Shown here: positions 1 through 64,000 of the stretch, in pieces
Layout of the letters: each line of letters begins with the position of its first letter
Position numbering within the stretch: the stretch's first letter is position 1
Source of the DNA: an archaeon
GTDB lineage: Archaea; Iainarchaeota; Iainarchaeia; Iainarchaeales; CSSED10-239
Assembly (NCBI GenBank): GCA_035390665.1
Contig: DAOOUC010000003.1
Span: forward strand, 10,742 to 74,741
DNA length: 64,000 bases
Direction: 5' to 3'
Translations under genes and position numbers: made by a program
Notes under the pieces: model-generated
What the model was told of the DNA's origin: nothing
The model's database searches: none
Seen by the model: the letters and a program-made list of their open reading frames with translations, nothing else

Positions 1-1
1 T

Positions 2-676
2 GTTGAATATATTACTATTCCTTTAGGAATTATGATTAACAAAGATTATATAATTACAATAAGCTTTAGAGAAAATGAAAATATAGATGTTTTAAAAACA
101 AAGAAATTTAAACATGAAAAATCATTAGTTCTTTTAAGATTGTTACTTGTTTCTTCTAAAACCTATATTAAATATCTAAAAGAAATTGATGCAAAAATAA
201 AAAGTATTGAAGAAAAGTTCGAAAGTGTTCAGAGGAATAAAGAAATTTCTGATCTTTTAGATCTTAAAAAATCTCTTGTGTATTTTAATACTTCTTTGAA
301 AAGCGATCAAATACTTCTTGAAAAGATTGCAAGAAATAAAGATTTTGTTAATTCTGAAGATGATAAAGATGTTATTGATGATGTAATTGATGAAAATAAA
401 CAAGCAATTGTTGTTACTGCAATCTATAAGAATATTATTGCAGATGCTACTGATCTTTTTAACTCTGTTACTTCAAATAATCTAAATAAAACTATGAAGT
501 TATTAACTTCAATTACTGTTGTTATTGCAATCCCTACAATGATTGCTGGAATATATGGAATGAATGTCCCTTTGCCTTTCGATAATCATCCTCATGCATT
601 TCTTGTAATCATGGGAATAGTTATGCTATTTTCATTAATTGGAGTATTCTATCTTTGGAAGAATGACATGTTCTAG
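2..676 (+). CDS. corA: CorA-family Mg2+/Co2+ transporter, 5'-truncated by window edge
   Basis: Reading frame is open from the window start (ORF track starts at the internal ATG at 32). C-terminal two TM helices with the signature YGMNVPLPF (GMN motif) and a coiled-coil cytoplasmic part. Confidence 0.8.
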   Translation, partial: VEYITIPLGIMINKDYIITISFRENENIDVLKTKKFKHEKSLVLLRLLLVSSKTYIKYLKEIDAKIKSIEEKFESVQRNKEISDLLDLKKSLVYFNTSLKSDQILLEKIARNKDFVNSEDDKDVIDDVIDENKQAIVVTAIYKNIIADATDLFNSVTSNNLNKTMKLLTSITVVIAIPTMIAGIYGMNVPLPFDNHPHAFLVIMGIVMLFSLIGVFYLWKNDMF

Positions 677-745
677 AGCCGGTTGCGGTCAGCTCGCGCC
701 CAGCCAAATAATGTATTGTTCTAGAGCCGGTTGCGGTCAGCTCCC
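674..745 (+). repeat. Two tandem copies of a GC-rich hairpin element (TAGAGCCGGTTGCGGTCAGCTC) that begins at the corA TAG stop
   Basis: 674-700 and 722-745 are near-identical. They are GC-rich in a ~25-30% GC background. The same family occurs at 20642-20671 and 23281-23311. Confidence 0.7.
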
Positions 746-750
746 AAAAT

Positions 751-1515
751 TCACAATTTTTTTCCAGCTACAAAGAATATTGTCTTCTTTTCAAAAAGAT
801 TTAAAATTTCTGATTTTTCATTTCTTATATTTTTTTGACCGAGAATTTGGATATTATTATTCTTAAACCATTTCTTTACTTCTTTTAATGTGTGATAACT
901 TTCATATGGAACACAATATCTATCATAAAGTGTAGATTTTGGAGCATTATGAAATTTTTTTGTTCTATAAAGAAAAGAAATTATCTTATCTGGATCTTTA
1001 GAAACAAATGTGTGTAATAAAAATCTTTGAAAAAAATATCTTAAACGAGAATATTTGTGATATAATCCTATAATAACAATGCCGTCACTTTTAAGTTGTC
1101 CAACAATTCGCGTAAATCCCTTTTTTGCATTTTCTGTGTGATGAAGAACACCAAGAGAAACCACAATATCAAATTTGCCCAGATCTTCGAGATTGTCTTT
1201 TAAAATATCTTTTTCTTTAAAGATAACATTGTCTATTTTTTCTTTTTTTGCTTTTTTCTTAGCTTCTTCTAATTGACTTTTTGAAAAATCAATAGCAATA
1301 ACTTCTTTTGCTCCTGCTTTTGCAAAAAAAATAGATTTTTCTCCGGTTCCGCAACCAGCATCAAGTATTCTTTTACCAATTAAATCTTTTTCTTTCAATC
1401 CTGCTGTTTCAAGAATATTAAGTATAATTTTGTTATTGGTTCTAATTTGATTAGAAGTATATTGATTTGCTTTTGGATATGGCTGTTTATTATAGAACTC
1501 TTTAACTTTTTCCAT
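751..1515 (-). CDS. Class I SAM-dependent methyltransferase
   Basis: Motif I ILDAGCGTGEKS, then acidic residue and motif II/III spacing typical of Rossmann methyltransferases. Confidence 0.7.
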   Translation of the reverse strand: MEKVKEFYNKQPYPKANQYTSNQIRTNNKIILNILETAGLKEKDLIGKRILDAGCGTGEKSIFFAKAGAKEVIAIDFSKSQLEEAKKKAKKEKIDNVIFKEKDILKDNLEDLGKFDIVVSLGVLHHTENAKKGFTRIVGQLKSDGIVIIGLYHKYSRLRYFFQRFLLHTFVSKDPDKIISFLYRTKKFHNAPKSTLYDRYCVPYESYHTLKEVKKWFKNNNIQILGQKNIRNEKSEILNLFEKKTIFFVAGKKL

Positions 1516-1517
1516 TT

Positions 1518-2192
1518 CTATTTCTTTCTTCTTAATTTAATTTTTGCTAGTAATGCAGATAGAATTAATGCGGACTTAATTGCAACTCCTGCACCTGCAC
1601 TAACACCTAATATTGTCCCATACATATTTGCTTCTCTTTGAATATATTGCAATTCTGGTGCTGGAATTGTTTTTATTATATTTTCTAATCTTTGAATTTG
1701 ATTAGGTGTTAAATCTTTATATATATCTCCTAATGGCTTTTCTAAAAAATATTTTTCCCAAACTTGCCCACCTGCTTCTTGTAAAATTTTTTCAATTTCT
1801 TTTATTTGAGATTTATATTCTAGAATATTATAAATATTTCTCATTTTAATTGGATCCAAAGTAATTTTACTTATCTTTTGAGCATAACTATCCCAAAAAT
1901 ATATTTCTCCAAGTTTAGATTTTTCATTTAGTTTTCTTAAATTTGATTTAATTGTGACTTCTTTCCCTTTTGGATAAGATACATTAGATAAATGATTTCC
2001 ATAAGCAGATGTTGTTAATCTATCTTTTTGAAAATCCATTACTGCCCCTTTAGTTATATTTCCTGCAAATAAAGAAGCTCCAACAATTGTACCTGCTGCT
2101 GCAATCTTTATTTTTGTTTTTAATGATCTATTTGGATCGGCCTTTTTTTTTGGTTTTGATTTTATAGTGGTTTTTGGTTTAAATATTCCCAT
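1518..2192 (-). CDS. Hypothetical protein, basic N-terminus, hydrophobic segments near both ends
   Basis: ORF abuts the upstream gene. No recognisable motif. Confidence 0.35.
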   Translation of the reverse strand: MGIFKPKTTIKSKPKKKADPNRSLKTKIKIAAAGTIVGASLFAGNITKGAVMDFQKDRLTTSAYGNHLSNVSYPKGKEVTIKSNLRKLNEKSKLGEIYFWDSYAQKISKITLDPIKMRNIYNILEYKSQIKEIEKILQEAGGQVWEKYFLEKPLGDIYKDLTPNQIQRLENIIKTIPAPELQYIQREANMYGTILGVSAGAGVAIKSALILSALLAKIKLRRKK

Positions 2193-2272
2193 AATTTTTC
2201 ACAATTTTTATCTCTAATAAATAAAAGATTTAACAAAACACTTTATATTTCTTTTCTTTTTTAATTCTTTTT

Positions 2273-3769
2273 ATGTCAGAAACCGGTTTTAATAATGCAA
2301 AAAAAGATTTATTATCTTTACTTGAAGCTTCCTTAGCCATACGAACAAAAGATAAATCTAAAAAATATAGTTTGTTATTTAGTGGTGGAATTGATTCTTG
2401 CCTTATAGCAATGATTCTTAAAAAACAGAAAATAAACTTTACTTGTTTTTTTGCTTATGTTAAAGATAACACAGAAGCAAAAGATTTAATTTATGCAAAA
2501 AAAGCAGCAAAAGAACTTAATCTAAAACTTGACATTATTTCTGTAGACAAAAAAGAAATATCTAAAATTGTCCCCGAGATTATAAAAATTATTGATTCTG
2601 ATAATCCAATTAAAGTTGGTGTGGCAATTCCAGGATATTTATCTTGTAAAAAAGCTAAATCTAAAAAGACAGACATTATCTTTTCTGGACTTGGCTCTGA
2701 TGAATTATTTGCAGGATATAGTAGATTTACACTAAAAAATCAAAAAAAAGAAACCAAAAAGTGTCTAGATAATATTTACAAAGATAATCTGTCAAGAGAT
2801 GAAGCAATTGCAAAACATTTTAATCTATATGTAGATTGCCCATATCTTGATAAAAAAATTGTAGATTATTCCTTACAATTAGATTCAAAATTTTTTATTT
2901 CAAAAGTTCAGAATAAAATAATTATTAGAGAAATTGCAAAAGATCTTGGATTATCTAAAGAATTAGCTGAAAGAAAAAAATTAGCTTGCCAATATGGAAG
3001 TAATAGTGACAGAATTCTTGAAAAGCTTGCAAAAGAAAATAAATTTAAAACTAAAACAGAATATCTGTCTTCTTTTTCAAAAGAAAAAATTGGTGCACTT
3101 TACTCTGGAGGTAAAGATTCTAATTTATCTTTATGGCTTGCATTCAAAGAAGGGAAAGAAATTTCTTGTTTAATTTCTTTAATTCCTGAAAATATTGATT
3201 CCTATATGTTTCAAACACCTGATATTAATTTCCTGAAATTACAAGCTCTTGCTTTAGATATTCCACTCCTTATTACAAAAACAAAAGGAGAAAAAGAGAA
3301 AGAACTCTCAGATTTAAAAAATGCAATTAAATTTGCTAAAGAAAAATACAATTTAACCGGGATTGTTGCTGGTGCTCTTTATAGTGTTTATCAAAAAGAT
3401 AGAATTGAAAAGATTTGTAAAGATCTTAATCTAAAATTAATTGCACCACTTTGGCATATGAAAGAAGAAGATGAAATTAAACTACTTTTAAAAAACAAAT
3501 TTAAATTCATTATTTGCAAAATTGCAGCATATGGTTTTTCTGAAAAATTACTTGGAAAAGTTATTGATAATAAAGATTTAGGAGAATTAAAAAGATTAAA
3601 TGAAAAATATAAAAGCAATATTGCAGGAGAAGGCGGAGAATATGAAACCCTTGTTCTTGACTCTCCAATGTTTAAACAAAAAATATCCGTAATTGATCTT
3701 GAAAAAATAATGCAAAATGAGTTTACTGGGAATTTAATTATTAAAAAAGTAAAACTAGAGAAGAAATAG
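2273..3769 (+). CDS. Tandem PP-loop ATP pyrophosphatase: N-terminal asparagine-synthetase-like domain (no glutaminase) fused to a C-terminal diphthine-ammonia ligase (Dph6/MJ0570-like) domain
   Basis: N-half: SGGIDSCLIAM ... FSGLGSDELFAGYSRF (AsnB C-domain pattern). C-half: YSGGKDSNLSLWLA, DSYMFQTP, LIAPLWHM, GEGGEYETLVLDSPMF (Dph6/DUF71 signatures). Confidence 0.7.
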   Translation: MSETGFNNAKKDLLSLLEASLAIRTKDKSKKYSLLFSGGIDSCLIAMILKKQKINFTCFFAYVKDNTEAKDLIYAKKAAKELNLKLDIISVDKKEISKIVPEIIKIIDSDNPIKVGVAIPGYLSCKKAKSKKTDIIFSGLGSDELFAGYSRFTLKNQKKETKKCLDNIYKDNLSRDEAIAKHFNLYVDCPYLDKKIVDYSLQLDSKFFISKVQNKIIIREIAKDLGLSKELAERKKLACQYGSNSDRILEKLAKENKFKTKTEYLSSFSKEKIGALYSGGKDSNLSLWLAFKEGKEISCLISLIPENIDSYMFQTPDINFLKLQALALDIPLLITKTKGEKEKELSDLKNAIKFAKEKYNLTGIVAGALYSVYQKDRIEKICKDLNLKLIAPLWHMKEEDEIKLLLKNKFKFIICKIAAYGFSEKLLGKVIDNKDLGELKRLNEKYKSNIAGEGGEYETLVLDSPMFKQKISVIDLEKIMQNEFTGNLIIKKVKLEKK

Positions 3770-3829
3770 ATTTAAAATCTATTTGGATTCCTATTTAGTT
3801 ATAGTTAAACACATAAAAAATGAAAAATT

Positions 3830-4636
3830 ATGCCTGCATTACTAGCACACATGCATTTGGTTAAAGACCTTATAAAGGAAAATCCAAAACTATTTAGTTC
3901 TGTAGATTATAAATATTTAATTCAGGGGGCTACATTTCCGGATATTTATTATATTACTGAATTAAAATCAATTACTAAAAAACCAAACTTCAGTAAATTC
4001 ATACATGAAGCAGATAATGAATATGATTTTGCAAAAACATTATTAAGAAAATCTAAAAATAAACAAGAAAGATTGTTTGCAATTGGATTTTTATCTCATA
4101 TGATATTAGATAAAAATGTGCATAATTATCTTAAGAAAAAAGGAATTTATACTGATATTAAACATATGGTTTCAGAATATTATTTAGAAACAAAATTTCA
4201 CAACAGTAAAATACCATTGCCAAGATTTCCAAGCACATTAATAAAAGAAAGCTTAAAGGACTGCTATCCTAAAGATTATGACACATATAAAAATAAAATA
4301 AAAATATCTATTAGGTCTTTAATATTTTATGAATTTGCAAATACTTTTATAATTAAAAAGATAATTAACGGAAGATATAGAAAAGAAAATAACAAAACTA
4401 GATGGTCTTTATTAAATCTTCCATTTAAACTTGCTAGGCTTTCTAAATATAAAAAAATGGGTTATGATTATACTGCTTTATTAAACCCTGATATCACTAT
4501 AAAAGAAAAATATCTTGAAGATATCTATAAAGAATATCAAAAATCTAAAAAAGAGCTAATAAATACAATAATAGAAGAAGAATTAAATGTAGTAGATTAT
4601 ACAACCCATCAAACAGAAATAAGAGATTTTGTTTAA
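3830..4636 (+). CDS. Hypothetical protein (His-rich motifs AHMHL / LSHMILD, possible metal-dependent hydrolase)
   Basis: ORF only. Weak His motifs. Confidence 0.35.
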   Translation: MPALLAHMHLVKDLIKENPKLFSSVDYKYLIQGATFPDIYYITELKSITKKPNFSKFIHEADNEYDFAKTLLRKSKNKQERLFAIGFLSHMILDKNVHNYLKKKGIYTDIKHMVSEYYLETKFHNSKIPLPRFPSTLIKESLKDCYPKDYDTYKNKIKISIRSLIFYEFANTFIIKKIINGRYRKENNKTRWSLLNLPFKLARLSKYKKMGYDYTALLNPDITIKEKYLEDIYKEYQKSKKELINTIIEEELNVVDYTTHQTEIRDFV

Positions 4637-4649
4637 TCTATAAATTTTA

Positions 4650-4883
4650 TTAATATTTATTAAAAGGCGTACTTGATACAGAATAATCATCTAATTCTGT
4701 GTATTTCATTTGCAATTCTTTTAATTCTTTCTTTAGTTCTTCTATTTGTTTTTTATCTAATTTAGATTCAGTCAATTGTTTTTTTATTTTAGATTGTAAA
4801 TTTAAAATTTCTTTTTTTAATCCTTTAACTGTTCTTACTGCTGGCCTTTTTCTTAAAATTGGTGATTTGTGTATTGTTACCAT
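4650..4883 (-). CDS. Small coiled-coil basic protein
   Basis: 77 aa, heptad-like KE-rich sequence. Abuts the next ORF (4883/4884). Confidence 0.3.
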   Translation of the reverse strand: MVTIHKSPILRKRPAVRTVKGLKKEILNLQSKIKKQLTESKLDKKQIEELKKELKELQMKYTELDDYSVSSTPFNKY

Positions 4884-5234
4884 TTAAATCATATTAATAT
4901 TTATTTTTTGTTCTGTCTTGTTATCTACGTAATTATAATCTCTTGAATGTTCCCCTACTCTTATTTTTATTGATTTTAAACCTGGATTTGACCCAATTGC
5001 AGGATATATAAAAAACTTTATTTCTTTACTTTGATTTGGTTCAAATTCTCCAAGTCTTTTATAATCTGTATTAATGGGTTTAACTTTATCAAAACTTAAA
5101 TCTTCATCTAAAACAAGATCTATACTTAACATTTTCTTTGTTATTCCGTTTGTAAGTTTAATAAATAATTCTAATGGCTCTTTGCTTTTACTATCTAATC
5201 TATAGGGATATGTTCTTGTGCTTATTCCAATCAT
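4884..5234 (-). CDS. Hypothetical protein
   Basis: ORF in an operon-like arrangement with 4650-4883. Confidence 0.35.
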   Translation of the reverse strand: MIGISTRTYPYRLDSKSKEPLELFIKLTNGITKKMLSIDLVLDEDLSFDKVKPINTDYKRLGEFEPNQSKEIKFFIYPAIGSNPGLKSIKIRVGEHSRDYNYVDNKTEQKININMI

Positions 5235-5280
5235 TTTTTATCACCATTTAAATTTATAATAATACAATAAACAAAAGAAA

Positions 5281-5757
5281 TTATAAATCTTTTCTTGCGT
5301 GTTTTGTATTAAGTAAATAACCTTTAATTAATTTAATTCTTTCTAAATATTTATCTTTATTATATAATTTATATGCAAAATCATAACAAGTAAGTAAATT
5401 TTCTAAAGTACTAATATTTACATTTGTATTTCCTAGTATTGTATCTCCATAGTCTTTATTTTTTAAAAGAACATAAGATTGCTTATCAAAAGAGTTATCT
5501 ACCCCAATAAATTCAATTTCTATATTATTTAGATTTAAATCTAAATAATTTTTTCCTTTTTTAGATACATTTATTTTAGGGTCATATATTTTTTTTAACT
5601 TTTTAAAATCTTTATAATTTACAATAAAATCAAGATCTTTTGTTTCATTTATTATTTTTTTAAAATAAAGGACCGTTCCTCCAGTTATAAAATAATCAAT
5701 TTTGTGTCTATTTAATTCTTTGACAATTTCTATTACTGTTGGTTTTATTGATTTCAT
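5281..5757 (-). CDS. Minimal nucleotidyltransferase (Pol-beta-like NTase fold)
   Basis: ITGGTVLY...x9...TKDLDFIV matches the hG[GS]...D.D pattern of the NTase superfamily. Confidence 0.5.
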   Translation of the reverse strand: MKSIKPTVIEIVKELNRHKIDYFITGGTVLYFKKIINETKDLDFIVNYKDFKKLKKIYDPKINVSKKGKNYLDLNLNNIEIEFIGVDNSFDKQSYVLLKNKDYGDTILGNTNVNISTLENLLTCYDFAYKLYNKDKYLERIKLIKGYLLNTKHARKDL

Positions 5758-5763
5758 TTTTTC

Positions 5764-6849
5764 TCATTTATAGGTAGTAGAATATTTCTCTTTGTCATCA
5801 ATTATATCGTTATTTTTCCAATCCTCGACCCAGTCAGAGACATTATATGACTTATAACTCCCATCTGGCATAGAACAAACAACTCTAGCAATTCCTGCAT
5901 TAATAATCATCTTTTTACAAATAAAACAAGGTAAAGAATTTGTAGGGGCTACTATTCCTTGATAGGTTCTTTTTCCAACAATATACATTGTACCTCCAAC
6001 AATTGAAACTCCATCTCTTGCTGCATTAATTATTGCATTCTGCTCAGCATGAACACTTGTACAAAGTTCAAATCTATGACCTGAAGGAATATTTAATTTT
6101 CTTCTAAGACAATAACCTTTTTCGAAACAATCCTTTGTTCCTCTTGGTGCTCCTACATATCCTGTAGATTTTATTACATTGTCTTTAACAATGATTGCTC
6201 CAAAATTAACACATAAACAACTTTCTCTTTTTGATATTTCGTCTGTTATTTTTATAAAATATTCATCCCAAGATGGTTTACTTCTATTCTTTATTTGTAT
6301 TTTTAAAAGTAATTCTTCTATTTGGGGGTTAAGTGCATCAAGTGGACCATCATTATTTATTCTAAACTCTGCAAGTTTTTTACAAGCCTCTAAATTTTGT
6401 GAGTTTGGATCTGTGCTAGTTAATTCTTTTTTCTCAGAAGCCATAAATTCTTCATAACTTGAGATTTGTTCTTTTTCTCTTAATCTTTCTTTTGCGCGTT
6501 TGTATCTTATTTTTGAATCAGCTTCAACTGAGACAAGATTAAAGTTTGGTAATTTCTTTAGTTCTTCTATTTCTCCTTGTGTCCTAATAGATTCAACAAC
6601 AAAGTTTTTTTCAAGACCTTTAATTGTTATTCTATCTACTAGTCTTTTTGCTAAGATGTTTGGACCAAATTTCTGTCTTAATTCATTACCCACTCTTTGA
6701 AGATTTTCTCTTGTAAGTTCAATATTGTTTTTTCTACATTCTTCTCTTATTTCATCTGAGCAAGAATAAACAATAAATCCTTTTGCTTTTAATATTTCAG
6801 ATACTGCTCCTTTTCCGCTTGCCAAAAATCCAGTTATACCAATTATCAT
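5764..6849 (-). CDS. P-loop nucleoside/nucleotide kinase domain fused to dCMP (cytidine/deoxycytidylate) deaminase
   Basis: N-term Walker A IIGITGFLASGKGAVS (dephospho-CoA/deoxynucleoside kinase-like). C-term zinc deaminase motifs HAEQNAI and PCFICKK (H-A-E ... PC-x2-C). Confidence 0.75.
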   Translation of the reverse strand: MIIGITGFLASGKGAVSEILKAKGFIVYSCSDEIREECRKNNIELTRENLQRVGNELRQKFGPNILAKRLVDRITIKGLEKNFVVESIRTQGEIEELKKLPNFNLVSVEADSKIRYKRAKERLREKEQISSYEEFMASEKKELTSTDPNSQNLEACKKLAEFRINNDGPLDALNPQIEELLLKIQIKNRSKPSWDEYFIKITDEISKRESCLCVNFGAIIVKDNVIKSTGYVGAPRGTKDCFEKGYCLRRKLNIPSGHRFELCTSVHAEQNAIINAARDGVSIVGGTMYIVGKRTYQGIVAPTNSLPCFICKKMIINAGIARVVCSMPDGSYKSYNVSDWVEDWKNNDIIDDKEKYSTTYK

Positions 6850-6862
6850 TTTTTCACCTAAT

Positions 6863-7345
6863 TTATTTTCTTAAATATGTTATAAAAGAATAGCCTTCTT
6901 TTTTTTCTTCATTAACTATTGTCCAGGTATTAGTGTTAATTTCTGGAAAGAAGGTATCTCCGTCATATTCTTTATCCAGTTGTGTTATTTCTAATTTATT
7001 TGCAAGCTCTTGTTCCATTGCTTGTCTATAAATACTAGCTCCTCCAATTATATAAACAATATCATCGAGAGTGTGAGCATAATCAATTGCTTCTTTTAAT
7101 GAATTTTTTATTGTTATATCTTCTTCTTCCCAAGAATCATCTTTAAAACAAACAACAATATTTGTTCTTTCTGGTAATGGCTTTATTGGAAGAGAAAAAT
7201 ATGTATTTTTTCCCATAATTACGGGATGCCCTTTTGTTAATCTTTTAAATCTTTTAAAATCCTCAGAAATATGCCAAGGAATTTTATTATCTTTACCAAT
7301 AGCATGATTCTTTGCAATAGCTACAATAATTATTGTTTCTTTCAT
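6863..7345 (-). CDS. folA: Dihydrofolate reductase
   Basis: IIIVAIAKNHAIGKDNKIPWH...DFKRFKRLTKGHPVIMGKNTY, the classical DHFR N-terminal signature. Start abuts the thyA stop. Confidence 0.9.
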   Translation of the reverse strand: MKETIIIVAIAKNHAIGKDNKIPWHISEDFKRFKRLTKGHPVIMGKNTYFSLPIKPLPERTNIVVCFKDDSWEEEDITIKNSLKEAIDYAHTLDDIVYIIGGASIYRQAMEQELANKLEITQLDKEYDGDTFFPEINTNTWTIVNEEKKEGYSFITYLRK

Positions 7346-8212
7346 TTATACCGCGATTTCGAATTTTATTGTTGGTTGTGCTTTATAGTCTATTACTTTT
7401 GTATCTGTGTATTTCCAATCAAAGATAGAAGTAAAGTTTTCTGTTTCTAATTTTGGAAGAGCTGTCGGAGTTCTTGATAATTGTTCTTTTAAGCCATCTA
7501 TGTGATTAACATAAATGTGTGTGTCTCCTAAAAAACCAATTAATTTCCCTTCTTTTAAATTTGCTTCTTTTGCTAGAAGATGAAGAAGTAAACCATAACT
7601 TGCAATATTAAATGGTAGCCCTAGAGCAGAATCAACAGATCTTTGATTCCATAATAGATTTAATTTATCATTAATAACTGTAACTTGAAAACCATAATGA
7701 CAAGGGGGTAAAGCCATGTGTTTGATGTCAAGTGGATTCCATGCAGAAACTATCATCCTTCTGTCTGTTGGGTTTGTTTTAAGAGTATCAACTAATTTTT
7801 TTAATTGATCAACACCATCGCCAGTTGGTGTTTTATCATGTGCTTGATAAGTTTTTCCAAAATTTCTCCATTGATAACCATAGATTGGACCAAGTTCTCT
7901 TTCTTCAAGCATTTTCTTTTTTGTGTTTTCGTCATTTCCATAAGGAATAACATCTGGAGAACACCATTCATCCCATATGTGATTATCTTTTTCTCTTAAC
8001 CAATTTTTATCTGTAATACCTTTTATGAAAAATTCTAATTCTGAAGCAACTAATCTAAATGGAACTTTCTTAGTTGTTAGAAGTGGAAACCCTTCTAACA
8101 TATCATGTTCAAACATACAACCTGCAACAGCAATTGTATCAATTCCTGTTCTATTATGTTTTAGTTCTCCTTTGTCTATAATTAATTTTATAATATCTAG
8201 ATATGCTTTCAT
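7346..8212 (-). CDS. thyA: Thymidylate synthase (ThyA type)
   Basis: RRMIVSAWNP...DIKHMALPPCH active-site cysteine motif. WNQRSVD. Confidence 0.92.
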   Translation of the reverse strand: MKAYLDIIKLIIDKGELKHNRTGIDTIAVAGCMFEHDMLEGFPLLTTKKVPFRLVASELEFFIKGITDKNWLREKDNHIWDEWCSPDVIPYGNDENTKKKMLEERELGPIYGYQWRNFGKTYQAHDKTPTGDGVDQLKKLVDTLKTNPTDRRMIVSAWNPLDIKHMALPPCHYGFQVTVINDKLNLLWNQRSVDSALGLPFNIASYGLLLHLLAKEANLKEGKLIGFLGDTHIYVNHIDGLKEQLSRTPTALPKLETENFTSIFDWKYTDTKVIDYKAQPTIKFEIAV

Positions 8213-8213
8213 T

Positions 8214-8669
8214 TCACTTCACATTTCTCCTTGTATTTACTCTAATTGCTTTTCTTTTCTTATCTTTTTTTTCCTTTATTGCTTTTTGAAAATTAGGTTC
8301 TGTTCTATATATTTCATTAATTAAATCTTCATATGCTTTTCTAATAGTTTCTATCTTTTCTGTTTGTTCTTGAATTCTTCTTTTCAATAATATTTTATCT
8401 GCAGTTTGTATTCCTGCTTTTTCAATTTTAGTCAATAAAGAATTAAATGCTGCCGTTAACATTTTCATTTCTTTTATTCTTAATAGATGTTCGTTTGGAT
8501 TTTCACAAACATAAACTTCTCTTAATTTTTTTAATATCATTTCTGAAATTGAATCAATTTTATGTTCTTGTTCTTTAATATATTGATAATATTTTTTAGA
8601 TTTATTAGATTGTGTATTTGATAAATCCAATCTTTTCTTTGCTTCTTCAAAATCAATTATTTTTGCCAT
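8214..8669 (-). CDS. Hypothetical coiled-coil protein embedded between thyA and glyA
   Basis: 151 aa, K/E-rich, no motif. Separated by 1-8 nt from neighbours. Confidence 0.35.
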   Translation of the reverse strand: MAKIIDFEEAKKRLDLSNTQSNKSKKYYQYIKEQEHKIDSISEMILKKLREVYVCENPNEHLLRIKEMKMLTAAFNSLLTKIEKAGIQTADKILLKRRIQEQTEKIETIRKAYEDLINEIYRTEPNFQKAIKEKKDKKRKAIRVNTRRNVK

Positions 8670-8677
8670 AATACCAC

Positions 8678-9895
8678 TTATATTTTATCTATTGGATAGT
8701 CTTTCAGCATTTCTATTATCTTTAGCTTTATACTTTGCTTTAATTCTTGGTTATCTGGTTCAGAGATTACTTGATTAATATAATCTGCAATTACTCTAAT
8801 TTGTTCTTCTTTAAACCCTCTTGTTGTTATTGCAGGAGTTCCAATCCTTATACCTGAAGTTATAAATGGTTTTTGAGGGTCTTTTGGTATTCCATTTTTG
8901 TTAACAGAAATATTTATTTCTTCTAAGATTTCTTGTGCTTTTTTGCCTGTAATGTTTTTGTTTCTTAAGTCTACAAGTATAAGATGGTTATCAGTTCCAT
9001 CAGTTACAAGTTTAAAACCATAATTTTGAAGTTCTTGTGCTAAAGTTTTAGAGTTTTTTAGAACTTGTTCTTGATAAGTTTTAAACTCTGGTTTTAAGGC
9101 TTCTTCAAAACAAATTGCTTTTCCTGCAATTATGTGTTCTAATGGCCCTCCTTGAAAACCAGGAAAATTATTTTTGTTTATTTTTTCTCCAATTTCGTCA
9201 TTATCTGTTAAGATTAGTCCACCTCTTGGGCCTCTTAAAGTTTTATGAGTGGTTGAAGTAACAATATCTGCATAAGGTAAAGGCGATTGGTGAAGGTTGG
9301 TTGCGACCAAACCAGCAATATGTGCCATGTCTGCCATTAGATATGCATCAACAGAATCTGCAATTTCTCTAAATCTTTTAAAATCAATCTTACGAGGATA
9401 AGCAGAAGCACCACAAACAATCATTTTTGGTTTTATTTCTTTTGAAAGCTTTTGGATTTCATCATAATCAAGATAACCATTTTCATCTGTTCCATAACTA
9501 TAACTTTCAAGAAGTCTACCTGAAAAATTAAGTTTAAAACCATGTGTCAAGTGTCCTCCACTATCAAGAGACATGCCAAGTATTTTATCTCCTTTTTCAA
9601 GTAAAGAAAAATAAGCTATTAAGTTTGCAGAAGAACCAGAGTGTGGTTGAACATTTACATATTTACATTTGAAAAGTTCTTTTGCTTTTTCTCGTGCATA
9701 ATCTTCAATCTCATCAACAACCTCACACCCAGAGTAATATCTTTTTCCAGGATATCCTTCAGCATATTTGTTTGTAAGAACAGAACCACAAGCTTCTCTA
9801 ATCTCTTTAGAACAAATATTTTCAGAAGCAATCATTTCTACAGTTTCTTGTTGTCTAATCTTTTCTTTCTCTATTAGTTCTTTTATTTTTGACAT
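8678..9895 (-). CDS. glyA: Serine hydroxymethyltransferase
   Basis: PLP-lysine region [16 protein letters not shown]. Overall SHMT length and motifs. Confidence 0.92.
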
Positions 9896-9903
9896 AATAA
9901 ATC

Positions 9904-10863
9904 CTATTTAATTATTTCATCTAATATTTTTGACATCTTTGTTTTGATTTTTTCTTTTGAATCATAGATATTAAATCTATAGATTTCTGGAAGATATTTT
10001 GAAGTATGCATTTTACATCCTTCTGTGTAAAGTTTATCAAGCCATTTACCTGCATATCTTTTATTAACAAGTAATTGATAGTCTGAATTTAATTCGTGAT
10101 CATCAAGTATTCTTCCTTCACTTCTTTTGTTCTTTAATTCTAAATATTTTTCTTTCTTCCAAGATTTTGGACCACACACAACAAAGATATGTGTTGGTGG
10201 AAACCTAAAAGCAACTTTGTGACCTGGAAGAGAAAGATATTTTTTTAGTTTTATACCTTTCTGGTTATTTTCTTTATCATAAACTTGATAACAAGCAGAT
10301 TCTTCGCTTCTGCTTCTAATAATTATTCTTTTATTATCTCTTAATATCTTTCTTATTCTATAAAATTCATCAATTCTATATGCTTGATGTACAAGAGCTG
10401 CAGAATATCCATCAATTGTTTCTTCAAAATCATAAGAACTTCTGTTCTGTTCAATCACTCTATTTACTTGGCCAGCGCCTCTTTTTGTTGGTTCTTCCAA
10501 AACCCAAACATCTGCAGAATCTGGATTAATATAAGTAGTTATTTTATTTTTCTTAAAAGAGCCAACTAAAAGGTCTGAATTTTTATTATATCCGGAAAGT
10601 AAAGAATAAATTTCTAATAATAATTTATCTTTTTTTTCTTGTGAAAAAGAATCTGAATTCAAAAAATCTCTTAAAGACATAAAATCTTTATTGTATTCTT
10701 TAAAAATCTCAGCATGAAACAAAAGATCCATTTCTGTTCCTCTAATGTCTCTAATTGTTTTTCCTTTTTCCTTAAAATAATTTATAAAATCATTAATCTG
10801 TGTGCTTGTTCCAGACATATCTGGTCCACAAATTACTATATCAAAGAATTCGGTTGTTGTCAT
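9904..10863 (-). CDS. Thymidylate-kinase-like P-loop protein with lysine-less Walker A
   Basis: [14 protein letters not shown] aligns to the Tmk GxDGSGKST motif with K replaced by [13 protein letters not shown] resembles the Tmk DRY..SSLAYQ region. Extra ~120 aa at the C-terminus. Confidence 0.45.
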
Positions 10864-10938
10864 TTTTATCCCAAATATAATAACTAGTAAAGTGTTTATA
10901 AATTGTTTCTACAAATATTTATGTATATATAAAAAATT

Positions 10939-11760
10939 ATGATTTATATGAATATTTTACTTATTTGTTCAAAAAACGATCTTGCATCTGTTAATTTTTT
11001 TGAAACTCTAACCACAGAAAGCTTTGAATTTACTACATTTTCAAAAAATCTTTGGTTTTTAAACAAAGAAAATAAAATTTATCTAACATTAACAGAAAAA
11101 ATGCATCTCTATCTTGAAGAAAAAGACATTTTAGATATTGAAAAAGAAGCCGATGTAAAATTTGAACAAATAATTTTTCTTTCAAAACATTCAACTCTTT
11201 CAGAAATAAAGCCAAGAACAATCTCTGTTCATTCAATTGGAAATTGGGGAAAAGCAGAGCTTGGTGGAATTGATGAGACTGTTGTAAAAACAGATCCAAT
11301 ATTAATTCGTTATTTGCTTTTGGATTTCTATAATAATAAACCAAAAACTTTGCCATTTGAAATAAAACAAGAAGCAACACATCATGGACCTTTCCTTTCT
11401 AAATCAACAATATTTGTGGAAATTGGCTCAAATGAAAATGCATGGAAAGATAAGGAGGCTTCTATTTTTGTTTGTAAGGAATTAATAAAAATTATTTCGG
11501 ATTATAATAAAATAAAAATTAAACAAGAAACTGATTGGAAAGAAGCAGTTGGCTTTGGTGGCTCTCATTATTGTACAAAATTTAATAGATTAACTTTTGA
11601 CCGAAACAATAAGTTTTGCTTTGGACATGTTATCCCTGATTATGCCATTACACAAATTACAGATAAACAAAAACTTAATCAAATATTAGAACAAGCAAAA
11701 GAAGAAAGTAATTCTTCTATGGTTTTAGATGAAAATTTAAAAGACATTATTTCTTTTTAA
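10939..11760 (+). CDS. dtdA: D-aminoacyl-tRNA deacylase, archaeal type (DtdA). Likely true start at Met 10948
   Basis: NILLICSKNDLASVNF, HSIGNWGKAELGG, EATHHGP, FVEIGSNENAW, GFGGSHYCTK, FGHVIPDYA. All recalled DtdA (tRNA_deacylase family) signatures. Confidence 0.65.
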   Translation: MIYMNILLICSKNDLASVNFFETLTTESFEFTTFSKNLWFLNKENKIYLTLTEKMHLYLEEKDILDIEKEADVKFEQIIFLSKHSTLSEIKPRTISVHSIGNWGKAELGGIDETVVKTDPILIRYLLLDFYNNKPKTLPFEIKQEATHHGPFLSKSTIFVEIGSNENAWKDKEASIFVCKELIKIISDYNKIKIKQETDWKEAVGFGGSHYCTKFNRLTFDRNNKFCFGHVIPDYAITQITDKQKLNQILEQAKEESNSSMVLDENLKDIISF

Positions 11761-12871
11761 TTTCTTTCTTAATTCTCTCTCTAATTTTCTCATCTAAAGC
11801 AAATATTGTTTGAATGTTTGGATTTTTAGAATAGAATGTTTTATCCTCTAATATTTTTGAAAATATTTTAACAAATGAGTCTTTAGGTAAATTATTTTTA
11901 TAAAGCTCTTCAGCACAAACATCATAAACCATTTGGAAAAGAATTGGATAACTGCCACCTTTTTTTATTGATAAATAAGCTAATTTAAGAGTTGCTATTT
12001 CTTCAAAATTTATCTTTTTAATATTTATATTGATATTATCTTCTAATTTGTTATTTTCTTTTATTTGAGAATTGTCAAGATAATATAAATTATATATTGA
12101 TTCTTTATTATTATCTGTATAATTAAAAACAGTACATCCGTTCTTTAGTTGTAATATCAAGTTTATTTTTTCTGTATTTGACTTATAGAAATCAAAATTA
12201 TCTAATTCTAAATTATATAAGTTAGACATTACAATTAAATGTCTAGACAACCACATTTTATTTTTAAAATAAAATATTTTTTTAAATTCAGATAATGTTT
12301 TAGAGGGATTTGTATAATTTGTTAAATTTTCTTTATCTTCCTTTGTATCATAATCTATAAGTATTATTTTATCAATTTCATTTAATTTTTTAGTATTTGA
12401 AAATAATGACATAGATTGAAATTGAGGGGTAATATAATTTAATTCAATTCCTTTGTTTTTTGCTTCATTAATGATTATCTTTCCAGAATATAAAATTGGT
12501 TCAAGATTAAGTAATCCAATGTCTTTATATTCTCCGATAGATGCTAATATTAATTTCACAGAATCAATTCCAGTAAAATCAGAAATTATCAAATCACAGT
12601 CTGTAATTTTTAGGAAAGAAGTATATTGAGAATAATCGTGATAACATTTAATATTAAATTCTAATTCTAATTTTTCTGCCAAATCTTTATTAGGAAAGAA
12701 AATAACAGATGGTTGTAATTCTTGAATTTGCTTTTTAAATAAATCAAATTGTTTTTCATCATTACAAAGTAGTGCTGAAATCTTATATTTTTGATTATGT
12801 CTTTTAAAAAAATCAATAATCTCTTGAGATTTTTTTCTTTGACTTCCTAAAATTAGCATTTTTTTTATCAT
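11747..12871 (-). CDS. Hypothetical protein with distant DXR (IspC)-like layout but degenerate motifs
   Basis: N-term ILGSQRKKS (vs DXR LGSTGSIG). Segment DLIISDFTGIDSVKLILASIGEYKDIGLLNLEPILYSGKII...ITPQFQSM parallels DXR ...IVGAAGL.PTLAAI.AGK.IALANKESLV...LPVDSEHSA, but the catalytic residues are not conserved. Confidence 0.35.
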   Translation of the reverse strand: MIKKMLILGSQRKKSQEIIDFFKRHNQKYKISALLCNDEKQFDLFKKQIQELQPSVIFFPNKDLAEKLELEFNIKCYHDYSQYTSFLKITDCDLIISDFTGIDSVKLILASIGEYKDIGLLNLEPILYSGKIIINEAKNKGIELNYITPQFQSMSLFSNTKKLNEIDKIILIDYDTKEDKENLTNYTNPSKTLSEFKKIFYFKNKMWLSRHLIVMSNLYNLELDNFDFYKSNTEKINLILQLKNGCTVFNYTDNNKESIYNLYYLDNSQIKENNKLEDNININIKKINFEEIATLKLAYLSIKKGGSYPILFQMVYDVCAEELYKNNLPKDSFVKIFSKILEDKTFYSKNPNIQTIFALDEKIRERIKKEIKKK

Positions 12872-12950
12872 CTTTTTCTTTCTTAGTTATAAAAAATAAA
12901 AGAAAAAAAGAGAAATAATATCTCTTAATTTCTTACTTTATCAAAAAGAT

Positions 12951-12995
12951 TTATTTTTTTGCTGGTTTTTTTGCTGCCTTTTTCTTTGCTGCCAT
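12951..12995 (-). CDS. Micro-ORF (14 codons, MAAKKKAAKKPAKK) preceded by a strong GGGGGAAGGA Shine-Dalgarno-like motif. Speculative
   Basis: ATG at 12995. A G-rich purine tract at 13001-13010 on the coding strand. TATA-like CTTTATATAT about 60 nt upstream. Confidence 0.15.
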   Translation of the reverse strand: MAAKKKAAKKPAKK

Positions 12996-13241
12996 GTTCC
13001 TTCCCCCCTATTTTTAATATGAATATTAAAAATTATCTATATATATGTATGAAAGATATATAAAGCTTATTATTTTATATTGTCCAATATTTCTCACAGG
13101 TTTTTTTGTGTGCGTTTATTAGTCCTGTCTGAGAAAATAGGTGTTTATTATTTCTATAGGCAAAAAAAAATAATTTGTCCAATTGTGTGTGTGTTGTCCA
13201 AGAAATTGTGAGATAAACAAAAAGATAAAAATATAAAAAAA

Positions 13242-14651
13242 TTAATCAAGAGGAATAACGCATCTAAACCCAATCGAATCTGATTTATAACTTGGCGCCC
13301 ATCTTAAATTCATTGCAAAAACACCTGATGCATTTTCATCAAAATGTGTTCCACCCCTTACTATTGCGTGAACATTTGAATTATATGCAAGTCCTGAATT
13401 TGCTTGTCCTGGAGCAATATAAATTTTTCCAACACCTTGTTCTGAATCATAATCATTAAATGGTTTTATTTGACTATATGTTAAAGAACCCGATCTTGCC
13501 AAATTTGTAAATTCATACCAATCTCTTTCAAATAAATCTTCAAATCCTGGAGATCCATGCTGTACACCGCCACTATCATTTCCTTTATTATTTAAATCAG
13601 GATAATCCTCGCAGGTTCCATCACAACTTTCTATAATTGTTAAATCTACCCATTCTGCTAAATTTCCAGAGAAATCCCATATTTCTTCGCCATTAGATAA
13701 AACTAACTTAGCAAGTTCATTTCTATTATCTCCATAATCAATTAAACCCTTTAAATAGGATGCAGAACTATCTATTCCTACATTTCCTTTTTTTAATGAC
13801 CCTATTCCTGTTATTCCGCTATCCCAATTAGTTGAAACTTGTTCAATATTTCTTGCAATTGTCATCCATTCATCATTTGTTATTAAATGTGCACCAGAAT
13901 TCTCACAAATTTTTTTTACTGCACATAAATTTAAAATGGTTTCTGGAGGATCAGAAATTTTGTTTTCTAAAACCGCCATTGAACCATTAATTTCATTTCC
14001 TTCTTCACACATTCCATCAGAAATATATCCATCATTTATTCTAGCTTCATATTTTTGAACACAAAATTCAGAAGTATTATAATTTGGATTCCCTGGAACT
14101 GTAATATATCCATCTGGACAGCTTGTTGTTACTATTTCAGGATTATAACTTTCACAATATCTAAAATCAAAATCTTGTGAATTAACTTTTAATTCTATAT
14201 ATTTATTCTCAATGGTATATAAATTTAAAATAAAAGAACTTGATGGAAAACAAGCAATTGGAATTATAGTCAAATCTCCGCTATTTATTTCAATTTGTGG
14301 ATTTAATGCAATTCTTTTTGTAAGATATTTAGCATCCTGCAATTGATTATCAACTATAGTATATCCTTTAATAACTAAATCTTTTGTACTTGTATTTTGA
14401 ATTAAAACAGATCTATTTATTGCTTTTTTTACAAATATAAATCCTGTTATATCATCTTTTTCTGCTATTATATCTTTAGATGAAGACAATGTTGTATTTG
14501 TAAAATTTGTTCCCCAATTTATTATTATAGTAACTATAACTACACAAATTACTACAAGTAAAATAATTGCAATAATAGGAGATATTGCTTTTTCTTTTGT
14601 TCTCATATCTTTCTTTCTTTTTTTATTTAATTTATTTTTTTTTAAATTCAT
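13242..14651 (-). CDS. Pilin-like (class III signal peptide) surface protein with C-terminal formylglycine-generating-enzyme/SUMF1-like domain
   Basis: N-term basic stretch then KAISPIIAIILLVVICVVIV (archaeal prepilin-type signal). C-term HLITNDEWMTIARN, GNLAEWVDL, VRGGTHFDEN, SIGFRCVIPLD (FGE-sulfatase domain hallmarks). Confidence 0.6.
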   Translation of the reverse strand: MNLKKNKLNKKRKKDMRTKEKAISPIIAIILLVVICVVIVTIIINWGTNFTNTTLSSSKDIIAEKDDITGFIFVKKAINRSVLIQNTSTKDLVIKGYTIVDNQLQDAKYLTKRIALNPQIEINSGDLTIIPIACFPSSSFILNLYTIENKYIELKVNSQDFDFRYCESYNPEIVTTSCPDGYITVPGNPNYNTSEFCVQKYEARINDGYISDGMCEEGNEINGSMAVLENKISDPPETILNLCAVKKICENSGAHLITNDEWMTIARNIEQVSTNWDSGITGIGSLKKGNVGIDSSASYLKGLIDYGDNRNELAKLVLSNGEEIWDFSGNLAEWVDLTIIESCDGTCEDYPDLNNKGNDSGGVQHGSPGFEDLFERDWYEFTNLARSGSLTYSQIKPFNDYDSEQGVGKIYIAPGQANSGLAYNSNVHAIVRGGTHFDENASGVFAMNLRWAPSYKSDSIGFRCVIPLD

Positions 14652-14673
14652 TTAAATTACCTTAAAATAAAAA

Positions 14674-14904
14674 ATAGAGCTGACGGGATTCGAACCCGCA
14701 AAACAAGAAATAAATTAACCATGATAACGCACCCTTTCGGAATGCACGACCAACATAAGTTAGGATCACTACCTACTCCCTACAATTACTTGCAAAGAGA
14801 ACACCCAAAGGGCTTATACTCCTTCGTTTTTTACATCATCTTCAATTTATTTCCATAAACTGGCTTCGGAGACCAGTGTTTCTTCCAACGAAACTTCAGC
14901 TCCT
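14674..14904 (-). tRNA. tRNA-Arg(CCG) interrupted by a ~155-nt intervening sequence between anticodon arm and T-arm
   Basis: 5' part (revcomp of 14862-14904) GGAGCUG-AA-GUUU-CGUUGGAAG-AAAC-A-CUGGU-CUCCGAA-GCCAG. 3' part (revcomp of 14674-14698) GCGGG-UUCGAAU-CCCGU-CAGCUCU-A. The acceptor 5'/3' strands pair 7/7 (one G-U). Confidence 0.5.
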
Positions 14905-14932
14905 ATATAAAATGTAATTAATTATCTAAAGC

Positions 14933-15265
14933 TCACCGGGGACTAATTTCTTCTATTTCATCTTCTAAAATATTTAATGATTCAAAAATATAATTGTCTT
15001 CTGTTATTTCATCAAAATAAATTGTATCATCAATTTGTAATTCATTTATTGTAATGCTATCATTTACTATTTTTGCTTTTTCAAACCTATCTGAAGAATT
15101 GTTTACAGAATTATCTGTTTTTTGATTATTTAAAACAATAGTTCTGAAATCAATATTTTTGGATAAAAATAAAAGCATAACGAGAAATAAAAAAATCACA
15201 GCAGTAATTTGCTCTTTTTTATTCTGATATTTTCTATATCTTTGTCTATTTATTTTTATATTCAT
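14933..15265 (-). CDS. Small membrane protein (single TM), hypothetical
   Basis: 110 aa, basic N-terminus then AVIFLFLVMLLFL. Confidence 0.3.
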   Translation of the reverse strand: MNIKINRQRYRKYQNKKEQITAVIFLFLVMLLFLSKNIDFRTIVLNNQKTDNSVNNSSDRFEKAKIVNDSITINELQIDDTIYFDEITEDNYIFESLNILEDEIEEISPR

Positions 15266-15360
15266 ATTCTGTCTTATTTCTCTAATTATCTAAATTAATA
15301 AGTTCAAAAGGTTTAAATATATATGTTAAAGATATATAAAAATTAATAAAAAAATAGAAA

Positions 15361-15395
15361 AGAATTATTCTTCGATTTAATCGAAGAAGAATTCT
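15361..15395 (-). terminator. 15-bp (one mismatch) hairpin with 5-nt loop containing the EF-2 TAA stop, followed by a T-rich tract on the transcribed strand
   Basis: agaattattcttcga-tttaa-tcgaagaagaattct. Downstream (minus strand) TTCTTTTCTATTTTTTT. Confidence 0.4.
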
Positions 15396-17575
15396 GCTGG
15401 CTTTGGTTCTGGTTCTAATCCTTTTCTTGTTCTTATCTCTGTTATGGTTGGCATTAATAAGGATTTTGGAAGTTTTTCATAACCTGCATATTCTGCTGTC
15501 CAGATTGCTCTTCCTTGTGTTTCTCCTCTCATTTCTTGGCTTAAACCAATTAAGGATTTAACAGGAATATTTCCTACAATAATACAAGAGTCTCCTTCCA
15601 TATCTATTCTTTCAATCTGCGCTCTTCTACTTGCAAGAACTCTATTAACTGAACCCATAAAGTCTTGTGGTACTGAAACAGATAATTTCTGTTTTGGTTC
15701 AAATAAAGTATAGTCTGATAAAAGAATACATGCCCAAATTGCTCTTGTTATTGCTGGAAGTACTTGTGCTGGTCCTCTATGGATTGCATCTTCGTGAAGT
15801 GTTGCATCTTCAAGATTAACAAGAATTCCAGAAACCTTTTCTTTAGCAACAGGTCCTTCTTTTGTTGCATCATTGAATGCATCAATTACAAGTTCTCTTG
15901 TTTCGAAAAGATTTTGTATTCCTTTAGTTCTATTAATTAAAATAGAATTATTATGGACTGCCCAAATATTTTTAGACTCATCTTTTGTAAATCCTGCTTC
16001 TTCAAATTTCTTTTGAATATCTACATCTTTGTTTAATCTTATTCTTCCATCAAACTTCATTGCTTTAATTTTTGCAAGCATTTCTGGTTCGATTGGCTCA
16101 ATCGATATCTTAAATTTGTTGTGTTTGTTTGGAGATTTTCCTTCAATTGTTGGTGATGCCTTTTGTATTGTTTCGTAGTATAATACAATTGGTGGACTTA
16201 CTGTGATTGGGATATTATTATCTTTTTCAATCTTATATTGTGTAATTTCTAAGTGTAGTTCTCCCATACCTGAAATTAAGTGTTCTCCTGTTTCTTGATT
16301 TAATTCAGCTCTAACGTTTGGATCTTCTTTTGTGATGTTGTGAACAACTTCAATTAATTTTGGAAGATCTTTACTGTTCTTTGCTTCAATAGAAACGGTC
16401 ATAACTGGTTCAACATCTGACATAAAGCTTTCAAATGGTTTAATGTCTTTATTTGATAATGTTTGACCAGCATAAACTTCTTTCATTCCGATAACACAAG
16501 CAATATTACCTGCAATAACTTCATCTAAGATAACTCTTTCAGGACCTAAATAAATTCCAACTTGTTGAACTTTTGCAGTTTTATCTGCACCAAGAACTTT
16601 TAAGTCCATTCCTTTCTTTATACTTCCTGCATAAACTCTTCCAGATGCAATATCTCCTGCATGTTTATCTAAAACAATATCTGTAACCATCATTGCAATG
16701 TTTTCTTCTGAGTGATTACATTCTGTCATTGCTTTTCCTTCTTCTGTTTCTAAATCTCCACCCCAAATTATTGGAATTCTATATTTTTGTGATTGCATTG
16801 GATTTGGAAGATGTTGTGAAACCATTTCTAAGAATACTTCACTTACTGGTATTTTTTGTGCTAATTCTTTTTGTTTTTCATTCTTACAATAATCTACAAT
16901 ATCACTAAACTTTATATTATATTTAGTCATTGCTGGAACTGATAATGCCCAATTGTGAAAACCAGAACCGAAACATACAGAACCATCTTTAATATTTACT
17001 TGCCAATCTTTTGCAAATTCTTCTGGTGCATTCTTTGCAATTAAGTTATTAATATCCATTACAACTTTTACAAATCTTTTTTGCATATCTTCTGGTGCAA
17101 CATTCATTTCTGTAATTAATCTATCAACTTTATTAATGAATAATACAGGCTTTACTCTTTCTTTTAATGCTTGTCTTAGAACTGTTTCTGTCTGAGGCAT
17201 AACTCCTTCAACAGCATCAACAACTAAAACAGCACCATCAACTGCTCTCATAGCTCTGATAACATCTCCACCAAAGTCAACGTGTCCTGGTGTATCAATA
17301 ATATTAACTAAGTATTTCTCTCCATTGATTTCACAAGGAACAGAAACATTTGAAGCATTGATTGTAATTCCTCTTTCTTGTTCTAAGATATAAGAATCCA
17401 TGAATACTTGTTGTCCTGCAAGTTCTTTAGAAATAAGTCCTGCTGTAGCAACTAAGTTATCTGTTAATGTTGATTTTCCGTGATCAATGTGAGCAATAAT
17501 TGCAATATTTCTAATATTTTTAGTATTAGCCATTAATTTTTGTGCAAGTTCTGCAACTAATTCTTTTCGTCCCAT
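15377..17575 (-). CDS. fusA: Translation elongation factor 2 (aEF-2)
   Basis: G1 AHIDHGKST, DTPGHVDF, NKVD. Diphthamide loop DAIHRGPAQV. 732 aa. Confidence 0.95.
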   Translation of the reverse strand: MGRKELVAELAQKLMANTKNIRNIAIIAHIDHGKSTLTDNLVATAGLISKELAGQQVFMDSYILEQERGITINASNVSVPCEINGEKYLVNIIDTPGHVDFGGDVIRAMRAVDGAVLVVDAVEGVMPQTETVLRQALKERVKPVLFINKVDRLITEMNVAPEDMQKRFVKVVMDINNLIAKNAPEEFAKDWQVNIKDGSVCFGSGFHNWALSVPAMTKYNIKFSDIVDYCKNEKQKELAQKIPVSEVFLEMVSQHLPNPMQSQKYRIPIIWGGDLETEEGKAMTECNHSEENIAMMVTDIVLDKHAGDIASGRVYAGSIKKGMDLKVLGADKTAKVQQVGIYLGPERVILDEVIAGNIACVIGMKEVYAGQTLSNKDIKPFESFMSDVEPVMTVSIEAKNSKDLPKLIEVVHNITKEDPNVRAELNQETGEHLISGMGELHLEITQYKIEKDNNIPITVSPPIVLYYETIQKASPTIEGKSPNKHNKFKISIEPIEPEMLAKIKAMKFDGRIRLNKDVDIQKKFEEAGFTKDESKNIWAVHNNSILINRTKGIQNLFETRELVIDAFNDATKEGPVAKEKVSGILVNLEDATLHEDAIHRGPAQVLPAITRAIWACILLSDYTLFEPKQKLSVSVPQDFMGSVNRVLASRRAQIERIDMEGDSCIIVGNIPVKSLIGLSQEMRGETQGRAIWTAEYAGYEKLPKSLLMPTITEIRTRKGLEPEPKPAEFFFD

Positions 17576-17665
17576 AATTTCTCCATTTTATTTTTATGTA
17601 AATATATATAATTGATAAATATTCTTTTTTGAAAAAAGAAAAAATAAAAAAGGTTCTTTTTTGAT

Positions 17666-18265
17666 TTATCTTGAACCTTGTGCAATTCTTTCGATTTCGT
17701 CTTTTCTTTTTACTGAAAAGCTTTTTTGGTCGTTCTTTGATGCATCAATTATTTCTTCTGCTAAAGCAATGTGTGTTTCTTTCTTACTTTTGTAAGTATT
17801 CTTGAAACAAGCAAGAGCAATATTTTTTAATGCCTCATCAAGTCTTTTGATTGGTGCAAGATCAACAGATTGTGTGTAAGTAATACTTCCTTTCTGTAAT
17901 TTAGTAATATCTTCTCTTGGTGCTGAATATTCAACAGCTGTAACTAAGACTTGTACTGGATTTTCTTTTGTTGTTTTGTGTATATAATCAAATGCATCTT
18001 CAACAGTTTTAATCATTTGCTCTTTCTTTCCACAACCCATTCTGTGTCTTACAAATTTACCTGAAAGTTTCTTCTTTCCTTGTCCAGATCTCATCATCTT
18101 ATTTACTAATCTTTCAACCAGATTAATTTTTGTTTTTCTAGATGGTTCTTTATTTGTTGCACCAAAGGTGTGTGGAATTACTTTTTCTTCTAAGTTCATG
18201 TACTTGTAAAGTCCTTGATCCTTAAAGTTTATTCCTTTTGTTTCCCATTTATCAAATAATTTCAT
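17666..18265 (-). CDS. rps7: Ribosomal protein S7 (uS7)
   Basis: Archaeal uS7 length and motifs (…NPVQVLVTAVEYSAPRED…EIERIAQGSR). Position between S12 and EF-2. Confidence 0.9.
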   Translation of the reverse strand: MKLFDKWETKGINFKDQGLYKYMNLEEKVIPHTFGATNKEPSRKTKINLVERLVNKMMRSGQGKKKLSGKFVRHRMGCGKKEQMIKTVEDAFDYIHKTTKENPVQVLVTAVEYSAPREDITKLQKGSITYTQSVDLAPIKRLDEALKNIALACFKNTYKSKKETHIALAEEIIDASKNDQKSFSVKRKDEIERIAQGSR

Positions 18266-18275
18266 ATTTTAACAC

Positions 18276-18701
18276 CTATCTCTTAGATTTTTCCTTCTTT
18301 CCTTTTCTTAGCATTTCAAGTGATTGTCCATTTACTTTAATGACTTTATATCTCACACCCCAAAGATCACCGATTGGACCGCCTTTTCTTCCACCGATAC
18401 CTTCAACAGTAACTTGATCGTGTGCATCAATAAACTTGATTGCTTTATCTTTTGGAGCAAATGCTGTAAGTTCTTTTCCATTCTTAATTAATTGAACTCT
18501 TACACATTTTCTAATACCTGAGTTTGGCTGTCTTGCAGTAATTCCTTTTTTATCAAGAACGATTCCTCTTGCTTGAGGTGCTCCTTTCATAAGTCCTGCT
18601 TTTTTATCAACCTTTAATTTTCTTTTTGTTCTTGGATCTTTTTTAGTCCATTTCTTTCTTTCTTTAATTAATTTTCTTGCTGAAAATTCTCCATTTGCCA
18701 T
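18276..18701 (-). CDS. rps12: Ribosomal protein S12 (uS12)
   Basis: [25 protein letters not shown]...VEGIGG conserved uS12 core. Confidence 0.92.
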
Positions 18702-18716
18702 TATTTTTCACCTTAA

Positions 18717-19277
18717 TTATTTTTTCTTGATTTTAATTATGTCTTTAAACATCTTGTCTTCCATTATTGGAACTTCTTCTTTTTCTTCGTCTTTTTCCTT
18801 AGCTTCTTTTGGTTTTCTTGAAGTTCTTTTCTTTGTGTTTAATTCATCTTCAGAATAATCAGCATCGGATTCAGCCTTTTTCTTCTCTCTTGTTTTCTTT
18901 GCTTCTTTTTTCTCTTCTTTCTTTGCTTTCTTTGCTGTTACTTTTACGCTTTCTTTTTTATCTGAATCTTTTTCTTCAATTACTTCAAAGATTGATGATT
19001 TTCCTTCATTTAGAATTGTTATAATTGATATACCAAATGGTTTTCCACATACAGAACCAAGTTCTATACTCCCTTCTGGATATTCAATTACTTTTATTCC
19101 TAATAATTTTGCATAATAGAAAAAAAGATCCTTATCTTGTGAATCAATTGTTGAACTAACAATTATTAATTTTGGTTCACCAACTAAACATTCTTTTTTT
19201 GCTTGATTTGCACCGTAAATTATTTTACCTGTATCTATTGTATTTCTTAATTCTTGATTGAATTTTGTCCAATTCAT
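18717..19277 (-). CDS. rpl30e: Ribosomal protein L30e with ~80-aa Lys/Glu-rich C-terminal extension
   Basis: GKIIYGANQAKKECLVGEPKLIIVSSTIDSQ...GSVCGKPFGISIITI matches the L30e fold. The tail is KKEEKKEAKKTREKKKAESD... Confidence 0.8.
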   Translation of the reverse strand: MNWTKFNQELRNTIDTGKIIYGANQAKKECLVGEPKLIIVSSTIDSQDKDLFFYYAKLLGIKVIEYPEGSIELGSVCGKPFGISIITILNEGKSSIFEVIEEKDSDKKESVKVTAKKAKKEEKKEAKKTREKKKAESDADYSEDELNTKKRTSRKPKEAKEKDEEKEEVPIMEDKMFKDIIKIKKK

Positions 19278-19377
19278 ATGATATCCCTTTTTTTAATTTT
19301 TTTTTGTTGTCTTGCACATTTTATAGTTTTATAAACTTAAATATAATATTTAGGTTACAAAAACATTATAAATTAAA

Positions 19378-20598
19378 TTATTTATCAGATTTTAATTTTT
19401 CTTGCTGTTCTTTAGCTTTTATCATCTTTTGTAGCCCTTTAGCATCAAGAGTTAATCTGACTTTTCCTGTTCCTGCTGAAATTGGCTGTCCAACAATTAT
19501 GTTTTCTGTAATTCCAACAAGGCCTTCAACTTCTCCATTAAATGCTGCATTGATTATATGTTTTACTGTTTCTTCAAATGAAGCTCTAGCAAATGGACTT
19601 TTCTTTTTACCTGTAATTCCAGTTCTTACAACTCCTTGTATTATTCCTGAAGAAGTCATCATGTCTGCTAAGATATACAAGTGTCTTGTATTAATTGCAA
19701 TACCGTTAGTATCAAATGTAAACTTTAATTCTTTAACAATTGCATCTCTTGCGGCTTCAACACCAAATGCCTTATATATTTCAAAAATATCATTTGTTAT
19801 TGTTCTGTAAGTATCAACACCTTCTACTTTTAGAACTTCTTTTAAGTTTGATCCTTTTGTTTGAATCATTTTTTCTCCGTTCTTTTCTATAACAACGGCT
19901 TTTTCAATTCCTTTAACTCCATATAATTGAATTTTATTCCATTTTAATATTGCTTTTCTAATATCATAAAGTGGAGTTTTATTTCCAAAATGTAAATTTA
20001 TTTGTTGCTTATTGTTTGTAAATCTTTTAGAATCATATACTGTTGTTTTGGCTTTAGCTTTTGATTTTGTGTCTTCTTTTTTATCATTATCAATTTTTTC
20101 ATAAATTGATTCCATTACTTCTTCTTGATCTAAACCATAAATACTTGCTTTTTCTGAATCAAATTTAAATGAAACTACTCTTTCGGTGTAATTTTCAATA
20201 AAAGTCCCTACATCTCCAATCTTAACATCGACTAAATTTTTACAAAAATTATCAACATCTTTGTCTTTTTTTATAATTTCTCTATTAAGATAAATCTTCA
20301 TGGATGGATATCTTGCTTGTGAACGAGCATCAACAATTTCAATAACTCTTTGTATTCCTTGACCAACAGAAACTTCCAAAGAACCAGCATAGTGCTTTGT
20401 TCTAAGAGTTAACTGTGTTCCTGGTTCTCCTATTGATTGAGCTGCAATTAAACCAACTGCATCTCCAGGAACAACTAGGCCATCATTATACTTTTTTGTA
20501 ACAATATCTAGAAGTTTCTTTTTCTTTTCAGTGCTTAATTTTTTTATACTTGCGTATTTTTCTATTTTTTCTACAATTGAAATTGGTAATGACTTCAT
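19378..20598 (-). CDS. rpoA2: DNA-directed RNA polymerase subunit A''
   Basis: [32 protein letters not shown] (trigger-loop region of the RpoC C-terminal half). Operon position. Confidence 0.9.
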
Positions 20599-20641
20599 TA
20601 TATCACGTTTTTTTAAATTTCATTAAATTTTTTTAAATCTT

Positions 20642-20671
20642 TGCGCGCGAGCCCGAGCGAAACCGGCTCTA
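20642..20671 (-). repeat. GC-rich hairpin element starting at the rpoA' TAG stop (transcribed strand: UAGAGCCGGUUUCGCUCGGGCUCGCGCGCAA)
   Basis: Same family as 674-745 and 23281-23311. Stem GAGCC/GGCUC. Confidence 0.65.
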
Positions 20672-23260
20672 CTCGTTGAAGAAATTTATGTTCTTTCCAA
20701 GATATGATTTATCTGGGGAAAGTCCATCTTCTCCATACATGAACTGAATTACTTGTCCATCAGCTGTTGTTACTTTTAGTTCATCATTGACTACAAGGTC
20801 TTTTAAAGCATTTGATAATCTTCTATAAAGATAACCAGATACTTTTGTAGCAACACCTGTATCGATTTCACCTTGTCTACCACCCATACAGTGACAGAAA
20901 TATTCTCTTGGATTCATTCCATCAAAGAAATTACTTTGTACAAATCCATAATCCATCATTTGATTTGTTCCTTTAGGACTTAAACTTAATAATCTATCAG
21001 AAAATCCAGCTTTTGGTCTTCCTGTTCTAACAGTAACTTGTCCCCAAAGTCCAAGCATATTAGAAACATTTAGAACTCTTCCACGAGAACCACCAACACT
21101 AGCAAGTAGTATAGAATTATTATTTGTTTTCTTGGTTTCAGAAAATAATTCATCTACTTTTATTTCTAAAATCTTATCTGTAATCTTGTCTTTCATTTCT
21201 GCAGAGATTTTTAAAAGCTCATTTTCAAATGTTTCTTCAAGATTCTTTCCTGGAGTTAATGGAAGTGTTCTATCTTCATATTTCTTAACAATTGCATTTG
21301 AACTTGCAATCATTCCTTTAACTTTTGCTTTAATTTCTTTTCTTAATTCTTCTGAAGCATTGTATTCATCTAATGCAACAGTTAATCCTTTTTTAGAAAC
21401 TGCAAAGAATACTAATTTTGAAAGTTTATAATAGAAATCAATTAATGTTTCATAACCATAGTGTCTATAGATTGTTTCAATTAATGCTCTTGGAGAACCA
21501 ATTTTTTCATCTATTACTCCTGAGATTATTTTACCTTTTTCAATTTTTAAATAACAATCATATTGACATTTTTCTTTCTTACATTTCTTACAGTCTTTTG
21601 CTTTTGAAACAATTGAACATAATTTATTCTTGTATTCTATATAGAAATCTTTTGGTAATATTTGACTAAATAATAATTTACCTGAATAGTTTCCTCTTCC
21701 TCTGTCAGCCGTTGGAAGTTCTGTGATTCCAATAGAATATAATATTTCCATTGCTTCTTTTCTATTAAATTCTGTTGATTCTCTTGTTAAAATATATGCT
21801 GCTGTAATAAGATCGTGATCTGGAGTAATAACTGGTCTTCCATTTCTAATACTTATAACGTGTTTTTCTGCAGCTAAAAGTTCTTTAACTTCAGAATAAG
21901 ATTCTTCACTTTGTGGTACATGAAGATTCATATCATCACCATCAAAGTCTGCATTGTATGGATCACAAGTTATTGGATTTAATCTAAATGTTTTTCCAGG
22001 TAATATTTTTGCATAGTGTCCCATCATAGACAATCTATGAAGTGTTGGCTGTCTGTTAAATATTACAACATCTCCGTCTTGTAATCTTCTTTTAATTGTC
22101 ATTCCTTCTACTAATAATTCTGCTAATTCTTCTTTATTTTCAGGAGTTATTATTTTTCTTGATCCTTTTTCTGTCAAGATATAACTTATATCTCCTTTTA
22201 ATAATTGTGCTTTTAATCTTTCCTTATTCCATAATGTAACTTTCTCTGGAACTGTCAAAGTGTTTGCTACTTGTTCAGGTATTCCAAGCTCATTAAATTT
22301 AATATCTATTGATGGTGTTATTGTTGAACGAGCAGAAGCATTTACTCTTTTTCCTATTAGATTATATCTAAATCTTCCTTTCTTTCCTTTCAATCTTTGA
22401 GCAATTGTTTTTAATGGTCTTCCTGATCTTTGTTTTGCTGGCGGAACTCCTGCTGTGTTATTATCAATATATGTTGTAATATTGTATTGTAACAGATCCC
22501 AAAGGTCTTCAATAATTATTTGTGGAGCACCTGCATTTATGTTTTCTTGTAATCTAATATTAATTCTTACAATATCTAGCAATTTGTAAGTTAAATCATC
22601 TTCAGAAGTAATTACATTTTCTAAAGACAAAGAAGGTCTTATTGATACAGGAGAAATTGGTAAAACAGAAAGAATAAACCATTGTGGTTTTAATTTATCT
22701 GAATATCCAAATAAAAATAAATCCTTTTCTGGAACTTTTACTAACCAATCTAATATTTCTGCAGGATATAATCTTTCTCCATTTTTAAAAAAGTTTGTTG
22801 GTTTATCTAAAGCAATTTTATTTACTGCAGCTTTACAGTGTGGACATTTCTTTGTACCCTTTACTCTATTTAATATTTCTTTTACACATTTCTCATTATC
22901 TTCTGAAATAAGCATTAATTCATTTATCTCTGTTTCATCTAATAATAATTTTCCACAATCTTGACAAGTTGATGCTAAAACATAATATAATTTCTCACCA
23001 AACTTTGGATGAACTGTTGGTCTTACTAATTCTAAAGAACCAAAGTGTCCTGGGCATGCTTTCATTGTCTGTCCACAAGTTTTACATCTAAGGCCTGGAG
23101 AGATAACACCTAAGTGAGGATCCATTAATCCTCTTTCTATAGGATAACCATCTTTATCATAAGTATCTGCTCTTGTAATTTCAACAGCAGACATCTTTCT
23201 GATCATTTCAGGACTTAAAACTCCAAATTCAATGCTTTTAATTTTCTTTGATGTGTTCAT
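20669..23260 (-). CDS. rpoA1: DNA-directed RNA polymerase subunit A'
   Basis: NADFDGDDMNLHVPQS catalytic aspartate triad. Zn-binding CxxC clusters near the N-terminus. Confidence 0.95.
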   Translation of the reverse strand: MNTSKKIKSIEFGVLSPEMIRKMSAVEITRADTYDKDGYPIERGLMDPHLGVISPGLRCKTCGQTMKACPGHFGSLELVRPTVHPKFGEKLYYVLASTCQDCGKLLLDETEINELMLISEDNEKCVKEILNRVKGTKKCPHCKAAVNKIALDKPTNFFKNGERLYPAEILDWLVKVPEKDLFLFGYSDKLKPQWFILSVLPISPVSIRPSLSLENVITSEDDLTYKLLDIVRINIRLQENINAGAPQIIIEDLWDLLQYNITTYIDNNTAGVPPAKQRSGRPLKTIAQRLKGKKGRFRYNLIGKRVNASARSTITPSIDIKFNELGIPEQVANTLTVPEKVTLWNKERLKAQLLKGDISYILTEKGSRKIITPENKEELAELLVEGMTIKRRLQDGDVVIFNRQPTLHRLSMMGHYAKILPGKTFRLNPITCDPYNADFDGDDMNLHVPQSEESYSEVKELLAAEKHVISIRNGRPVITPDHDLITAAYILTRESTEFNRKEAMEILYSIGITELPTADRGRGNYSGKLLFSQILPKDFYIEYKNKLCSIVSKAKDCKKCKKEKCQYDCYLKIEKGKIISGVIDEKIGSPRALIETIYRHYGYETLIDFYYKLSKLVFFAVSKKGLTVALDEYNASEELRKEIKAKVKGMIASSNAIVKKYEDRTLPLTPGKNLEETFENELLKISAEMKDKITDKILEIKVDELFSETKKTNNNSILLASVGGSRGRVLNVSNMLGLWGQVTVRTGRPKAGFSDRLLSLSPKGTNQMMDYGFVQSNFFDGMNPREYFCHCMGGRQGEIDTGVATKVSGYLYRRLSNALKDLVVNDELKVTTADGQVIQFMYGEDGLSPDKSYLGKNINFFNE

Positions 23261-23280
23261 CTTATCAACCTTTTAAATAT

Positions 23281-23311
23281 TGCGCGCGAGCCTCAAGCGT
23301 TGCCGGCTCTA
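23281..23311 (-). repeat. GC-rich hairpin element starting at the rpoB' TAG stop (UAGAGCCGGCAACGCUUGAGGCUCGCGCGCA)
   Basis: Same family. Lies in the 48-nt rpoB'-rpoA' spacer. Confidence 0.65.
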
Positions 23312-25135
23312 GTCAATTTTATCTCCAAGTTTTAATTTTGGATATACTCCCATTGCTTTTAGTTCGTCAAGTAATAACTTGAAACCATAACTAATCTTTA
23401 CTTGGTGTACATTTGTTCCATTACATACAGGACAAAACTTTTTGTTTCTTATCTTATCATCAACTGCTGGAATTCCACAGTCTTCACAAACCATGATATT
23501 CATTTCATCAGCATCATCCATTAATTTTTCTTGCAGAGTCATTGCAGCACCGTGAGAGACTAATGCTTCGCCTTCCATTTCACCGAATCTTAATCCTCCG
23601 CCTTTTTGCTTTCCTTCTGTTGGTTGTCTTGTTAATAATTGTACTGGTCCTTTGTCTCTTGCTTGTATTCTATTTACTACAAGGTGACTTAATAATCTTT
23701 CAAATGCAAGTGGTCCAACAAATATTGGCATCTCGATTTTCTCTCCTGTTCTTCCATCATAGAAAATTTCTTTACCATCTTGTCTAAATCCATTTGCTTT
23801 TAATAATTCAAATACTGCATCTTTATCATTTAAGAAAGGAGTTCCATCTATTTCTTTTCCACTACTTGAAACAGCTTTACCTGCAATACTTTCAAACAAG
23901 TGACCAAGAGTCATTCTTGAAGGGATTGAGTGTGGATTTAAAATAAAGTCTGGTTTTATTCCTTGACTTGTAAATGGCATATCTTCTTCTCTAATTACAG
24001 CACCAACAACTCCTTTTTGAGCATGATGACTTGTAAATTTATCTCCTACTTGTGGTTCAAGATATGTTCTTATTCTAACCTTACATAATTTTGTTCCAGA
24101 AATTGTTTCAGAAACCATTACTCTGTCAACATTTCCACTTAAGTGTTTTCTTGAACAAACAGAGGTATCTCTTCTCTCTTCTGTAACAACTCCAAACTCA
24201 GAAACTTCTTCAACAAATCTTGGAGGAGATGTCATTCCGATTAATACTCCGCCTTCATCTACTGGAGACTCTAAATTTATAATTCCATTTTCATCTAAAT
24301 GTTTATATGCATCTACCCCTCTATAACCGCTAGCTTCTTCAGTAGGCACCATAAACTTATCTGTTTGCCCTGAAGGATATCTTACTTCATTAGCAGAATA
24401 TGATCTATAATATGAAGATCTTGCAAATGCTCTTTGGATTGCTCCTTGATTAATAACATATGCATCAAGCATATTAAATCCTCTATAAGGCATAATTGCA
24501 ACAATTGCATTTTGTATCATTGGTCTTTTTTCTGTATGCATTAATTTTTCTGTTCTTGTAGTTACTAATGGCTTTTGTGGATAATACAAACAATGCATTT
24601 CTGTATCAAATCTTAAATTATAATTTGCTGAAGGAATTCCTGCTGCTTGTTTATACAATTTAGCACCGTGAATTGCTTTACCAGCCATGTTGTGTTCAAT
24701 GAATGGTATCATTGAAGAAATAATACTAAAGATTCCTGTTCCAGAAATTTCAATATGTGTGTGATCTGGTGTTAATTCATCTTCAGTTAAAGCAACATAA
24801 GCATTTTCTTCTTCTTCAGCATCTAAAAATTCAACAATTCCTTTTGAAAGTAAATCTTGCCAAGAAATTTTTTTTGCTTTTATGTCTTCTAAGATTTCTG
24901 GAGTAACTCTTGATACACCTTTGTCTGCAACAATTAATGGTCTTTGTACACGTCCTGCATCTGTGTTAATATATAATTCATTTGTAGTTTCATTATATGC
25001 AATATTAACTTGAGGATCAATTTGAAGAGCTCTTCTTTTTTTAATTAAATCTGCTCTTAATTTTTCTGGATCATCATGGAATCCAATTATTCCACCGTTT
25101 AAATAAATTTTTGCTTTACCTGTTGCTTTTGCCAT
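23309..25135 (-). CDS. rpoB1: DNA-directed RNA polymerase subunit B' (C-terminal half of split RpoB)
   Basis: GQKGVVGAV, RFGEMEGEAL, C-terminal Zn ribbon CEDCG...CPVC. Follows B''. Confidence 0.93.
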   Translation of the reverse strand: MAKATGKAKIYLNGGIIGFHDDPEKLRADLIKKRRALQIDPQVNIAYNETTNELYINTDAGRVQRPLIVADKGVSRVTPEILEDIKAKKISWQDLLSKGIVEFLDAEEEENAYVALTEDELTPDHTHIEISGTGIFSIISSMIPFIEHNMAGKAIHGAKLYKQAAGIPSANYNLRFDTEMHCLYYPQKPLVTTRTEKLMHTEKRPMIQNAIVAIMPYRGFNMLDAYVINQGAIQRAFARSSYYRSYSANEVRYPSGQTDKFMVPTEEASGYRGVDAYKHLDENGIINLESPVDEGGVLIGMTSPPRFVEEVSEFGVVTEERRDTSVCSRKHLSGNVDRVMVSETISGTKLCKVRIRTYLEPQVGDKFTSHHAQKGVVGAVIREEDMPFTSQGIKPDFILNPHSIPSRMTLGHLFESIAGKAVSSSGKEIDGTPFLNDKDAVFELLKANGFRQDGKEIFYDGRTGEKIEMPIFVGPLAFERLLSHLVVNRIQARDKGPVQLLTRQPTEGKQKGGGLRFGEMEGEALVSHGAAMTLQEKLMDDADEMNIMVCEDCGIPAVDDKIRNKKFCPVCNGTNVHQVKISYGFKLLLDELKAMGVYPKLKLGDKID

Positions 25136-25143
25136 ATTATCAC

Positions 25144-26610
25144 TTATTCTTTAGTTACATTTTCAGATTTTAAAATAGTTTTCAGATTTTCAGGATCTGT
25201 GTCTGTTGTAATCTTAGCCATCATAGCTAAGTTTTTTACAAGTCCACAGTTAGGACCATCTGGAGTTTCAATAGGACAAAGTCTTCCCCAGTGTGTTCCG
25301 TGAACATCTCTTGCTTCATATAATTCTCTTGAAGAATCTAAAGTTGATTTTACTTTTCTTAAATCTGTTATTGGTGTAATAAAATTATCTCTTGACATGT
25401 ATTTACTTACACCTGTTAATTGTCCAATCCAGTTGCCTGTACTAACTGCAAATAATATTCTTTCAGTAATTGCATCAGGTCTAATAACTGTATTGATATT
25501 TAATTTTCTATGTCTAGAAATTGTTCTATCAATCTGGAATTTTAAATCTTTTGTAAAGTGTTTAAAAGAAAATCTAAATAAGTTTTCCATTAATTTTCCA
25601 GATAATTCTAATCTCTTATTTGCATAATGGTCTTTGTCTGCTTGTGTTCTTAAGTTATATGCTTTCTCTATTATCTTAACAGCCATTGCAACCATGAAGT
25701 GAGCTTTCATTGTTCTTGCATCTGCTTCTTGACCTAAGTGAGGAAGTAAGAAAGAATCAATAACTTCTTTTGCTCTTCTAAGTCTATAGTTCTTTGTTTG
25801 ACTTGGAGCAACAGATCTTCCTATCTTATCAAGTGCTTCTTCTTCTGATTGTAATTCTATTTTATCTAAATTTAATAAAACTTCATTTTGAGAAATTTGA
25901 TCCTTTGGAAATAATTCTAAAATGTGGCTTGGTTTTAAAAAACCTAATGCATTTAATAATTCAATTAAGTATAATTTTCTTGGTGAGGATGGAAATGTTA
26001 CAGTAAATAATCCATCTGCTGTTCTTGATATTCTTACTTTTCCTTTAAATGCTCCTTTAACAGAAATTACTTGTGCATTAATTACTTCTTCTGTTTCATT
26101 AAGAAGAATTCTATCAAATGCTAAAACTTCTTGAGTGATTAATGCTTTTTCAGAACCATTAACAATAAGATATCCACCTCTATCCATTGGATCTTCTCCA
26201 TTTTCAATAAGTTCATCAGCAGTCATTCCATAAAGATTACATCTATTTGATTTTACTAAAATTGGCATTTCTCCAACATATGCTCTTTTTTCATCTTGAA
26301 GAACTCCTTTTCTATAAAGCTTAATATCAAGATAAATTGAACCAGAATAAGTAAGATTTCTAAGTCTTGCTTCCATTGGCATTAATCTAAATTTTGCTGT
26401 TCTGTCTGCTTCTACAATTTGTGGATTTGTTATTTCTACATTTGATAATGTTACATCAACATTATTACTTGAACTAATAAATCCATTCTCTTCAACAATT
26501 TCAGGAACTTTTTCATCAATAAATTGATTAAAAGAATTTATTTGTTGTTGAACAGGACTGTACATATCATAATAAGATTCAACTACTGACCACTTGTCTA
26601 GATTTTTCAT
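25144..26610 (-). CDS. rpoB2: DNA-directed RNA polymerase subunit B'' (N-terminal half of split RpoB)
   Basis: Rpb2 N-terminal lobe/protrusion/fork motifs. Gene order rpoH-B''-B'. Confidence 0.93.
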   Translation of the reverse strand: MKNLDKWSVVESYYDMYSPVQQQINSFNQFIDEKVPEIVEENGFISSSNNVDVTLSNVEITNPQIVEADRTAKFRLMPMEARLRNLTYSGSIYLDIKLYRKGVLQDEKRAYVGEMPILVKSNRCNLYGMTADELIENGEDPMDRGGYLIVNGSEKALITQEVLAFDRILLNETEEVINAQVISVKGAFKGKVRISRTADGLFTVTFPSSPRKLYLIELLNALGFLKPSHILELFPKDQISQNEVLLNLDKIELQSEEEALDKIGRSVAPSQTKNYRLRRAKEVIDSFLLPHLGQEADARTMKAHFMVAMAVKIIEKAYNLRTQADKDHYANKRLELSGKLMENLFRFSFKHFTKDLKFQIDRTISRHRKLNINTVIRPDAITERILFAVSTGNWIGQLTGVSKYMSRDNFITPITDLRKVKSTLDSSRELYEARDVHGTHWGRLCPIETPDGPNCGLVKNLAMMAKITTDTDPENLKTILKSENVTKE

Positions 26611-26669
26611 AATTTTTCACATTTTTCTAATTATAATTATAGCATTGATTTATTTTTTTTAAGAAAAAA

Positions 26670-27101
26670 TTATATAGAAACAACCTTTCTATAATAAACA
26701 ACATCTCCAATGGTTCTATTTTTTCTTGTAATCTTTATTACGTCTCCAACTTTAACTTCTAAATGAGCAATGCCAGGATCTGCAATAAAAATTAATGGTA
26801 GTTTCTCAGGATTTAGATTTTGTTCAGAAATAAGTTTATCTAATTCTTCTGAAGGAACAATTTCATGCTTAGGAATATAAGAATGTTTTATTTCTTCCTT
26901 TACTTTTCTTGCTCTCTTCTTTACTTTTCTTTTTTTTCCTTTCCCTAAATCTTCTTCATCATCATCTTCTTCAGCATAATCGAATTCTGCTTTTATTCCT
27001 GTTTCTTCAGTTTCTTCTGTTTCTTCAGGTAGTTTAATGTCAACGTCATCAATTGTAGAGTAATCATCTTCTAAACCGTAATCTGTTTTTATTCCTGGCA
27101 A
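26670..27101 (-). CDS. rpoH: RNA polymerase subunit H (Rpb5-like) with ~75-aa acidic/basic low-complexity N-terminal extension
   Basis: C-terminal HEIVPSEELDKL...LPLIFIADPGIAHLEVKVGDVIKITRKNRTIGDVVYYRKVV matches the RpoH core. N-term EETEETEETG...EEDDDEEDLGKGKKRKVKKRARK. Confidence 0.8.
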   Translation of the reverse strand: MPGIKTDYGLEDDYSTIDDVDIKLPEETEETEETGIKAEFDYAEEDDDEEDLGKGKKRKVKKRARKVKEEIKHSYIPKHEIVPSEELDKLISEQNLNPEKLPLIFIADPGIAHLEVKVGDVIKITRKNRTIGDVVYYRKVVSI

Positions 27102-27314
27102 ACTAACACCTTTTTTAATATTATGATTTTTCCTAAAATCTTAGTTTTTAACTATAATCTATGCTGATAGCAGGGTTTTAATTACACTTAAATTTGTAAA
27201 AATCGCTTAAATATAACTTAGAATTATAAAAAAACATAAATATAGCTAAACTAGATAGGAGCATAATATTATTTTTAGTTGCAAAACATTTATAAACACA
27301 TATGTTTTTACAAT

Positions 27315-28847
27315 TTATTTCTTTTTCTTTAAACTTCTTTCTTCTTTTTCGTTTAATTGTGTTAATTTCTCAAATAGTTGTTTTTCCTTATTTGCCAAGG
27401 TTTTTATGTTTTTTTCTATAACTTTCCCTTGCTTAATTAATTGCTTTTTTAATTCCTTTTCTTCTTGTTTTATGCCTTTTTCTAGTGTCTTTCCTTCTTC
27501 TCTTGTGAAATGAAGAAATTGATTTAGGCCAAAAATTATTGGTTTTTGTAATAAAATATTTTTAGGCAAATTTATTCTATTTGGATTTTGATCTCTAATT
27601 TTTCCTACAAAACCAATTGTAAATAATCTAAAAACAATGGATATTCCAAAAATTAATAATAGCCCATATTTTTCACTACCAAATAACCAGAATCTGGGAT
27701 TAGAAGAAATTATTCCGCCAAGTAAAGTTCCAAGAAGCATGGCTCCTGATTGAAATATTAAAAAGAAAGACATGTGGTGTATTAAATCACTTTTAATATT
27801 TTGATAAAAATAACCAAAGATTCCAAGAGTAAGTCCTGCCATTAATGCCCCATCTAAAACATTTAAGAAAAATAAAAGCCAAACATTACTTCCAAAAAGA
27901 ATAACTAAAAAAGGATATATTGGCAGAAATAAAATTATTGCTTTTAATACTTTAGTAGAACCATACTTATCACAAATTTTTCCCCAATAATAAAAGCTTA
28001 ATACTAAACCTAATATAGATGCAATTTCTAAAAAAACATACTGCTTATAACTAAAATTTAAAATTTCTAAAAAATAATATCTATAGTATGGTGCTGCAAC
28101 ATACATACTAAAATAAATCAATGTAACAATTAACAAAAAATATACAAATTGCTTATTTTTCAAAACAACTTCTTTGAAAACTTTAAATACTGGTTTTGAT
28201 CTTTCTTTTGATTCTTTGCATAAACAATCTTGATCTTCTGTTTGACTCATTTTTTTCATTACCATGTAAGAACCAAACCTAAATATTCCTGCAATTATAA
28301 AAATAAAGGTAAAACCTATTGTTGGATTTTTATGTATTGAGTCTAGTACAAAGCCGGCTAAAAACAAAGGAAGTATAGAAAATAAATTAAGTATAATCTG
28401 CTTTCTTGAATTATATTCTACAATTTTTGATGTATTAAATATTTTTCCAATCCACTCTCTGTATACACCTACAGGAAACTGTTCAACTAATGTTATTAAA
28501 CAATAAAATAATATTACTAACCAAATTACTAATTTATCATTAAATAAATAACCAACAATTGCTAATGGTATCCAAAAAAATGCTTGAAGAATTGTAAAAA
28601 ATAAAATAAAATGTTTTTCTGATTTAAAATATTTAAGAATACTATATGAAAACAAAACAGAAAAAGAAGCTAAAAATAATGGAAGAGTATTTAATAATCC
28701 AATCTGTAAGGTGTTTGCTTTAAGTGTAATAAGATAAGGCACTAAAAAGACTACACCTATATAATACATTACAGCCCAAGTTACTCCTTCAAGAATATAA
28801 TATTTTAAATCTCTTTGCTGTTGTTCAGGAGTTTGTTTAAATTGCAT
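27315..28847 (-). CDS. Polytopic (about 12 TM) transporter, MFS-like, with C-terminal coiled-coil tail
   Basis: Hydrophobicity pattern of two 6-TM halves. The C-terminal 70 aa are K/E-rich heptads. Confidence 0.45.
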   Translation of the reverse strand: MQFKQTPEQQQRDLKYYILEGVTWAVMYYIGVVFLVPYLITLKANTLQIGLLNTLPLFLASFSVLFSYSILKYFKSEKHFILFFTILQAFFWIPLAIVGYLFNDKLVIWLVILFYCLITLVEQFPVGVYREWIGKIFNTSKIVEYNSRKQIILNLFSILPLFLAGFVLDSIHKNPTIGFTFIFIIAGIFRFGSYMVMKKMSQTEDQDCLCKESKERSKPVFKVFKEVVLKNKQFVYFLLIVTLIYFSMYVAAPYYRYYFLEILNFSYKQYVFLEIASILGLVLSFYYWGKICDKYGSTKVLKAIILFLPIYPFLVILFGSNVWLLFFLNVLDGALMAGLTLGIFGYFYQNIKSDLIHHMSFFLIFQSGAMLLGTLLGGIISSNPRFWLFGSEKYGLLLIFGISIVFRLFTIGFVGKIRDQNPNRINLPKNILLQKPIIFGLNQFLHFTREEGKTLEKGIKQEEKELKKQLIKQGKVIEKNIKTLANKEKQLFEKLTQLNEKEERSLKKKK

Positions 28848-28901
28848 TTTTTTCTCTCTTTTGTTTATTAGAAATAGAAAGAGAAATATGTTTTTAAAGC
28901 T

Positions 28902-30317
28902 TTATATAAACAATAAAACTTCTAAACCAAGAGTACCAAGCGCTACAAGAAGGGTGATACCCGTAATCAGTACTCCATATTTTACAAAATCTAGAAAAGA
29001 TAAAGTAAAATCCTTACTTTTTAATATTCCAAGCCACATAATTCCTGCAAGAGCACCAATAGGAGTGATGTTTGCCCCAAGATTAGAACCAATTACAACA
29101 GCTAAAGCCACAAAAAATTGAAGTGCTCCAGATAATGGTGTGATTATTGAAACAAAAGCAACACTCATTGGAATATTATTTAAAATATTGGCTGATAATG
29201 CTGAACCAAAACCATAAACAAAAATATTGAGAATTATATCTGTTCCAATTAAATTCTTAATAAATAATCCAATCGCTTGTGTTATTCCATAAATGTTTAG
29301 TGCATAAACTGTAATAAAAAGAGAAAGAACAAATGGAATAACTGTCCACGGAATTTTTTGAAGAGTAGAGTTAGCTGTTGTATGTTCTAAATGTTTGTCC
29401 AAGTTTTCGTGTATTTTTTCTTTATCTTTATATTTTTTTAAAATTATTTTTATTAAGTCTCTTATTATTATAAAAAATAAAAGCATTGCAGCAAAAATTA
29501 AAGAAACTGCCCACATACTTAGTTTTAATTTCGGAGCAATTGCAAGTAAAATAATACATAAAATCAACGATATTAATCCAACGATTGCACCAAATTTATC
29601 TTTAATAGAATCTATTGGTCTACCAACATCTATTACTTCTATTTCTTTATTTATTTCTTTTTTAAAAATTAAATATAATAATATAAAGTTAGTAATTCCT
29701 GCTAATATTGTTGGGAAAAACATCCATTTTAGATAATTATCAAAACTTATATTAAATGCAGTTGCTATTAAAATATTTGTAGGATTACCAATATAAAGCA
29801 TCATACTCCATGTATTTGCTGCAAAAAATTCAGCAATCAGAAAAGGTAAAGGATTAATTTTTGCATTCTTTGCAAAGTAGTAAATAAATGGTGTAAATGT
29901 AAGAATAATAATATCATTAGAAGTAAAAATTGTAAGAATTGAAACAGTTACATATAGTGCTATAAATAATTTTGTTCCACTTTTCCCTGCAATCTTTAAT
30001 GCTAGTTTTGCACAATATTCAAAAAAGCCTGTGATGTCTAAAAATATGCTAATAAAAACCATTGATAAAAATAAAATCAATATACCTAGTGGTTGCAATT
30101 GAGCTGTGCCTTTAAGCCCAGTTCTTAAATCAGCATATGTAAGAAATTTAAATAAAACAATTAATATTGGCGCAAGCATTGCTCCAAAGAAATAACTTTC
30201 AATTTTATATTCTTTATTTGCAATTTTAAAATTAAAATGTGGTTTTTTAAGAACAAGATAAATTGTTAAAACTGTACTTAAAAGAAAAATTAGAATTAAT
30301 AATAAAATATTAACCAT
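28902..30317 (-). CDS. Ion-transporter-superfamily permease (ArsB/NhaD/CitMHS-like), 471 aa
   Basis: Two-repeat polytopic membrane architecture with re-entrant-loop-like G/S/N-rich segments (GSNLGANITPIGALAG). Confidence 0.45.
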   Translation of the reverse strand: MVNILLLILIFLLSTVLTIYLVLKKPHFNFKIANKEYKIESYFFGAMLAPILIVLFKFLTYADLRTGLKGTAQLQPLGILILFLSMVFISIFLDITGFFEYCAKLALKIAGKSGTKLFIALYVTVSILTIFTSNDIIILTFTPFIYYFAKNAKINPLPFLIAEFFAANTWSMMLYIGNPTNILIATAFNISFDNYLKWMFFPTILAGITNFILLYLIFKKEINKEIEVIDVGRPIDSIKDKFGAIVGLISLILCIILLAIAPKLKLSMWAVSLIFAAMLLFFIIIRDLIKIILKKYKDKEKIHENLDKHLEHTTANSTLQKIPWTVIPFVLSLFITVYALNIYGITQAIGLFIKNLIGTDIILNIFVYGFGSALSANILNNIPMSVAFVSIITPLSGALQFFVALAVVIGSNLGANITPIGALAGIMWLGILKSKDFTLSFLDFVKYGVLITGITLLVALGTLGLEVLLFI

Positions 30318-30341
30318 TTATAATCTTCTTTTTGTTTTTAA

Positions 30342-30416
30342 TGCTCGGAACGGGATTCGGACCCGTGTTACCAGAGTGAGAGTCTGATGTGCTTGACCGG
30401 GCTACACTATCCGAGC
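30342..30416 (-). tRNA. tRNA-Glu(CUC)
   Basis: GCUCGGA-UA-GUGU-AGCCCGGUCAA-GCAC-A-UCAGA-CUCUCAC-UCUGG-UAAC-ACGGG-UCCGAAU-CCCGU-UCCGAGC-A. Cloverleaf folds fully. Confidence 0.85.
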
Positions 30417-30427
30417 AAATTATTAAG

Positions 30428-30500
30428 TGCTTCGAGGCGGATTCGGACCGCCGATTTCCAGATTATGAGTCTGGCGTTCTAACCGCTAAACCACCGAAGC
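30428..30500 (-). tRNA. tRNA with CAU anticodon (elongator Met or Ile2; not initiator-like)
   Basis: GCUUCGG-UG-GUUU-AGCGGUUA-GAAC-G-CCAGA-CUCAUAA-UCUGG-AAAUC-GGCGG-UCCGAAU-CCGCC-UCGAAGC-A. G1-C72 and no GGG/CCC anticodon stem, hence not an initiator. Confidence 0.85.
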
Positions 30501-30559
30501 AAAAAAATAGGTTTCTCACTATAAAATTTAAGTACAAAAATATATATAAATGATTTGAT

Positions 30560-31237
30560 TTATTCCTTTATTGCAACAATTCTATAAATATCTGAATCTC
30601 TTAAATGTGTAGTGTAGAGGCTTCTAAATTCTGGAGGCATTTTGGTAATATCTACTTTTTCTTCTTTAACATATAAAAATTTACTTTTATTTATAGCTGT
30701 TTTTAAATTAAACCCAAAATAGGTATTTATTCTATTTCGATCTATAAAGTAATATGCAATAAATTTTCCTTTTGGTTTTAATTTATTATAAATTAAATTG
30801 ATAACATCAATAGTATATTTTTCTGCTTCTGTATAAACATTAACTGCGTTTACTTTGTATGCTGCCACTGCTTTTTTTTTAAGATTTCTAGTAGTTACTC
30901 TTTGATCATAATATCCAACAGCAAAATCACTTGTAATAATATCCAAATGATTATCTGGAAAATCTAATAATCCTTTCATAAAATTCTCTTGTAATTGAAT
31001 TAAATTTTTAGGTTTATCTAATTTTAGTCTTGATTCTCTTAATTTATGTATTTGTGTGTCTTCTAAAACACTTGGATGATGAACTCTTGAATTAGTTATT
31101 TTTTTCAAATCTATTCCATAAAATTGTATGTCAGGACACATATGTGCCAATCTTTTAGATCGATATGCTTTATCTTCTCCAACATTACCTAAATGAAGTA
31201 TTTTTCTTTTTGGTTTAGGTGGTTGCTTTATTGGCAT
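30560..31237 (-). CDS. Hypothetical protein
   Basis: 225 aa ORF, basic N-terminus, no firm motif. Confidence 0.35.
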   Translation of the reverse strand: MPIKQPPKPKRKILHLGNVGEDKAYRSKRLAHMCPDIQFYGIDLKKITNSRVHHPSVLEDTQIHKLRESRLKLDKPKNLIQLQENFMKGLLDFPDNHLDIITSDFAVGYYDQRVTTRNLKKKAVAAYKVNAVNVYTEAEKYTIDVINLIYNKLKPKGKFIAYYFIDRNRINTYFGFNLKTAINKSKFLYVKEEKVDITKMPPEFRSLYTTHLRDSDIYRIVAIKE

Positions 31238-31250
31238 AATTTAATCAGAA

Positions 31251-31919
31251 TTAATTTCGTCTCATTTTTATGTTGATTTCATCTTTACTATTATTTACAA
31301 AAAAAGTATCACATAGTCCTAAGAAAACTCCTGTTTCTAAAACGCCAGGTATGTTTCTTACAGAGTATTCAAAATCATCTAAACTAATATTTTTGTCTAT
31401 TGTAATTCTTGCTAAATAATGTCCTGTTTCAGTTTTAATAAAATTATCGTCTGTATCTTTAACAACTCTTGCAAGACCATAGCTTTGAAGATTTAAGATT
31501 GTTCTTTCCCAAGCAAAAGAACTTATTTCTACATATGCGTCCTTGTCTATTTTTTCTACAAAATCATAATCATTAACAACTACTATTAAATTTAAAGCAG
31601 ATTGAGCAATCATTTTATCTCTTATAAAAGATCTTGTGTCACTTTTTAAAAAATTATTAAAATTATCCGCTTGTGAACAAAACTCTATTGCCACATCTAT
31701 TTCTTTATCACTTAGAGAAATAACAGATTGACCAAGAGAATGAAGTTGAGCCGCTTGTTTTGCAGTGGTTGGTACAAAATAGACTTTTTTTTTATTAATC
31801 AATAATATTTTTATTAATTCATCAACAAACTCATTATCTTTTTCAGAAGTACCAACAGCAACAATTGCTTCATGTTTTATAAACTTCTCAAAAGCCATTG
31901 CAATTTTTGGAATATTCAT
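31251..31919 (-). CDS. rpiA: Ribose-5-phosphate isomerase A
   Basis: VAVGTSEKD (GxGTGST-like), IDVAIEFCSQAD (DGADE-like), PGVLETGVFLGL (PGVVEtGLF). Confidence 0.6.
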   Translation of the reverse strand: MNIPKIAMAFEKFIKHEAIVAVGTSEKDNEFVDELIKILLINKKKVYFVPTTAKQAAQLHSLGQSVISLSDKEIDVAIEFCSQADNFNNFLKSDTRSFIRDKMIAQSALNLIVVVNDYDFVEKIDKDAYVEISSFAWERTILNLQSYGLARVVKDTDDNFIKTETGHYLARITIDKNISLDDFEYSVRNIPGVLETGVFLGLCDTFFVNNSKDEINIKMRRN

Positions 31920-31983
31920 CTAATCACTTCAATTATATTAAACTATAATGCTCTTTATATATTTTTCCTTTCAAGTAATATTT

Positions 31984-32051
31984 AAGACAGATGATGATAA
32001 TGAACACCTGCTGAAATTCTTGTGATGACAAAATGGGCGGGCTGATGTCTT
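31984..32051 (+). ncRNA. C/D box sRNA (2'-O-methylation guide)
   Basis: AAGACAg-AUGAUGA(C)-13 nt-CUGA(D')-7 nt-GUGAUGA(C')-13 nt-CUGA(D)-UGUCUU. The terminal stem AAGACA/UGUCUU closes the k-turn. Confidence 0.75.
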
Positions 32052-32062
32052 AAATTAATTGC

Positions 32063-32383
32063 TTACTTCTTTTTCTTTCTCTTGTACTTGGTTATTGGAT
32101 ATGCTGTCTTAGATTTTGATTTTTCTTTTTTCTTAGGTATTATTTTTCTTGTTTTTTCTACAACAATTATTTCTTTTTTTGTTGTATTGTTTTCATTTTT
32201 ATTTTGTTCTAATCTACTTATTCTTTTGTTTAAAACATCAAGTTTAGAAGAAACAATTTCATTATTTGCATCTCCTAATGGCAATCTGTTTTCTTTAGTT
32301 TTTTTATCTAAAAAATACAAAAGAATATTTCCTATTGCAAATACTGCGATTGCAATTAATAATATTATTGTTAAAGTTTCCAT
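32063..32383 (-). CDS. Small membrane-anchored coiled-coil protein
   Basis: N-terminal TM ILLIAIAVFAIGNILLYFL, poly-K C-terminus. Confidence 0.3.
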   Translation of the reverse strand: METLTIILLIAIAVFAIGNILLYFLDKKTKENRLPLGDANNEIVSSKLDVLNKRISRLEQNKNENNTTKKEIIVVEKTRKIIPKKKEKSKSKTAYPITKYKRKKKK

Positions 32384-32402
32384 AATTTTTCAGTTCTCCT
32401 TA

Positions 32403-33215
32403 TTATACTAAACAATATACATTTTTTCTTTTTTCTATAATTGCTCCTTCTTCTTTTAGAAATTCTATTGTTATCTTTAAAAGCTCTGTATCTTTGTTAA
32501 GTTTCTTAGAAAGGTCTTCAATTGAGAAGTTCTTATCAAGATCACTTGAAAGTATTTGCTTTCTTGTTGTACTGTACAGAAACATATCAATGACATAGAA
32601 ATATCCATCAAATGATTTTTGCCCCTTTATTTCATCATTTTTAAATTTAGAGTAAAATTCTTTTGAAAATTTATCTGCAGTTACTACGGATTTAATAATT
32701 GTATATTTCTTTTTAAGAAAATCTTTAATTATTGTATCTGCATTTTCTTCTATTATTTTTGGTTTTTGTAAATTTTCTGATTTAATTGGTTGTTCTGTTG
32801 TTCTTTGATCATTTACTATATAAATTGCTTTCTTGTATTTCTCTGATTGTTTGAATGTAATTATTTCCTTTTCTTTTAACATTTCTTTAAATATCTCCAA
32901 ATCTTCCTTTTTTAAAAGATTTTCAAAATTTCCTTCAACTTTGTCTTTAAATGATAGTTCTTTATCTTGAAGTATATCTATTATCTTTTTTTTAATTGTG
33001 TCTTTAGAAATTGTTGACTTAATAACTTGTTTATCTTGTACAACAGAATCGGTTACACTTAATTCGCGCATATTAGTTTTAATAGAAAAAGCAATTGCTT
33101 GAGAATTAATAATTTTTATTTCAAGTTCTTTATTTGTATAATTATCTAATTCTTGAGATTCTTTATCATTATTGAAATTTAAAAAATAAGTTTGATTTTT
33201 TTTTACAATTTTCAT
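32403..33215 (-). CDS. Hypothetical protein (possible C-terminal winged-helix)
   Basis: 270 aa ORF. C-term SIEDLSKKLNKDTELLKITIEFLKEEGAIIEK is HTH-like. Confidence 0.3.
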   Translation of the reverse strand: MKIVKKNQTYFLNFNNDKESQELDNYTNKELEIKIINSQAIAFSIKTNMRELSVTDSVVQDKQVIKSTISKDTIKKKIIDILQDKELSFKDKVEGNFENLLKKEDLEIFKEMLKEKEIITFKQSEKYKKAIYIVNDQRTTEQPIKSENLQKPKIIEENADTIIKDFLKKKYTIIKSVVTADKFSKEFYSKFKNDEIKGQKSFDGYFYVIDMFLYSTTRKQILSSDLDKNFSIEDLSKKLNKDTELLKITIEFLKEEGAIIEKRKNVYCLV

Positions 33216-33294
33216 GGTGTCTCTCTGATATATTATATTATAAAATAATATAAAAATCTATTCATTTATTATTTATATTAAAATAAAGATAATT

Positions 33295-34284
33295 ATGGCT
33301 AATCTAAACTTTCATATAGTATTTGAGAAATCTAAAGATTCAAAGATTGAATTTACTTCAAATAAAACCGGAAATGTAAATTCTGTAATTATAACTGTTA
33401 GAGGAGACTTTGAATTATATAAAAAAATGGAAGTATTAAAAAGAAATTTCTTAGAACCATTATTACATAAAATATATTTAGAAGAGAATGAATTATTTTT
33501 TGCAAAACTAAGAAGTGTTTATGCACAGGACAAACCTGATGAAAACAATGAATTGCCTGGAATCGAAGAAGCAAAATATAAATTAGAATATTTTTTTGAA
33601 AATCCTAGAGTCTATGAATATCTTTCTAAAATTTCAATGATAGAAAGACAAAAAATAATTTCTAAAATAAGTAAATATAATCCTACAGAATTATTAAAAT
33701 TTTTACAAATTACTATAGCAAATGCAAATATTAAAAATCCAAGAAAGTTATCTACGCTTGTAGAAGAAATACCAAAAAAGAAATTACTTAAGACAATACA
33801 TGTTTCAAGATCTATTTCAGAAAAAGATGTTTGCCAGCAAACGTATGGTGGTTTTTTAAGAGCATTAAAAACAAACACACTATATCATATAACTGCAGAA
33901 ATAAATGGAAGACCAAAAGCATTATTTGTTAAAACGCCTATAGGCGAATTACCACAAAATAATCAATATTCTAATGATCCTTTGCTATTGGGTGGATATA
34001 ACACTCTTGCAATTGATGCAGAAAATCTTAATGTTTATTCATTTAAAACCAATGAATTAGGAAAATTAGATCAATCTAGTTTAAAATTAGTAATGGATTA
34101 TAAAAATCTAGAATCTTATCTAAAAGAAGAACGTAGATTTCTGGCTCCAAAAGTAAGAGAATTAGCTAAAAGATTTCAAAAAGAATTACATGAATTCCTA
34201 GATAGAAGATATCATCGAAATAATATTCCTGGAGTTCAAAGAATTAAAAAGACTCATGAAAGATTTAGAGTTAAACCAAAATAA
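33295..34284 (+). CDS. Hypothetical basic protein. C-terminal ~60-aa domain paralogous to ORFs 43812-44399 and 44413-44871
   Basis: Shared pattern KALFVKTP...(x20)...ENLNVYSFKTNELG. Basic tail ...RFRVKPK. Confidence 0.35.
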   Translation: MANLNFHIVFEKSKDSKIEFTSNKTGNVNSVIITVRGDFELYKKMEVLKRNFLEPLLHKIYLEENELFFAKLRSVYAQDKPDENNELPGIEEAKYKLEYFFENPRVYEYLSKISMIERQKIISKISKYNPTELLKFLQITIANANIKNPRKLSTLVEEIPKKKLLKTIHVSRSISEKDVCQQTYGGFLRALKTNTLYHITAEINGRPKALFVKTPIGELPQNNQYSNDPLLLGGYNTLAIDAENLNVYSFKTNELGKLDQSSLKLVMDYKNLESYLKEERRFLAPKVRELAKRFQKELHEFLDRRYHRNNIPGVQRIKKTHERFRVKPK

Positions 34285-34285
34285 A

Positions 34286-34957
34286 CTATTTTAATTTAAG
34301 TAAATATTCATCAATTTCTTCAAAAGAAACAGAACAACCATTAAATTTTAAAGCATATAGTGCAGATTTTAGATATTCTTTGTTCTTTATACTATTCTTT
34401 AACATTCCTCTTTCATAAGCAAAAGAAAGAAGATCAACTGACCTAATTACCGAAACGTCTCCAAGCATTGATTTAAATTTATTATATTTTTCTTTATTAA
34501 GTTCAATATCTCTACTGTGGTGTTTTCTTTTTAATATTTCTAATAAAGCATTAGGATCTTCAATTAACATCCTTGTTGTTCTTTCCTCAATTGCAAGACA
34601 GTTTGCTTTTGTTAGTGATAACAATGCCAAACATTCTGCTTCTCCAAAATCTACAATATGAAGAGGTCTTCCACTTATATAAAAAATACTATTTGTAAGA
34701 TTAAGAATTTCTTTAGTTTTATCATCTAGTTGTTTATCACTTGGTTGAATAGTAAACACAAAATCATTAAGTTGATCATTTATTCTTAAAGAGCTTAATT
34801 TAAATTTCATATTATTTCTTACTCTATCAATACATTCGTATTTTACTCCTGTTGTTATAAGAAATTCCCCTATATCTCCTTTAATTTCAGAAAATAAAGG
34901 CAATAAACAAGTTTGTGAGAATCCAATTAACACACCTGTATCAAAAACTATTTTCAT
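34286..34957 (-). CDS. PIN-domain-like protein
   Basis: N-terminal KIVFDTGVLIG plus spaced acidic residues (E in GEFLITTG, D in IVDFGEAE) resemble the PIN fold. Overlaps the upstream gene by 4 nt. Confidence 0.35.
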   Translation of the reverse strand: MKIVFDTGVLIGFSQTCLLPLFSEIKGDIGEFLITTGVKYECIDRVRNNMKFKLSSLRINDQLNDFVFTIQPSDKQLDDKTKEILNLTNSIFYISGRPLHIVDFGEAECLALLSLTKANCLAIEERTTRMLIEDPNALLEILKRKHHSRDIELNKEKYNKFKSMLGDVSVIRSVDLLSFAYERGMLKNSIKNKEYLKSALYALKFNGCSVSFEEIDEYLLKLK

Positions 34958-35787
34958 TTCTTTTGCACCTTTTTTTCTTTATTTTCAGGAATATTCTTTT
35001 TTAGAAAATCTATTCTTTCAAACATAGTTTTACTTTTTATGTCTTCATCTGAAATCTTTGTTTGACCAATTAATTCCATTACTTGATCTTTATTTGCAGA
35101 TAATAAATTTGACGCTTGAGATAAAGACAAACCATAAGCATAAGCACTAGATGCTAACTTTGTTCTTGCATTAAAAACAATATCGTGTATAAAATGTCCA
35201 AGTAATTGGTCTGTTTTTTCTATAGAATTTTCTATCTCTTTTATTTTTTTATTATATTCGTCTTTATTTTCTTTTTTACTTAATTCTATAGCTAATTGCA
35301 AATCATTTATTGTTTTTTCTCTAAATCCTTTCCAATTTGGGCTATTAAATATGTGTTTTTTAGATAATAATTTTCTAAAAGAATAAGCAATTATTGCAAG
35401 TTCTGCAATATCTGTTCTATATTCAATTATTGCTTCTTCTAAAGTTTTTTCATCAATTCTATGTAATATTTCTAAATCATTTGCTCTAAATTGTTCTAAT
35501 ATACCAGAAATTATTTTTTCTGAATTTTTAAAATCAATTTTAGAAATATAATTATCAATTTTATTTGTGTTATTATTTTGAGAAACAGCAGAATTTATGT
35601 TTCCTTTTGCCTGAACATTTAAATTTGTAAATTTATTAAACCTCTGTTTATTCGTATCATCCCATTGATGATTAAAATTTGGTTTTGTTCTTCTTGCATT
35701 AATGAAAGAAACATTTTCTCCTTGAGTATTAGAATTGTGATTTATTTTGTGTTTTCCTGCAGAAAATTTTGATTTTCTTCTATGCAT
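34954..35787 (-). CDS. Hypothetical protein, Asn/Lys-rich N-terminus
   Basis: 277 aa ORF translationally coupled (ATGA overlap) to 34286-34957. Confidence 0.3.
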   Translation of the reverse strand: MHRRKSKFSAGKHKINHNSNTQGENVSFINARRTKPNFNHQWDDTNKQRFNKFTNLNVQAKGNINSAVSQNNNTNKIDNYISKIDFKNSEKIISGILEQFRANDLEILHRIDEKTLEEAIIEYRTDIAELAIIAYSFRKLLSKKHIFNSPNWKGFREKTINDLQLAIELSKKENKDEYNKKIKEIENSIEKTDQLLGHFIHDIVFNARTKLASSAYAYGLSLSQASNLLSANKDQVMELIGQTKISDEDIKSKTMFERIDFLKKNIPENKEKKVQKK

Positions 35788-35898
35788 CTTTTCTCCATTT
35801 TAATTTGTTGTTCATAAATATATAAATCAAATAGGTTTATATATGTTTTTTTTATATAATATATTACATTATATTACATAAGAATTGAGGGATTACAA

Positions 35899-36411
35899 AT
35901 GGGACTATATGATGAAAAGATTGAAAACTTAAGCAAAATAAGAAAAGACAAATTATACATACTAATTGGATTAAGTATTTTTATTGCAATAATAATTATG
36001 GTATTTTTAATAATAGCAATAGATTGGTCAAAAATAGAATCTGGATTAAAAGGAAGTAATCTTTCTGTTAAATTTAGTAAAAATCCATTTAATGTAACTA
36101 AAGATACAGATCTAAAAATTAATATAACAATAAAAAATAATAGTGACTTTGACTCAGAAAATGCAAGTATTGCTATATATCCTGTTGAACAAATATTTTT
36201 TGTAACCTGTGATAGTTCAGAAACAGGAAATAATAAAGTAACTGTTCCAATATTTGCTAAAGATGCTTCTAGAACAATAGAATGTAATCTTAAAATATCT
36301 CCTACAATTACAGAAGCAGATATACTTGCAGGAACTTATGGTTTTGATGTAGTTTATTCCCTTAATTCAGAAGAATATGAGAAAAGAGCAATTTTAACTT
36401 TAAAAAAATAA
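35899..36411 (+). CDS. Membrane-anchored secreted beta-sandwich-like protein
   Basis: N-terminal TM LYILIGLSIFIAIIIMVFLIIAI, N-glycosylation-like NxS/T sites. Confidence 0.35.
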   Translation: MGLYDEKIENLSKIRKDKLYILIGLSIFIAIIIMVFLIIAIDWSKIESGLKGSNLSVKFSKNPFNVTKDTDLKINITIKNNSDFDSENASIAIYPVEQIFFVTCDSSETGNNKVTVPIFAKDASRTIECNLKISPTITEADILAGTYGFDVVYSLNSEEYEKRAILTLKK

Positions 36412-36424
36412 ATGAGGAAAAATA

Positions 36425-37144
36425 ATGTTAAATAATTTATTAAATGGATTTAAAGTTTTTGTAAATAAAAAAACCCCACTTATTGTTTTATTATTTGCTT
36501 TTTCTTTCTTTGGACTCAATTATCTATCTAATGTTTTATTTGAAGAATTAGCAATAGGTATTAGTCTTAAAGAATATCCTTCTTTTCTTGTAAATTACTA
36601 TAGATTTGATTTATTTTGGTTTATCTTAGCAATGATTGGTTTATTCTTTTTATCTAATTTAGGAATATATTTAATTGCAAACAGTATTACAAAATCAAAT
36701 AAAAAAATAAAGACAGATGTCTTTAATTGTTTAACATATACTATTTTAACAGCTATCTTCTTTTTATTTATTGGATTAATAGGATATTTTTCTGTTTTGC
36801 CAAGTGGCTATTTTTCTATAATAATGTTAATTATTTTAGGAATAATCGCTCTTGTTGTTTCTTTTATAACTTTCTTTGGTATTTTGTTTCTTCCAGTATC
36901 AAATACTATCAAAGATAGTTTAAGAAATTCCTGGGGATTTATTAAAAAAAGATTTTGGGCAATTGTTTTAATGATAATTATTCTTGGAATAATAAATGTA
37001 GCAATTAGTTATGCATTTGAAATTATTTATACAAGAATAAAAGATTCAGAAATAATTAGTTTAATACTATTTATATTTACAAATACTATAATAACAATGT
37101 ATACTACAAGTGTTTTTTCTTCATTTATTAAGAAGAAAAAATAA
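36425..37144 (+). CDS. Polytopic membrane protein, hypothetical
   Basis: About 6 hydrophobic helices. Confidence 0.35.
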   Translation: MLNNLLNGFKVFVNKKTPLIVLLFAFSFFGLNYLSNVLFEELAIGISLKEYPSFLVNYYRFDLFWFILAMIGLFFLSNLGIYLIANSITKSNKKIKTDVFNCLTYTILTAIFFLFIGLIGYFSVLPSGYFSIIMLIILGIIALVVSFITFFGILFLPVSNTIKDSLRNSWGFIKKRFWAIVLMIIILGIINVAISYAFEIIYTRIKDSEIISLILFIFTNTIITMYTTSVFSSFIKKKK

Positions 37145-37264
37145 TTTTCTTTTTCTGAATTAGTCTGATGACAAGAGAAAAAAATTAAAAACACAAGAAA
37201 AGTTTTCACTTTTCTTTTTTAAGAAAAAAATCCGTTTTAAAGATTTTATTACGGATAAAGAAAA

Positions 37265-37280
37265 TAGGAAATTGTGCCAT
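37265..37280 (-). other. 3'-flanking half of the 23S rRNA processing stem (perfect 16-nt inverted repeat with 40371-40386)
   Basis: TAGGAAATTGTGCCAT here, ATGGCACAATTTCCTA at 40371-40386. The flanking TTTGAAC / GTGTTCAA may form the bulge-helix-bulge. Confidence 0.7.
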
Positions 37281-37299
37281 TTTGAACTGTCTTATTTCT

Positions 37300-40330
<3,031 letters not shown>

Positions 40331-40370
40331 CTTTTCATTTAATAGTCAAATTTTATAATAAACTTGAACA

Positions 40371-40386
40371 CATGGCACAATTTCCT
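40371..40386 (-). other. 5'-flanking half of the 23S processing stem
   Basis: See 37265-37280. Confidence 0.7.
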
Positions 40387-40532
40387 ACTCTCTCATCCCG
40401 TAAATGTAATAATTGCCAAAAATGCTAAAGTAACAAATTTGGACAATGACTTTTCTAAAAGATTTAAAACGGTCGAATTCCGATGCTAAAAGAACTTAGC
40501 CGGAATAACATAATTATGTAGCGACAGGTTTA

Positions 40533-40540
40533 TAAATAGA
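40533..40540 (-). promoter_or_regulatory. Candidate TATA box (TTTATAAA) for the 23S rRNA transcript, ~150 nt upstream of the processing stem
   Basis: Only strong palindromic TATA element in the 300-nt region upstream of the rRNA. Confidence 0.3.
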
Positions 40541-40687
40541 TCGCCATTTCTCTTCAGATTTTGCCCCGATTTTAAAATAAAGGCTAATAAGTACTTATTT
40601 TGATTTTAAGGTAATTAAACCTACATTTAAGCAAAATTGCGCAATTAAATGGCAAAAATGAAGAAACTGGGCCTGAAATAACCTCCA

Positions 40688-42484
40688 TTAATTAGGAGAA
40701 TATAATAATCCTTCAACTTTTGTTGGTGTTTCAATTACTGGATCTCCTGAATCAACACCTAATTTTCCTTTGTCATTGCTTCCCCAACAATAAAGTTCTT
40801 TTATTTTTCCACTCCCTGGATCAACAATTGAACAAGTAAAATTATATCCTAAAGAAGTGTTTGTTTGATTAATCATATTTTTCATTGATTCTGGGACATT
40901 ATGTGAAAGTTCATCTTTTGATTCTAGTCCTAATTGCCCAAGGTTATTACTTCCCCAGCAACTTTGTGTAAATCCTTCTTTCCCATAAATTGCACAACTG
41001 TGAGTTTTTCCAACATCTAACATTTGAATATTTGTTAAACCAACAACAGGGACAAATACTGGAATATTTAAATCTCCTGCTCCAGAACCAAGTTTCCCGA
41101 ATTCATTATTTCCTGCACAAAATGCAGAGTTATTTTCTTGAATAAATAAACAAGAATGGTTATCTCCAACAGATACTCTCATGGATATTGGAGCATTTAT
41201 TTGTACTGGACTTAGTTGTGAAATAGTATCTTCAGTTCCTAATTGCCCAAAAGTATTATCTCCCCAACACATAACCTTCCCATCGGTTAATACTGCACAA
41301 GCATGAGTAATTCCTATATCAACACTTATAACATCTGATAAAACAAAAGTTGGAGAATCTTTATGATCTTTATCTCCAACTCCTAATTGTCCATAAGAAT
41401 TATCACCCCAACAATATAATTTATTTGCAGAATCAATAGCACAAGAAGAGTTTCCTCCAACAGCTATACTAGTCACTTCTCCAAATTCAGGAATAACTAC
41501 TGGTATTAAACTCAAACTTTCTGGAGTTTCAAAACCAAGTTGTCCATAAGAATTATCACCCCAACACATTACATCTTTTGTGTCTAATAATGCACAAGAA
41601 TGAGAAAATCCAATACTTACTTGTATTGCAGTATTAATCTCTAAAACTAAAACTGGTTTATTACTTAAGTCATTAGTTCCGTTTCCAAGTTGGCCTTTTT
41701 CATTATTTCCCCAACAATTAATTTTACCCCCCTCTAACAAAACACAAGCATGATTTTCTCCTAAGGATAACTGTAATGGTTCATCTATTAAATAATTGTA
41801 AGTAATAATATCACTATCTATATAATTTTCTTTTATTGCAATTAATTTTAAGGTAGTATCTTCTTGAATTAATATTGCACTACCATTATATTGATTACTT
41901 GTTTCAGAATCGGGGTTTGTCCCATCTGTTGTATAATAAATCATATCATTTTCATTATCTGGAGTCAAAGTAATTTCTGTATTTAATGGAAGATATCCTG
42001 AATCTAAAGAGGCGCTAGGATTTCCGACTTTTGGCTTTGTTTGTGGAGCTTTTGTAATAGTAGGTAAAGAAAAATAATTAGTTGAATTGTTTAAAACTAT
42101 AGAAACCTTTGTTCCGGTCAATACTGTATCTATTGGAATAATAACCGATGCTCCTGTTATTATCTCAATTTCAGAATCCAAAGTTATTTCTTCTGTATTT
42201 CCTTCATTGTCTGAAATTGTGTATCCTGTTATTGTTACATTATTTGGCCCTAAATTTTTAATATTTAAATTACCTGTTTTTTCTATTGTTGCAGCTACAA
42301 AAGAATTTACTACAATTTGATTTTCTATATATTTCTTAGTATCTAAAATTCCATCTGTTTTGTCTAAACTTTTATTTGTAAATTGATTTCCCCAACTTAA
42401 AATTGCAACAGTAATTATTGTTGCAACAACAACTAATAATATTACTGTTATAAGCGTTGACACAGCTTTAAATTTATTTTTCAT
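40688..42484 (-). CDS. Pilin-like (class III signal peptide) surface protein with RCC1-repeat beta-propeller
   Basis: N-term KAVSTLITVILLVVVATIIT. At least six repeats of the type CWG(D/N)N..GQLG (RCC1 signature), e.g. CWGDNSYGQLG, CWGNNEKGQLG, CWGSNNLGQLG. Confidence 0.65.
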   Translation of the reverse strand: MKNKFKAVSTLITVILLVVVATIITVAILSWGNQFTNKSLDKTDGILDTKKYIENQIVVNSFVAATIEKTGNLNIKNLGPNNVTITGYTISDNEGNTEEITLDSEIEIITGASVIIPIDTVLTGTKVSIVLNNSTNYFSLPTITKAPQTKPKVGNPSASLDSGYLPLNTEITLTPDNENDMIYYTTDGTNPDSETSNQYNGSAILIQEDTTLKLIAIKENYIDSDIITYNYLIDEPLQLSLGENHACVLLEGGKINCWGNNEKGQLGNGTNDLSNKPVLVLEINTAIQVSIGFSHSCALLDTKDVMCWGDNSYGQLGFETPESLSLIPVVIPEFGEVTSIAVGGNSSCAIDSANKLYCWGDNSYGQLGVGDKDHKDSPTFVLSDVISVDIGITHACAVLTDGKVMCWGDNTFGQLGTEDTISQLSPVQINAPISMRVSVGDNHSCLFIQENNSAFCAGNNEFGKLGSGAGDLNIPVFVPVVGLTNIQMLDVGKTHSCAIYGKEGFTQSCWGSNNLGQLGLESKDELSHNVPESMKNMINQTNTSLGYNFTCSIVDPGSGKIKELYCWGSNDKGKLGVDSGDPVIETPTKVEGLLYSPN

Positions 42485-42608
42485 ATTATTTATATCCTCT
42501 CAAACTATTCTTAAAATTAGAATCAATATTTATAAATTACCAAATTATTTAAATAGTTATTCTTTCTTTAATATATATTAACTTATTTTATAATGATGTG
42601 AATTTTTT

Positions 42609-43805
42609 ATGATTATTGGAATTGTTGGAAAACCTAATGTTGGAAAAACTACTTTTTTTAAAGCTTTAACTTTAATGGATGCTGAAGCAGCTAATTATCC
42701 ATTTACAACAATTGACCCAAACAAAGGTGTGGGTTTTGTTAGAAATAATTGTGTGGATACTTTCTTTAATACACAATGTAATCCAAGACACGGTTTTTGT
42801 AAAGAACACATTAGATTTTTACCTGTTGATATTATTGATGTTGCTGGTCTTGTTCCTGGGGCAAGCGAAGGAAGGGGTCTTGGAAATAAATTTTTGACTG
42901 ATCTTTATCAAGCACAAGTTTTAATTCAAGTAATCGATATTTCTGGAAGTACGGATGAAGAAGGTAGACCTGTTGCTCTTGGTTCTTACGACCCTGCTTT
43001 AGAAATTGCATTCCTATTGACAGAGATTGAAACTTGGTTATTTGGAATTTTTAAAAAAAATTTTGAAAAACTTGGTAGAGAACAACAAGTAAGAAAAATT
43101 AAAACACTTAAAACTCTTTTATCTTTTATGAGTGGTATGGGAATCTCTGAAGAAGTACTAGATCATTGTCTTAAATCTTTAAACTTACATGAAAAAGAAA
43201 TAATCTCTTGGTCTGATGAAGAATTAATGTTTTTTACAAAAAAGATAAGAGAAACAACTAAACCAATAGTTATTGCAGCAAATAAAATAGATATGCCTGG
43301 TTCTAAAGAAAGATTAGAAAAATTAAAAGAAAGATTTCCAAATCTTTTAATTGTTGGTTGTTCTGCAGAATCTGAACTGGCTTTAAAGACAGCAGATAAA
43401 AACAAAGTTGTTGATTATATTCCTGGTAATAATAATTTTAAAATATTAAAAGAAGACATTCCTGAAAAACAAAAAAAAGGATTAGAATTTGTTCAAAAAC
43501 AAATACTTGGTAATTTCGGTTCTACTGGCGTCCAAGAAATAATAGATAATTGCGCGTTTAATGTTTTAAAATATATAGCAATATATCCTGGTGGAACAAA
43601 AAGTCTAAAAGACAAAGATGGAAATGTTTTACCGGATTGTTTTTTAATGCCTCCTGGCACAACAACACTTGACTTTGCTTATAAACTTCATACAGACTTT
43701 GGGGATAACTTTATCAAAGCCATTGATGTAAAGACAAAGATGCTTCTTGGAAGAGAACATATTCTAAAGAATAACGATGTTATAGAAATAGTAAGTGGAA
43801 AATAA
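42609..43805 (+). CDS. Obg-like ATPase family GTPase with C-terminal TGS domain (YchF/Ola1- or Drg-like)
   Basis: MIIGIVGKPNVGKTTFF (G1), DVAGLV (G3), NKID (G4). C-terminal TGS-like ...IEIVSGK. Confidence 0.65.
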   Translation: MIIGIVGKPNVGKTTFFKALTLMDAEAANYPFTTIDPNKGVGFVRNNCVDTFFNTQCNPRHGFCKEHIRFLPVDIIDVAGLVPGASEGRGLGNKFLTDLYQAQVLIQVIDISGSTDEEGRPVALGSYDPALEIAFLLTEIETWLFGIFKKNFEKLGREQQVRKIKTLKTLLSFMSGMGISEEVLDHCLKSLNLHEKEIISWSDEELMFFTKKIRETTKPIVIAANKIDMPGSKERLEKLKERFPNLLIVGCSAESELALKTADKNKVVDYIPGNNNFKILKEDIPEKQKKGLEFVQKQILGNFGSTGVQEIIDNCAFNVLKYIAIYPGGTKSLKDKDGNVLPDCFLMPPGTTTLDFAYKLHTDFGDNFIKAIDVKTKMLLGREHILKNNDVIEIVSGK

Positions 43806-43811
43806 AAAAAA

Positions 43812-44399
43812 TTATTTAGCCACAGATCTTTTTGTTTTTGATATTATTGGTTTTATTTTCTTTTTTTCTATTTTTTGTCTTGGTTTTAATCCTACAAGTC
43901 TTTTTACCTTTCTTTGTAGTCTTTCTTTAGTATATGGTATTAATTTTTCTTTAAATTCTTGAATTATTTTATTTATATTTTCTATGTTTTTTCTTTGTAT
44001 ATTGTCATTAACATATCTATTCCAATCTTTATTAAATTCAGAAAGATTAGTTGAAAGAACTTTATTGTAAATACCAATTTCTCCGGTTTTAGTAGGAATA
44101 AAAGAATAAATATTCAAGTCTTTAGGATTAATAAAAAAATCCGCATCTCTTCCTATCGCATAATCTTTCTTAAGAACAAGAACTGGTGCTTTTTTTTCTT
44201 TAAAATTAGTTATTTTAACTTCTAATCTATTCTCTCTAATTGCTTCATAAAAATCTGCATAAAGCATATAATTACCTTTATATAATTCTAGATCTCTGTG
44301 TGTTGTGCCTTCTAGTTCTTTCCTTCTTATTCCTTCTTTTGATCTTCTTAATGAAGTTAATATTGATCCATTTAATAATCCACTTTTAATTTCTACCAT
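43812..44399 (-). CDS. Hypothetical basic protein, member of a 3-paralog family in this window
   Basis: EKKAPVLVLKKDYAIGRDADFFINPKDLNIYSFIPTKTGEIG. Tail ...SKTKRSVAK. Confidence 0.35.
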   Translation of the reverse strand: MVEIKSGLLNGSILTSLRRSKEGIRRKELEGTTHRDLELYKGNYMLYADFYEAIRENRLEVKITNFKEKKAPVLVLKKDYAIGRDADFFINPKDLNIYSFIPTKTGEIGIYNKVLSTNLSEFNKDWNRYVNDNIQRKNIENINKIIQEFKEKLIPYTKERLQRKVKRLVGLKPRQKIEKKKIKPIISKTKRSVAK

Positions 44400-44412
44400 T
44401 TTTTATCACGTT

Positions 44413-44871
44413 TTATTTTGCCATTGATCTTACTCTTCTTACCATTGGCCTTTTTGGTTTTATCTTGTGTTTTAATTCTCTGTGGGGTTTAAATTCTCTT
44501 GATTTAATTTTTTCTAGTTTTTTTGCTTTTAATCTTTCAATTATTTTACTTTTTGCATCTTCTGAAATTTTTTGAGAAATTTTATTTAATTCTTCTTTCA
44601 ATTTATCATTTTGAGTATTTTGTGTTTGATTAATATCTAAAACTTTTTCTACACTAATTATTTGTCCTAAAAAAGTTTTAACTTGATAAATAGAAAGATC
44701 ATTTAAAACAATAACTAATTTTCTATTAAAAGGATTTTTTTTAAGAACAAACACAGCTTTTTTTTCTCCATCTATTCTTAATACTCTTACAGCCCCTTCC
44801 TTATTTTTTAAAGCATTAAAAAAAGTCTCATAAATTTCTTGAGAGGCCATATTTTCAAACCTTAACGTCAT
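44413..44871 (-). CDS. Hypothetical basic protein, paralog of 43812-44399
   Basis: EKKAVFVLKKNPFNRKLVIVLNDLSIYQVKTFLGQI. Tail ...RRVRSMAK. Confidence 0.35.
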   Translation of the reverse strand: MTLRFENMASQEIYETFFNALKNKEGAVRVLRIDGEKKAVFVLKKNPFNRKLVIVLNDLSIYQVKTFLGQIISVEKVLDINQTQNTQNDKLKEELNKISQKISEDAKSKIIERLKAKKLEKIKSREFKPHRELKHKIKPKRPMVRRVRSMAK

Positions 44872-44882
44872 ATATTCTCTAT

Positions 44883-45575
44883 TTATTTCTTAAGACTTAA
44901 TCTTTCCCTTATTGTTTTTGGTCTAAAATCTCTTGTTTGTGGATCAATTGTATATCCTGGCATTGTTAAGTGTTTAACTTGGAATCCTAAAAACTCTCTT
45001 AAATTTTCTTCATATCTTATTTCTGCATTTTCTCCGGTTGGAATTATTTTTTCTGAAAGTGATCTAAATGATTGTTCTCCTGATTTTGAATCAAAATCGA
45101 TTTTCTTAAATTGACCAGTTATAAAATCTTGTGCCATTTTTGATAATCTAATTACTGTATACCCCATAACTTTGCCTGTTTTAATGTCTGTTACAGCAAT
45201 CGCAAAGTTAGTTAATCCATTTTTCTTATATGCATTTATTATACCCATTAAACTACTTCTTCTAGGTAGAGAATTTGGAATGTCTTTTGCTAATGGATCT
45301 CTTAAATTATCTTTAATTTGAACTAATGTTGAATTTCCAAATCTTTTTTTTGCATCTTCTTTTATTTTTTGATTAATTTTATCAATTTCTAAAAAATCTG
45401 TTTTAGATTTAAATCTATTAACTTCTTTTGAAACTTCATGCATTCTTTCCATCTTGCTTTTTGGAACTTTTAAGAATACGGCTGGATTATTATCTCCTAT
45501 TTTTCTTTTTTCTTTTACAATTTTTTCAATTCTTTTCTTAAATGTTACTGGTTTTGGTTTTGGCATTTTTATCAC
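44883..45575 (-). CDS. Hypothetical protein, first gene of the three-gene hypothetical operon downstream of leuS
   Basis: 230 aa ORF. Proline/lysine-rich N-terminus. Confidence 0.3.
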   Translation of the reverse strand: MIKMPKPKPVTFKKRIEKIVKEKRKIGDNNPAVFLKVPKSKMERMHEVSKEVNRFKSKTDFLEIDKINQKIKEDAKKRFGNSTLVQIKDNLRDPLAKDIPNSLPRRSSLMGIINAYKKNGLTNFAIAVTDIKTGKVMGYTVIRLSKMAQDFITGQFKKIDFDSKSGEQSFRSLSEKIIPTGENAEIRYEENLREFLGFQVKHLTMPGYTIDPQTRDFRPKTIRERLSLKK

Positions 45576-45641
45576 TTTTTTTAATTTTTTATCCTTTGAT
45601 TAATAATTATATTGCTAATAATTATGTTTATAAACTCTACT

Positions 45642-48500
45642 TTATTCTACTAAAATTCCTACTTTTCCTGGAAGTGCTGTTTTTGCTTTTGGATGGCCAC
45701 TGCTTTCTGCTTTTATAATCTCAACATTACATTCTAAAGTTTTTGAGAAGAAATCTCTTGCAAACATATACATTGTAAATTCCTTGTTTTGATTTTCAGG
45801 AACAGATAGCATTGCGGGATTTTTGATTGCTGAAGTTATTGTTTTATTTACAAGTTCTTTATTGTCTTTGTATTTGTCCAAGAAATAATGCATTAGTTCT
45901 TTTACATTTCTGTTTTGTTTAATTTCAATTTCTTCTTTTAGTTCTTTAAATAGTAAATAATTACTTTCTGGAGATATAAACAATGTTACTTTGTTTGGTT
46001 TTTCAACACCAGACATCTTTATTATATTTCTTATATCCCCTACCATTTTTTCAATTCTTTTTTCGTCTTCTATTATTTCTGTGTTAATCTTTTTAAGATT
46101 TATTTTTGGAAAAGAGGATACAGAAACTAATTCTTTAACACTTATTTTTTCATTTAATTCTTCTGATAAATGTGGAGTAAATAGCCCCATAGTCAATATC
46201 CATTCTTTAAGAACAGAAATTAAAATTTCTTTATTATTTCCTCCTCTATTTCTATACCAAGAGATATCGTTATAGAAATTAAAATAAATCTCATCTGTTG
46301 CATTCTTGAATTCAATTATTTCCATATTCTCTGTAATTGACTTTAATCTTGTTTGCCACATTGATTCTAACCAAGAGTCAAGTCTTGTGTCTTTGTTGTT
46401 TTCTTTTTCTTCTATTATTTCTTCTATTAAGTTATAAATCTTATCAAGTCTTTGCTTATAATTAATAAGGTCTTCTTTTTCAAAAGAAATATCTACAAAA
46501 GGATTAGCAATATTAGCATAGAAAAGTCTCATGGCATCCACTGAATAAGTCTTTGCTTCATCTCCTAGACTTCTAACTCCCCCTTTAGATTTAGATATTT
46601 TTCCTGATTTAGAAACAACCCACCAGTTTACAAATATTCCTTTAGGGTAATATTTTTCAGGCAAGATTCCAACGTGGTTCATTAAAAAAACAGGGAAGTG
46701 AACTGTTTGGTGTTCTTTTCCTCCGAGATTAATATCTAGAGGATACCAATATTCAACATCTTTTCTTATTCTTTCTACAATTGTTTTTTCAATTCCTGTG
46801 TCTTCTGCTTTTCCTTTTCCTAAATAAACATAGTCAAAGAATTGTTCTGTTAGTTGTTCTGTTTTTATTGTTCCGTCATTAACATATTTACTTACTAAGT
46901 AATAGATTGGATAAAGTGTGCTATCTGCAATAGGTTCAATTGTATAACTTTTATCAAATGGTAATTTTGTTCCAAGCCATCTCCCTTGTCTTGCACAAGC
47001 ACGTTTACCAAACCAATCAAGAATTCCTGGTAGATTTTGTTTGAATTGTTCAGGTAGAAGAGTCATTGTTTCTATATGCTTTTTTGTTTTCTCTGTTAAT
47101 TCTTTATTATCATAATCTATGAACCATTGATCTGGAACTTTTTTTATTACTACTTTTCCTCCACACCTACATACAACTTCTTCTGATAAGTCATAAAATA
47201 TATCTGCTTGCCCTTTAGAAATTAAATCTTCTTTCATTTTGTTTTTTGCATCTTCTACTTTCATTCCTTTGAATGCACCGCAACTATCCAAAAGAACACC
47301 TGTATGAAATCCTTTCTTGTAAACTTCTTTTTTTGCAAGTTCTAATTTTTCAATATCTGCTTGTGATTTAATACTATATTTCTCACAAATCTCAATTGCT
47401 GCAAATTCTCCAAAGTCTTTTGATTTAATTATTGGTATTGGTTTTATTTCTTTTATTCTTTCCCAATCTAAATTATACTTTTTACATTCACTTTCAGAAA
47501 CTTGAAGATCATGAAGCCCAATCCAATCTGCTGGAGCATCAGATGGAACAGAAGTAACAATTCCGGTACCCACTGTTGGGTCACAGAATTTTGATGGTAA
47601 TATTATTATCTCTCTATTAACATAAGGTGCAAGACAATATTTTCCAACTAATTCTTTTCCACTAATCTGTCCAACAATTTCAGATTTTTCTTCTTTTTGC
47701 CAAGCAATCTTTTCTGCAAATTCTTTACTAGCAACCCAAGTTTCTTCTCCAACTTTTATCTTAACATATTCTTGATTATAATCTAACCAAACATTTGTTT
47801 GTCCAAACATTGTTTCTGGCCTTAAAGTTGCAACAACAATATATTGTCCTGGTTTTTCATATTGTAATTTTATAATTGTATATTCGTTCTTTTCTGCCTT
47901 TCCACCTTTACTTAAATCCATTTCTGAAGGGTCGACTGCTACTGGCCCACAATTAACACAAACTGTTGCATAATATGGTGCTTGAATCAAAAGTCCTAAA
48001 TCTTTTAATTTCTTAAACTGCCATTCTATAAATTTATTATAATCTGGATAAGTAGTTACAGTAAATCTTTGCCAATCTCCGATAAAACCAAAATCTTTAT
48101 AGTCTTCTACATATTTTTTAGAAAAGAAATCAACAAAACCTTCTGGTGTTGATATTGTTTTTATGTCTTTGTCTGTTAAACCCATTTCTTTATAATAATT
48201 AATAGTTTCTGTGTCGTTTTCAGAAATCTTTTTTGCTTTTGCTACAGCTGAGTTTCCTGAAGCATGCCCTCCAGCAGGAAGTAAAACATTAAAACCATTC
48301 ATTCTTTTAAATCTTGCAATTGCATCAGCATAAGAAAAACCTCTCATATGTCCTACGTGATGAAATCCAGAAACAGTTAAGTATGCCCAGATAATAAAAT
48401 ATTTAGGTTTATTCTCAATAGGGTTTACTACACCAATTTTTTTTTCTTCCCATTTATTTTGCCATTTCTTCTCGGCTTTAGAAAAATCATAAGTACTCAT
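45642..48500 (-). CDS. leuS: Leucyl-tRNA synthetase, archaeal type
   Basis: HVGHMRGFSYADAIARFKRMNGFNV (HIGH region), KISKSKG (KMSKS), 952 aa, editing-domain insertion. Confidence 0.85.
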   Translation of the reverse strand: MSTYDFSKAEKKWQNKWEEKKIGVVNPIENKPKYFIIWAYLTVSGFHHVGHMRGFSYADAIARFKRMNGFNVLLPAGGHASGNSAVAKAKKISENDTETINYYKEMGLTDKDIKTISTPEGFVDFFSKKYVEDYKDFGFIGDWQRFTVTTYPDYNKFIEWQFKKLKDLGLLIQAPYYATVCVNCGPVAVDPSEMDLSKGGKAEKNEYTIIKLQYEKPGQYIVVATLRPETMFGQTNVWLDYNQEYVKIKVGEETWVASKEFAEKIAWQKEEKSEIVGQISGKELVGKYCLAPYVNREIIILPSKFCDPTVGTGIVTSVPSDAPADWIGLHDLQVSESECKKYNLDWERIKEIKPIPIIKSKDFGEFAAIEICEKYSIKSQADIEKLELAKKEVYKKGFHTGVLLDSCGAFKGMKVEDAKNKMKEDLISKGQADIFYDLSEEVVCRCGGKVVIKKVPDQWFIDYDNKELTEKTKKHIETMTLLPEQFKQNLPGILDWFGKRACARQGRWLGTKLPFDKSYTIEPIADSTLYPIYYLVSKYVNDGTIKTEQLTEQFFDYVYLGKGKAEDTGIEKTIVERIRKDVEYWYPLDINLGGKEHQTVHFPVFLMNHVGILPEKYYPKGIFVNWWVVSKSGKISKSKGGVRSLGDEAKTYSVDAMRLFYANIANPFVDISFEKEDLINYKQRLDKIYNLIEEIIEEKENNKDTRLDSWLESMWQTRLKSITENMEIIEFKNATDEIYFNFYNDISWYRNRGGNNKEILISVLKEWILTMGLFTPHLSEELNEKISVKELVSVSSFPKINLKKINTEIIEDEKRIEKMVGDIRNIIKMSGVEKPNKVTLFISPESNYLLFKELKEEIEIKQNRNVKELMHYFLDKYKDNKELVNKTITSAIKNPAMLSVPENQNKEFTMYMFARDFFSKTLECNVEIIKAESSGHPKAKTALPGKVGILVE

Positions 48501-48590
48501 TAGTAATCACTCTAAAATATAATATATAAATAAAGAGTAAAAATATATAAAAAGAAATTGTTTAGAAGAAAGAAAAGAAAAAATGTAACA

Positions 48591-49598
48591 TTAATGTACA
48601 TCAGAAAGATCTTTGTCTTTTCTACTGTATACAAATAATGCAAGAGCAACTATTGCTAATACTCCAAAAACAAGTATTCCCCATTTTGTTGGAGTCATTG
48701 TAATTAATGCGGTTGCTTTGCTTTTTAATATTCCTGCATCTTCTTTAAATTTTTGAGTTGATGTTAGATTGGAATCTCTTGATTCTTGTTCAGGGGTGCC
48801 AATTACTTCTTTTGTTTTTGGAATTGATGTATTAAAATTTGGATTTACTTTAACATATTCTTCTTGATTATTATATGCTTCTAATTCTTTTAATTCCTCA
48901 GAGTTTTCTGTATTTGATGTAGATATAGGCCCAAAGGTTTTTGATTGTTCTGTGTTTTCATTATTGAAAAATTCAGTATCTGTACTGTTCTTTAATTTTA
49001 TTGAATCTTTAAAAGAAAAAGTTGAATCAACTAAGGAAAAGGTTGGTGTTGTTACAAATAAAAAATATTTTGTGTTTGTTCCTGGAACTAAAACCATATC
49101 TAAAACTAATTTGTCTTTGTCTATATAATAATCCATTGTTTTTGTTCCTGAACATAAATTTAGTGTTTTTTCAGAATCAATTATTTCTATTCTGTTATTA
49201 TTATATTTCAATAACTCTCCATTTTCCTTAACACAATCAATATCTGTTAAGCCCTCTGAAATATATATTCCTAAATTTTTCATTTGTGTTAAATCTTCTA
49301 TTCCTAAACTTAATTCATATCTTCCTACAACAGAATAATCTAATTTATTTTCAAAATCATATCTATAAATAAAAGATTGCCCACTAACTATCTCTAAATT
49401 TGATTTGTCTCTGATTTGTATAGACTCTGGATTAATCTTAAAATCCGGATTTAATTTCATAGTAACAGGAGAATTAATACCAATTTCATATTCTTGTGAT
49501 TTTATGGTTAAATAATCGTCTGAATCTTCTGCAAAAACAAATCCGAATAATAATATTATTGAGAAAATAATTGTAATTTTTTTTATCATATTTATCAC
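48591..49598 (-). CDS. Secreted protein with N-terminal signal and C-terminal TM anchor plus basic tail
   Basis: N-term IIFSIILLFGFVFA. C-term Thr-rich linker ...TPTKWGILVFGVLAIVALALFVYSRKDKD. Confidence 0.4.
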   Translation of the reverse strand: MINMIKKITIIFSIILLFGFVFAEDSDDYLTIKSQEYEIGINSPVTMKLNPDFKINPESIQIRDKSNLEIVSGQSFIYRYDFENKLDYSVVGRYELSLGIEDLTQMKNLGIYISEGLTDIDCVKENGELLKYNNNRIEIIDSEKTLNLCSGTKTMDYYIDKDKLVLDMVLVPGTNTKYFLFVTTPTFSLVDSTFSFKDSIKLKNSTDTEFFNNENTEQSKTFGPISTSNTENSEELKELEAYNNQEEYVKVNPNFNTSIPKTKEVIGTPEQESRDSNLTSTQKFKEDAGILKSKATALITMTPTKWGILVFGVLAIVALALFVYSRKDKDLSDVH

Positions 49599-49673
49599 TT
49601 TTTACCTATTAATAATGTATACATATATATTACATATAGATATTTAAAACTAACTTTTAAGAAAAGCAAACAT

Positions 49674-50306
49674 TTAGCATTTATTCTTAAGAATTAAGAA
49701 AAATTTCTGTTTCTTAGGATTATCTTTATTATAGATGTATTCTTTAACAAAAAATCCAATTCTTTCAAAACTAGAGTTTAATATTTCTGTTGTGTTCTTT
49801 TCTGGAGGGTAATATTGAATTATTATTATTCCATTTTCTTTCAAAATAGATTTAATTGATTTTCCTATTTTTTTAATAAGATTTTTTATTTCTATTTCTT
49901 GCTTATTTGTAAGAATCCATTGTAGTGCTGAAATAGAAATAATTAAATCAAATTTTTTATTTATTATTTCTTTTGGAAGATTTTCGAAATCTCCAAGATA
50001 ACATTCAAATTTTTTGTATTTACAAATCTTTAACATTTCTTTTGCTGGATCTATTCCAATTAAGTTAATATAATGCCCTTGATTTTTTAAAAACTCTAAA
50101 GAAAAACCTGTTCCACAACCAATATCAAGTATAGAAATCTCTTTCGTTTTATTTTTAGTTTCTTCAAAATATAGTTGTAGAATAATATTTGTTAATTCTG
50201 TTTGTGTTTTTTTCATTCCAGAATTATTCTCGTATCTTTTTGTTTCTTCAAAAGTATAGAAATCATTAGGATTTTCATAATTTTGTTCTGGTTTTAATTC
50301 AGACAT
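49674..50306 (-). CDS. Class I SAM-dependent methyltransferase
   Basis: ILDIGCGTGFSLEFL motif I, then IGIDP acidic loop. Confidence 0.7.
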   Translation of the reverse strand: MSELKPEQNYENPNDFYTFEETKRYENNSGMKKTQTELTNIILQLYFEETKNKTKEISILDIGCGTGFSLEFLKNQGHYINLIGIDPAKEMLKICKYKKFECYLGDFENLPKEIINKKFDLIISISALQWILTNKQEIEIKNLIKKIGKSIKSILKENGIIIIQYYPPEKNTTEILNSSFERIGFFVKEYIYNKDNPKKQKFFLILKNKC

Positions 50307-50317
50307 ATTTATCCTAT

Positions 50318-51394
50318 TTAAGCAGATGCTAAAGGAATTGCAAGTTCTATTTTTGCTTTATCTAATTCTTTTTTTATTTCTTTGTTAATGGAGTCTTTTA
50401 TTTCCATTTGATCCCAATAGTCTATATTTTTGTTTATCCAGTAAATATAGGTTATATCTAAAGAAAATGTAGAAAATTTATCAAAAAATATATGATATTC
50501 TTCTAAAAGTTCATTTTTCTTTCTTTTACTATTAATAGCATCAAGTATTATTTTTTCAGCTTTAGATACTTGCTCAGATGTAGATTTAGATGATAAAGAT
50601 AATGTTGCAACCACTCTTCTTGCAGGCATTGATTCCATATTTTCTAAACTTCTTCCTGATAGAAAACTATTAGGAACCACGTGAATGGTGCCATCAAATG
50701 ATTTAATTTTTGTTGTTCTTATTCCTATTTCTATTACTGTACCAGATATAAGCCCGTCATTTGCTTTTACCCATTCTCCAACCTTAAATGGTCTTTCTGT
50801 GTAAATTATTAAACCACTAAAAAAGTTTTCAAGTAGTTCTTTAGATGCAAATGCAAGAGCAATACCTCCAATTCCAAGACCTGCAATTAAACCACTAATA
50901 TTAAATCCAAGATTTGAGATAATTAATAATGCCGCAATAATAAAAATAAATATTTTAATTAACATCTTTATTAAAGGCCTTAAATATTCATACCTTTTTA
51001 TTTCTTCATTCTCTTCTGAATATTTCCCTAAATATTTCTCTATAATTACAATTAAGATCTTAATTATAAACCACGCTGCAAGTAACACATACAAACTAAA
51101 TGCTAATTTATCAATTATTATTGCTAATGTCGTGGATGTTCTAAAAACTCTCGCAGCTCCTTTTAATACACCTACAAATATAATGAATAATATTGGTTCT
51201 GGCTTTCTTAAAATTTTAAATAATATCTCATATTTTGTACTTTTTTCTTCTAATTTTTTAAAAATAAAATTAAAAAATGAAGAAATAAGTTTTATGAATA
51301 TAAATCCCAGAACTATGTATATCGAAAACAAAAGATAAGACGCGATAGTATTTCCTAAAAACATATGATCTAAAATTGCAAAACCAGTTATCAT
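50318..51394 (-). CDS. mscS: Small-conductance mechanosensitive channel
   Basis: Three N-terminal TMs then PFKVGEWVKANDGLISGTVIEIGIRTTKIKSFDGTIHVVPNS (MscS beta domain signature). Confidence 0.8.
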   Translation of the reverse strand: MITGFAILDHMFLGNTIASYLLFSIYIVLGFIFIKLISSFFNFIFKKLEEKSTKYEILFKILRKPEPILFIIFVGVLKGAARVFRTSTTLAIIIDKLAFSLYVLLAAWFIIKILIVIIEKYLGKYSEENEEIKRYEYLRPLIKMLIKIFIFIIAALLIISNLGFNISGLIAGLGIGGIALAFASKELLENFFSGLIIYTERPFKVGEWVKANDGLISGTVIEIGIRTTKIKSFDGTIHVVPNSFLSGRSLENMESMPARRVVATLSLSSKSTSEQVSKAEKIILDAINSKRKKNELLEEYHIFFDKFSTFSLDITYIYWINKNIDYWDQMEIKDSINKEIKKELDKAKIELAIPLASA

Positions 51395-51467
51395 ATCTTA
51401 TTCCTCAAATTATATTTATTAAGTATAATATTTTAAATCTATTTAAAATTAGAAAAACATTAAAGAC

Positions 51468-51540
51468 CGCCCCAGGTAGGATTTGAACCTACGACCTATC
51501 GATTAACAGTCGATTGCTCCAACCACTGAGCTACTGAGGC
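51468..51540 (-). tRNA. tRNA-Asn(GUU)
   Basis: GCCUCAG-UA-GCUC-AGUGGUUG-GAGC-A-AUCGA-CUGUUAA-UCGAU-AGGUC-GUAGG-UUCAAAU-CCUAC-CUGGGGC-G. Confidence 0.85.
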
Positions 51541-51644
51541 TTAAATTTACTTATCTATAGAAAATTTATGAAATTGGCTCTATAATATATTTCTGCACAA
51601 AAATGTTTATAAATGATTTGCTTTAAAAGAAAAAAAGTAATAAG

Positions 51645-51672
51645 CCTATGCTACTAATATAGGCTTTTTTGG
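51645..51672 (-). terminator. Perfect 8-bp hairpin (AAGCCUAU/AUAGGCUU) enclosing the TAG stop of ORF 51646-52206, followed by a U-run
   Basis: aagcctat-gctactaat-ataggctt. Transcribed strand continues AUUACUUUUUUUC. Confidence 0.4.
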
Positions 51673-52206
51673 TTTTTGTGGGGTTGTTGTTTCTTCTATA
51701 ATTTTTTGTTTAACTAATGTAACTTCTTTAACCCCTTCTGGTGTAATTATTGCACCCACAGGCATATCTGCAATAACTTTAAAAGTAATCTTTACTTCAC
51801 CATCAGCTACACCTTTTATTAAAACACCACTAACGGCATGTATTTCGTCTCTTGCTATAGAAATATGGAAATCTCCCATATATTCATTGTCTCTTATTTT
51901 TGTAAAATCTCCAGAAACGCTTTTTATTATACAACTTTCATCATATTCTCTTTGTTTAAGTGTTCCTGTTCTTGTTGTTGCAACTTTTACATTTCTTAAT
52001 TTTCCAGAAGCATCAACTAAACTTGCTTTTTTTATATTATTTTGCAAGAATGCTTTCTCAACACAATCAACTACTTCGTCTCCATCATCTAAGATAACAT
52101 CTAACATAGTATTGTTTGTTTCTGCAGTATCTGCAACTCTACTTTTTATCATAATTTTATCACATTTTTTATTTAGAACTATTGATATAAATATATATAC
52201 CAACAA
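51646..52206 (-). CDS. PPC/DUF296-like small protein (probable start at an internal Met)
   Basis: REYDESCIIKSVSGDF...GDFHISIARDEIHAVSGVLIKGVADGEVKI resembles the PCC/DUF296 beta-barrel motif (...EI.SLSG....HLH.s...G...GGHL). Confidence 0.35.
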   Translation of the reverse strand: MLVYIFISIVLNKKCDKIMIKSRVADTAETNNTMLDVILDDGDEVVDCVEKAFLQNNIKKASLVDASGKLRNVKVATTRTGTLKQREYDESCIIKSVSGDFTKIRDNEYMGDFHISIARDEIHAVSGVLIKGVADGEVKITFKVIADMPVGAIITPEGVKEVTLVKQKIIEETTTPQKPKKPILVA

Positions 52207-53130
52207 TTAATTTATAAAGCTAATTATATTCTTTTTTTCTGTTATTCTTGTAATAATTTCTTTATATATCGGGGCATATGGTACGACTTTAATTTTGTTG
52301 GATATCTTGCTTTTAGGAGATGAAAAGATATATATTTCTTTTATTATTGAATCATTTAATCTTTCCACCGCTCCTTCGCTTAATAATCCATGAGTGGCTA
52401 TGACATATATATTCTTTGCTCCTTTTAATGCCAAGAAATTTGAAAATCTAACAATTAATTCTCCGCTTGCTATTCTATTCCCAACTAATAAAATATCCTT
52501 CTCGTTAACAGATTTATTTATTTCAAATCCATTATCATTATTTTCATCAATTTTTGTGGTGTATACAAAATCACAACCAATTACTTTTGATATATCAACG
52601 GCTCTATCTCGCAATTCATAATCTAATGTTGTAACTACTAAATTTTTATTAGATTTAAATTTTTGTTCCAAAATATATGAAAATACTTTCTTTATATTAA
52701 TATTATATACTGGAATTTTAAATGCATTAATCAATTGAGGAGAATAAATATCAAAAGTATAAATTGATGTTACTCCTGCTATTTGAAATTGTCTAACAAT
52801 TAAATTAAAATTAATTTTATTTACCTGATCATCTAAAATTCTAGTATAGGGCAAATACGGTAAAATCAAATGTACTCCTCGTGCTCCATTTTTTATTAAA
52901 GTGTCAGATATCAAATAAATTTCCATAAGTGAATCATTTACTGGCGTAGTAATATTATATATCAAGAAAGCATCTTTATTCTGTACATGGCTTTTTATAT
53001 CCACTAATGTTTCAGAATCATTTATTTTTTTAACATCCATGTGCCCTAATAAAATGTTGGTTTCAGAAGAAATGGTATTTGCCAAAGATAAGTCTTTATT
53101 TGGCGCAAATATTATATATTCTTCATTCAT
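52207..53130 (-). CDS. prs: Ribose-phosphate pyrophosphokinase (PRPP synthetase)
   Basis: NDSETLVDIKSHVQNKDAFLIYNITTPVNDSLMEIYLISDTLIKNGARGVHLILPYLPYTRILD parallels Prs ...DGEI.V.I.ESVRGKDVFIIQST.PVND.LMELL...DA.KRASA.RITAVIPYFGYARQD. Confidence 0.7.
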   Translation of the reverse strand: MNEEYIIFAPNKDLSLANTISSETNILLGHMDVKKINDSETLVDIKSHVQNKDAFLIYNITTPVNDSLMEIYLISDTLIKNGARGVHLILPYLPYTRILDDQVNKINFNLIVRQFQIAGVTSIYTFDIYSPQLINAFKIPVYNINIKKVFSYILEQKFKSNKNLVVTTLDYELRDRAVDISKVIGCDFVYTTKIDENNDNGFEINKSVNEKDILLVGNRIASGELIVRFSNFLALKGAKNIYVIATHGLLSEGAVERLNDSIIKEIYIFSSPKSKISNKIKVVPYAPIYKEIITRITEKKNIISFIN

Positions 53131-53235
53131 AACTAATGTAGATATTAATATTTTAAAAAATAATGTTTTTTTCTCAAATTCACAAAAAAAATACCCCTTT
53201 GTTTTTATATTCTTGTTTTTTCTTAAAATATTATA

Positions 53236-54966
53236 ATGTATTTAAAACTTAAAGAAAATAGTATAGACAAAGATTTATTTTATAACTGTTATAAAAATTT
53301 TGATAAAAAAGAGTTAGTTGTATTTAATTGTAAAAACTGTAATGATGCCCCTTGTATTTTAGCTTGCCCGCAAAAAGCTATATCTAAACAAAAAAATGGA
53401 ATTGTTTTTATTGATTCAAAAAAATGTATTGGCTGTAAAAGTTGTGTGTTTGCTTGTCCAGAAAATGCAATTATTTTTAAGAATAATAAAGCTACAAAAT
53501 GTGATTTATGTTTAAATAATTCATTTATCATGCCATGTTATTATGCTAATAGAGATGTATTAGAATTCTGTGAAAATTTAGATTCTGAAACACACACAAT
53601 AATCTTAGAAAAATATTTAGGATATATAATTACAAAGGAAAAAATAATCCAAACCCTATCGTTAGATGGAAAGGTTATAAAAACAGATAATAAAACAATG
53701 TATTTACTTAAATATCAACAGTTATCCAATGATGAAATAAAAGTTATTAATGAAATACTTGATTCTTATAAATTCAAAACCGAAGAATATAATCAAAATA
53801 TTAAATTAAATCTAGAAACAGAACTAATAGAATATTGTTATAAAAACAATATAGAATTAGATAAAGACCAATTCTCTTATTTAATTGATCTTGCCATAAA
53901 TAATTTATTTGAATTCGGGCCATTAACACATTTACTTAATGATTTTAATCTGGAAGAAATTGCAATAATTGGGATAAATCTCCCTGTATTTGTATATCAT
54001 AGAATTTATGGCTGGCTAGAAACTAATTTAAAATATATTTCTGAACAAAAATTAAAGGATATAATAAATAAATTAGGTTGGAATACAAACAAATATATTA
54101 CATTGAAGAATCCAATAATGGATGCAACTTTAAAAGATCACACTCGACTTAATGCTATAATTTCTCCAATAACAGAAAGTGTTTGTTTAACCATTAGAAA
54201 ATTTTCAGAAAGACCAATATCTATTTTTGATTTATTAAAATATAAAACTATCTCATCTAAAGCTCTTGCTTTTCTTAAATTAGCATTTTTAACTGACGCT
54301 AATATTTTTGTTGTTGGTAATACTGGTTCTGGTAAAACTACTACTTTAAATGCATTATTGGATTTTATACCAAAAGAGGAGCGCCTTATTCTTGTTGAAG
54401 AAGTTCAGGAAATTAATGTTACACATCCACACAAGGTGTCAATTTTAGTAAATAAAGAATTGGGAATTACTATGGAAAATCTAATAATAAATACACTTAG
54501 AATGAGACCAGATAAGGTCGTGATTGGAGAAGTAAGATCTAGAGAAGAATCAAATGCATTAATTGATTCTTTACTTTGTGGTCAAGCTAAAGGGACATAT
54601 ACAACTTTTCATGCACAATCTGCAAAAGATGCAACCTTGAGGTTTCTTTCTTATGGGATTTTAGAAAATGATATTACTGCAATAGATCTAATCATAACTC
54701 AAAGAAGATATAACGAATATATTAATGACAGCAATTTTAAGGATAAAAGAAAAATATTTGAAATCTCTGAAATATTTTATGAGAATAATAAACTAAAAAT
54801 CAATAAAATATTTGAATATTGCCCAGATAAAAAAGAATTATTATTTAAAAACTACCCAAATAAACTAATGCAAAAATTTCAACTTGCTTTTGGGATAAAA
54901 ACCAAAAAACAATTATTGGAATTAATAGATATAGAAGAAAAGAGAATTCTATCTAAAAAAATTTGA
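53236..54966 (+). CDS. Type II/IV secretion-family ATPase (TadA/CpaF/VirB11-like) with N-terminal di-cluster [4Fe-4S] ferredoxin domain
   Basis: N-term CKNCNDAPCILACP and CIGCKSCVFACP. Walker A VVGNTGSGKTTTLNALL. Asp/His boxes RMRPDKVVIGEVRSREE...GQAKGTYTTFHAQSAKDA. Confidence 0.75.
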   Translation: MYLKLKENSIDKDLFYNCYKNFDKKELVVFNCKNCNDAPCILACPQKAISKQKNGIVFIDSKKCIGCKSCVFACPENAIIFKNNKATKCDLCLNNSFIMPCYYANRDVLEFCENLDSETHTIILEKYLGYIITKEKIIQTLSLDGKVIKTDNKTMYLLKYQQLSNDEIKVINEILDSYKFKTEEYNQNIKLNLETELIEYCYKNNIELDKDQFSYLIDLAINNLFEFGPLTHLLNDFNLEEIAIIGINLPVFVYHRIYGWLETNLKYISEQKLKDIINKLGWNTNKYITLKNPIMDATLKDHTRLNAIISPITESVCLTIRKFSERPISIFDLLKYKTISSKALAFLKLAFLTDANIFVVGNTGSGKTTTLNALLDFIPKEERLILVEEVQEINVTHPHKVSILVNKELGITMENLIINTLRMRPDKVVIGEVRSREESNALIDSLLCGQAKGTYTTFHAQSAKDATLRFLSYGILENDITAIDLIITQRRYNEYINDSNFKDKRKIFEISEIFYENNKLKINKIFEYCPDKKELLFKNYPNKLMQKFQLAFGIKTKKQLLELIDIEEKRILSKKI

Positions 54967-54972
54967 ATAATT

Positions 54973-55686
54973 ATGTTGTCTAATAACATTAAAATGCTTT
55001 TGATTTTAGGGTTAGTAATAACTATATTATTTTTATTATTAAATTTCATATATCCTTTAGATTTAATATTCTTAATTTATATTGAATTCATTTTTGTTGT
55101 TATTTATTATTCGGTTTGGTTTTTTATAAAACGGATAAAAGAACAAGATGAGAAAACAAGATTGTTAAGAGAACTTCCTTTTTTTCTTAATAGTCTTGCT
55201 AGTGATCTAGATAAAAATATACCTTTAAAATTATCTTTAGAAAATCAAGCTAAAAGAAATACTTTGATTGGAACAAAAGTCAGTTTAGCACTGTTTCTTG
55301 TTTCAAATAAAGGATATACTTTACAATCAGCATTAGAAAATATATCTAAAAATAATATTGAATTAGAGCGAGTAATTTATCAAATAATAGACATTTTACA
55401 TAGTGGGACTAAAAATAAATCAGAAGTTTTTAGAATATTAGCTAATAATTTTCTAGAGCAACAAAGCACGGCCACGAAAAATTATTCCACCAAATTAAGT
55501 TTCTTATCTTTAGTCTTTGTTGTTGTGTCCGCAATTGTCCCCGCTTTATTTTTAATGTTTTTCTTAGTTGGCAGTAATTTTTTTGAGATTGAAATTTCGG
55601 TGGTTGGCATTATTTTAATAACAATAATTTTATTTCCAATCATTGATATGTTCATATTATTATTTATGAGAGCAAATCTTGTTTAG
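54973..55686 (+). CDS. TadB/TadC-like (T2SS-F domain) pilus platform membrane protein, first of a split pair
   Basis: N-terminal TMs, cytoplasmic helical domain RELPFFLNSLASDLDKNIPLKLSLE..., two C-terminal TMs. Confidence 0.55.
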   Translation: MLSNNIKMLLILGLVITILFLLLNFIYPLDLIFLIYIEFIFVVIYYSVWFFIKRIKEQDEKTRLLRELPFFLNSLASDLDKNIPLKLSLENQAKRNTLIGTKVSLALFLVSNKGYTLQSALENISKNNIELERVIYQIIDILHSGTKNKSEVFRILANNFLEQQSTATKNYSTKLSFLSLVFVVVSAIVPALFLMFFLVGSNFFEIEISVVGIILITIILFPIIDMFILLFMRANLV

Positions 55687-55698
55687 GGGCAATAAACA

Positions 55699-56517
55699 AT
55701 GAAAAAATATTTAATTATTATTTTTAATATTTTATCTATCTTTGTTTTTATTATCTATAAAATTAATATTTTCCTTTCTTTAATTTTTTTAATTGTTGGT
55801 AATATTATAATTATTTTATTAAATAAATTATATTGTAAATATATTATAGATCTTGAGCGAAAAAAAATAGAATATGCACTTTTAGATGAAATTTTAGTAT
55901 TATCAAGTCAACCAAGAATTAATGACCTTAATCAATTACTTACAAAATTGTCTCATTCCAATAACAAACTAATATCTAAAGAATTTAGAATAATTCTTCA
56001 TAAAATTGAAGAAGGACATAGTGTTAAAGATGTACTTTTTGTATTTTCAAAAAAATATAACTCTGAAATATTAGATCGCTTTCTTGATTTATTATATGGA
56101 TCTATTACCACTGGTACTACATCTGTTGTTGATTATCGTTCTTTTGCCAATAATTTTTTAAAGTCTAAGCAATTAATTGACGAAAGAAATTCAGTTCTTT
56201 TAATTCAAAAATATACTATTATTTTTGCAGGGTGTTTTATTGTACCAGGAATATTAGGAATTGTAATTTCTTTAGTTAACAAATTAATTGGAAACTTAGA
56301 TTTTTCATTAATTGATGCCTCAACCAAATTAGCAAGTAATACAATGTTATTTTCTACTTGTTATTATTGTTCTATTATTTATATTATAGAATATGTATTC
56401 ATTTCTTCAATTTATTTAAGCATGTTAGAATCAGATATTAAAAAAACTATAATTTATATTATTTTCTTAATGCCAATTTCTATAATTATATTTTTTTTAA
56501 GTTCTATTCTTATTTAA
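55699..56517 (+). CDS. TadC-like (T2SS-F domain) pilus platform membrane protein, second of the pair
   Basis: Same architecture: ALLDEILVLSSQPR...FRIILHKIEEGHSVKDVL... then TMs. Confidence 0.55.
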   Translation: MKKYLIIIFNILSIFVFIIYKINIFLSLIFLIVGNIIIILLNKLYCKYIIDLERKKIEYALLDEILVLSSQPRINDLNQLLTKLSHSNNKLISKEFRIILHKIEEGHSVKDVLFVFSKKYNSEILDRFLDLLYGSITTGTTSVVDYRSFANNFLKSKQLIDERNSVLLIQKYTIIFAGCFIVPGILGIVISLVNKLIGNLDFSLIDASTKLASNTMLFSTCYYCSIIYIIEYVFISSIYLSMLESDIKKTIIYIIFLMPISIIIFFLSSILI

Positions 56518-56556
56518 AAGCATTTTGTTATATAATTTTTTAAATAGGAACTTGAA

Positions 56557-57156
56557 ATGATTGAGAATATATTTGCATATTTTTTAAATAATTTAAATTA
56601 TTTTACAATTGCTTTATTAATGACAATAGAAAGTTCATTTATTCCTTTTCCTTCAGAAGTTGTTATGATTCCTGCAGGGTTTTTAGCTTATCAAGGTAAA
56701 TTAAATATATTTCTAGCAATTTTTTCAGGGATTATTGGTTCTTTACTTGGCGCACTTATTAATTACTATATTGGATTGAAATTAGGGCGTAAATTAATTA
56801 CCAAAAATAAGAAATTTCTTTTTATTAATATTAAACATCTTGACTGGTCTGAAAAATATTTCAAGAAACACGGGGGTAAAACTACTTTTTTTTGTAGATT
56901 GATTCCTGCTGTAAGGCAATATATTTCAATACCTGCGGGTTTTGCAAAGATGGATATTAAACAATTTATTATTTTTACATCTCTAGGCGCAGGAATTTGG
57001 GTTATTTTCTTAACTTTTTTAGGATATTTTCTTGGATTGTCTGTTGCTCAAAATGTTGCACATATTTTTAATTATATAATGTATGGTCTATTAGGGATAA
57101 TTGTTTTAGTGTTTGGTATTATAATAGCCTATAAGTTCATAATTAGAAAACATTAA
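56557..57156 (+). CDS. DedA-family membrane protein
   Basis: ESSFIPFPSEVVMIPAGFLA and the GxxxV/RLIPAVR re-entrant motif typical of DedA/Tvp38. Confidence 0.7.
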   Translation: MIENIFAYFLNNLNYFTIALLMTIESSFIPFPSEVVMIPAGFLAYQGKLNIFLAIFSGIIGSLLGALINYYIGLKLGRKLITKNKKFLFINIKHLDWSEKYFKKHGGKTTFFCRLIPAVRQYISIPAGFAKMDIKQFIIFTSLGAGIWVIFLTFLGYFLGLSVAQNVAHIFNYIMYGLLGIIVLVFGIIIAYKFIIRKH

Positions 57157-57206
57157 GATATATAAACATTTTGTAGATTAATTATAATATAGTTTAATCG
57201 ATTTTT

Positions 57207-57278
57207 GCCCTAGTAGTCTATCGGTTAGGATGCAACCCTGTCGAGGTTGCGGGACGGGTCCGACTCCCGTCTAGGGCG
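57207..57278 (+). tRNA. tRNA-Asp(GUC)
   Basis: GCCCUAG-UA-GUCU-AUCGGUUA-GGAU-G-CAACC-CUGUCGA-GGUUG-CGGG-ACGGG-UCCGACU-CCCGU-CUAGGGC-G. Confidence 0.88.
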
Positions 57279-57296
57279 TTTTATTCTATTTTTAAT

Positions 57297-58115
57297 TTAT
57301 AACAAACTAATTGTTAATAAGTCCCTTAGTCCTGTTAAGAAACCTAAGATTATTATCAATAGTTTAATATAAACCCTTTCTTCTGATTCTTTAATTAATC
57401 TGTCAACAACAATTATAAATACTAAAATAAAAAATATTTTTATAATAGGGTATAGAATTGGAAAAAAACTAATAACTACTCGCGAAATCGGATGTTGCTC
57501 ATAAAGTAAATTACTAAAAAAGAACATCCCAGACAAAGTTGCTGAAAAATCAGTTATTTGGCTTAAAAATAATAATTTATTTTCTAATTGATTAAATATC
57601 TTTATGTTTAATCTATTAAAAATCCACGAAAAGATAAAAAATATTATAATTATTGTAAAAATCGTAATCGTTAAAACGAAAATATTTTTAATATGTATAA
57701 TCTCATAAATAAACAAGGGTAAACACAAAAAAATCCCAAAAAAAATTAACCAATTATAATATTTTGACTTATTTTTTGATAAATAAATAGACAACATAAA
57801 GAAAAAAATAAATAAAAAAGCAACAAGTAATAACCATCCTGGTGTGTGGAAATAGAAACCTAAATCTAAAGGGGAATTAGATGGAGTTATTAACCACACA
57901 CCTGTGTATTCTTGTTCAAGTATTCTTAAAAGAGAACCTAAACAAACAAATGGAATAACTGAATAAACAAAATGCTTATTTATTACAATAAATGGAAATT
58001 TCCATTTAATTATTTTATAAAACCAAAAATATCCTATACAAACCACTAGTGTATAAATTGTTGAATTAATTAAATTATATCCATTTAAAAAAACACTATT
58101 TAAAATATGCTCCAT
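57297..58115 (-). CDS. Polytopic membrane protein, hypothetical
   Basis: About 8 hydrophobic helices. No A24 prepilin-peptidase GxGD motif seen. Confidence 0.3.
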   Translation of the reverse strand: MEHILNSVFLNGYNLINSTIYTLVVCIGYFWFYKIIKWKFPFIVINKHFVYSVIPFVCLGSLLRILEQEYTGVWLITPSNSPLDLGFYFHTPGWLLLVAFLFIFFFMLSIYLSKNKSKYYNWLIFFGIFLCLPLFIYEIIHIKNIFVLTITIFTIIIIFFIFSWIFNRLNIKIFNQLENKLLFLSQITDFSATLSGMFFFSNLLYEQHPISRVVISFFPILYPIIKIFFILVFIIVVDRLIKESEERVYIKLLIIILGFLTGLRDLLTISLL

Positions 58116-58179
58116 TTAAATTAATTTATATTTTTAATTATATATAAAATTAGAGTATAATATTTTTTGTGAAATTGTT

Positions 58180-59208
58180 ATGTTTGCTATAAAAATTGAA
58201 AAAAGTAAGGCACAAGAGATTATTGCTAAGCTTAAAGAAGAAAAAAATATAGATAACAATTATAAGATTAAAAGAGATGAATCTTCTGTAATTCTGCCTG
58301 TATTAAAGATTACTCCAGACATTAAAATATTTGAGACACAAGAAGAAAAACTTGAAATCCAAAAACAAGTAAAAAAAGGATATAAAGATATATTACTTGA
58401 GAAAGGATTAGATAAAGACATAGTTTCTAAAATAAATAGTGCTTATGATATTGTTGGAGATATAATTGTTATTGGTATAGATAAAGAATATACTTCTTAT
58501 TATCCTGAAATTGGAGAAGCACTCTTAGAATTGCATCCTAATATTAAAACCGTTCTTAATAAAATTGGAGAACATAAAGGCATATATAGAACACAAGATA
58601 TGGAACTTGTGTTTGGAAAAGATACAAGAGAAACTATAATTAAAGAAAATGGTTGTAGAATTAAGATTGATGTGGAAAAAGTATTTTGTTCCACAAGGCT
58701 TTCAGAAGAAAGAAGAAGAATTGTGGATTTAGTTGAACCCGAAGAAACAATTGGTGTTTTCTTTGCAGGTGCTGGTCCTTTTGCCCTTGCTATTGCTAAA
58801 AATAAAGAAGTTAAAGAAATAATTGCTATTGAACTTAATGATTTAGCAGTTAAATATTTAATTGAAAATATTAAATTAAATCATACAGAAGAAAAGATAA
58901 AACCAATCTTAGGCAATGTAAAGATTGAGGCTAAAAAATATCCTAATTATTTTGATAGAGTAATAATGCCACTTCCTAAATCTGCAGAATTATTTTTAGA
59001 TTCGGCTATTTTTTCTTGTAAATCTGGAGGATATATCCATCTTTATAAATTTGTAAGTAAAGATGATCCATATACAGAAACAGAAAAAGAAATTGAAGAG
59101 ATTGCAAAAACAAATAGAGTTAATCTAGAAATAGTAGGAAAAAGAATAATTAGAAGTTATTCTCCTTCTATTGTTCAAATTGTTGTTGATTTAAGAGTTA
59201 GAAAATAA
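58180..59208 (+). CDS. trm5: tRNA (m1G37) methyltransferase Trm5 / Taw2-like
   Basis: VGVFFAGAGPFALAIAK (Trm5 SAM motif DLFAGIGPFAI), PLP/PKS region MPLPKSAELF. Confidence 0.6.
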   Translation: MFAIKIEKSKAQEIIAKLKEEKNIDNNYKIKRDESSVILPVLKITPDIKIFETQEEKLEIQKQVKKGYKDILLEKGLDKDIVSKINSAYDIVGDIIVIGIDKEYTSYYPEIGEALLELHPNIKTVLNKIGEHKGIYRTQDMELVFGKDTRETIIKENGCRIKIDVEKVFCSTRLSEERRRIVDLVEPEETIGVFFAGAGPFALAIAKNKEVKEIIAIELNDLAVKYLIENIKLNHTEEKIKPILGNVKIEAKKYPNYFDRVIMPLPKSAELFLDSAIFSCKSGGYIHLYKFVSKDDPYTETEKEIEEIAKTNRVNLEIVGKRIIRSYSPSIVQIVVDLRVRK

Positions 59209-59212
59209 AAAA

Positions 59213-60862
59213 TCATTCAGGCAAAGGATCTTGAGTATTATTTCTTAGATAAGGATATGTTATTCCTTCTTCTATTCCCCAGATATCTGTAAAATTCCAA
59301 TCAGTAAACGTATCTTGTGTTTTCATTTCTGTGGTTGTTTTTGGAACTCCTCTCCCATCATTATCTGATTGCCCAGAAGTATTTGTATCATATATAATAT
59401 AATATATTCGAGAAATATCTCCGCCGCCCAATAAGCCCCCATAATTTTCATTACCGATAACTGATCCTGCAGAATAAGAACTAAAAATAATTCCTTCAGG
59501 TAATCGTATAGGAGGAGGTGTTAACTCCCCATTATACCCCACAAGTCCACCTACATAATTATTACCACTAACATTACAAAAGGAATAAGAATCAGTTATT
59601 CCCCCCCTATTATATCCAACTAACCCACCAATATCATTTCCTTCAGAACTAACAATTTCACCAATAGAATAACTATTGATAATATCCCCCCTCTTATATC
59701 CAACTATCCCACCAACATCGCTCTCTGAACTAATTATTTTAATATTAGAATAACTATTTTCTATATTTCCATAACCTAATCCAACTAATCCACCACAATC
59801 ACTTCCACAATAAATATTCCCATTAAAACTACTGGAATTTATATCTCCACCATCTGAATTAAATCCCGCTCTATTATTTATTCCTATTAATCCTCCAATA
59901 GCAGAATTACCTGATATAGTTCCAGAAGAATGTACATTAGAAAGTATTGAAAACCACATAAAGTTTCCAACAATACTACCTACATTATTTGACCCTATAA
60001 TATTTACATCAGTCAAAATTAAATTTTTTATTTCAATCATTTTACTTTCTGTATATTTAATATATCCAAATAAACCAATATTATCGTTCTCTGGTAAATT
60101 AATATATAAATTACTTATTGTGTAATTATTTCCATTAAAACTTCCTTCAAAACCACTATCATCAGAACCTATTGGTTCAAAGCCCTCTCCTTCATTGTAT
60201 GGACTAACACCAAGATCTAGGTTTTTTCCAAGTTTATAGTGCTTGCCAAGCCCATTTCTAACATTATTAAGATCATCAACACTACAGATTACAAATGGAT
60301 CTTCTTCAATTTTTCCACTTCCATTATCTGTTATTCCTAAACAAACAGGATCTGGTATTTCTGTATTATTAAAACAAGAATTGGATTGATAATTACTATT
60401 GTTAATTGGAACAGTAATATATTTCCCATCACTAGTTATTAAATTTACTTTAAAAGATTCATCTGGATTACAAATAATTGGAACAGAAACCATTGATCCA
60501 GAATTTAAATTGACGGGGTCATCTAAAGTTATTGGCTTATTTAATATTTCGCTATCTTGTGGTGCAACAATTTCATATTTTGTAATTATTACATCTTTAT
60601 CGGATAGATTTTTTACAATATAGCTTTCTGGTTGAGGATTACTAGTATATATATACCCTGTTAATGTTGGATCTTCTTTATAAATTTCTTGAGATTTATC
60701 TAATGAATTACTAGTGGTTATTAATCCCCAAGAAAGAATAGAACCTACAATTATAACTGCAATTACAAGTAAAAGAATTACAGAAATGATTGGAGAAAAC
60801 GATTTCTTATTTAAATCTCTCAAATCTTTTATTCGTTTAGATTTAAATTTATGTTTTCTCAA
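59213..60862 (-). CDS. Pilin-like (class III signal peptide) surface protein with GLUG-motif beta-helix repeats
   Basis: N-term KKSFSPIISVILLLVIAVIIV. Repeats AIGGLIGINNR, CGGLVGLGYGNI, DVGGIVGYKRGDI, DIGGLVGYNRGGI, NYVGGLVGYNGEL, ENYGGLLGGGD. Confidence 0.6.
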   Translation of the reverse strand: MRKHKFKSKRIKDLRDLNKKSFSPIISVILLLVIAVIIVGSILSWGLITTSNSLDKSQEIYKEDPTLTGYIYTSNPQPESYIVKNLSDKDVIITKYEIVAPQDSEILNKPITLDDPVNLNSGSMVSVPIICNPDESFKVNLITSDGKYITVPINNSNYQSNSCFNNTEIPDPVCLGITDNGSGKIEEDPFVICSVDDLNNVRNGLGKHYKLGKNLDLGVSPYNEGEGFEPIGSDDSGFEGSFNGNNYTISNLYINLPENDNIGLFGYIKYTESKMIEIKNLILTDVNIIGSNNVGSIVGNFMWFSILSNVHSSGTISGNSAIGGLIGINNRAGFNSDGGDINSSSFNGNIYCGSDCGGLVGLGYGNIENSYSNIKIISSESDVGGIVGYKRGDIINSYSIGEIVSSEGNDIGGLVGYNRGGITDSYSFCNVSGNNYVGGLVGYNGELTPPPIRLPEGIIFSSYSAGSVIGNENYGGLLGGGDISRIYYIIYDTNTSGQSDNDGRGVPKTTTEMKTQDTFTDWNFTDIWGIEEGITYPYLRNNTQDPLPE

Positions 60863-60868
60863 ATAATT

Positions 60869-63088
60869 TCACTTCCCTACTTTTTTTTTAAGATCTTTCT
60901 TTGGCTTTTCTATTTTTGGTTTTATTTCATTATTCTTTTTTTGTTCTGAAATTACGATGTTTTCTTTTGTGTGTCTTCTATACTCTTTTTCTTCTATTTC
61001 TCTTAATTCTTTTAAATAACTTTTTTTCATGTCTTCATATGTAAATTTACTAATTTGCCCGTTTGTTAATTTATGTTCTAGTTCTAATATATTTCTTTGT
61101 ATTTTAGATTTCTTGTTGTTGTGTTTTTCTAATTCTATAACAATTGAAATTATCATTAAGAATAATCCCCCAATAATTACATACATTATCGTATTGTTCT
61201 TAGAAGAATCTTCCTTTTTATAAACAATTACATTTTGTTTATCTTCTACTTTTGAGATAATTTCATCAGAATCATTTATATCTATGATTATTTGATTATT
61301 GCCTTCTGGAACAACTACATCAATTATTCCTGCATCATTATAATACGAATGTACAATTGATTCAATAATATACAATTCTTTAGAAATATTAACAATAGAA
61401 TTTGCTGTTTTTATGTTTGTCTCTGCTTTTGTTGTATTTTTTGATTTATAGAATTGATATTGCTTATAGTGATACAAGGAATGATCAAAAAACATTTTTG
61501 ACCAAACGTTTGTATTTAATTTGATTTCTTGTGGTGATCTTAATTCAGATAATTTGTTGTATTTATCTAAGAATACATTCTCATCGAACGACTCTTTAGA
61601 ATTTTCTTTTCTAGAGATTAATACTGCTTTTGCAGATGCTGAATCATATAAAGAAGTAACATACCATCCCATTTCAAAATCTTTTTTTGCAGCAGTAATT
61701 CTTCTTTGAATATCTTCGTCTGATAATGCCTCTTCATCAGATAATACTAATTCATTTTCTACATCAACAATATACTTTTGGGCTAAATCCTTAAATTGTT
61801 CACTTTCTACAAAATTTGGACCATTATTTGTTATTCCAATATCTAAGAAATCATTAGCAATTTCAATCCATGCTAATGCATAACTATAATTCATTATCTT
61901 ATCTATTCCTGTACTGGAGGTATATTTATTTGATTTTATATCTGCAATTTTATTTTTTGCCCAAACAATTCTTTGTTTAGCTCCAATACACCATTCTAAT
62001 TTATCTAAAGAACAAAGCTTAGATCTATTCTCAGTTAATGCAATTTTTTTCTCTATTTCTTCTATTCTTAAATTATAAATTGTAGAATCTGTAGATATAA
62101 TGGATGGATTTTTTACAATTTCATCTATTGTTATTAAATAGATTTTTGCTAAAAATGCATCATTTGCAGAAGTGTATAGGTAATTATTTTTAGAATTTTC
62201 TTCTGCAGACACAATTGCTTCTTTAGAATAATCAACTAATGATAAAAGTCCTTGAACAATAGAACTATCTTTAATTGTACTTGAGTTAATATTATTTTCT
62301 GTTCTTAATAAAATACTTTTTGCATCTATTACATATTTATCAACTACTGCTCTCATAGGCACTAATGCCTCAGAATATTGTATTTTTTCTGGATAATATT
62401 CTGCTTCTTTTTTTTCTACTATGCTATTAATATCTATTTCATCTATATTCATTTTTGAATATTCTAAAATATCGTCAATTGTCTCAACTTCAACTACTTT
62501 AAGTCCCCAATTAGAATAAGCATAATCAACAATGTCAACGACTTGTGATTGTCCAGATTCAGTTGTAATTGCTTGTTTTCTTGTGCCTATTGGAATCATA
62601 AATAATTTAATTCCAACATCTGCTGCTTTTTTTGCTTTTGCTGAAATTCCCCCAACATCTCCAACATACCCGTCAGAAGTAATTGTTCCGGTAATACTAA
62701 CTTTGCCTGATAAATCAGTATCATTTAACATAGAAACAATAAGTAAAGCCATTGCAGCTCCTGCAGAAGGCCCATCAATACTACTTGCATTTGATTGAAT
62801 TTCAAAAAAATAATCATATTTACCTTTAGCTTGTGATGTTATTTTTTCTGCAGCATTAACTGCATTTCTTTCTGATTCTTGTGTTAAAGAACCAACTTGA
62901 GAATTAACATTAGAAAAAATCTTTCCTGTTCCTGGTTTTATTTCAATAATAAGATTAGCATCCATTCCAATATTAGAAGAAGTTACAGCAAAAATTTTCA
63001 TTTCTTCTTTAGGGATATATGCAAATATATTTGCAGATATAAGAAGTATAAACATTAATATTAATAATCTTTTATTCATTTTTTTCAC
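60869..63088 (-). CDS. Secreted, C-terminally membrane-anchored S16 (Lon-like) peptidase-domain protein without AAA+ module
   Basis: Signal peptide LLILMFILLISANIFA. DGPSAGAAMALLIVSMLND...ITGTITSDGYVGDVGGISAKAKKAADVGIKLFMIPIG (Lon catalytic Ser/Lys region). TM MYVIIGGLFLMIISIVI near the C-terminus. Confidence 0.55.
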   Translation of the reverse strand: MKKMNKRLLILMFILLISANIFAYIPKEEMKIFAVTSSNIGMDANLIIEIKPGTGKIFSNVNSQVGSLTQESERNAVNAAEKITSQAKGKYDYFFEIQSNASSIDGPSAGAAMALLIVSMLNDTDLSGKVSITGTITSDGYVGDVGGISAKAKKAADVGIKLFMIPIGTRKQAITTESGQSQVVDIVDYAYSNWGLKVVEVETIDDILEYSKMNIDEIDINSIVEKKEAEYYPEKIQYSEALVPMRAVVDKYVIDAKSILLRTENNINSSTIKDSSIVQGLLSLVDYSKEAIVSAEENSKNNYLYTSANDAFLAKIYLITIDEIVKNPSIISTDSTIYNLRIEEIEKKIALTENRSKLCSLDKLEWCIGAKQRIVWAKNKIADIKSNKYTSSTGIDKIMNYSYALAWIEIANDFLDIGITNNGPNFVESEQFKDLAQKYIVDVENELVLSDEEALSDEDIQRRITAAKKDFEMGWYVTSLYDSASAKAVLISRKENSKESFDENVFLDKYNKLSELRSPQEIKLNTNVWSKMFFDHSLYHYKQYQFYKSKNTTKAETNIKTANSIVNISKELYIIESIVHSYYNDAGIIDVVVPEGNNQIIIDINDSDEIISKVEDKQNVIVYKKEDSSKNNTIMYVIIGGLFLMIISIVIELEKHNNKKSKIQRNILELEHKLTNGQISKFTYEDMKKSYLKELREIEEKEYRRHTKENIVISEQKKNNEIKPKIEKPKKDLKKKVGK

Positions 63089-63581
63089 TCACTATTTTTT
63101 TTTGTTCAAAACTTGGTTTTGCTTTCTTATTATATAACACTTCAAATTTCTTTGTGGTTTCTAAAATATTTCTTCTTCCTTTTTTTGTAACCTGTATTAA
63201 ACCTAATTCTTTTAAAGTTGGAAGATGATCATTTGGTCTTCTTTTTGTAATCTTATATTGCTCAACAGGACTGTTTAGAGCAATTAATGCTAAAGTCTTT
63301 AGTTCTGATTTTGTCAATTGTTTACCAACAGCAAACAAACTATATTTTGCATATTCTGGTTTAAGTAACATCTCTACATTATCATTTTCTTGAACAATTC
63401 TTACTGCTGAGTTTCTATTTTCATATTCTATTATTAAATCTGAAAGAATAATCTTTATTACTTCCTTATCTGCTTCTGGAAAAGACTTTTCTATTTTTTT
63501 TATAGGAACTGATCTTGGGCTCATAAATAATATTGCTTCAATTGAATTTTTTATCTCTGACATGTCTTTTTGTTTTTCCAT
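63072..63581 (-). CDS. scpB: Segregation and condensation protein B
   Basis: IEAILFMSPRSVPIKKI and second wHTH ALIALNSPV. 169 aa. Follows the scpA-like gene with a 17-nt overlap. Confidence 0.55.
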   Translation of the reverse strand: MEKQKDMSEIKNSIEAILFMSPRSVPIKKIEKSFPEADKEVIKIILSDLIIEYENRNSAVRIVQENDNVEMLLKPEYAKYSLFAVGKQLTKSELKTLALIALNSPVEQYKITKRRPNDHLPTLKELGLIQVTKKGRRNILETTKKFEVLYNKKAKPSFEQKKIVSEKNE

Positions 63582-63592
63582 AATTGTTCACA

Positions 63593-64000
63593 TTATAAAA
63601 CTTTAATAAATATTTCTGAGAAGAATTCTTCTTGCCAAGCATCTACCTTCTTATCTTGAACAAGAAACAAAAGAGGGATAAAGTAATTTTCTACAATCAA
63701 ATAAGAATCTTTTTCTTTTTTTGTAAATTTAGAGAATAAAACCATATTATAATTGTCTGCGTTTTGTTTTATTTCTTCAAATAAACTTTCGCTTCTTTTT
63801 GAAAAATCAACTGTTTTTTTTGGAAGAATAAATTCTAGTTCTTTCTTTTCTTTAATTCTCTTTTCTAAACTTTTTTTATTAGTTGATGTGTTCATCATAA
63901 CATCAATAACATCAATTAGTTCATCAAGGCTTACTTGTCCTTCTTTTAATCTCATAGGTGTATTTAAATCTATAGAATTACTTAAAACATAATTATCGTC
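63593..64000 (-). CDS. scpA: ScpA-like kleisin, C-terminal portion (5' end beyond window)
   Basis: Frame open to the window edge. C-term ...FIPLLFLVQDKKVDAWQEEFFSEIFIKVL matches the ScpA C-terminal winged helix (..ALLEL.k.g.v...Q...FgeI.i). Confidence 0.5.
   Translation of the reverse strand, partial: DDNYVLSNSIDLNTPMRLKEGQVSLDELIDVIDVMMNTSTNKKSLEKRIKEKKELEFILPKKTVDFSKRSESLFEEIKQNADNYNMVLFSKFTKKEKDSYLIVENYFIPLLFLVQDKKVDAWQEEFFSEIFIKVL

Follow-up and report, generated by a model that had tools for sequence, protein, structure and literature searches.

Organisation of the gene cluster

The window analysed here, a stretch of 64,000 nucleotides with a GC content of about 27%, is archaeal according to its LSU rRNA, and the host is a tiny-genome archaeon of the DPANN type. 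A total of six open reading frames were found on the minus strand between positions 5764 and 10863, exactly where an earlier note on this DNA had placed a contiguous thymidylate cluster, and its ThyA, DHFR, SHMT and deaminase domain score above the curated thresholds of Pfam. The order of transcription is TmkL, SHMT, a 151-aa protein, ThyA, DHFR and a fusion of a P-loop kinase with a dCMP deaminase (KinDcd).

10864-10938, no strand assigned: candidate promoter, with a TATA-like TTTATAAA at 10902-10895 on the minus strand, about 36 nt 5' of the TmkL ATG
9904-10863, minus strand: TmkL, 319 aa, divergent thymidylate-kinase homologue, first gene of the cluster and proposed dTMP kinase
8678-9895, minus strand: glyA, serine hydroxymethyltransferase (SHMT), 405 aa
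8214-8669, minus strand: cc151, 151 aa, Lys/Glu-rich, lineage-specific, with a basic C-terminal tail
7346-8212, minus strand: thyA, thymidylate synthase (TS) of the bacterial/eukaryotic ThyA type, 288 aa
6863-7345, minus strand: folA, dihydrofolate reductase (DHFR), 160 aa
5764-6849, minus strand: KinDcd, 361-aa fusion of P-loop NMP-kinase-like and zinc dCMP-deaminase domains
5281-5757, minus strand: orf158, weak LicD/nucleotidyltransferase-like match
4884-5234, minus strand: orf116, weak family matches at most
4650-4883, minus strand: orf77, weak family matches at most

Along the order of transcription the intergenic gaps are 8, 8, 1, 0 and 13 bp; the genes had been described as contiguous or overlapping, and they are contiguous with no overlaps. 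Ribosome-binding sites of the GGTGA/GGAG type precede several internal genes, and upstream of the cluster lies one divergent region of 75 bp (10864-10938) between TmkL and a plus-strand D-aminoacyl-tRNA deacylase gene, which from its sequence may contain the promoter. Co-transcription of the six genes is plausible given the gaps of 0-13 bp, the ribosome-binding sites and the single divergent upstream region. Promoters within coding sequences are also conceivable in an archaeon. No terminator-like sites were found anywhere in 4300-11300 by a sigma-70 and terminator scan, which is uninformative for an archaeon. The co-directional run continues downstream as far as 4650 through three more ORFs, which are separated by 6, 46 and 0 bp and may be part of the same transcript. 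The three ORFs have no evident tie to nucleotide metabolism; orf116 and orf158 were also observed downstream of Dcd in three other loci (L002, L004 and L006). The RpiA (31251-31919) and PRPP synthetase (52207-53130) genes previously reported elsewhere in the window were both located.

Thymidylate synthase and folate enzymes

The thyA product matches Pfam Thymidylat_synt with 322.7 bits, above the curated threshold, contains the catalytic PCH motif and scores 299 bits with TIGR03284 (cutoff 108) but 45 bits with TIGR03283, the methanogen-type model. It is 57-69% identical to ThyA of five Pacearchaeota, Woesearchaeota, unclassified-archaeon and CPR loci (L019, L020, L031, L042 and L054); a more distant ThyA, with 32-39% identity, is encoded in other loci. 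The start of folA abuts the thyA stop with a gap of 0 bp, and its product is above the curated threshold of Pfam DHFR_1 with 164.9 bits. The glyA product matches Pfam SHMT with 544.4 bits and NCBIfam NF000586 with 621 bits (cutoff 335), and the SHMT lysine motif is found in its translation. No family was found in Pfam or NCBIfam for cc151, for which only six homologues, all 66-100% identical, occur among 5.8 billion proteins. They are always positioned between the SHMT and TS genes, and dN/dS values of 0.31-0.35 were obtained against those of L001 and L003.

A thymidylate kinase homologue lacking the Walker-A lysine

TmkL has no matches in Pfam, PHROG or PADLOC and passes none of the curated Tmk models of Pfam and NCBIfam, as the TIGR00041 score of 18.5 bits (E=1.3e-3) is below the cutoff of 83.25; a search of PDB sequences with the single TmkL sequence likewise gave no match. 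Its AF2 model (pLDDT 91.8, pTM 0.90), on the other hand, places it among the thymidylate kinases, which make up all of the best 50 Foldseek matches in the PDB with 4tmk as the first (E=2e-6). The named viral matches in BFVD are dTMP kinases ranked above deoxynucleoside kinases, and no structure match to the latter is better than E of about 1e-3. A profile of the TmkL family retrieved about thirty proteins of 240-300 aa from 1.8 billion (E 1e-12 to 1e-4). All ten that were sampled pass the PF02223 gathering score, and tblastn with these intermediates matches the TmkL gene of the window directly at 1e-8. The Tmk-like call of the earlier note, which had itself named lack of profile support as one of the points on which it would fall, is thus without such support from Pfam and TIGR00041 and is upheld by structure, by transitive homology to PF02223 and by gene neighbourhood. 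On these three grounds we assign TmkL to the Tmk superfamily as a thymidylate-kinase homologue.

TmkL shares with the Tmk proteins (PF02223, TIGR00041; E. coli 4TMK) the fold, with TM-scores of 0.6-0.76 normalised to the target, and a motif order of P-loop, EP, dTMP-binding Arg, xR followed by YQ, and Arg-rich LID; it also adjoins thymidylate synthase, which fits the next step of the pathway. Ten positions (G13, G18, E124, P125, R135, R163, R185, Q193, R247 and R251) are invariant together with E. coli Tmk in our alignment A3, where E124-P125 represents the EP motif, R163 and R185 (the DRx arginine) are dTMP-binding, and R247 and R251 belong to the LID. TmkL differs in its length of about 320 aa compared with about 210, in an identity of just 10-13%, and in scoring below all curated thresholds. 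Its helix 1 is followed by some 80 inserted residues (roughly aa 37-118), and it has several extra invariant arginines (R128, R169, R171, R175 and R183). Four positions before R163, an invariant histidine (His159) replaces the aromatic residue that the intermediate proteins have in common with E. coli Tmk, which counts against a dTMP kinase; in E. coli Tmk this residue is a Phe that stacks on thymine. The Walker-A lysine is replaced by threonine (SGT[ST]TQ) in 133 of 135 relatives, although one natural member (P0226) carries Lys at this position. P-loop kinases normally need this lysine for phosphoryl transfer, and since TmkL lacks it, its kinase activity is something that we infer. TmkL is likely a thymidylate kinase of an undescribed family without the normally essential lysine. 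A second Tmk-like gene was found neither in the window nor in the retrieved flanks, which covered about 20 kb of each genome.

The kinase-deaminase fusion

KinDcd consists of an N-terminal P-loop NMP-kinase-like domain (about aa 1-187, nt 6289-6849) and a C-terminal zinc dCMP-deaminase domain (about aa 190-345, nt 5815-6282), with Pfam matches to dCMP_cyt_deam_1 (58.8 bits, above the curated threshold), AAA_18 (39.4 bits) and AAA_17. PDB sequence matches were obtained to SSO1041/UPF0200 over aa 2-144 and to the S. mutans dCMP deaminase over aa 191-324, and Foldseek returned 3lw7 with a target-normalised TM-score of 0.80-0.85 as well as 2hvw. The invariant residues among 36 homologues are G12-K13, R47, R58, R89, E93, R122, H267-A-E269 and P307-C308..C311, and identity in close relatives is about 75%. 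The nearest relative of the kinase domain in both solved structure and sequence is the 'adenylate kinase-related protein' UPF0200/SSO1041 (PDB 3H0K, 3LW7) with 25-27% identity and target-normalised TM-scores of 0.80-0.86, an uncharacterised archaeal protein that stands alone whereas the KinDcd domain is fused to a deaminase. This domain also matches phage dNMP kinases (PHROG 139, 1.2e-13), and it scores 76 bits with NCBIfam PRK08356 (cutoff 189). The phosphorylation of deoxycytidine implied by the earlier note is not supported by these matches, and the domain may just as well act on dNMPs or have a regulatory role.

The fusion has the architecture of the anti-phage dCTP deaminases, a point that the earlier note had missed. 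KinDcd shares with DcdV (NF041025, PADLOC dCTPase) the N-terminal P-loop kinase, the C-terminal zinc cytidine/dCMP deaminase and a significant full-length similarity (PADLOC dCTPase, 6.2e-47 over aa 1-324). It differs in being about 200 residues shorter (361 aa against about 576), in scoring far below the curated cutoff, and in its location within a thymidylate operon and its stable inheritance in a lineage, with neither an upstream antitoxin RNA nor defence neighbours.

Conservation of the gene neighbourhood

A total of 56 GTDB loci with TmkL, from DPANN archaea and CPR bacteria, were compared. L006 has the identical gene order, and L001 and L003 retain part of it, up to their contig ends. 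Independent assemblies of six metagenome samples also yielded the identical cluster; the arrangement is therefore not a chance juxtaposition. In 28 of the 56 loci, and in 20 of the 32 whose flanks both extend for 3 kb or more, TmkL has a TS gene within 5 kb; this gene is directly upstream on the same strand in 20 loci. The TS is ThyA in thirteen loci and ThyX in fifteen, with no locus having both, and DHFR accompanies ThyA in eight loci but ThyX in only one. ThyX occupies the operon position of ThyA and DHFR in L002 and L004, a classic non-orthologous displacement. Other neighbours of TmkL are Dcd (19 loci), thioredoxin (10), dUTPase (8) and RNR (6), Dcd occurring in several loci (e.g., L007, L017, L022 and L032) as a stand-alone match of about 180 aa without the kinase part. 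The widespread core common to DPANN and CPR thus consists of a TS, either ThyA with DHFR or ThyX, and of TmkL after it; Dcd, dUTPase, thioredoxin and RNR are often found close by. Clusters of nucleotide-precursor genes are known from thyA-folA pairs, phage T4 frd-td and dCMP deaminase-ThyA-DHFR groupings. The present cluster resembles the pairs in its adjacent, co-oriented TS and DHFR, where the product of one feeds the other, and differs by adding Dcd, SHMT and the kinase of the next step and by the in situ exchange of ThyA and DHFR for ThyX in sister genomes. A linkage more complete than usual had been claimed; with SHMT included, it occurs in no more than 5 of 56 loci, those of the closest relatives of the window, which alone also link cc151, and SHMT joined the module only in the lineage of the window.

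Alternative explanations

The absence of the lysine raises the possibility that TmkL is a nucleotide-binding pseudokinase, a regulator or an enzyme of different chemistry, with dTMP converted to dTDP by the KinDcd kinase domain or an unlinked tmk. We consider this unlikely. In its favour, the threonine occupies nearly all the P-loops, and the KinDcd kinase domain, which keeps G12-K13, R47, R58, R89, R115, R118 and R122, resembles phage dNMP kinases and NMP kinases. Yet TmkL has kept every other substrate and LID arginine of Tmk as an invariant residue, the family is more than 50% identical between members from two domains of life, as is typical for enzymes, P0226 has the lysine, and several loci, among them the four listed above, combine TmkL with a short Dcd that has no kinase part. 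It is rather improbable that TmkL is instead a deoxynucleoside kinase (dNK), a salvage entry that would turn scavenged nucleosides into dCMP, dUMP or dTMP. The dNK family has the same fold as Tmk and likewise contains the EP and xRS motifs, two of the PF02223 intermediates also match Pfam dNK (about 1e-6 to 1e-3), and a salvage lifestyle is plausible for DPANN, but TmkL itself has no Pfam dNK match, Thymidylate_kin is the best-scoring family for all ten retrieved relatives, and the structural ranking described above favours thymidylate kinases throughout.

Two further explanations appear very improbable. KinDcd could be a nucleotide-depletion defence protein of the DcdV type that lies beside the thymidylate genes by chance, as its two-domain architecture and PADLOC match would allow; antiphage_deaminase (NF041025) is also its best NCBIfam match, and both domains are required for defence in the characterised proteins (Tal et al., Hsueh et al. 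preprints). That match, however, reaches 99 bits against a cutoff of 400, the protein is 361 aa against 576 aa, its position 13 bp 3' of folA leaves no room for a DifV-like antitoxin RNA, PADLOC matched no other defence gene in the cluster, and the gene is kept beside TS, TmkL or dUTPase in 19 of 56 DPANN and CPR loci and is not scattered in defence islands. Its operon embedding, retention in close relatives, length and sub-cutoff antiphage score point to a housekeeping context. The six genes might also be separately transcribed neighbours without a functional module, given the high gene density of DPANN genomes and the close spacing of many unrelated genes in the window. Against this, a single pathway accounts for five of the six genes, the genes are separated by 0-13 bp and keep their order in relatives, and the linkage of TS with TmkL is found in two domains of life and persists where ThyX has replaced ThyA and DHFR.

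Proposed function

The cluster is probably a housekeeping operon through which a DPANN-type archaeon obtains its thymidine nucleotides, with TmkL making dTDP. The enzyme assignments and pathway logic of the earlier note, from dCMP through dUMP to dTMP with recycling of DHF through THF to CH2-THF, hold. The deaminase domain of KinDcd would convert dCMP, and possibly dCTP, to the dUMP that ThyA would methylate to dTMP with 5,10-methylene-THF; the released DHF would be reduced to THF by DHFR and reloaded from serine by SHMT. TmkL would then phosphorylate dTMP to dTDP, the only step of the neighbourhood for which there is no other candidate gene. The role of the Walker-A lysine would presumably be taken by another basic residue. 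One candidate is R128, which follows the EEP motif together with K/R127 and is invariant in, and specific to, the family; another is R41, which is part of the lineage-specific insertion. The kinase domain of KinDcd may phosphorylate (d)NMPs, or it may sense nucleotides and so regulate the deaminase. The cluster as a whole would thus represent ordinary metabolism, and the part worth following up is the kinase family that lacks the lysine.

Organization of the cluster

The six minus-strand genes at positions 5764-10863 probably form a housekeeping operon that supplies dTMP and dTDP and recycles folate, with a divergent thymidylate kinase (TmkL) lacking the Walker-A lysine as its first gene product. 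Their coordinates, as proposed in the earlier note, were reproduced exactly by our ORF listing.

Genes of the cluster in order of transcription, from the ORF listing
10863-9904, minus strand, TmkL
9895-8678, minus strand, SHMT
8669-8214, minus strand, 151-aa ORF (cc151)
8212-7346, minus strand, ThyA
7345-6863, minus strand, DHFR
6849-5764, minus strand, KinDcd, a 361-aa kinase-deaminase fusion

From TmkL to KinDcd, the genes are separated by gaps of 8, 8, 1, 0 and 13 bp, several of the internal starts follow GGTGA/GGAG-like motifs, and the sole sizeable non-coding stretch upstream of the cluster is a 75-bp divergent region (10864-10938). Taken together, these features make co-transcription of the cluster plausible. 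The divergent region contains a candidate TATA-like element, TTTATAAA, located about 36 nt upstream of the TmkL start codon. An intrinsic-terminator scan found no terminator-like site inside the co-directional run and a sigma-70 scan found fewer promoter-like sites than in shuffled sequences, both scans being of bacterial type and not meaningful for an archaeon. The same gene order was observed, together with a protein 100% identical to cc151, in contigs from six independent metagenome samples.

Three further co-directional ORFs follow KinDcd down to position 4650 on the minus strand, with gaps of 6, 46 and 0 bp. The ORFs in this stretch (4650-5757, minus strand) are 158, 116 and 77 aa long, the first with a weak match of LicD/nucleotidyltransferase type and the last a predicted coiled coil; the 116-aa and 158-aa ORFs were found again downstream of the deaminase gene in relatives.

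The GC content is about 27% across the window and the cluster shows no compositional break. The nearest public loci belong to unclassified MAGs named 'archaeon', to Pacearchaeota, Woesearchaeota and Nanoarchaeota, and to Ca. Forterrea multitransposorum, whose genome is complete; the source organism is therefore of DPANN type. A complete archaeal-type LSU rRNA gene at 37334-40314 (minus strand) and a gene for an archaeal D-aminoacyl-tRNA deacylase mark the window as archaeal. As SSU and 5S rRNA genes were not detected anywhere in the 64 kb, the rRNA genes appear to be unlinked. RpiA and PRPP synthetase, reported earlier from elsewhere in the window, are both present. In the wider reading of the earlier note, the organism would lack de novo nucleotide synthesis and the cluster might be a self-contained module fed by scavenged deoxycytidine.

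Two other proteins of the window were also recorded. A 498-aa protein encoded at 2273-3769 (plus strand) has two domains, an Asn_synthase-type PP-loop and a diphthine-ammonia ligase domain (Diphthami_syn_2). At 11747-12871 (minus strand) a 374-aa DXP-reductoisomerase-like protein is encoded in this archaeon; archaea normally use the mevalonate route. Its N-terminal NADPH domain lies above the Pfam threshold (37 bits), its C-terminal domain lies below the cutoff (25 bits), its central catalytic domain was not detected, and the NCBIfam DXR model gives 73 bits against a cutoff of 461. The gene adjoins DTD2 and TmkL, an arrangement kept in the related loci L001-L006.

Thymidylate synthesis and folate recycling

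The earlier calls of ThyA, DHFR and SHMT stand, with curated thresholds passed and catalytic signatures visible in the translations. ThyA scores 322.7 bits with PF00303, above the Pfam threshold, and 299 bits with TIGR03284 (cutoff 108), whereas its methanogen-type score is 45 bits; by these profiles it is assigned to the bacterial/eukaryotic and not to the methanogen type. Its translation carries 'LPPCHYGFQ', with the catalytic Cys in the PCH motif. DHFR matches PF00186 above threshold with 164.9 bits, residues 5-150 aligning to profile positions 3-143 of 159. SHMT reaches 544 bits with PF00464 and 621 bits with NF000586 (cutoff 335), and its translation carries the PLP-lysine motif.

Only six homologues of cc151 were found in 5.8 billion proteins, all of them from the same lineage and all encoded between SHMT and the thymidylate synthase (TS) gene. 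Its N-terminus is conserved, its tail is basic, and its dN/dS against the nearest relatives is about 0.3. We regard cc151 as a genuine small protein specific to this lineage.

The kinase-deaminase fusion

KinDcd consists of a P-loop NMP-kinase-like domain (residues 1 to about 187; Pfam AAA_18/AAA_17) and a zinc dCMP-deaminase domain (residues about 190-345; PF00383, 58.8 bits, cutoff 25). The N-terminal domain matches SSO1041/UPF0200 among PDB sequences (E=2.9e-11), 3lw7/3h0k in Foldseek (TM-score 0.80-0.86 normalised to the target) and PHROG 139 'dNMP kinase' (1.2e-13). With NCBIfam PRK08356 (cutoff 189) it scores 76 bits, which makes it a relative of UPF0200 rather than a curated member. The deaminase domain matches the dCMP deaminases of S. 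mutans, T4, human and PBCV-1 in both sequence and fold (2hvw, 1vq2, 7fh4), and dCMP would be its substrate, with dCTP as the alternative.

Among 36 KinDcd homologues, the Walker-A residues G12-K13 and R47, R58, R89, E93 and R122 are invariant, with R115/R118 nearly so, as are the zinc and catalytic motifs H-A-E (H267, E269) and P-C-x-x-C (P307, C308, C311). Both domains look functional from this conservation of their motifs. The kinase domain may phosphorylate or sense a ligand, and the deoxycytidine kinase suggested in the earlier note is one of several options. Similar kinase-dCMP-deaminase fusions are common in DPANN and CPR, with 706 matches at E<=1e-5.

Gene neighbourhood of TmkL

ORFs within 5 kb on each side of TmkL were collected from 56 GTDB loci encoding this protein and clustered without labels, after which the largest clusters were annotated.

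Most frequent annotated protein clusters within 5 kb of TmkL, by number of loci
dCMP deaminase, 19/56
ThyX, 15/56
ThyA, 13/56
PepSY-domain protein, 12/56
Thioredoxin, 10/56
DHFR, 9/56
dUTPase, 8/56
Ribonucleotide reductase, 6/56

A TS gene was found in half of the neighbourhoods (28/56), either ThyA or ThyX and never both, and in 20 of the 32 loci having at least 3 kb on both flanks. It lies directly upstream of TmkL on the same strand in 20 loci, CPR contigs included. DHFR accompanies ThyA in eight loci and ThyX once. The linkage to TS whatever its type, in a deoxynucleotide neighbourhood that lacks only the step from dTMP to dTDP, speaks most strongly for dTMP as the substrate of TmkL. Linkage to SHMT (five loci) and cc151 (four loci) occurs in the closest relatives only, and the inclusion of SHMT is a local elaboration.

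The clade of the window keeps the order TmkL-SHMT-(cc151)-TS-...-Dcd, where Dcd is the deaminase. Two related loci, L002 (10001-15290) and L004 (2066-7439), have a long ThyX where the window (5764-10863) and L006 have ThyA and DHFR, while the frame TmkL-SHMT-...-Dcd is kept. This exchange within the same operon slot is an in-situ non-orthologous displacement of the thymidylate synthase, and the sister genomes offer a neat natural example of the process.

A different block was observed in L007, L008, L027, L032 and L036, in which thioredoxin, TS, TmkL, Dcd, a 96-aa ORF, a CobA/BtuR-like ATP:corrinoid adenosyltransferase and ribonucleotide reductase follow one another. From this arrangement, the ribonucleotide reductase would be of the B12-dependent type (class II), with the gene for activation of its cofactor lying in the same deoxynucleotide neighbourhood.

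TmkL as a member of the thymidylate kinase superfamily

TmkL has no match in Pfam (E<=0.01), PHROG or PADLOC, and its score with TIGR00041 is 18.5 bits (E=1.3e-3) against a cutoff of 83.25. The single sequence found nothing among PDB sequences with phmmer at E<=10, and the profile of the TmkL family alignment reached Tmk chains there at E=0.16 only. The family is compact; its proteins are about 320 aa long and share 50-60% identity between DPANN archaea and members of the CPR bacteria (Nomura-, Buchanan-, Uhr- and Magasanikbacteria). Most of them are named 'hypothetical', and IMG calls a few 'thymidylate kinase'. From 1.84 billion representative proteins the profile retrieved no more than 26 clusters with E<=1e-30. 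About thirty further proteins, 240-300 aa in length, were reached in the same search with E-values from 1e-12 to 1e-4. The ten that were sampled all pass the PF02223 (Thymidylate_kin) gathering score, and these intermediates match the TmkL gene of the window directly at about 1e-8 (tblastn). By this route the homology of TmkL is traceable in sequence to bona fide PF02223 members.

An AlphaFold (AF2) model built from 36 sequences has a pLDDT of 91.8 and a pTM of 0.90, and its best 50 PDB matches are all thymidylate kinases (E 2e-6 to 2e-4, TMt 0.56-0.76); the predicted three-dimensional fold is that of Tmk. The Tmk-like call of the earlier note is thus sustained by the modelled fold, the PF02223 intermediates and the neighbourhood, whereas the curated profiles fail to recognize the protein.

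Direct alignment to E. coli Tmk was less informative, as hhalign of the TmkL profile against this single sequence aligned the P-loop only, with a probability of 0.2. Adding E. coli Tmk to the family alignment with MAFFT --add placed a TmkL segment on Tmk beta4/LID, with 180 residues at the C-terminus left out of the alignment; this register was rejected on the basis of the TIGR00041 match (residues 106-210 to profile positions 22-120) and the alignment through the PF02223 intermediates. No TmkL was found in IMG/VR, which leaves a viral origin or vehicle unsupported. No second, canonical Tmk was found in the window or in the fetched flanks, which represent a small fraction of each genome.

Conserved residues and the missing Walker-A lysine

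In the alignment of TmkL, the PF02223 intermediates and E. coli Tmk, residues G13, G18, E124-P125 (Tmk 'REP'), R135, R163, R185 (the Arg of the DRx motif) and Q193 are invariant, as are the LID arginines R247 and R251. The dTMP-site and LID features of Tmk (EP motif, helix 3 Arg, DRx Arg, YQ and LID arginines) are all found in TmkL. Several positions differ from E. coli Tmk. The Asp of the DRx motif is Ser in TmkL, and His159, invariant in TmkL and located four positions before R163, falls at a site that is aromatic in both E. coli Tmk and the intermediates. TmkL also has an insertion of about 80 residues after helix 1 and extra invariant arginines at R128, R169, R171, R175 and R183.

A further difference lies in the Walker-A motif GxxxxGK[ST], where the catalytic Lys is Thr in TmkL. 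Across the family this position is Thr in 133 of 135 proteins, with one Lys and one Ser. The lysine is restored (GPDISGKTSQ) in the sole such member found, the nanoarchaeotal protein P0226/P0318 (L049, 10001-10921), which is either a natural revertant or the ancestral state and lends itself to mutational comparison. In locus L058 (808-1581), from one metagenome assembly of the same organism, TmkL was called as only 257 aa (P0125; 96% identical across 79% of the query), and a 194-bp gap separates it from SHMT. A frameshift, a truncation or an assembly variant may account for this short form.

Interpretation of the cluster

The threonine in place of the Walker-A lysine leads to the main rival to a kinase role for TmkL, namely that TmkL has no catalytic kinase activity and that the fused NMP-kinase-like domain of KinDcd, with its invariant G12-K13, does the phosphorylation. 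We consider this unlikely beside the retained dTMP-site and LID residues. Less probable still is that TmkL is a deoxynucleoside kinase; in the viral structure library (BFVD) dTMP kinases lead the TmkL matches and deoxynucleoside kinases trail. That the genes are merely adjacent is very improbable beside their tight spacing and the recurrence of TS next to TmkL.

A role of KinDcd as a defence enzyme is equally improbable. KinDcd has in common with the anti-phage dCTP deaminase (DcdV) the two-domain architecture of P-loop kinase and cytidine deaminase, two preprints on anti-phage dCTP deaminases report that defence needs both domains, and the PADLOC dCTPase model matches KinDcd at 6.2e-47 over residues 1-324, covering model positions 155-484 of 630 only. 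On the other hand, KinDcd scores 99 bits with the anti-phage deaminase equivalog NF041025 against a curated cutoff of 400, and has 361 aa compared to 576 aa for the anti-phage enzyme. A gap of 13 bp separates its gene from folA, too little to hold an upstream inhibitory sRNA like the DifV RNA of DcdV. Its setting is a nucleotide operon and not a defence island or mobile element with sparse distribution. Homologues of Dcd near TmkL are mostly beside TS or dUTPase genes, and no other PADLOC match was found in the cluster. The defence role was set aside on the score, the length, the 13-bp gap and the nucleotide-gene context, and KinDcd is read as a housekeeping relative of the anti-phage dCTP deaminases.

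Within the preferred reading of a housekeeping operon headed by TmkL, we propose more tentatively that TmkL represents a 'with-no-lysine' Tmk family, the sole dTMP kinase of many DPANN archaea and CPR bacteria, which would have been exchanged between the domains together with a TS gene. The role of the otherwise universal Walker-A lysine might be taken by a relocated basic residue, with R128/K127 or a residue of the lineage-specific, roughly 80-residue insertion (R41) as candidates; alternatively, the phosphate might come from a donor that is not ATP.

Taken by itself, the operon represents textbook metabolism of pyrimidines and folate, and nucleotide operons centred on thyA-folA are of an already known kind. 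The new part is a cross-domain, TS-linked Tmk-fold family without the Walker-A lysine, which was not found in profile libraries or in the searchable literature, where we found no description of a CPR/DPANN thymidylate kinase variant nor of UPF0200/SSO1041 function. The housekeeping counterpart of a defence architecture, KinDcd, is also new.

For annotation, the cluster is of value in indicating that this ultra-small archaeon would make its own dTMP through ThyA, DHFR and SHMT and not by import of thymidine nucleotides. The housekeeping fusions of DPANN and CPR match anti-phage models at about 1e-47, so censuses of defence systems may over-call them, and these fusions may be metabolic relatives that gave rise to the defence enzymes. 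The TmkL family, tightly conserved with more than 50% identity between DPANN and CPR, without a Pfam or NCBIfam model and linked to ThyA or ThyX, stands out as a clean candidate for the 'missing' thymidylate kinase of DPANN and CPR and is of interest for P-loop enzymology. If TmkL is indeed a lysine-less sole Tmk, reconstructions that score these organisms as tmk-less would be wrong, and P-loop kinase catalysis would gain one more solution.

Follow-up and report, generated by a model that had tools for sequence, protein, structure and literature searches.

A candidate modular type IV pilin with a C-type-lectin/FGE-fold head in a small archaeal genome

The gene and its pilin module

The gene considered here lies on the minus strand at positions 13242-14651 of the window, the whole 64-kb stretch of DNA that was analysed. 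It is flanked by EF-2, a 110-aa ORF, and DXR-like and DTD genes. The source genome is small, AT-rich, and archaeal. An earlier reading of the letters alone (the sequence-only reading) had located the ORF exactly, and all of the motifs quoted in that reading are found in the 469-aa product: KAISPIIAIILLVVICVVIV at aa 21-40, TNDEW at 258-262, GNLAEWV at 329-335, RGG at 432-434, and GFRCV at 461-465. Public data hold an identical protein, together with orthologues at 56-68% identity, and the gene order S12-S7-EF2-gene-DXR-DTD-SHMT is kept around one of these orthologues (archaeal locus L001). Consequently, the ORF is regarded as a real gene. An alternative start is possible at M16 (nt 14606), where orthologue P0002 begins, while orthologue P0004 has been named by NCBI an archaellin/type IV pilin N-terminal domain protein. 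The 110-aa ORF upstream (14933-15265) has no family match and was not detected at L001 at E<=1e-5, and is therefore not taken as a partner of the gene. The gene and its parts are as follows.

13242-14651, minus strand: predicted modular archaeal type IV pilin with a C-type-lectin/FGE-fold head; complete ORF, 469 aa, stop codon at 13242-13244
14586-14651, minus strand: predicted basic leader peptide, aa 1-22, ending K21-A22 (consensus of 41 homologues; pilin chain starts)
14478-14585, minus strand: hydrophobic alpha-1 helix of the predicted mature pilin, aa 23-58 (AF2 helix 25-58; Pilin_N HMM)
14142-14477, minus strand: beta-sandwich globular part of the pilin module, aa 59-170 (AF2 strands 72-157; Foldseek; BLASTP)
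13245-14126, minus strand: FGE-type C-type-lectin fold domain, aa 176-469 (294 aa), non-catalytic (profiles; Foldseek; Cys count)
13260-13358, minus strand: equivalent of a DGR variable region, aa 432-464, predicted ligand-contact surface (in-register alignment with TR/VR pairs)

Single-protein scans of Pfam, NCBIfam, and the PDB gave only sub-threshold matches, and profiles built from homologues were required. At the N-terminus, the 469-aa protein does not reach the curated pilin cutoffs, scoring 17.1 vs 25.2 bits for Pilin_N (PF07790) and 11.1 vs 20 for TIGR02537. Nonetheless, a profile of the N-terminal module matches archaeal type IV pilins and filaments only (8fk7 at 4e-8 and 8rey at 1e-4, with weaker matches to 9myg, 3j1r, 8gi2, and 5kyh). 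Structure comparison is consistent with this. The full-length AF2 model (pLDDT 81) has an N-terminal part made up of a helix and a beta-sandwich, for which Foldseek returned 8fk7 (E 2e-6) and 8q30 (E 3e-4).

The leader junction is well conserved in 41 archaeal homologues, where the consensus is K-(A/S/G), followed across the junction by (I/L)-S-P...W-G-K-x-F-T, and where (I/L)-S-P leads into a hydrophobic helix longer than 20 residues. Lysine occupies its position in 37 of the 41, A/S/G in all 41, and proline at +3 in 38. In the 469-aa protein, K21-A22 is followed by I23-S-P-I-I-A-I-I-L-L-V-V, that is, a basic leader gives way to a hydrophobic helix. The alpha-1 helix includes the conserved W46-G47 and F50-T51, and positions 1-25 of the Pilin_N HMM align with aa 21-45. 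In a profile alignment, residue 1 of the deposited chains of filament subunits 8rey, 3j1r, and 5kyh falls directly after A22, which points to the bond between A22 and I23 as the predicted prepilin-peptidase cleavage site. The bacterial N-methylation-type class III signal (IPR012902/PF07963) and the N-methyl/E5 motif do not occur in the 469-aa protein, whose signal is of the archaeal type; PF07963 is present in 24 of 66 aligned homologues, every one of them bacterial. Thus, the class III signal proposed in the sequence-only reading holds, on the basis of the homologue consensus and the chain-start alignment. Its description as a pilin-like signal peptide was too narrow, as this end of the protein forms an entire pilin module, ~150 aa long.

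The head and its variable-region equivalent

The C-terminal head had been assigned to the FGE-sulfatase fold, with PF03781 as the proposed check. Taken alone, the 469-aa protein falls just under the cutoff for this family (22.3 vs 23.3 bits, E 1.2e-4, over aa 422-465 only), but the family as a whole does match, with hits at E<=1e-3 in 53 of 66 homologues. A profile of the domain detects TaqVP (2e-8), pFGE (3e-5), PorK (6e-5), and FGE (1e-3). Foldseek searches with the full-length AF2 model similarly recover TaqVP (2e-8), Mtd (4e-5), and FGEs (~1e-4) for the head. With a domain-only model, which is poorer than the full-length one (pLDDT 72.6 vs 81), all matches at E<1 come from the FGE/CLec fold superfamily, at modest TM-scores of 0.36-0.47. 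The fold assignment therefore stands by both profile and structure, and TaqVP, a DGR variable protein, is the nearest solved relative of the head on both counts.

The catalytic, copper-binding cysteine pair of FGE, which we take to be C336/C341 of the human enzyme, lies between the RGG and GFRC motifs. The corresponding segment of the 469-aa protein (RGGTHFDENASGVFAMNLRWAPSYKSDSIGFRC) contains no cysteine, and neither do those of 105 of 112 family members, the other seven having one. This comparison combines the cysteine count with the textbook placement of C336/C341; phmmer, run with the final 75 aa as query for a residue-level alignment to a true FGE, found no match among PDB sequences. The catalytic pair is thus absent here and family-wide, so the head is judged not to be an enzyme. 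The conservation check proposed earlier accordingly agrees with the idea that went with it, and supports a binding rather than a catalytic module. ESCDGTC (aa 336-342) was considered as an alternative cysteine pair and rejected, as it belongs to an insert modelled with low confidence and distant from where the active site would be. Bacterial homologues differ in its spacing, most archaeal ones lack the motif, and it more likely represents a structural disulfide.

Relatives of the head are found at 566 genomic loci, the best 80 of which belong to CPR, DPANN, and Bdellovibrionota. Members of all three groups attach to other cells. In DPANN archaea the head follows an archaeal pilin N-terminus, and in CPR bacteria the N-terminus of a bacterial type IV pilin. 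Approximately 20 of these best 80 loci are DGR targets, in which a TR copy of the equivalent of aa 432-464 is accompanied by an adjacent RT-like ORF. Mismatches between TR and VR in DGR-positive loci fall nearly all at TR adenines (16/16, 18/18, 18/18, and 20/21), and at one of them, the Forterrea locus L057 of CP045477 with its gene at 9524-10897, Pfam confirms both the RT (RVT_1, 1.5e-21) and Avd (bAvd, 2e-21). Of the best 80 of 566 loci, 19 were counted as DGR-positive, and 6 of these carry pilin N-termini. Four of the eight archaeal pilin-type loci examined are DGR-linked, and in these (L011, L030, L048, and L057) the DGR target has the same pilin-plus-CLec architecture as the 469-aa protein. 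When the protein is aligned with homologues that have a DGR, aa 432-464 fall in register with their TR/VR pairs, and the CLec variable-region scaffold is present.

In the gene under study, this segment is fixed and undiversified. No second copy of 13260-13358 that could serve as a template repeat was found in the 64-kb window, or in ~15 kb of extra flank (~79 kb in total). A search for a DGR reverse transcriptase found no YxDD ORF of >=150 aa in the window, and only GlmS in the flanks. The DNA itself likewise carries no signature of mutagenesis. The GC content of 13260-13358 is 38%, whereas active VRs reach 61-66%. At the variable positions the third codon base is A, T, or G (ACA, GAT, GCA, AGA, TGG etc.), not the C of the NNC pattern expected from AAC templates. 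The scaffold has also drifted (W to H, G to E, and A to S), and aa 432-464 are 66-72% identical among four orthologues, the same as the rest of the protein. A DGR is similarly absent at the syntenic orthologue locus L001. The gene was consequently rejected as a DGR target itself, and a fixed segment would imply an adhesin of constant specificity.

Related pilins and comparable systems

Further pilin-like and filament-related genes lie elsewhere in the window.

40688-42484, minus strand: predicted paralogous modular pilin, 598 aa; carrier module, then a CHB_HEX_C/Fn3_assoc domain and an RCC1 beta-propeller head
59213-60862, minus strand: predicted paralogous modular pilin, 549 aa; carrier module, then a GLUG-motif head
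53236-54966, plus strand: FlaI/PilB-family ATPase of type IV filaments, with a 4Fe-4S ferredoxin domain at its N-terminus; candidate motor for assembly
54973-55686 and 55699-56517, plus strand: two adjoining T2SSF-like membrane proteins, consistent with a split platform protein

The pilin module of the 469-aa protein is 38% identical over 177 aa to one of the two paralogues (BLASTP, E 5e-33) and 37% identical over 123 aa to the other (E 4e-16). The pilin at 59213-60862 scores 19.7 bits against the TIGR02537 cutoff of 20. Judged by these similarities, the genome would encode at least three pilins with a common carrier and differing heads. The ATPase matches T2SSE (8e-36), Fer4_11 (1e-9), and the FlaI model (3e-59, under its equivalog cutoff), while the platform candidates match T2SSF at 1.3e-3 (54973-55686, below the cutoff) and 1.4e-5 (55699-56517, just above it). 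Their layout fits the ‘system 1’ archaeal type IV filament loci (bioRxiv 10.64898/2026.04.22.720090). The gene under study is not next to this machinery, which lies 40 kb off. No Peptidase_A24 match to a prepilin peptidase was found among the window ORFs scanned, and no small major-pilin gene was identified in the 64-kb window. A 7-TM ORF (36425-37144) was considered as a prepilin peptidase and set aside, having no family match and no evident aspartate motifs.

With a pilin module (aa 23-170) joined to a head (aa 176-469) that is not pilus-specific, the protein falls in the class of modular type IV pilins, which in bacteria includes PilB (vWA head) and PilC (lectin head) of S. sanguinis (Raynaud et al. 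2021, PMC8179133). It resembles these in having a small carrier, a short linker, and a bulky non-pilus-specific module, as well as in its proposed role in adhesion and probable position as a tip or minor subunit. It differs in being archaeal, in its Pilin_N-type class III signal, and in its FGE-type CLec head. The main text of that survey discusses no architecture with such a head; the survey used the bacterial-type N-methyl signature IPR012902 and makes no mention of archaea.

Each half of the protein has other counterparts. The head has its FGE-type CLec fold in common with the DGR variable proteins TaqVP (5vf4, the best match), TvpA (2y3c), and Mtd (1yu*), and also the C-terminal scaffold RGGxWxxGxxAGxFxLxLxxxPSxxxxxxGFRC. 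In contrast to these, the window gene is without TR, RT, and Avd, while the solved variable proteins are without a pilin module. Human pFGE/SUMF2 (1y4j) and PorK/GldK of the type IX secretion system have the same fold and likewise lack the catalytic cysteine pair. However, pFGE is an ER-resident paralogue and PorK a lipoprotein ring component, with no pilin fusion and no relation to DGR targets in either case. An archaeal prepilin-type N-terminus on a ligand-binding domain is also seen in other archaeal class III binding proteins, namely those of the Sulfolobus bindosome and those surveyed in bioRxiv 10.64898/2026.04.22.720090, which depend on type IV filament machinery, as is proposed for the 469-aa protein. 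These are substrate-binding proteins of ABC transporters that serve nutrient capture, binding sugars in Sulfolobus, whereas the 469-aa protein has a CLec head, a full pilin beta-sandwich, and no transporter nearby. Lastly, type V pilus adhesins of Bacteroides are outlined as being diversified by a DGR (bioRxiv 10.1101/2024.11.15.621889). As presented there, that system shares the idea of an adhesive pilus component varied by a retroelement, but it differs in the pilus type (V), in its chaperone-free strand exchange, and in the organisms involved.

The adhesin reading, its alternatives, and wider meaning

The reading favoured here, with moderate confidence, is that the product is a modular type IV pilin of the archaeal kind, its lectin-like head acting as an adhesin of fixed specificity, probably for attachment to host cells or surface glycans. 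A class III signal peptidase would cut the basic leader between A22 and I23, leaving the alpha-1 helix and small beta-sandwich as a pilin carrier module. Following the type IV pilus paradigm, the FlaI-like ATPase and split platform protein would insert this carrier into a type IV filament. The carrier would then present the 294-aa C-type-lectin/FGE head outside the cell, where the head would bind, catalysis being excluded by the absence of the cysteines. The surface predicted to contact the ligand is aa 432-464, the segment that DGRs rewrite in homologues of other DPANN archaea and CPR bacteria. We infer both pilus display and host binding. The suggestion of a lectin-like adhesin made in the sequence-only reading gains support from the place of the head in the ligand-binding branch of DGR variable proteins, and from the targeting of homologues of the same architecture by DGRs. 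It is further backed by the two pilins that join the same carrier to other heads and by the genes for a type IV filament ATPase and platform. Heads of 300 aa on all subunits may be hard to accommodate in a filament, in which case the protein could occupy a minor or tip position or be no part of a filament at all.

In one alternative, the protein would act as a surface receptor, membrane-anchored or bindosome-like, its class III N-terminus only tethering the head at the cell surface or in a short pseudopilus, and it would have no place in an extended pilus. In favour of this, functional proteins that carry class III signals without being classic pilins are found widely among archaea (bioRxiv 10.64898/2026.04.22.720090), the ATPase and platform genes lie apart from the gene, and no major pilin was seen in the window. 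Nevertheless, the full pilin beta-sandwich is homologous to solved filament subunits and goes beyond a mere signal, the carrier is common to three paralogues, and neither a substrate-binding-protein fold nor an adjoining ABC transporter is present; this alternative is considered unlikely. It is very improbable that the gene is an active DGR target served in trans by an RT, Avd, and TR located elsewhere in the genome. The family is a genuine one of DGR targets, with half of the archaeal pilin-type loci examined being DGR-linked, and the inspected portion of the genome is ~79 kb. However, neither TR nor RT occurs in the window or the extra flanks, the VR-like segment has low GC, non-NNC codons, and a drifted scaffold, and it is conserved like the rest of the protein in four orthologues; the syntenic orthologue locus L001 is likewise without a DGR.

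That the protein is an FGE/SUMF1/EgtB/PvdO-family enzyme, either secreted or at the surface, is more doubtful still. Several homologues are annotated as ‘SUMF1/EgtB/PvdO family nonheme iron enzyme’ or ‘formylglycine-generating enzyme’, the PF03781 match is weak but present, and true FGEs are among the fold and profile matches. Against this, the catalytic pair is missing across the family, there is no DinB/iron-binding domain as in EgtB, and the best matches are the non-catalytic members of the fold (TaqVP, pFGE, and PorK). Furthermore, DGRs randomise the would-be active-site segment in homologues, which is incompatible with a conserved active site. The fold is also that of the phage protein Mtd, and relatives of the head occur on eleven viral contigs, as might be expected if the genome had acquired a viral or prophage receptor-binding protein. 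This is the least probable origin, given that the housekeeping neighbourhood is conserved and syntenic with that of another archaeon, that cellular loci number 566 vs 11 viral ones, and that the protein begins with a pilin module of cellular type.

For DPANN archaea and CPR bacteria, a life in attachment to other cells is assumed. The gene family described here offers a concrete candidate for the molecule of contact, in the form of a pilin carrier displaying a lectin-fold head. It also bears on a question raised by the largest DGR survey, the cellular site of CPR and archaeal hypervariable proteins. In Roux et al. 2021 (PMC8144416), many DGR targets of these groups are described as having no recognisable membrane or localisation domain. 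A broader and more tentative proposal, which we would put at somewhat short of even confidence, is that a subset of DPANN and CPR DGR targets are type IV pilus subunits. With these, the ultra-small symbionts would use a retroelement-programmable lectin head on a pilin carrier to find and hold hosts. The head would have been exchanged across the boundary between bacteria and archaea, with each domain keeping its own carrier, and the window gene would be a ‘frozen’ member that has come to have a fixed specificity. The family further flags a systematic misannotation, as homologues without catalytic residues go under the names FGE or ‘SUMF1/EgtB/PvdO nonheme iron enzyme’. The meaning for the window gene is more modest: it is a candidate adhesin of fixed specificity and one of three predicted modular pilins in its genome.

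The pilin carrier and its head

The gene at 13242-14651 (minus strand, 469 aa) is placed exactly as in the sequence-only reading, and every motif quoted there is found in the protein. It encodes a modular pilin of archaeal type whose C-type-lectin (CLec) head is non-catalytic; the earlier finding is real and its interpretation essentially right. The surrounding window has a GC content of ~27% and encodes an archaeal 23S rRNA, an archaeal EF-2, and split RNA polymerase subunits. A 123-kb contig carries an identical protein, deposited as 'hypothetical protein [archaeon]', and orthologues share 56-68% identity. The gene order S12-S7-EF2-gene-DXR-DTD-x-SHMT is common to the window and an orthologue locus in another archaeal MAG, where EF-2 is 92% identical but the pilin-CLec protein only 56%. 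The gene is therefore real, chromosomal, and fast-evolving. One orthologue (P0002) begins at the equivalent of M16, which may be the true start codon.

The gene directly downstream (11747-12871, minus strand) resembles 1-deoxy-D-xylulose-5-phosphate reductoisomerase (PF02670 at 5.7e-9; C-terminal domain under cutoff), and is kept at 63% identity in the syntenic archaeal locus, L001. This enzyme of the MEP pathway is not expected in archaea. Downstream of the pilin gene, a 370-bp spacer that is otherwise very AT-rich holds a 14-codon ORF, MAAKKKAAKKPAKK (12951-12995, minus strand), preceded by a G-rich, Shine-Dalgarno-like GGGGGGAAGG; it may encode a tiny basic peptide or have arisen by chance. 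The 23S rRNA gene is complete (37334-40314, minus strand). As the 64-kb window contains no 16S rRNA gene, the rRNA genes are not linked.

The N-terminus had been read as a class III signal peptide, which holds at the family level, and the N-terminal part proves to be a whole pilin module (carrier, aa 23-170). Taken alone, the window protein falls under the curated cutoffs of Pilin_N (17.1 vs 25.2 bits) and TIGR02537. Nonetheless, among the best 120 homologue matches, the 41 from archaea share a leader consensus of K (37/41), then A/S/G (41/41), then I/L-S-P (P in 38/41), followed by LIATILLVVVAV... and W (38/41)-G-K-x-F-T. Against 177,635 PDB sequences, a profile of the module (A3) matches archaeal type IV pilins and filaments only, best the Pyrobaculum pilus 8fk7 (4e-8) and 8rey (1e-4), and more weakly 9myg, Iho670 (3j1r, 5kyh), and Natrinema PilA2. 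The residue after the small leader residue aligns with chain residue 1 of 8rey, 3j1r, and 5kyh; if these chains start at the mature N-terminus, cleavage would fall between A22 and I23. In the full-length AF2 model (pLDDT 81), residues 25-58 form a helix and residues 72-157 a beta-sandwich, and Foldseek matches this part to 8fk7 (2e-6) and the Sulfolobus AAP pilin 8q30 (3e-4).

The head (aa 176-469) has the FGE/C-type-lectin fold, as proposed, and is not an enzyme. PF03781 scores just under its cutoff on the window protein (22.3 vs 23.3) and matches 53 of 66 aligned homologues. Head profiles detect the DGR variable protein TaqVP (5vf4; 7.8e-10 and 2e-8), the non-catalytic pFGE/SUMF2 (~1e-5) and PorK/GldK (6e-5), and true FGEs (~1e-3). 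Foldseek searches with the full-length model rank TaqVP first (2e-8), followed by Mtd (4e-5) and FGEs (~1e-4); with the domain-only model (pLDDT 72.6), no match with E <1 lies outside the FGE/CLec superfamily, at modest TM-scores of 0.36-0.47. The segment from RGG to GFRC, which is the site of the FGE catalytic cysteine pair (human C336/C341), holds no cysteine in the window protein or in 105 of 112 family members, and a single one in the other 7. The pair is thus absent here and across the family, bearing out a non-catalytic head. Since the family lacks it, names given by public sources such as 'SUMF1/EgtB/PvdO family nonheme iron enzyme' and 'formylglycine-generating enzyme required for sulfatase activity' (P0016, P0022, P0043, P0108, P0005, P0007, and P0053) are probably wrong.

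Paralogous pilins and filament machinery

The class III motif also starts two other ORFs in the window, and the carrier of ~120-175 aa is homologous among the three pilins (38% over 177 aa, E 5e-33; 37% over 123 aa, E 4e-16). The heads of the two paralogues are unrelated; with the gene at 13242-14651, the pair suggests that one small genome carries a family of swappable-head pilins.

Pilin paralogues and filament genes in the window
40688-42484, minus strand: pilin paralogue (class III motif, carrier homology) with a CHB_HEX_C/Fn3_assoc and RCC1 beta-propeller head
53236-54966, plus strand: FlaI/PilB-type secretion ATPase; its T2SSE core is preceded, in the same protein, by a 4Fe-4S dicluster ferredoxin domain (Fer4_11, 1e-9)
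54973-56517, plus strand: two half-size T2SSF-like membrane/platform genes after the ATPase
59213-60862, minus strand: pilin paralogue (class III motif, carrier homology) with a GLUG-motif head

An ATPase with a split platform is the layout of 'system 1' archaeal type IV filament loci, DPANN included (bioRxiv 10.64898/2026.04.22.720090). The Fe-S domain is fused to the window ATPase, whereas the Fe-S protein of Sulfolobales Aap pili is said to be a separate component (same preprint). A search of the window for a prepilin peptidase found none.

Diversification of homologous heads and the fixed window copy

The spacer between RGG and GFRC comprises 26 residues. Its scaffold residues (W, G, AG, F/L, L, L, PS) are fixed, and N, S, Y, T, D, and G are frequent at its variable positions. 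Such a pattern is typical of the variable regions (VRs) of diversity-generating retroelements (DGRs). Of 566 related loci in species-representative genomes, 80 were examined, which belong to CPR/Patescibacteria, DPANN, and Bdellovibrionota. In ~20, a second copy of the domain's last ~120 nt lies 0.5-3.5 kb away (82-96% identical), with mismatches nearly all at A of that copy (L003 16/16, L030 18/18, L048 18/18, L073 20/21, L018 17/18); in nearly all of these loci, an ORF of ~340-400 aa bearing the motifs YxDD and GxxxSQ is adjacent. In Ca. Forterrea multitransposorum (L057), whose genome is complete, the order is target, bAvd (PF22296, 2e-21), template repeat (TR), and reverse transcriptase (RT; RVT_1, 1.5e-21). 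The TR-encoded scaffold is RGGNWxNGTNAGLLNxNLNNNPSNTNNNIG(F/V)RC, with AAC codons. In homologues, DGRs thus target the segment equivalent to that of the window protein.

DGR-positive loci number 4 of 8 with archaeal pilins, 2 of 12 with bacterial pilins, 11 of 47 others, and 2 of 13 truncated at the 5' end. The archaeal four (L011, L030, L048, L057) encode targets of 446-457 aa that match the window protein in their class III pilin N-terminus and in their middle domain; in the bacterial two (L020, L073), the N-termini are those of classic type IV pilins (GFTLxELL). The family of the window head is cross-domain and frequently DGR-diversified.

A Ca. Iainarchaeum MAG (L031) has the pilin-CLec 3' end in two 100% identical copies ~6.3 kb apart (5576-5746 and 11927-12097), and behind each lies an ORF of 264 aa with RT-like motifs. 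The arrangement suggests that a whole cassette was recently duplicated in tandem; a TR with A bias was not seen at this locus. A MAG labelled Methanosarcinales (L071, 3622-6066) encodes a 1172-aa protein with an archaeal pilin N-terminus and three tandem CLec heads; the 3' segments of these heads show 80-83% identity and no adenine bias. Seven loci (L012, L016, L018, L028, L036, L039, L042) encode a ~1,530-aa protein with an N-terminal TM segment and an internal CLec domain; the VR lies at ~nt 10,700-10,900, the ORF runs on to ~14,300, and TR and RT are upstream of the target. Their MAG labels (Pseudomonadales, Anaerolineae, Woesebacteria, Patescibacteria) suggest inconsistent binning or taxonomic labels.

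The window copy itself is fixed and is not being diversified. The window contains no second copy of the gene's 3' end and no RT-motif ORF of at least 150 aa; the gene's sole internal similarity is its 5' pilin-coding part, common to the two paralogues. Near-identical contigs extend the flanks by ~5.5 kb to the left and 9.6 kb to the right, and neither TR nor RT occurs there. Active archaeal VRs form islands of 61-66% GC within loci of 25-30% GC, whereas the window equivalent has 38%. At its variable positions, where NNC codons would be expected from AAC, the third base is A, T, or G, and its scaffold residues have drifted (W to H, G to E, A to S). Four orthologues show 66-72% identity in this segment, which varies no more than the remainder of the protein, and divergence is concentrated in loops 211-240 and 271-300.

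Possible module exchange and biological significance

Outside its own small clade, the closest relatives of the window head are bacterial: the pilin fusion P0006 (42.5%) and Patescibacteria proteins (38-41%). Most other archaeal pilin-CLec proteins are slightly lower, at 35-40%. The carrier module matches archaeal proteins only (30/31 matches, plus one with a long leader). Viral contigs rarely carry the family (11 loci).

The CLec head is also common in predatory Bdellovibrionota and Bacteriovoracaceae (L014, L021, L024-L026, L037, L046, L049, L054, L063, L080, and others), and is thus shared by three unrelated cell-attaching groups: CPR, DPANN, and predators. Predator members in the protein search carry it after lipoprotein-type signals, several with fn3 domains. 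One predator locus, L054, combines an RT-like ORF with a TR whose mismatches are A-biased.

Modular pilins are established in bacteria (Raynaud et al. 2021, PMC8179133), in a survey that searched the bacterial-type N-methyl signature, leaves archaea unmentioned, and discusses no FGE/CLec module in its main text. The window protein, in contrast, is of the archaeal class III type with an FGE/CLec head. Class III archaeal proteins that carry binding domains, the bindosome among them, are known (bioRxiv 10.64898/2026.04.22.720090, in which the words 'lectin' and 'formylglycine' are absent). The classic scaffold of DGRs is the FGE-type CLec domain (PMC5006420). Many DGR targets in DPANN archaea and CPR bacteria are described as having no membrane or localisation domain that can be recognised (Roux et al. 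2021, PMC8144416). Full-text literature searches, which did not cover Paul et al. 2017, turned up no DGR-targeted type IV pilins reported from these lineages.

After leader cleavage, the mature protein would be incorporated in a type IV filament, where the ~300-aa head makes a minor or tip position probable, and a ligand would be bound through aa 432-464, serving host or surface attachment. The gene itself is of moderate interest; the family-level link between DGRs and pilins is of higher interest.

Follow-up and report, generated by a model that had tools for sequence, protein, structure and literature searches.

A tRNA-Arg(CCG) gene interrupted in its variable loop by a long, structured insert in Iainarchaeota-like DPANN archaea

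A complete tRNA-Arg(CCG) lies on the minus strand at 14903..14675 of the 64,000 nucleotides of archaeal DNA analysed here as a whole (the window), with its halves separated by an intervening sequence of about 155 nt in the variable loop, and the same interrupted gene is found in four further lineages of Iainarchaeota-like DPANN archaea (L164, L038/L042, L043 and L002). We read the insert as an intron that is non-canonical and unusually long and whose recognition module is atypical, a reading to which we assign a probability of about 0.5. An earlier report of such an interrupted tRNA gene was not found in the searchable literature.

The 5' exon (14860..14903, minus strand) reads GGAGCUG AA GUUU CGUUGGAAG AAAC A CUGGU CUCCGAA GCCAG and comprises the 5' strand of the acceptor stem, the D arm and the anticodon arm, with the anticodon CCG (14869..14867) in the loop CUCCGAA. 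The 3' exon (14675..14699, minus strand), which follows 160 nt further on, reads GCGGG UUCGAAU CCCGU CAGCUCU A and supplies the T arm, the 3' strand of the acceptor stem and the discriminator A, with CCA not encoded at the 3' end. The acceptor strands pair at 7/7 positions, namely by six Watson-Crick pairs and G1.U72. Directly after the discriminator, a U-rich tract read from the sequence, UUUUUUAUUUU (14664..14674, minus strand), is a putative archaeal-type terminator.

In a permissive search, the Rfam tRNA model extends end to end over the interrupted gene (model positions 1-71; 28.1 bits, E = 0.00098) and places the entire insert between its positions 44 and 45; the default Rfam scan had missed the gene because 28.1 bits is below the gathering score of 29. 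This default scan and ARAGORN reported four other tRNAs and the 23S rRNA in the window, and ARAGORN did not call the tRNA-Arg(CCG) on the unaltered sequence. The intron options of ARAGORN, suggested in a preliminary description of this DNA as a means of detection, found nothing either; they allow only introns in the anticodon loop. Upon deletion of the insert in silico, ARAGORN calls tRNA-Arg(CCG) in 22/22 deletions that leave a variable loop of 3-6 nt, and a half-tRNA scan recovers the gene with a variable region of 160 nt. These results bear out the preliminary description in its view of a single tRNA-Arg(CCG) that is interrupted in cis, with 7/7 pairing of the acceptor strands, and in its placement of the interruption in the variable loop instead of at 37/38, while the limits it gave, 14674-14904, are right in location but one base too wide at each end and came without the strand.

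With respect to the amino acid specificity, C35/G36 and A20 are arginine identity elements, and the tRNA carries C35/G36 together with an A at D-loop position 20. In addition, one CGG codon of L002 aligns with Arg in two homologues, and as this sole informative column shows Arg there is no sign of reassignment of CGG, the CGG codons being too few for a test of reassignment. The presence of the identity elements and the aligned codon make an arginine identity of the interrupted tRNA plausible.

Five distinct versions of the gene are at hand: the window version (identical in the ENA and Logan contigs L040 and L041) and those of L164, L038/L042, L043, which is truncated at the 5' end, and L002 (equal to L029); L165 is a 5' fragment only. 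In the homologues, the order around the interrupted tRNA is EF-2, a small ORF, the tRNA and a pilin-like gene. The exons are identical at 63-68 of 69 positions (91-99%), also between lineages that lack detectable similarity in the flanks and in the interiors of the inserts. The 5' exon is invariant save for one D-loop base and three anticodon-stem pairs and the 3' exon save for G57/A57 of the T loop; four lineages have CUGGU/GCCAG as the anticodon stem, and L002 and L165 have CUAAC/GUUAG, with the pairing kept. A metagenome scan with GATGATGTAAAA...GGTTCGAATCC yielded 15 loci, one of which (L029) is real, and scans of viral contigs returned ordinary tRNAs or chance matches only. A second copy of the tRNA-Arg(CCG) or of the insert, which the preliminary description had considered worth a search in the case of the tRNA, is present neither in the 64 kb window nor in about 330 kb of related genome loci.

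Among the five full-length sequences, the variable region spans 156-170 nt and the insert about 151-166 nt. On the minus strand of the window, the insert starts with the 5' linker UUUAU (14855..14859), of which UUUA is invariant and the fifth base is U, C or absent, and which is unpaired in the minimum free energy fold. Thereafter, the 5' strand of a basal helix, GGAAAUAAAUUGA (14842..14854), pairs with the 3' strand UUAAUUUAUUUCU (14706..14718) to give an A+U-rich stem with 13 bp in 5/6 sequences and 12 positions in L002. On top of this helix is located an invariant module. Its 5' side, AGAUGAUGU (14833..14841), is identical in all six sequences and contributes AG to a 2x2 internal loop, AUGAU to a helix with AUCAU and GU to the junction. 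Its 3' side, AUCAUGGUU (14717..14725; AUCAUAGUU in L002), provides AUCAU to pair with AUGAU as well as GG for the internal loop and conforms to AUCAU(G/A)GUU in all homologues, with one variable base (G/A) and all others invariant; its last two bases, UU (14718..14717), are shared with the start of the 3' strand of the basal helix. The internal loop sets AG opposite GG (AG opposite AG in L002), and the 5-bp AUGAU/AUCAU helix does not vary in any sequence. The insert closes with the 3' linker UGUUUU (14700..14705), which is UGUUU or GCUU in homologues.

The variable interior of the window insert (14726..14832, minus strand; 107 nt, 43% G+C) consists of several hairpins, two of which have GNRA loops (GUAA and GAAA). 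The minimum free energy fold of the precursor is a cloverleaf with an extra arm (-72.5 kcal/mol, z = -4.5). Throughout the homologues the interiors are 102-118 nt long, have 38-54% G+C as compared with 27% for the genome and are structured in all clades, with an architecture that differs between clades. Three clades of interiors can be distinguished, with 68-72% identity inside a clade, while alignment between clades is no better than with shuffled sequence (z -1.4 to +1.3). The module of AGAUGAUGU and AUCAUGGUU has no other occurrence in the window or the related loci, and 120 matches in viral contigs are due to chance as they are without flanking stem or tRNA context. As a separate observation, the L043 insert displays two runs of six U (about 75-125, plus strand), each inside a hairpin, which might cause premature termination of the precursor in archaea.

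In the framework alignment, 98.2% of the cells form the proposed standard pairs compared with 37-55% when the partners are slid, and both partners are changed in six pairs, of which two belong to the anticodon stem and four to the basal helix of the insert. As the basal helix uses G-U pairs, the structure of the insert can be assigned to the tRNA strand. Because the exons are conserved and the pairs show compensatory and covarying changes, the comparison of sequences identifies the interrupted tRNA-Arg(CCG) as a functional RNA gene that is vertically inherited, and as neither a chance juxtaposition nor a fresh pseudogene; selection acts on the tRNA body. A gene without function, inactivated by insertion of a small mobile element with inverted ends or decaying as a pseudogene, would be consistent with the inverted repeat of about 20 bp formed by the ends of the insert, with the accessory nature of the host cassette, which is missing from most relatives, with the near absence of CGG codons and with the two U6 runs in the L043 insert, which could terminate transcription. 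Such inactivation is nevertheless very improbable, since the exons have kept their identity while the flanks were randomised, the changes in the anticodon stem are compensatory, the covariation of the basal helix with G-U pairs indicates a constraint at the RNA level on the tRNA strand, and the window and related loci hold no second copy. For a miniature inverted-repeat element in particular, the single copy in the window and related loci and the RNA-level covariation of the stem led to rejection.

That the insert hosts a known functional RNA, such as a C/D box guide RNA, a self-splicing group I intron or a self-cleaving ribozyme, is suggested by the resemblance of AUGAUGU to a C box (RUGAUGA) and by the two hairpins with GNRA loops, but can be given hardly any credence. 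Among the box-like motifs pointed out in the preliminary description, GAUGAUG is part of the invariant AGAUGAUGU, while GUGAUC is unconserved; the same description saw no clear D box, and indeed CUGA is absent from the insert of every homologue. As there is no D box and AUGAU simply forms a plain helix with AUCAU, the insert is not a C/D RNA; a candidate C/D box sRNA likewise fails for want of a k-turn partner, with AUCAU engaged in Watson-Crick pairs and Rfam snoRNA matches at E >= 0.5. A long tRNA intron with a C-box-like AUGAUG is known from the tRNA-Trp of Euryarchaeota, but that intron is located at 37/38, has a bulge-helix-bulge and carries C, D', C' and D boxes with guides, whereas the present insert resides in the variable loop and has neither a D box nor a k-turn partner.

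No Rfam family other than tRNA falls below E = 0.1 for the insert in four homologues, and a catalytic core is excluded because sequence conservation between clades is lacking in the interior. Group I introns in tRNA genes possess a P3-P8 catalytic core and usually interrupt the anticodon loop, and known group I introns are longer than 155 nt, with about 200 nt or more. The insert, with 155 nt, an unalignable interior and a site in the variable loop, gives no Rfam match to a group I intron at E <= 10. A k-turn, a loop E, a tetraloop-receptor and a hammerhead were dismissed upon inspection as identities of the invariant module, as GA is missing from the partner strand and GAAA is unconserved. 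Small ORFs in the insert (AUGAUGUAA in sense and one of 44 codons in antisense orientation) are not conserved in the homologues. A template repeat of a diversity-generating retroelement was also rejected, as the C terminus of the downstream target-like gene is not similar to the insert; a reverse transcriptase, an Avd gene and a template repeat are all absent from the window.

The nearest known kind of gene is the archaeal tRNA gene with a non-canonical intron, for example at 45/46 in Thermoproteales and Nanoarchaeota, which shares with the present case an insertion in cis in the variable loop of an otherwise complete tRNA, conserved ends with a free interior and a DPANN host with reportedly broadened endonucleases. 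Removal of the insert restores a complete cloverleaf tRNA, and conserved ends around a free interior are the pattern expected of an intron that is recognised at its base. In the proposed pathway, the precursor would fold as a normal cloverleaf with a rod-like arm at the variable loop, composed of the 13-bp A+U-rich helix, the 2x2 AG/RG internal loop, the invariant 5-bp helix and a lineage-specific multi-hairpin cap. A protein enzyme, possibly an archaeal splicing endonuclease of relaxed specificity or else a different structure-specific nuclease, would cut the rod out of the precursor, with the invariant base module serving as recognition element instead of a canonical bulge-helix-bulge, and ligation of the exons would give a tRNA of 72-76 nt for the very rare CGG codon. 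Excision, enzyme and cut positions are all predicted; full excision would create an exon junction of the type ...GCCAGUUUA|(U)GCGGG.

Position 45/46 is among the known non-canonical intron sites of archaeal tRNAs (2014 review, PMC4090602), the endonucleases of DPANN archaea possess an extra loop that is associated with more disrupted tRNA genes (PMC5829648), and adjacent introns are known to be removed one after the other (PMC8450103); a known site, broadened DPANN endonucleases and sequentially removed introns make the reading as a long intron plausible. On the other hand, a probability above 0.5 is not warranted, as the splice-motif test fails, the size is beyond the reported range, the G+C content resembles that of stable RNA and the tRNA core is unusual. 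Archaeal tRNA introns are reported to be 11-129 nt long (PMC4090602), with medians of 12-25 nt, compared with about 151-166 nt here, so the preliminary description rightly considered about 155 nt long for such an intron. The interior, with 38-54% G+C in a genome of 27%, is more typical of stable RNA than of RNA to be discarded, which argues against an intron. Further differences from known non-canonical introns are the missing bulge-helix-bulge, the invariant 9+9 nt module and the G+C-rich structured interior.

The splice motif was searched for by enumeration of all candidates under a rule that takes, per strand, a helix, a 4-nt central helix, a 3-nt bulge cut after its second base and a helix, in agreement with the location of the first two anticodon bases in the central helix of known precursors (PMC4090602). 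A canonical bulge-helix-bulge is absent from the junctions because the 5' and 3' linkers cannot pair, and the homologues have no canonical motif in common that gives a product of 72-78 nt. The motif that the preliminary description had expected at -GCCAG|UUUAUGG- and -UUGUUUU|GCGGG- consequently does not exist, and relaxed candidates come at +7 to +14 kcal/mol; no accepted relaxed form (hBH, HBh') of normal quality is present at the exon-intron junctions. The best junction candidate common to five homologues has its cuts behind UUUA and between G49 and C50 to give a product of 72 nt with a variable loop of 3-4 nt. It has 3/4 central pairs and an exon helix of 2 bp, requires the anticodon and T stems to open, shows a 3' cut shifted by one base in the window versus its closest relative and costs +7.8 to +14 kcal/mol versus the fold of cloverleaf plus arm. 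The invariant motifs were also paired with the exons, which yields weak duplexes only (-3 to -7 kcal/mol); for this pairing, UGGU/GCCA versus UAGU/GUUA in L002 is a single possible covariation event. Of the candidates enumerated in this A+U-rich RNA, more than 30 have a perfect 4-bp central helix, and as dozens are of similar formal quality no single candidate is significant.

A reference bulge-helix-bulge from within the genome was sought at the flanks of the 23S rRNA, which form a processing stem of about 30 bp (about 40330-40400 and about 37240-37275, minus strand), and no clean motif was detected there. The split tRNAs of Nanoarchaeum equitans are comparable in that tRNA parts are joined by a helix of about 12-14 bp of non-tRNA sequence, but these helices end in a relaxed bulge-helix-bulge, whereas the parts here are located 160 nt apart on one strand in a continuous folded sequence.

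The enumeration also revealed an HBh'-like candidate inside the insert, with UGAU/AUCA as central helix and cuts GU|N and UR|G, which is present in all sequences. Only the variable interior would then be an intron, cut at a relaxed HBh'-like motif made of invariant bases, on the 5' side after AGAUGAUGU (14833|14832) and on the 3' side at AUCAUG|GUU (14720|14719). The product would be a class-II-like tRNA of 111-116 nt that keeps the 13-bp helix as its variable arm, with an invariant 10-nt loop, AGAUGAUGUG. This is the sole candidate at the same place in every homologue. What is retained corresponds to the conserved and covarying part and what is removed to the variable interior and the six intron-side bases AUCAU(G/A), so that the single variable position of the module (G/A) is among the bases removed; removal of adjacent introns in sequence, as mentioned above, has precedent. 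Excision of the interior only is still improbable, as the outer helix has just 2 bp, the required conformer costs +7 to +8.5 kcal/mol and the wealth of perfect central helices makes any one of them weak evidence. Furthermore, we know of no tRNA-Arg with a variable arm of 13 bp.

Alternatively, the insert is kept altogether, whereby the variable arm of the mature tRNA would reach the giant size of about 155 nt in the manner of an rRNA expansion segment and, with CGG almost unused, would be tolerated or exploited; we regard this as unlikely, although several observations are in line with it. If tRNAs naturally bear an extra arm, it is at the variable region and nowhere else, the fold of cloverleaf plus arm is strongly favoured with no competing splice motif, and the interior behaves like an expansion segment in that its sequence turns over entirely while G+C content, hairpins and length are kept. 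The tRNA core is atypical as well: A8, C14 and G21, invariant in all homologues, with C14-G21 facing each other in a possible 5-bp D stem (GUUUC/GAAAC; 14878-14896, minus strand), deviate from standard class I tRNAs and differ from the canonical U8/A14 of the four other tRNAs of the window. Finally, CGG accounts for 2/18,553 codons in the window, so the translational demand on the tRNA-Arg(CCG) is minimal, which could permit an odd tRNA architecture.

Against a fully retained arm, variable arms of more than about 25 nt are not known to us from any tRNA, and a domain of about 50 kDa at this place should clash in the ribosome. Moreover, the clades differ in the architecture of the interior, and the basal helix, weak and A+U-rich with linkers of 4-6 nt, is unlike the variable arms of class II tRNAs. 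The insert occupies the position, between 44/45 and 48, of the extra stem-loop that the latter (Leu, Ser and Sec) retain in the mature tRNA, and its helix is supported by covariation, but the class II arms have flanking linkers of 1-2 nt. Nematode nev-tRNAs are similar in combining such an arm with an anticodon that is unusual for arm-bearing tRNAs (PMC4033280). In comparison to both groups, the present arm is 5-10 times longer, branched and attached to an Arg isotype.

That the insert, or at least the 13-bp helix with the AGAUGAUGUG loop, stays in a tRNA-Arg(CCG) with an expansion-segment-like arm is a tentative proposition that we hold to be rather unlikely. Such a tRNA might be kept for a role beyond or besides the decoding of a codon that is used about once per 10,000, which could be protein recruitment or autoregulation via the conserved CGG codon 26 nt upstream. 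It would represent a new tRNA architecture and, to our knowledge, the first tRNA with an expansion-segment-like arm.

If, as we favour, the insert is spliced as a long non-canonical intron, the size of archaeal tRNA introns would reach beyond 150 nt, and their junctions would include one that lacks a recognisable bulge-helix-bulge. Either a new type of substrate would be accepted by DPANN splicing endonucleases or another route of excision would exist, with the invariant 9+9 nt module as a concrete recognition element that is open to test. In more general terms, missing tRNAs in DPANN genomes have been attributed to unrecognised disrupted genes (PMC5829648), and as standard tRNA finders miss genes such as the one described here, these help to explain the 'missing' tRNAs of DPANN annotations.

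The genomic context places the interrupted gene in an accessory cassette. The window has 27% G+C and an archaeal 23S rRNA, and the closest relatives of its EF-2 (74-96% identity) come from genomes labelled Candidatus Iainarchaeum, 'ainarchaeum' and Forterrea, all DPANN archaea. On the minus strand, the order is S7, EF-2, a 110-aa ORF, the tRNA, a 469-aa pilin-like/FGE-like protein and DXR. The 110-aa ORF (14933..15265, minus strand) belongs to no Pfam family, and the 469-aa protein (13242..14651, minus strand), encoded by the last gene of the cassette, has a pilin-like N terminus and a weakly FGE-sulfatase-like C terminus. This cassette of about 2.3 kb (13242-15265, minus strand), consisting of the ORF, the tRNA and the pilin-like gene, is found in the window, L164, L002 and the short contigs L038, L042 and L043, but is absent from most relatives (L001, L003, L004, L015 and L016 were compared). 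In most of the relatives, EF-2 is followed by DXR after about 400-700 nt, with DXR missing or farther away in a few. The site of the cassette is between EF-2 and a conserved intergenic region with TTGGACAA repeats and a tiny basic ORF (MAAKKK...) before DXR. EF-2 identities among cassette bearers (94.9% between window and L164, 94.5% between L164 and L002) and among the cassette-free L001, L003 and L004 (93-95% mutual) are compatible with a single gain of the cassette in one sub-lineage.

Upstream of the tRNA, a G+C-rich element of 13-15 nt, AGUCCCCGGUGAGCU (equivalent to AGTCCCCGGTGAG(CT); 14930..14944, minus strand), forms an imperfect palindrome that is unique in the window. It is located 25-26 nt upstream of the tRNA (30 nt in L165) and is identical in the window, L002, L038, L042 and L164, with one change in L165. 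The element coincides with the last codons of the 110-aa ORF, Ser-Pro-Arg(CGG)-stop, whereby its Arg codon, one of the two CGG codons of the window, is read by the adjacent downstream tRNA. A promoter, the site of a regulator or a translational link are possible functions of this element.

In the search for an intron-free orthologue via distant paralogues of the pilin-like gene, retroelement loci were found instead. A paralogue with 32% identity to the 469-aa protein, encoded in L166 (2501-6165), L167 and L168, which belong to the assembly of L004, is a target of a diversity-generating retroelement; two Avd-like genes and a reverse transcriptase come after it, with variable and template repeats that are 83% identical over 114 nt. 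Elsewhere in the window, a perfect 26-nt direct repeat, GTTCTAGAGCCGGTTGCGGTCAGCTC, is found at 670-695 and 718-743 (plus strand), with the copies 22 nt apart; it lies in a G+C-rich island right after an ORF, is not matched by any Rfam family and has no further copy in the window.

Follow-up and report, generated by a model that had tools for sequence, protein, structure and literature searches.

GC-rich palindromic repeats at stop codons of the RNA polymerase operon and corA in an AT-rich archaeon: a probable family of REP-like insertions

Introduction

Why should the RNA polymerase operon of an AT-rich genome contain GC-rich hairpins that begin exactly where rpoB' and rpoA' end in TAG, and why should they recur behind corA? 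The DNA in question, a 64-kb stretch referred to here in its full length as the window, derives from an AT-rich DPANN archaeon that is probably a member of the Iainarchaeota/Diapherotrites. An initial annotation described the hairpins as an unexplained conserved structured element, and suggested among other candidates an RNA function behind the stop or a miniature mobile element with a CTAG target preference. Comparison of the copies in the window with those at related loci (designated by L numbers) was used to distinguish between these and further explanations.

Results

A small family of GC-rich palindromic repeats

The pattern TAGAGCCGG-N9-11-GCTCGCGC was found four times in the window, with single copies behind rpoA' and rpoB' and a tandem pair behind corA, and the hairpins annotated at the three TAG stops were all recovered in place together with the second corA copy (Table 1). 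Copy A reads TAG-AGCCGG-TTTCGCTCG-GGCTCGCGCGCAAAG (20671-20639) and copy B TAG-AGCCGG-CAACGCTTGA-GGCTCGCGCGCAAT (23311-23279), the variable segment between AGCCGG and GGCTC being 9-10 nt rather than the 10-12 nt originally given. Exact matches to TAGAGCCGG number four in the window, and with up to one mismatch allowed there were 6 matches against 1.49 expected, a count reached in none of 100 shuffles. At a threshold of at least 70% GC over 24 nt, the three element loci were the only segments of the 64-kb window detected besides tRNA and 23S rRNA genes, the GC content of the window outside rRNA being 0.23-0.32; in related loci, GC islands other than the elements proved to be ordinary tRNA genes. 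An origin from tRNA or rRNA fragments was rejected, as the window's 23S and tRNA genes were matched by neither nhmmer nor the covariance model. Rfam 15 likewise produced no match over any copy, either across the whole window at gathering thresholds or across 20400-23500 at E values up to 10.

Table 1. Repeat copies in the window and the genes that they adjoin
Feature	Position	Strand	Description
Copy A	20639..20671	-	Overlaps rpoA' TAG stop (junction TA/GAGCCGGTTTCGCTCGGGCTCGCGCGCAAAG); covariance model 53 bits
Copy B	23279..23311	-	Overlaps rpoB' TAG stop (junction TA/GAGCCGGCAACGCTTGAGGCTCGCGCGCAAT)
Copy C1	674..705	+	Overlaps corA TAG stop; sequence TAGAGCCGGTTGCGGTCAGCTCGCGCCCAGCC
Copy C2	719..745	+	Shortened tandem duplicate of C1, period 48 nt; 33.8 bits
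Putative AT-decayed copy	33041..33079	+	CAACAGAATCGGTTACACTTAATTCGCGCATATTAGTTT; inside the 270-aa ORF 32403-33215 (-), antisense to the ORF
rpoB' (C-terminal part, RNA polymerase subunit B)	23309..25135	-	Pfam Rpb2 domains 4-7
rpoA' (N-terminal part, subunit A), 863 aa	20669..23260	-	Pfam Rpb1 domains 1-5
corA 3' part, cut by window start	32..676	+	Pfam CorA

The element, approximately 30 nt in total, consists of a 6-bp stem (GAGCCG...CGGCTC), a variable loop of 8-11 nt and a conserved unpaired 3' tail, GCGCGCAA, which is common to copies at different loci. Its ends are conserved and its centre is variable, and it contains many CCGG and GCGC motifs. Some copies carry a bulge or mismatch in the stem, and in copy A the GAGCCG/CGGCTC stem with one bulged G is followed by the tail. 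Across the copies 87% of stem cells pair and two compensatory pairs are present (GAGCCG/CGGCTC versus CAACCG/CGGTTG), with the covariation coming entirely from one copy and matched in level by 18 of 500 shuffles. The second corA copy is in tandem, as first described, with the correction that it forms part of a 48-nt duplication in which the final 8 nt of corA (TGTTCTAG) are also repeated; it is without the tail and ends 5 nt before the stop of a convergent methyltransferase gene. Full-length corA is present in L185.

Nothing except the small number of copies favours chance similarity or an assembly artefact, an explanation of negligible probability in view of a 9-mer count far above that in shuffles, covariance-model scores of 34-53 bits and the recovery of identical copies from assemblies made independently (JGI, ENA, NCBI and Logan samples), the C1 sequence being the same in 8 independent assemblies. 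Contigs of this population are present in JGI 3300025706, 3300010429 and 3300009776 and in ENA ERZ795054, and its metagenomes come from anaerobic digesters and landfill.

Association with stop codons and its exceptions

At all three window loci (3/3) the element starts exactly at the stop codon and points the same way as the gene upstream of it. The 5' junctions of copies B, A and C1 are formed by the TAG stops of rpoB', rpoA' and corA, respectively. A table of ORFs and stop codons for the window bore out the annotated link to TAG, with the element on 3 of approximately 10 credible TAG-ending ORFs, the 7 others being without it, and no sense-oriented element on any ORF ending in TAA or TGA. 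At the position of the GTAG tag of REPs, the copies read GTAG in copy A and its L029 strain variant, CTAG in copies B and C and TTAG in L032, with AGTG in L028, TTTG in the copy within a phospholipase-D-like (PLD) gene described below and GTGC in L193. TAG is preceded by G, C, C or T, and elsewhere in the family GAGCC follows TT or GT. The leading GAG of the element converts a host T or TA into TGA or TAG.

Three further copies fall outside the stop-codon rule. A fifth copy in the same organism, approximately 8.5 kb past the window end (L197, 1573-1611), lies antisense and in frame in the PLD-like gene, where it encodes TTAREPSETGS in a protein linker. Homologues of this protein (77-81% identity) are 6-12 residues shorter at that position, and the DNA of a relative (L203) is without the copy, giving a net +27 nt in the source organism. 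Another copy, in a spacer of the relative L193, runs antisense to the genes on either side and is separated by 5 nt from a TAA stop, so that the rules of orientation and of TAG both have exceptions. The third, at 33041-33079, is on tentative sequence grounds probably an AT-decayed member of the family; it scored 24.3 bits with the covariance model (E ~3e-5 over 305 kb) and only E=12 with nhmmer. The family also occurs in two related species (L032 and L193), and approximately 6 independent sites are known. Four of six sites are extragenic and three supply the stop, and density amounts to approximately 4 loci in ~86 kb of the source organism and near strains, or one per ~20 kb. Stop-codon starts at 3/3 window loci are unlikely to result from tolerance alone, which leaves room for a function or a specific target.

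Filled and empty sites in relatives

Site B, behind rpoB', is filled in the window, in the near-identical strains L027 and L029-L031 and in L032, which has a 92% identical RpoA' and carries the element, with a variant loop, after rpoB' only. The site is empty in L034, L036 and L040, where the spacer of 21 nt is exactly 27 nt shorter, and also in L035, L037 and L039. Measured against these last three spacers of L034, L036 and L040, copy B is a net insertion of 27 nt (23280-23306). The empty site reads GACTAGAG(C/T)ATTTAAAAGG and already contains the five bases with which the filled junction begins (TAGAG), which may represent either an excision footprint or a homology-dependent target. In L028, whose DNA matches the window at 98.98% identity across 17.4 kb, copy B is replaced by an unrelated AT-rich hairpin with no other occurrence in the DNA of the window and related loci.

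Site A, behind rpoA', is filled in the window lineage only. Copy A of L028 has a TGA stop and differs at 6 of 33 nt, almost always by a change from GC to AT. Copy A of L029 is one nt shorter. The copy is absent from L032-L037, L040 and L041, and the site is empty in L033, L034, L036-L038, L040 and L041. Several relatives with an 85-86% identical RpoA' have two short rpo spacers (19-31 nt) with neither element nor hairpin; both spacers are without the element throughout L033-L041, each site being filled in one or two lineages only. The corA site is empty in the CorA relatives L192, L193, L195 and L196, in which the corA stop is TAA (L193 and L195) or TAG (L192).

Copies are thus gained, lost, replaced and mutated between close relatives, and they occur at unlinked sites, in both orientations with respect to genes and inside ORFs as in-frame insertions. 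Presence at orthologous positions across related genomes, the mark of a conserved cis-regulatory RNA of the rpo operon, was not observed. With rpo spacers empty at 85-86% RpoA' identity, the rpoB' copy missing at 99% DNA identity and the corA site empty, the element cannot be called conserved as the initial annotation had it; the same annotation had foreseen empty orthologous spacers in relatives if the element were mobile, and these were found.

Strain variation also bears on the idea that the element is a recoding signal, by which UAG read-through, pyrrolysine-type decoding or ribosomal bypass would yield C-terminally extended RpoB', RpoA' and CorA. Both rpo copies do continue for 11 sense codons, Arg-rich in each case (SRFRSGSRAKI and SRQRLRLARNI), to a TAA, and the next in-frame stop of corA is a second TAG, reached after 15 codons. 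However, the TAA behind the rpo copies is part of the ATTTAAAA motif that empty sites also contain, the orthologous proteins of relatives are not extended and share the same last residue whether the stop is TAA, TGA or TAG, the site A stop of L028 is TGA, the shorter copy of L029 breaks the frame and seven other TAG-ending ORFs do without the element. Read-through, pyrrolysine decoding and bypass were dropped on the grounds that other stops are used at the same end residue and that strain variants shift the frame; a recoding function is extremely improbable.

Folding and a possible role in the transcript

Hairpin energies were compared with those of dinucleotide shuffles of the same 51-nt segments and no extra stability was detected (z -0.25 to +0.66), a result that excludes an exceptionally stable structure. 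The hallmark of the element is its sequence and GC content, and its folding energy is ordinary. The initial reading of an unexplained conserved structured element is supported in part: the observation itself stands, whereas a conserved structured regulator is not borne out.

The copies could nevertheless constitute a cis-acting RNA element of the rpo operon and corA that protects the 3' end, serves as a processing site or tunes termination or reinitiation between cistrons. Consistent with this, the 3/3 window loci are in sense and start exactly at the stop codon, the stem is maintained across copies with two compensatory pairs, and the rpoA'-rpoA'' and rpoB'-rpoA' spacers elsewhere (L028, L032, L035 and L037) hold different small hairpins. 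Moreover, E. coli REPs near stops act similarly, those at 15 nt or less from the stop causing ribosome stalling and lower translation (PMC12306157). Against such a role, both rpo spacers are empty, hairpin-free and only 19-31 nt long in several relatives with 85-86% RpoA' identity, the element is replaced in the 99%-identical strain L028, other members are antisense to transcription or within ORFs, folding energy equals that of shuffles and there is no Rfam match. The RNA function proposed initially is weakened by these other members and by the unremarkable folding energy, and is considered unlikely. The mRNA hairpin appears dispensable, because close relatives lack the element, and a small hairpin behind the rpoB' and rpoA' stops may be a side effect of the element's presence. 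A promoter (BRE/TATA) reading of GCGCGCAA-ATTTAAAA was likewise rejected, ATTTAAAAGG being already present in empty B sites, approximately 15 nt before the rpoA' ATG.

Signs of mobility

Empty sites in relatives favour the miniature mobile element envisaged in the initial annotation, although no target-site duplication was seen and a CTAG target is not general. Comparisons of filled and empty sites gave a clean +27 nt with no duplicated flank. An AG...AG flank is present at copy A only (TAG/AGCC...GCAAAG/ATTT) and not at copies B, C or PLD. A TA duplication of the IS630/mariner type was rejected, since TA lies on both sides of copies B and C1 but not of those in site A or in L032, and since the dinucleotide is so frequent in this genome that it carries little weight. 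Apart from the stem there are no terminal inverted repeats, the ends being asymmetric (GAGCC... versus ...GCGCGCAA), and no inverted dimers (BIME/REPIN) were seen among the known copies. Pfam hits in the window and in the called genes of related loci included no Y1_Tnp, OrfB, integrase or transposase family that might provide a mobilising enzyme, and no RAYT (Y1 HUH transposase, PF01797) was among the Pfam hits of the window or related loci.

A scan of genome contigs for GAGCCGG-N7-12-GCTCGCGC followed by an A/T run returned at least 119 chance matches, and the 12 lowest-GC loci listed (35-46% GC) held no related sequence. Two pattern scans of viral contigs gave chance matches only, none on an AT-rich contig, the matched contigs having 45-72% GC in one scan and a lowest value of 50% in the other. 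A literature search for reports of REPs or MITEs in DPANN archaea gave nothing specific.

The pattern of conserved ends and variable centre, rich in CCGG and GCGC, could alternatively mark a DNA site for a host protein (recombinase, nucleoid or restriction-modification) or a recombination hotspot rather than a mobile element. The rpo spacers are indel hotspots, and at the position of the corA site a Fic gene is present in some relatives and absent from others. Clean 27-nt insertions in a coding region and in operon spacers of one lineage are, however, unexpected for a chromosomal protein site, and no partner protein was found; this explanation is accordingly very unlikely.

Discussion

Taken together, the data indicate that the elements are probably a GC-rich palindromic interspersed repeat of ~27-33 nt, a non-autonomous insertion of the REP type that is also like the GC clusters of yeast mitochondria. 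In such a family the palindrome and conserved tail would serve as recognition features for a copying agent, which could be a hairpin-recognising HUH/Y1 transposase, as with bacterial REPs, or copies might instead spread by recombination and gene conversion between one another. The exact placement of sense copies on stop codons would follow from the leading GAG, by which a host T or TA becomes TGA or TAG; with the stop rebuilt in this manner, sense insertion into or directly behind a stop would keep the protein intact and, where spacers are very short, would presumably also spare the downstream Shine-Dalgarno sequence and promoter. Intact GC-rich copies are presumably recent, since unconstrained copies would be expected to decay towards AT.

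A real target preference for the stop-codon position is likely. A stronger proposal is that the mobile element targets stop codons, entering after T or TA and rebuilding the stop with its own GAG, or that sense copies are kept since the GC hairpin tunes termination, reinitiation or mRNA stability in genome-reduced DPANN operons. This proposal is regarded as doubtful; if either part of it were true, it would represent a class of stop-codon-linked element not described in archaea.

If the elements are insertions of the REP type, an exactly placed GC hairpin in an RNA polymerase operon would be selfish or neutral insertion DNA, urging caution against a regulatory reading. Small DPANN genomes are usually seen as poor in mobile DNA, and palindromes resembling REPs or GC clusters would be extended to a DPANN (Iainarchaeota-like) archaeon with a small genome of 27% GC. 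Being very small and easily spotted against the AT-rich background, the family could serve as a strain marker, and it could offer a tractable case for the spread of mini-palindromes without an obvious transposase.

Among known systems, MITEs usually measure 50-500 bp, share their terminal inverted repeats with a parent IS and are flanked by target-site duplications. The archaeal element is similarly non-autonomous, interspersed, polymorphic between relatives and without coding capacity, but has neither parent-IS terminal inverted repeats nor a target-site duplication, the central stem being its sole inverted repeat. Rickettsia palindromic elements (RPEs) are ~100-150 bp in length. The 27-nt PLD copy is comparable with RPEs and intragenic REPs in its in-frame insertion into a coding gene, tolerated in those elements in loops or linkers (PMC3733652), whereas RPEs carry a CGTC tag (PMC3733652) and have a bacterial host.

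Bacterial REPs (repetitive extragenic palindromes) bear a GTAG tag and are believed to owe their mobility to tyrosine HUH transposases, the RAYT or TnpA-REP enzymes. Differences from these are the archaeal host, the conserved unpaired motif, which is GCGCGCAA at the 3' side and not GTAG, and the occurrence of TAG only in copies on stop codons; an unpaired GTAG or close variant characterises more than 90% of REP copies, and here GTAG is found in copy A and L029 only. Known copy density is also low here (~86 kb), against the high copy number typical of REPs, with no BIME/REPIN dimers and no RAYT gene, which in REP systems usually has REPs at its flanks, in the DNA examined. The likenesses are nevertheless several. 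Both are GC-rich imperfect palindromes of 20-40 nt with an unpaired conserved tail at one end (PMC3733652), and the 6-bp stem and ~30 nt length of the archaeal element lie within the 5-13 bp stem and 20-40 bp palindrome that define REPs. Both are found for the most part directly behind ORFs, in spacers between genes that are co-directional or convergent, with termini that often provide the TAG stop of the flanking ORF and with occasional in-frame copies in genes, and in both clusters tandemly repeat flanking DNA and stems are conserved while loops vary (PMC3733652).

The mobile GC clusters of yeast mitochondria (e.g. GC42) differ in being organellar and eukaryotic, in having a putative AG target-site duplication, to which only the AG...AG of copy A corresponds here, and in showing no sequence similarity to the archaeal element. 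Like the archaeal family, the yeast clusters have no known mobilising enzyme (PMC4478555). The two families have in common that short palindromic insertions rich in GC are dispersed through a strongly AT-rich genome, polymorphic between close strains, with fast-evolving loops and tandem or merged arrays (PMC4478555), and the strain-polymorphic insertion of a GC palindrome into AT-rich DNA that typifies the yeast clusters is equally a feature of the archaeal family.

Results

GC-rich hairpin sequences are present at the TAG stops of rpoB', rpoA' and corA, confirming the initial annotation. GC content across the window is 23–32% (lone 23S rRNA gene excluded), and scanning showed 24-nt stretches with 70% GC or more at these three loci only, apart from tRNA/rRNA genes. 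In the Pfam analysis the RNA polymerase genes (rpoH, B'', B', A', A'') were recognised as the split archaeal type, alongside corA and the methyltransferase gene convergent with it. The sequence TAGAGCCGG has four exact matches in the window and six with no more than one mismatch, against 1.5 expected; none of 100 shuffles reached six. The reported stop-codon association also held, the element being present at three of approximately 10 TAG-ending ORFs, with no sense-oriented copy at TAA- or TGA-ending ORFs of the window. The second tandem copy after corA was present as described, although it forms part of a 48-nt tandem duplication (copies C1 and C2) taking in the final 8 nt of corA, and the variable segment given as 10–12 nt measures 9–10 nt. 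The folding check proposed there showed no advantage of the hairpins over dinucleotide shuffles (z about 0), and Rfam gave no match to the copies. Reading in frame past the TAG, both rpo copies continue for exactly 11 codons to a TAA within ATTTAAAA, giving hypothetical Arg-rich peptides SRFRSGSRAKI and SRQRLRLARNI; as this frame is broken in assembly L029 and ATTTAAAAGG pre-exists in empty sites, we judge these frames to be coincidental.

Element copies and associated features (positions without a handle are those of the window)
Feature	Position	Strand	Setting and sequence
Copy B	starts at TAG of rpoB' (23309-25135)	minus	gene end GAC TAG, then AGCCGGCAACGCTTGAGGCTCGCGCGCAAT
Copy A	starts at TAG of rpoA' (20669-23260)	minus	gene end GAG TAG, then AGCCGGTTTCGCTCGGGCTCGCGCGCAAAG
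Copy C1	starts at corA TAG (674-676)	plus	gene end TTC TAG, then AGCCGGTTGCGGTCAGCTCGCGCCCAGCC
Copy C2	from 722	plus	truncated second copy after corA
PLD copy	L197 1573-1611		same organism, ~8.5 kb beyond right end of window; antisense within phospholipase-D-like ORF
L193 copy (CorA 89%)			between two small co-directional genes, antisense to both, TAA stop 5 nt away; TGCAACCGGTTTCGCTCGGTTGACGCGCAATAG
Weak match (24 bits)	33041-33079		inside ORF 32403-33215; CAACAGAATCGGTTACACTTAATTCGCGCATATTAGTTT
Copy A comparison	L028 14457-14487; 20639-20671		
AT-rich palindrome	L028 11828-11850		rpoB'-rpoA' spacer, in place of copy B; TAG-ATGAGAATTTTCTCACA-TAG
Other spacer insertions	L032 5590-5712; L035 5590-5670		rpoA'-rpoA'' spacer
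Post-TAG frames	20596-20671; 23258-23311		
Fic-domain gene	L192 10960-12021; L195 10965-12026		between corA and methyltransferase gene
Tandem copies at corA junction	677-750		
Genes flanking L193 copy	L193 7903-8569	minus	95 aa and 97 aa
ORF in counterpart position	5281-5757		158 aa
tRNA-His(GTG) pair	L203 3964-4037; 5154-5227		direct orientation, 1.2 kb apart
23S rRNA gene	37334-40314	minus	complete

Alignment of nine distinct copies resolved a 6-bp stem, GAGCCG...CGGCTC (87% of cells paired), a loop of 8–11 nt with the greatest variation (TTTCGCT, TTTTGCT, CAACGCTTGA, TTGCGGT) and a conserved, unpaired tail, GCGCGCAA. Two pairs were changed on both sides, both from the L193 copy (CAACCG...CGGTTG), a level of covariation matched by 18 of 500 shuffles. 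Neither terminal inverted repeats other than the stem nor a target-site duplication were found. The two bases 5' of the stem are TA only in stop-codon copies; the PLD copy has TT there, and the related locus L028 has GT. The TAG therefore consists of host TA and the first G of the element, and the TGA of L028 of a host T and the element's GA.

Searches with a profile and a covariance model derived from the copies recovered all known copies at 34–53 bits and, together with GC-island scans, yielded three additional copies. The PLD copy is in frame, encoding TTAREPSETGS in the linker behind an N-terminal membrane helix, and homologues (77–81% identity) have 6–12 residues fewer at exactly this position. 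The copy is missing from DNA of L203, the nearest relative, against which the net gain is 27 nt, equal in size to the insertion at site B. The match at 33041 looks like an AT-decayed copy. Because of these three copies, the rule of sense orientation overlapping a TAG is true of the three window loci and false for the family as a whole. The genes flanking the L193 copy resemble a toxin-antitoxin pair, a position occupied by a single ORF in the window. Separately, L203, from a related species, carries two tRNA-His genes sharing an identical GC-rich stretch of ~70 nt. L204 has one such gene, and the pair in L203 may reflect a duplication or the integration of a small element.

Sites A, B and C, after rpoA', rpoB' and corA respectively, are each presence/absence polymorphisms among close relatives. 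In four of five independent assemblies with the exact RpoB' protein both rpo copies are unchanged, save copy A of L029, which is one base shorter. L028, which shares 98.98% identity with the window across 17.4 kb, has no GC element after rpoB' and instead an unrelated AT-rich hairpin, TAGATGAGAATTTTCTCACATAG..., not found elsewhere in the window and related loci examined. Its copy behind rpoA', GAG TGA GCCGGTTTCGCTCAAGCTTAGCACGCAAAG, is mutated, with TGA as the stop and 6 of 33 positions changed, nearly all GC to AT in L028, indicating either a very high local mutation rate of the palindrome or refreshment of the window copy by gene conversion. Further relatives (70–92% RpoA' identity) were obtained by searching metagenome contigs with RpoA'. 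In L032 (92%) a variant copy, TAGAGCCGGTTTTGCTCGGCTCGCGCGCAATGG, follows rpoB', and none follows rpoA'. In L034, L036 and L040 (85–86%) the rpoB'-rpoA' spacer is 21 nt, GACTAGAG[C/T]ATTTAAAAGGTAGATAAGATG, exactly 27 nt less than in the window, and rpoA'-rpoA'' spacers of 19–31 nt follow TGA or TAA stops. The element is absent from the rpo spacers of L033, L035, L037-L039 and L041. TAGAG is already present at empty B sites, as either an excision footprint or a homology-guided target. The ~120-nt rpoA'-rpoA'' spacer of L032 contains two AT-rich hairpins, CCCAAGAAAAC-GAAA-GTTTTCTGGG and CCAGAAAAATC-AGAA-GATTTTTCTTGG, and shares the motif GAAAAGTGT(T/C)TTCATT(C/T)CCAAAAG with that of L035; ranging from 19 to ~120 nt among close relatives, this spacer is thus an indel hotspot.

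No element follows corA in relatives L192, L193, L195 and L196 (85–94% CorA), the corA stop being TAA in L193 and L195 and TAG in L192. Relatives in this range have a Fic-domain gene before the convergent methyltransferase gene, and those with it have a hairpin with a 12-bp stem, TTACCCTGGACA...TGTCCAGGGTAA, beyond the stop of the methyltransferase gene; the Fic gene is absent from L193 and from the window, and in the window the tandem copies fill that junction. RpoB', RpoA' and CorA end at the same residue irrespective of the stop codon used. Polymorphic sites and unchanged protein ends therefore remove two readings, a conserved operon element, since each site is empty in some close relatives, and recoding, since the C-terminal residue is the same whichever stop is used. 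The reading as a conserved regulatory hairpin is not supported.

The evidence points to a DPANN archaeon as host: rpoA and rpoB are split, the 23S gene is unlinked, GC is 27% and spacers are very short, and homologues of two of the organism's proteins carry the source labels 'Candidatus ainarchaeum sp.', 'Candidatus Diapherotrites archaeon' and Nanoarchaeota. The 23S rRNA gene has neither 16S nor 5S adjoining, and such unlinked rRNA genes are consistent with a DPANN-type genome; a tRNA scan of the 64 kb found four tRNAs only.

Discussion

The element is an interspersed, polymorphic insertion repeat, which tolerates both orientations and coding sequence and evolves much faster than its surroundings. 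No transposase family was present among Pfam hits of the window and related loci. We suggest that it is a non-autonomous palindrome copied by an enzyme or process recognising hairpin and tail. A GAG-first insertion within a stop codon or immediately after it would be tolerated because the stop is regenerated and the downstream Shine-Dalgarno sequence and promoter are untouched. Under strong AT pressure intact copies would have to be young, unless gene conversion has refreshed them; copy A of L028 and the 33041 match would then be stages of decay. That all three window loci lie exactly on stops exceeds what tolerance alone would give, and a preferred target, or a slight advantage of a hairpin behind the stop, is therefore possible.

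Among the functions first considered, a miniature mobile element fits best, given the empty sites in relatives, but without the CTAG target or target-site duplication associated with it; the element departs from MITEs in terminal inverted repeats, target-site duplication and size. A literature search for such repeats in DPANN archaea found no report. The element belongs to the short palindromic interspersed repeats, a kind already known, and its host is unusual. The closest known system is the bacterial GTAG-tagged REPs, although a conserved GTAG tag is missing from the element. REPs are palindromes of 20–40 nt with an unpaired conserved tag, mostly downstream of ORFs, some in frame within genes, and in their clusters the flanking DNA is repeated as well (PMC3733652). 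In E. coli, REPs lying 15 nt or less from a stop can cause ribosome stalling (PMC12306157). By genomic setting the closest analogue is the GC clusters of yeast mitochondria, mobile GC-rich palindromes with no known enzyme in an AT-rich genome (PMC4478555).
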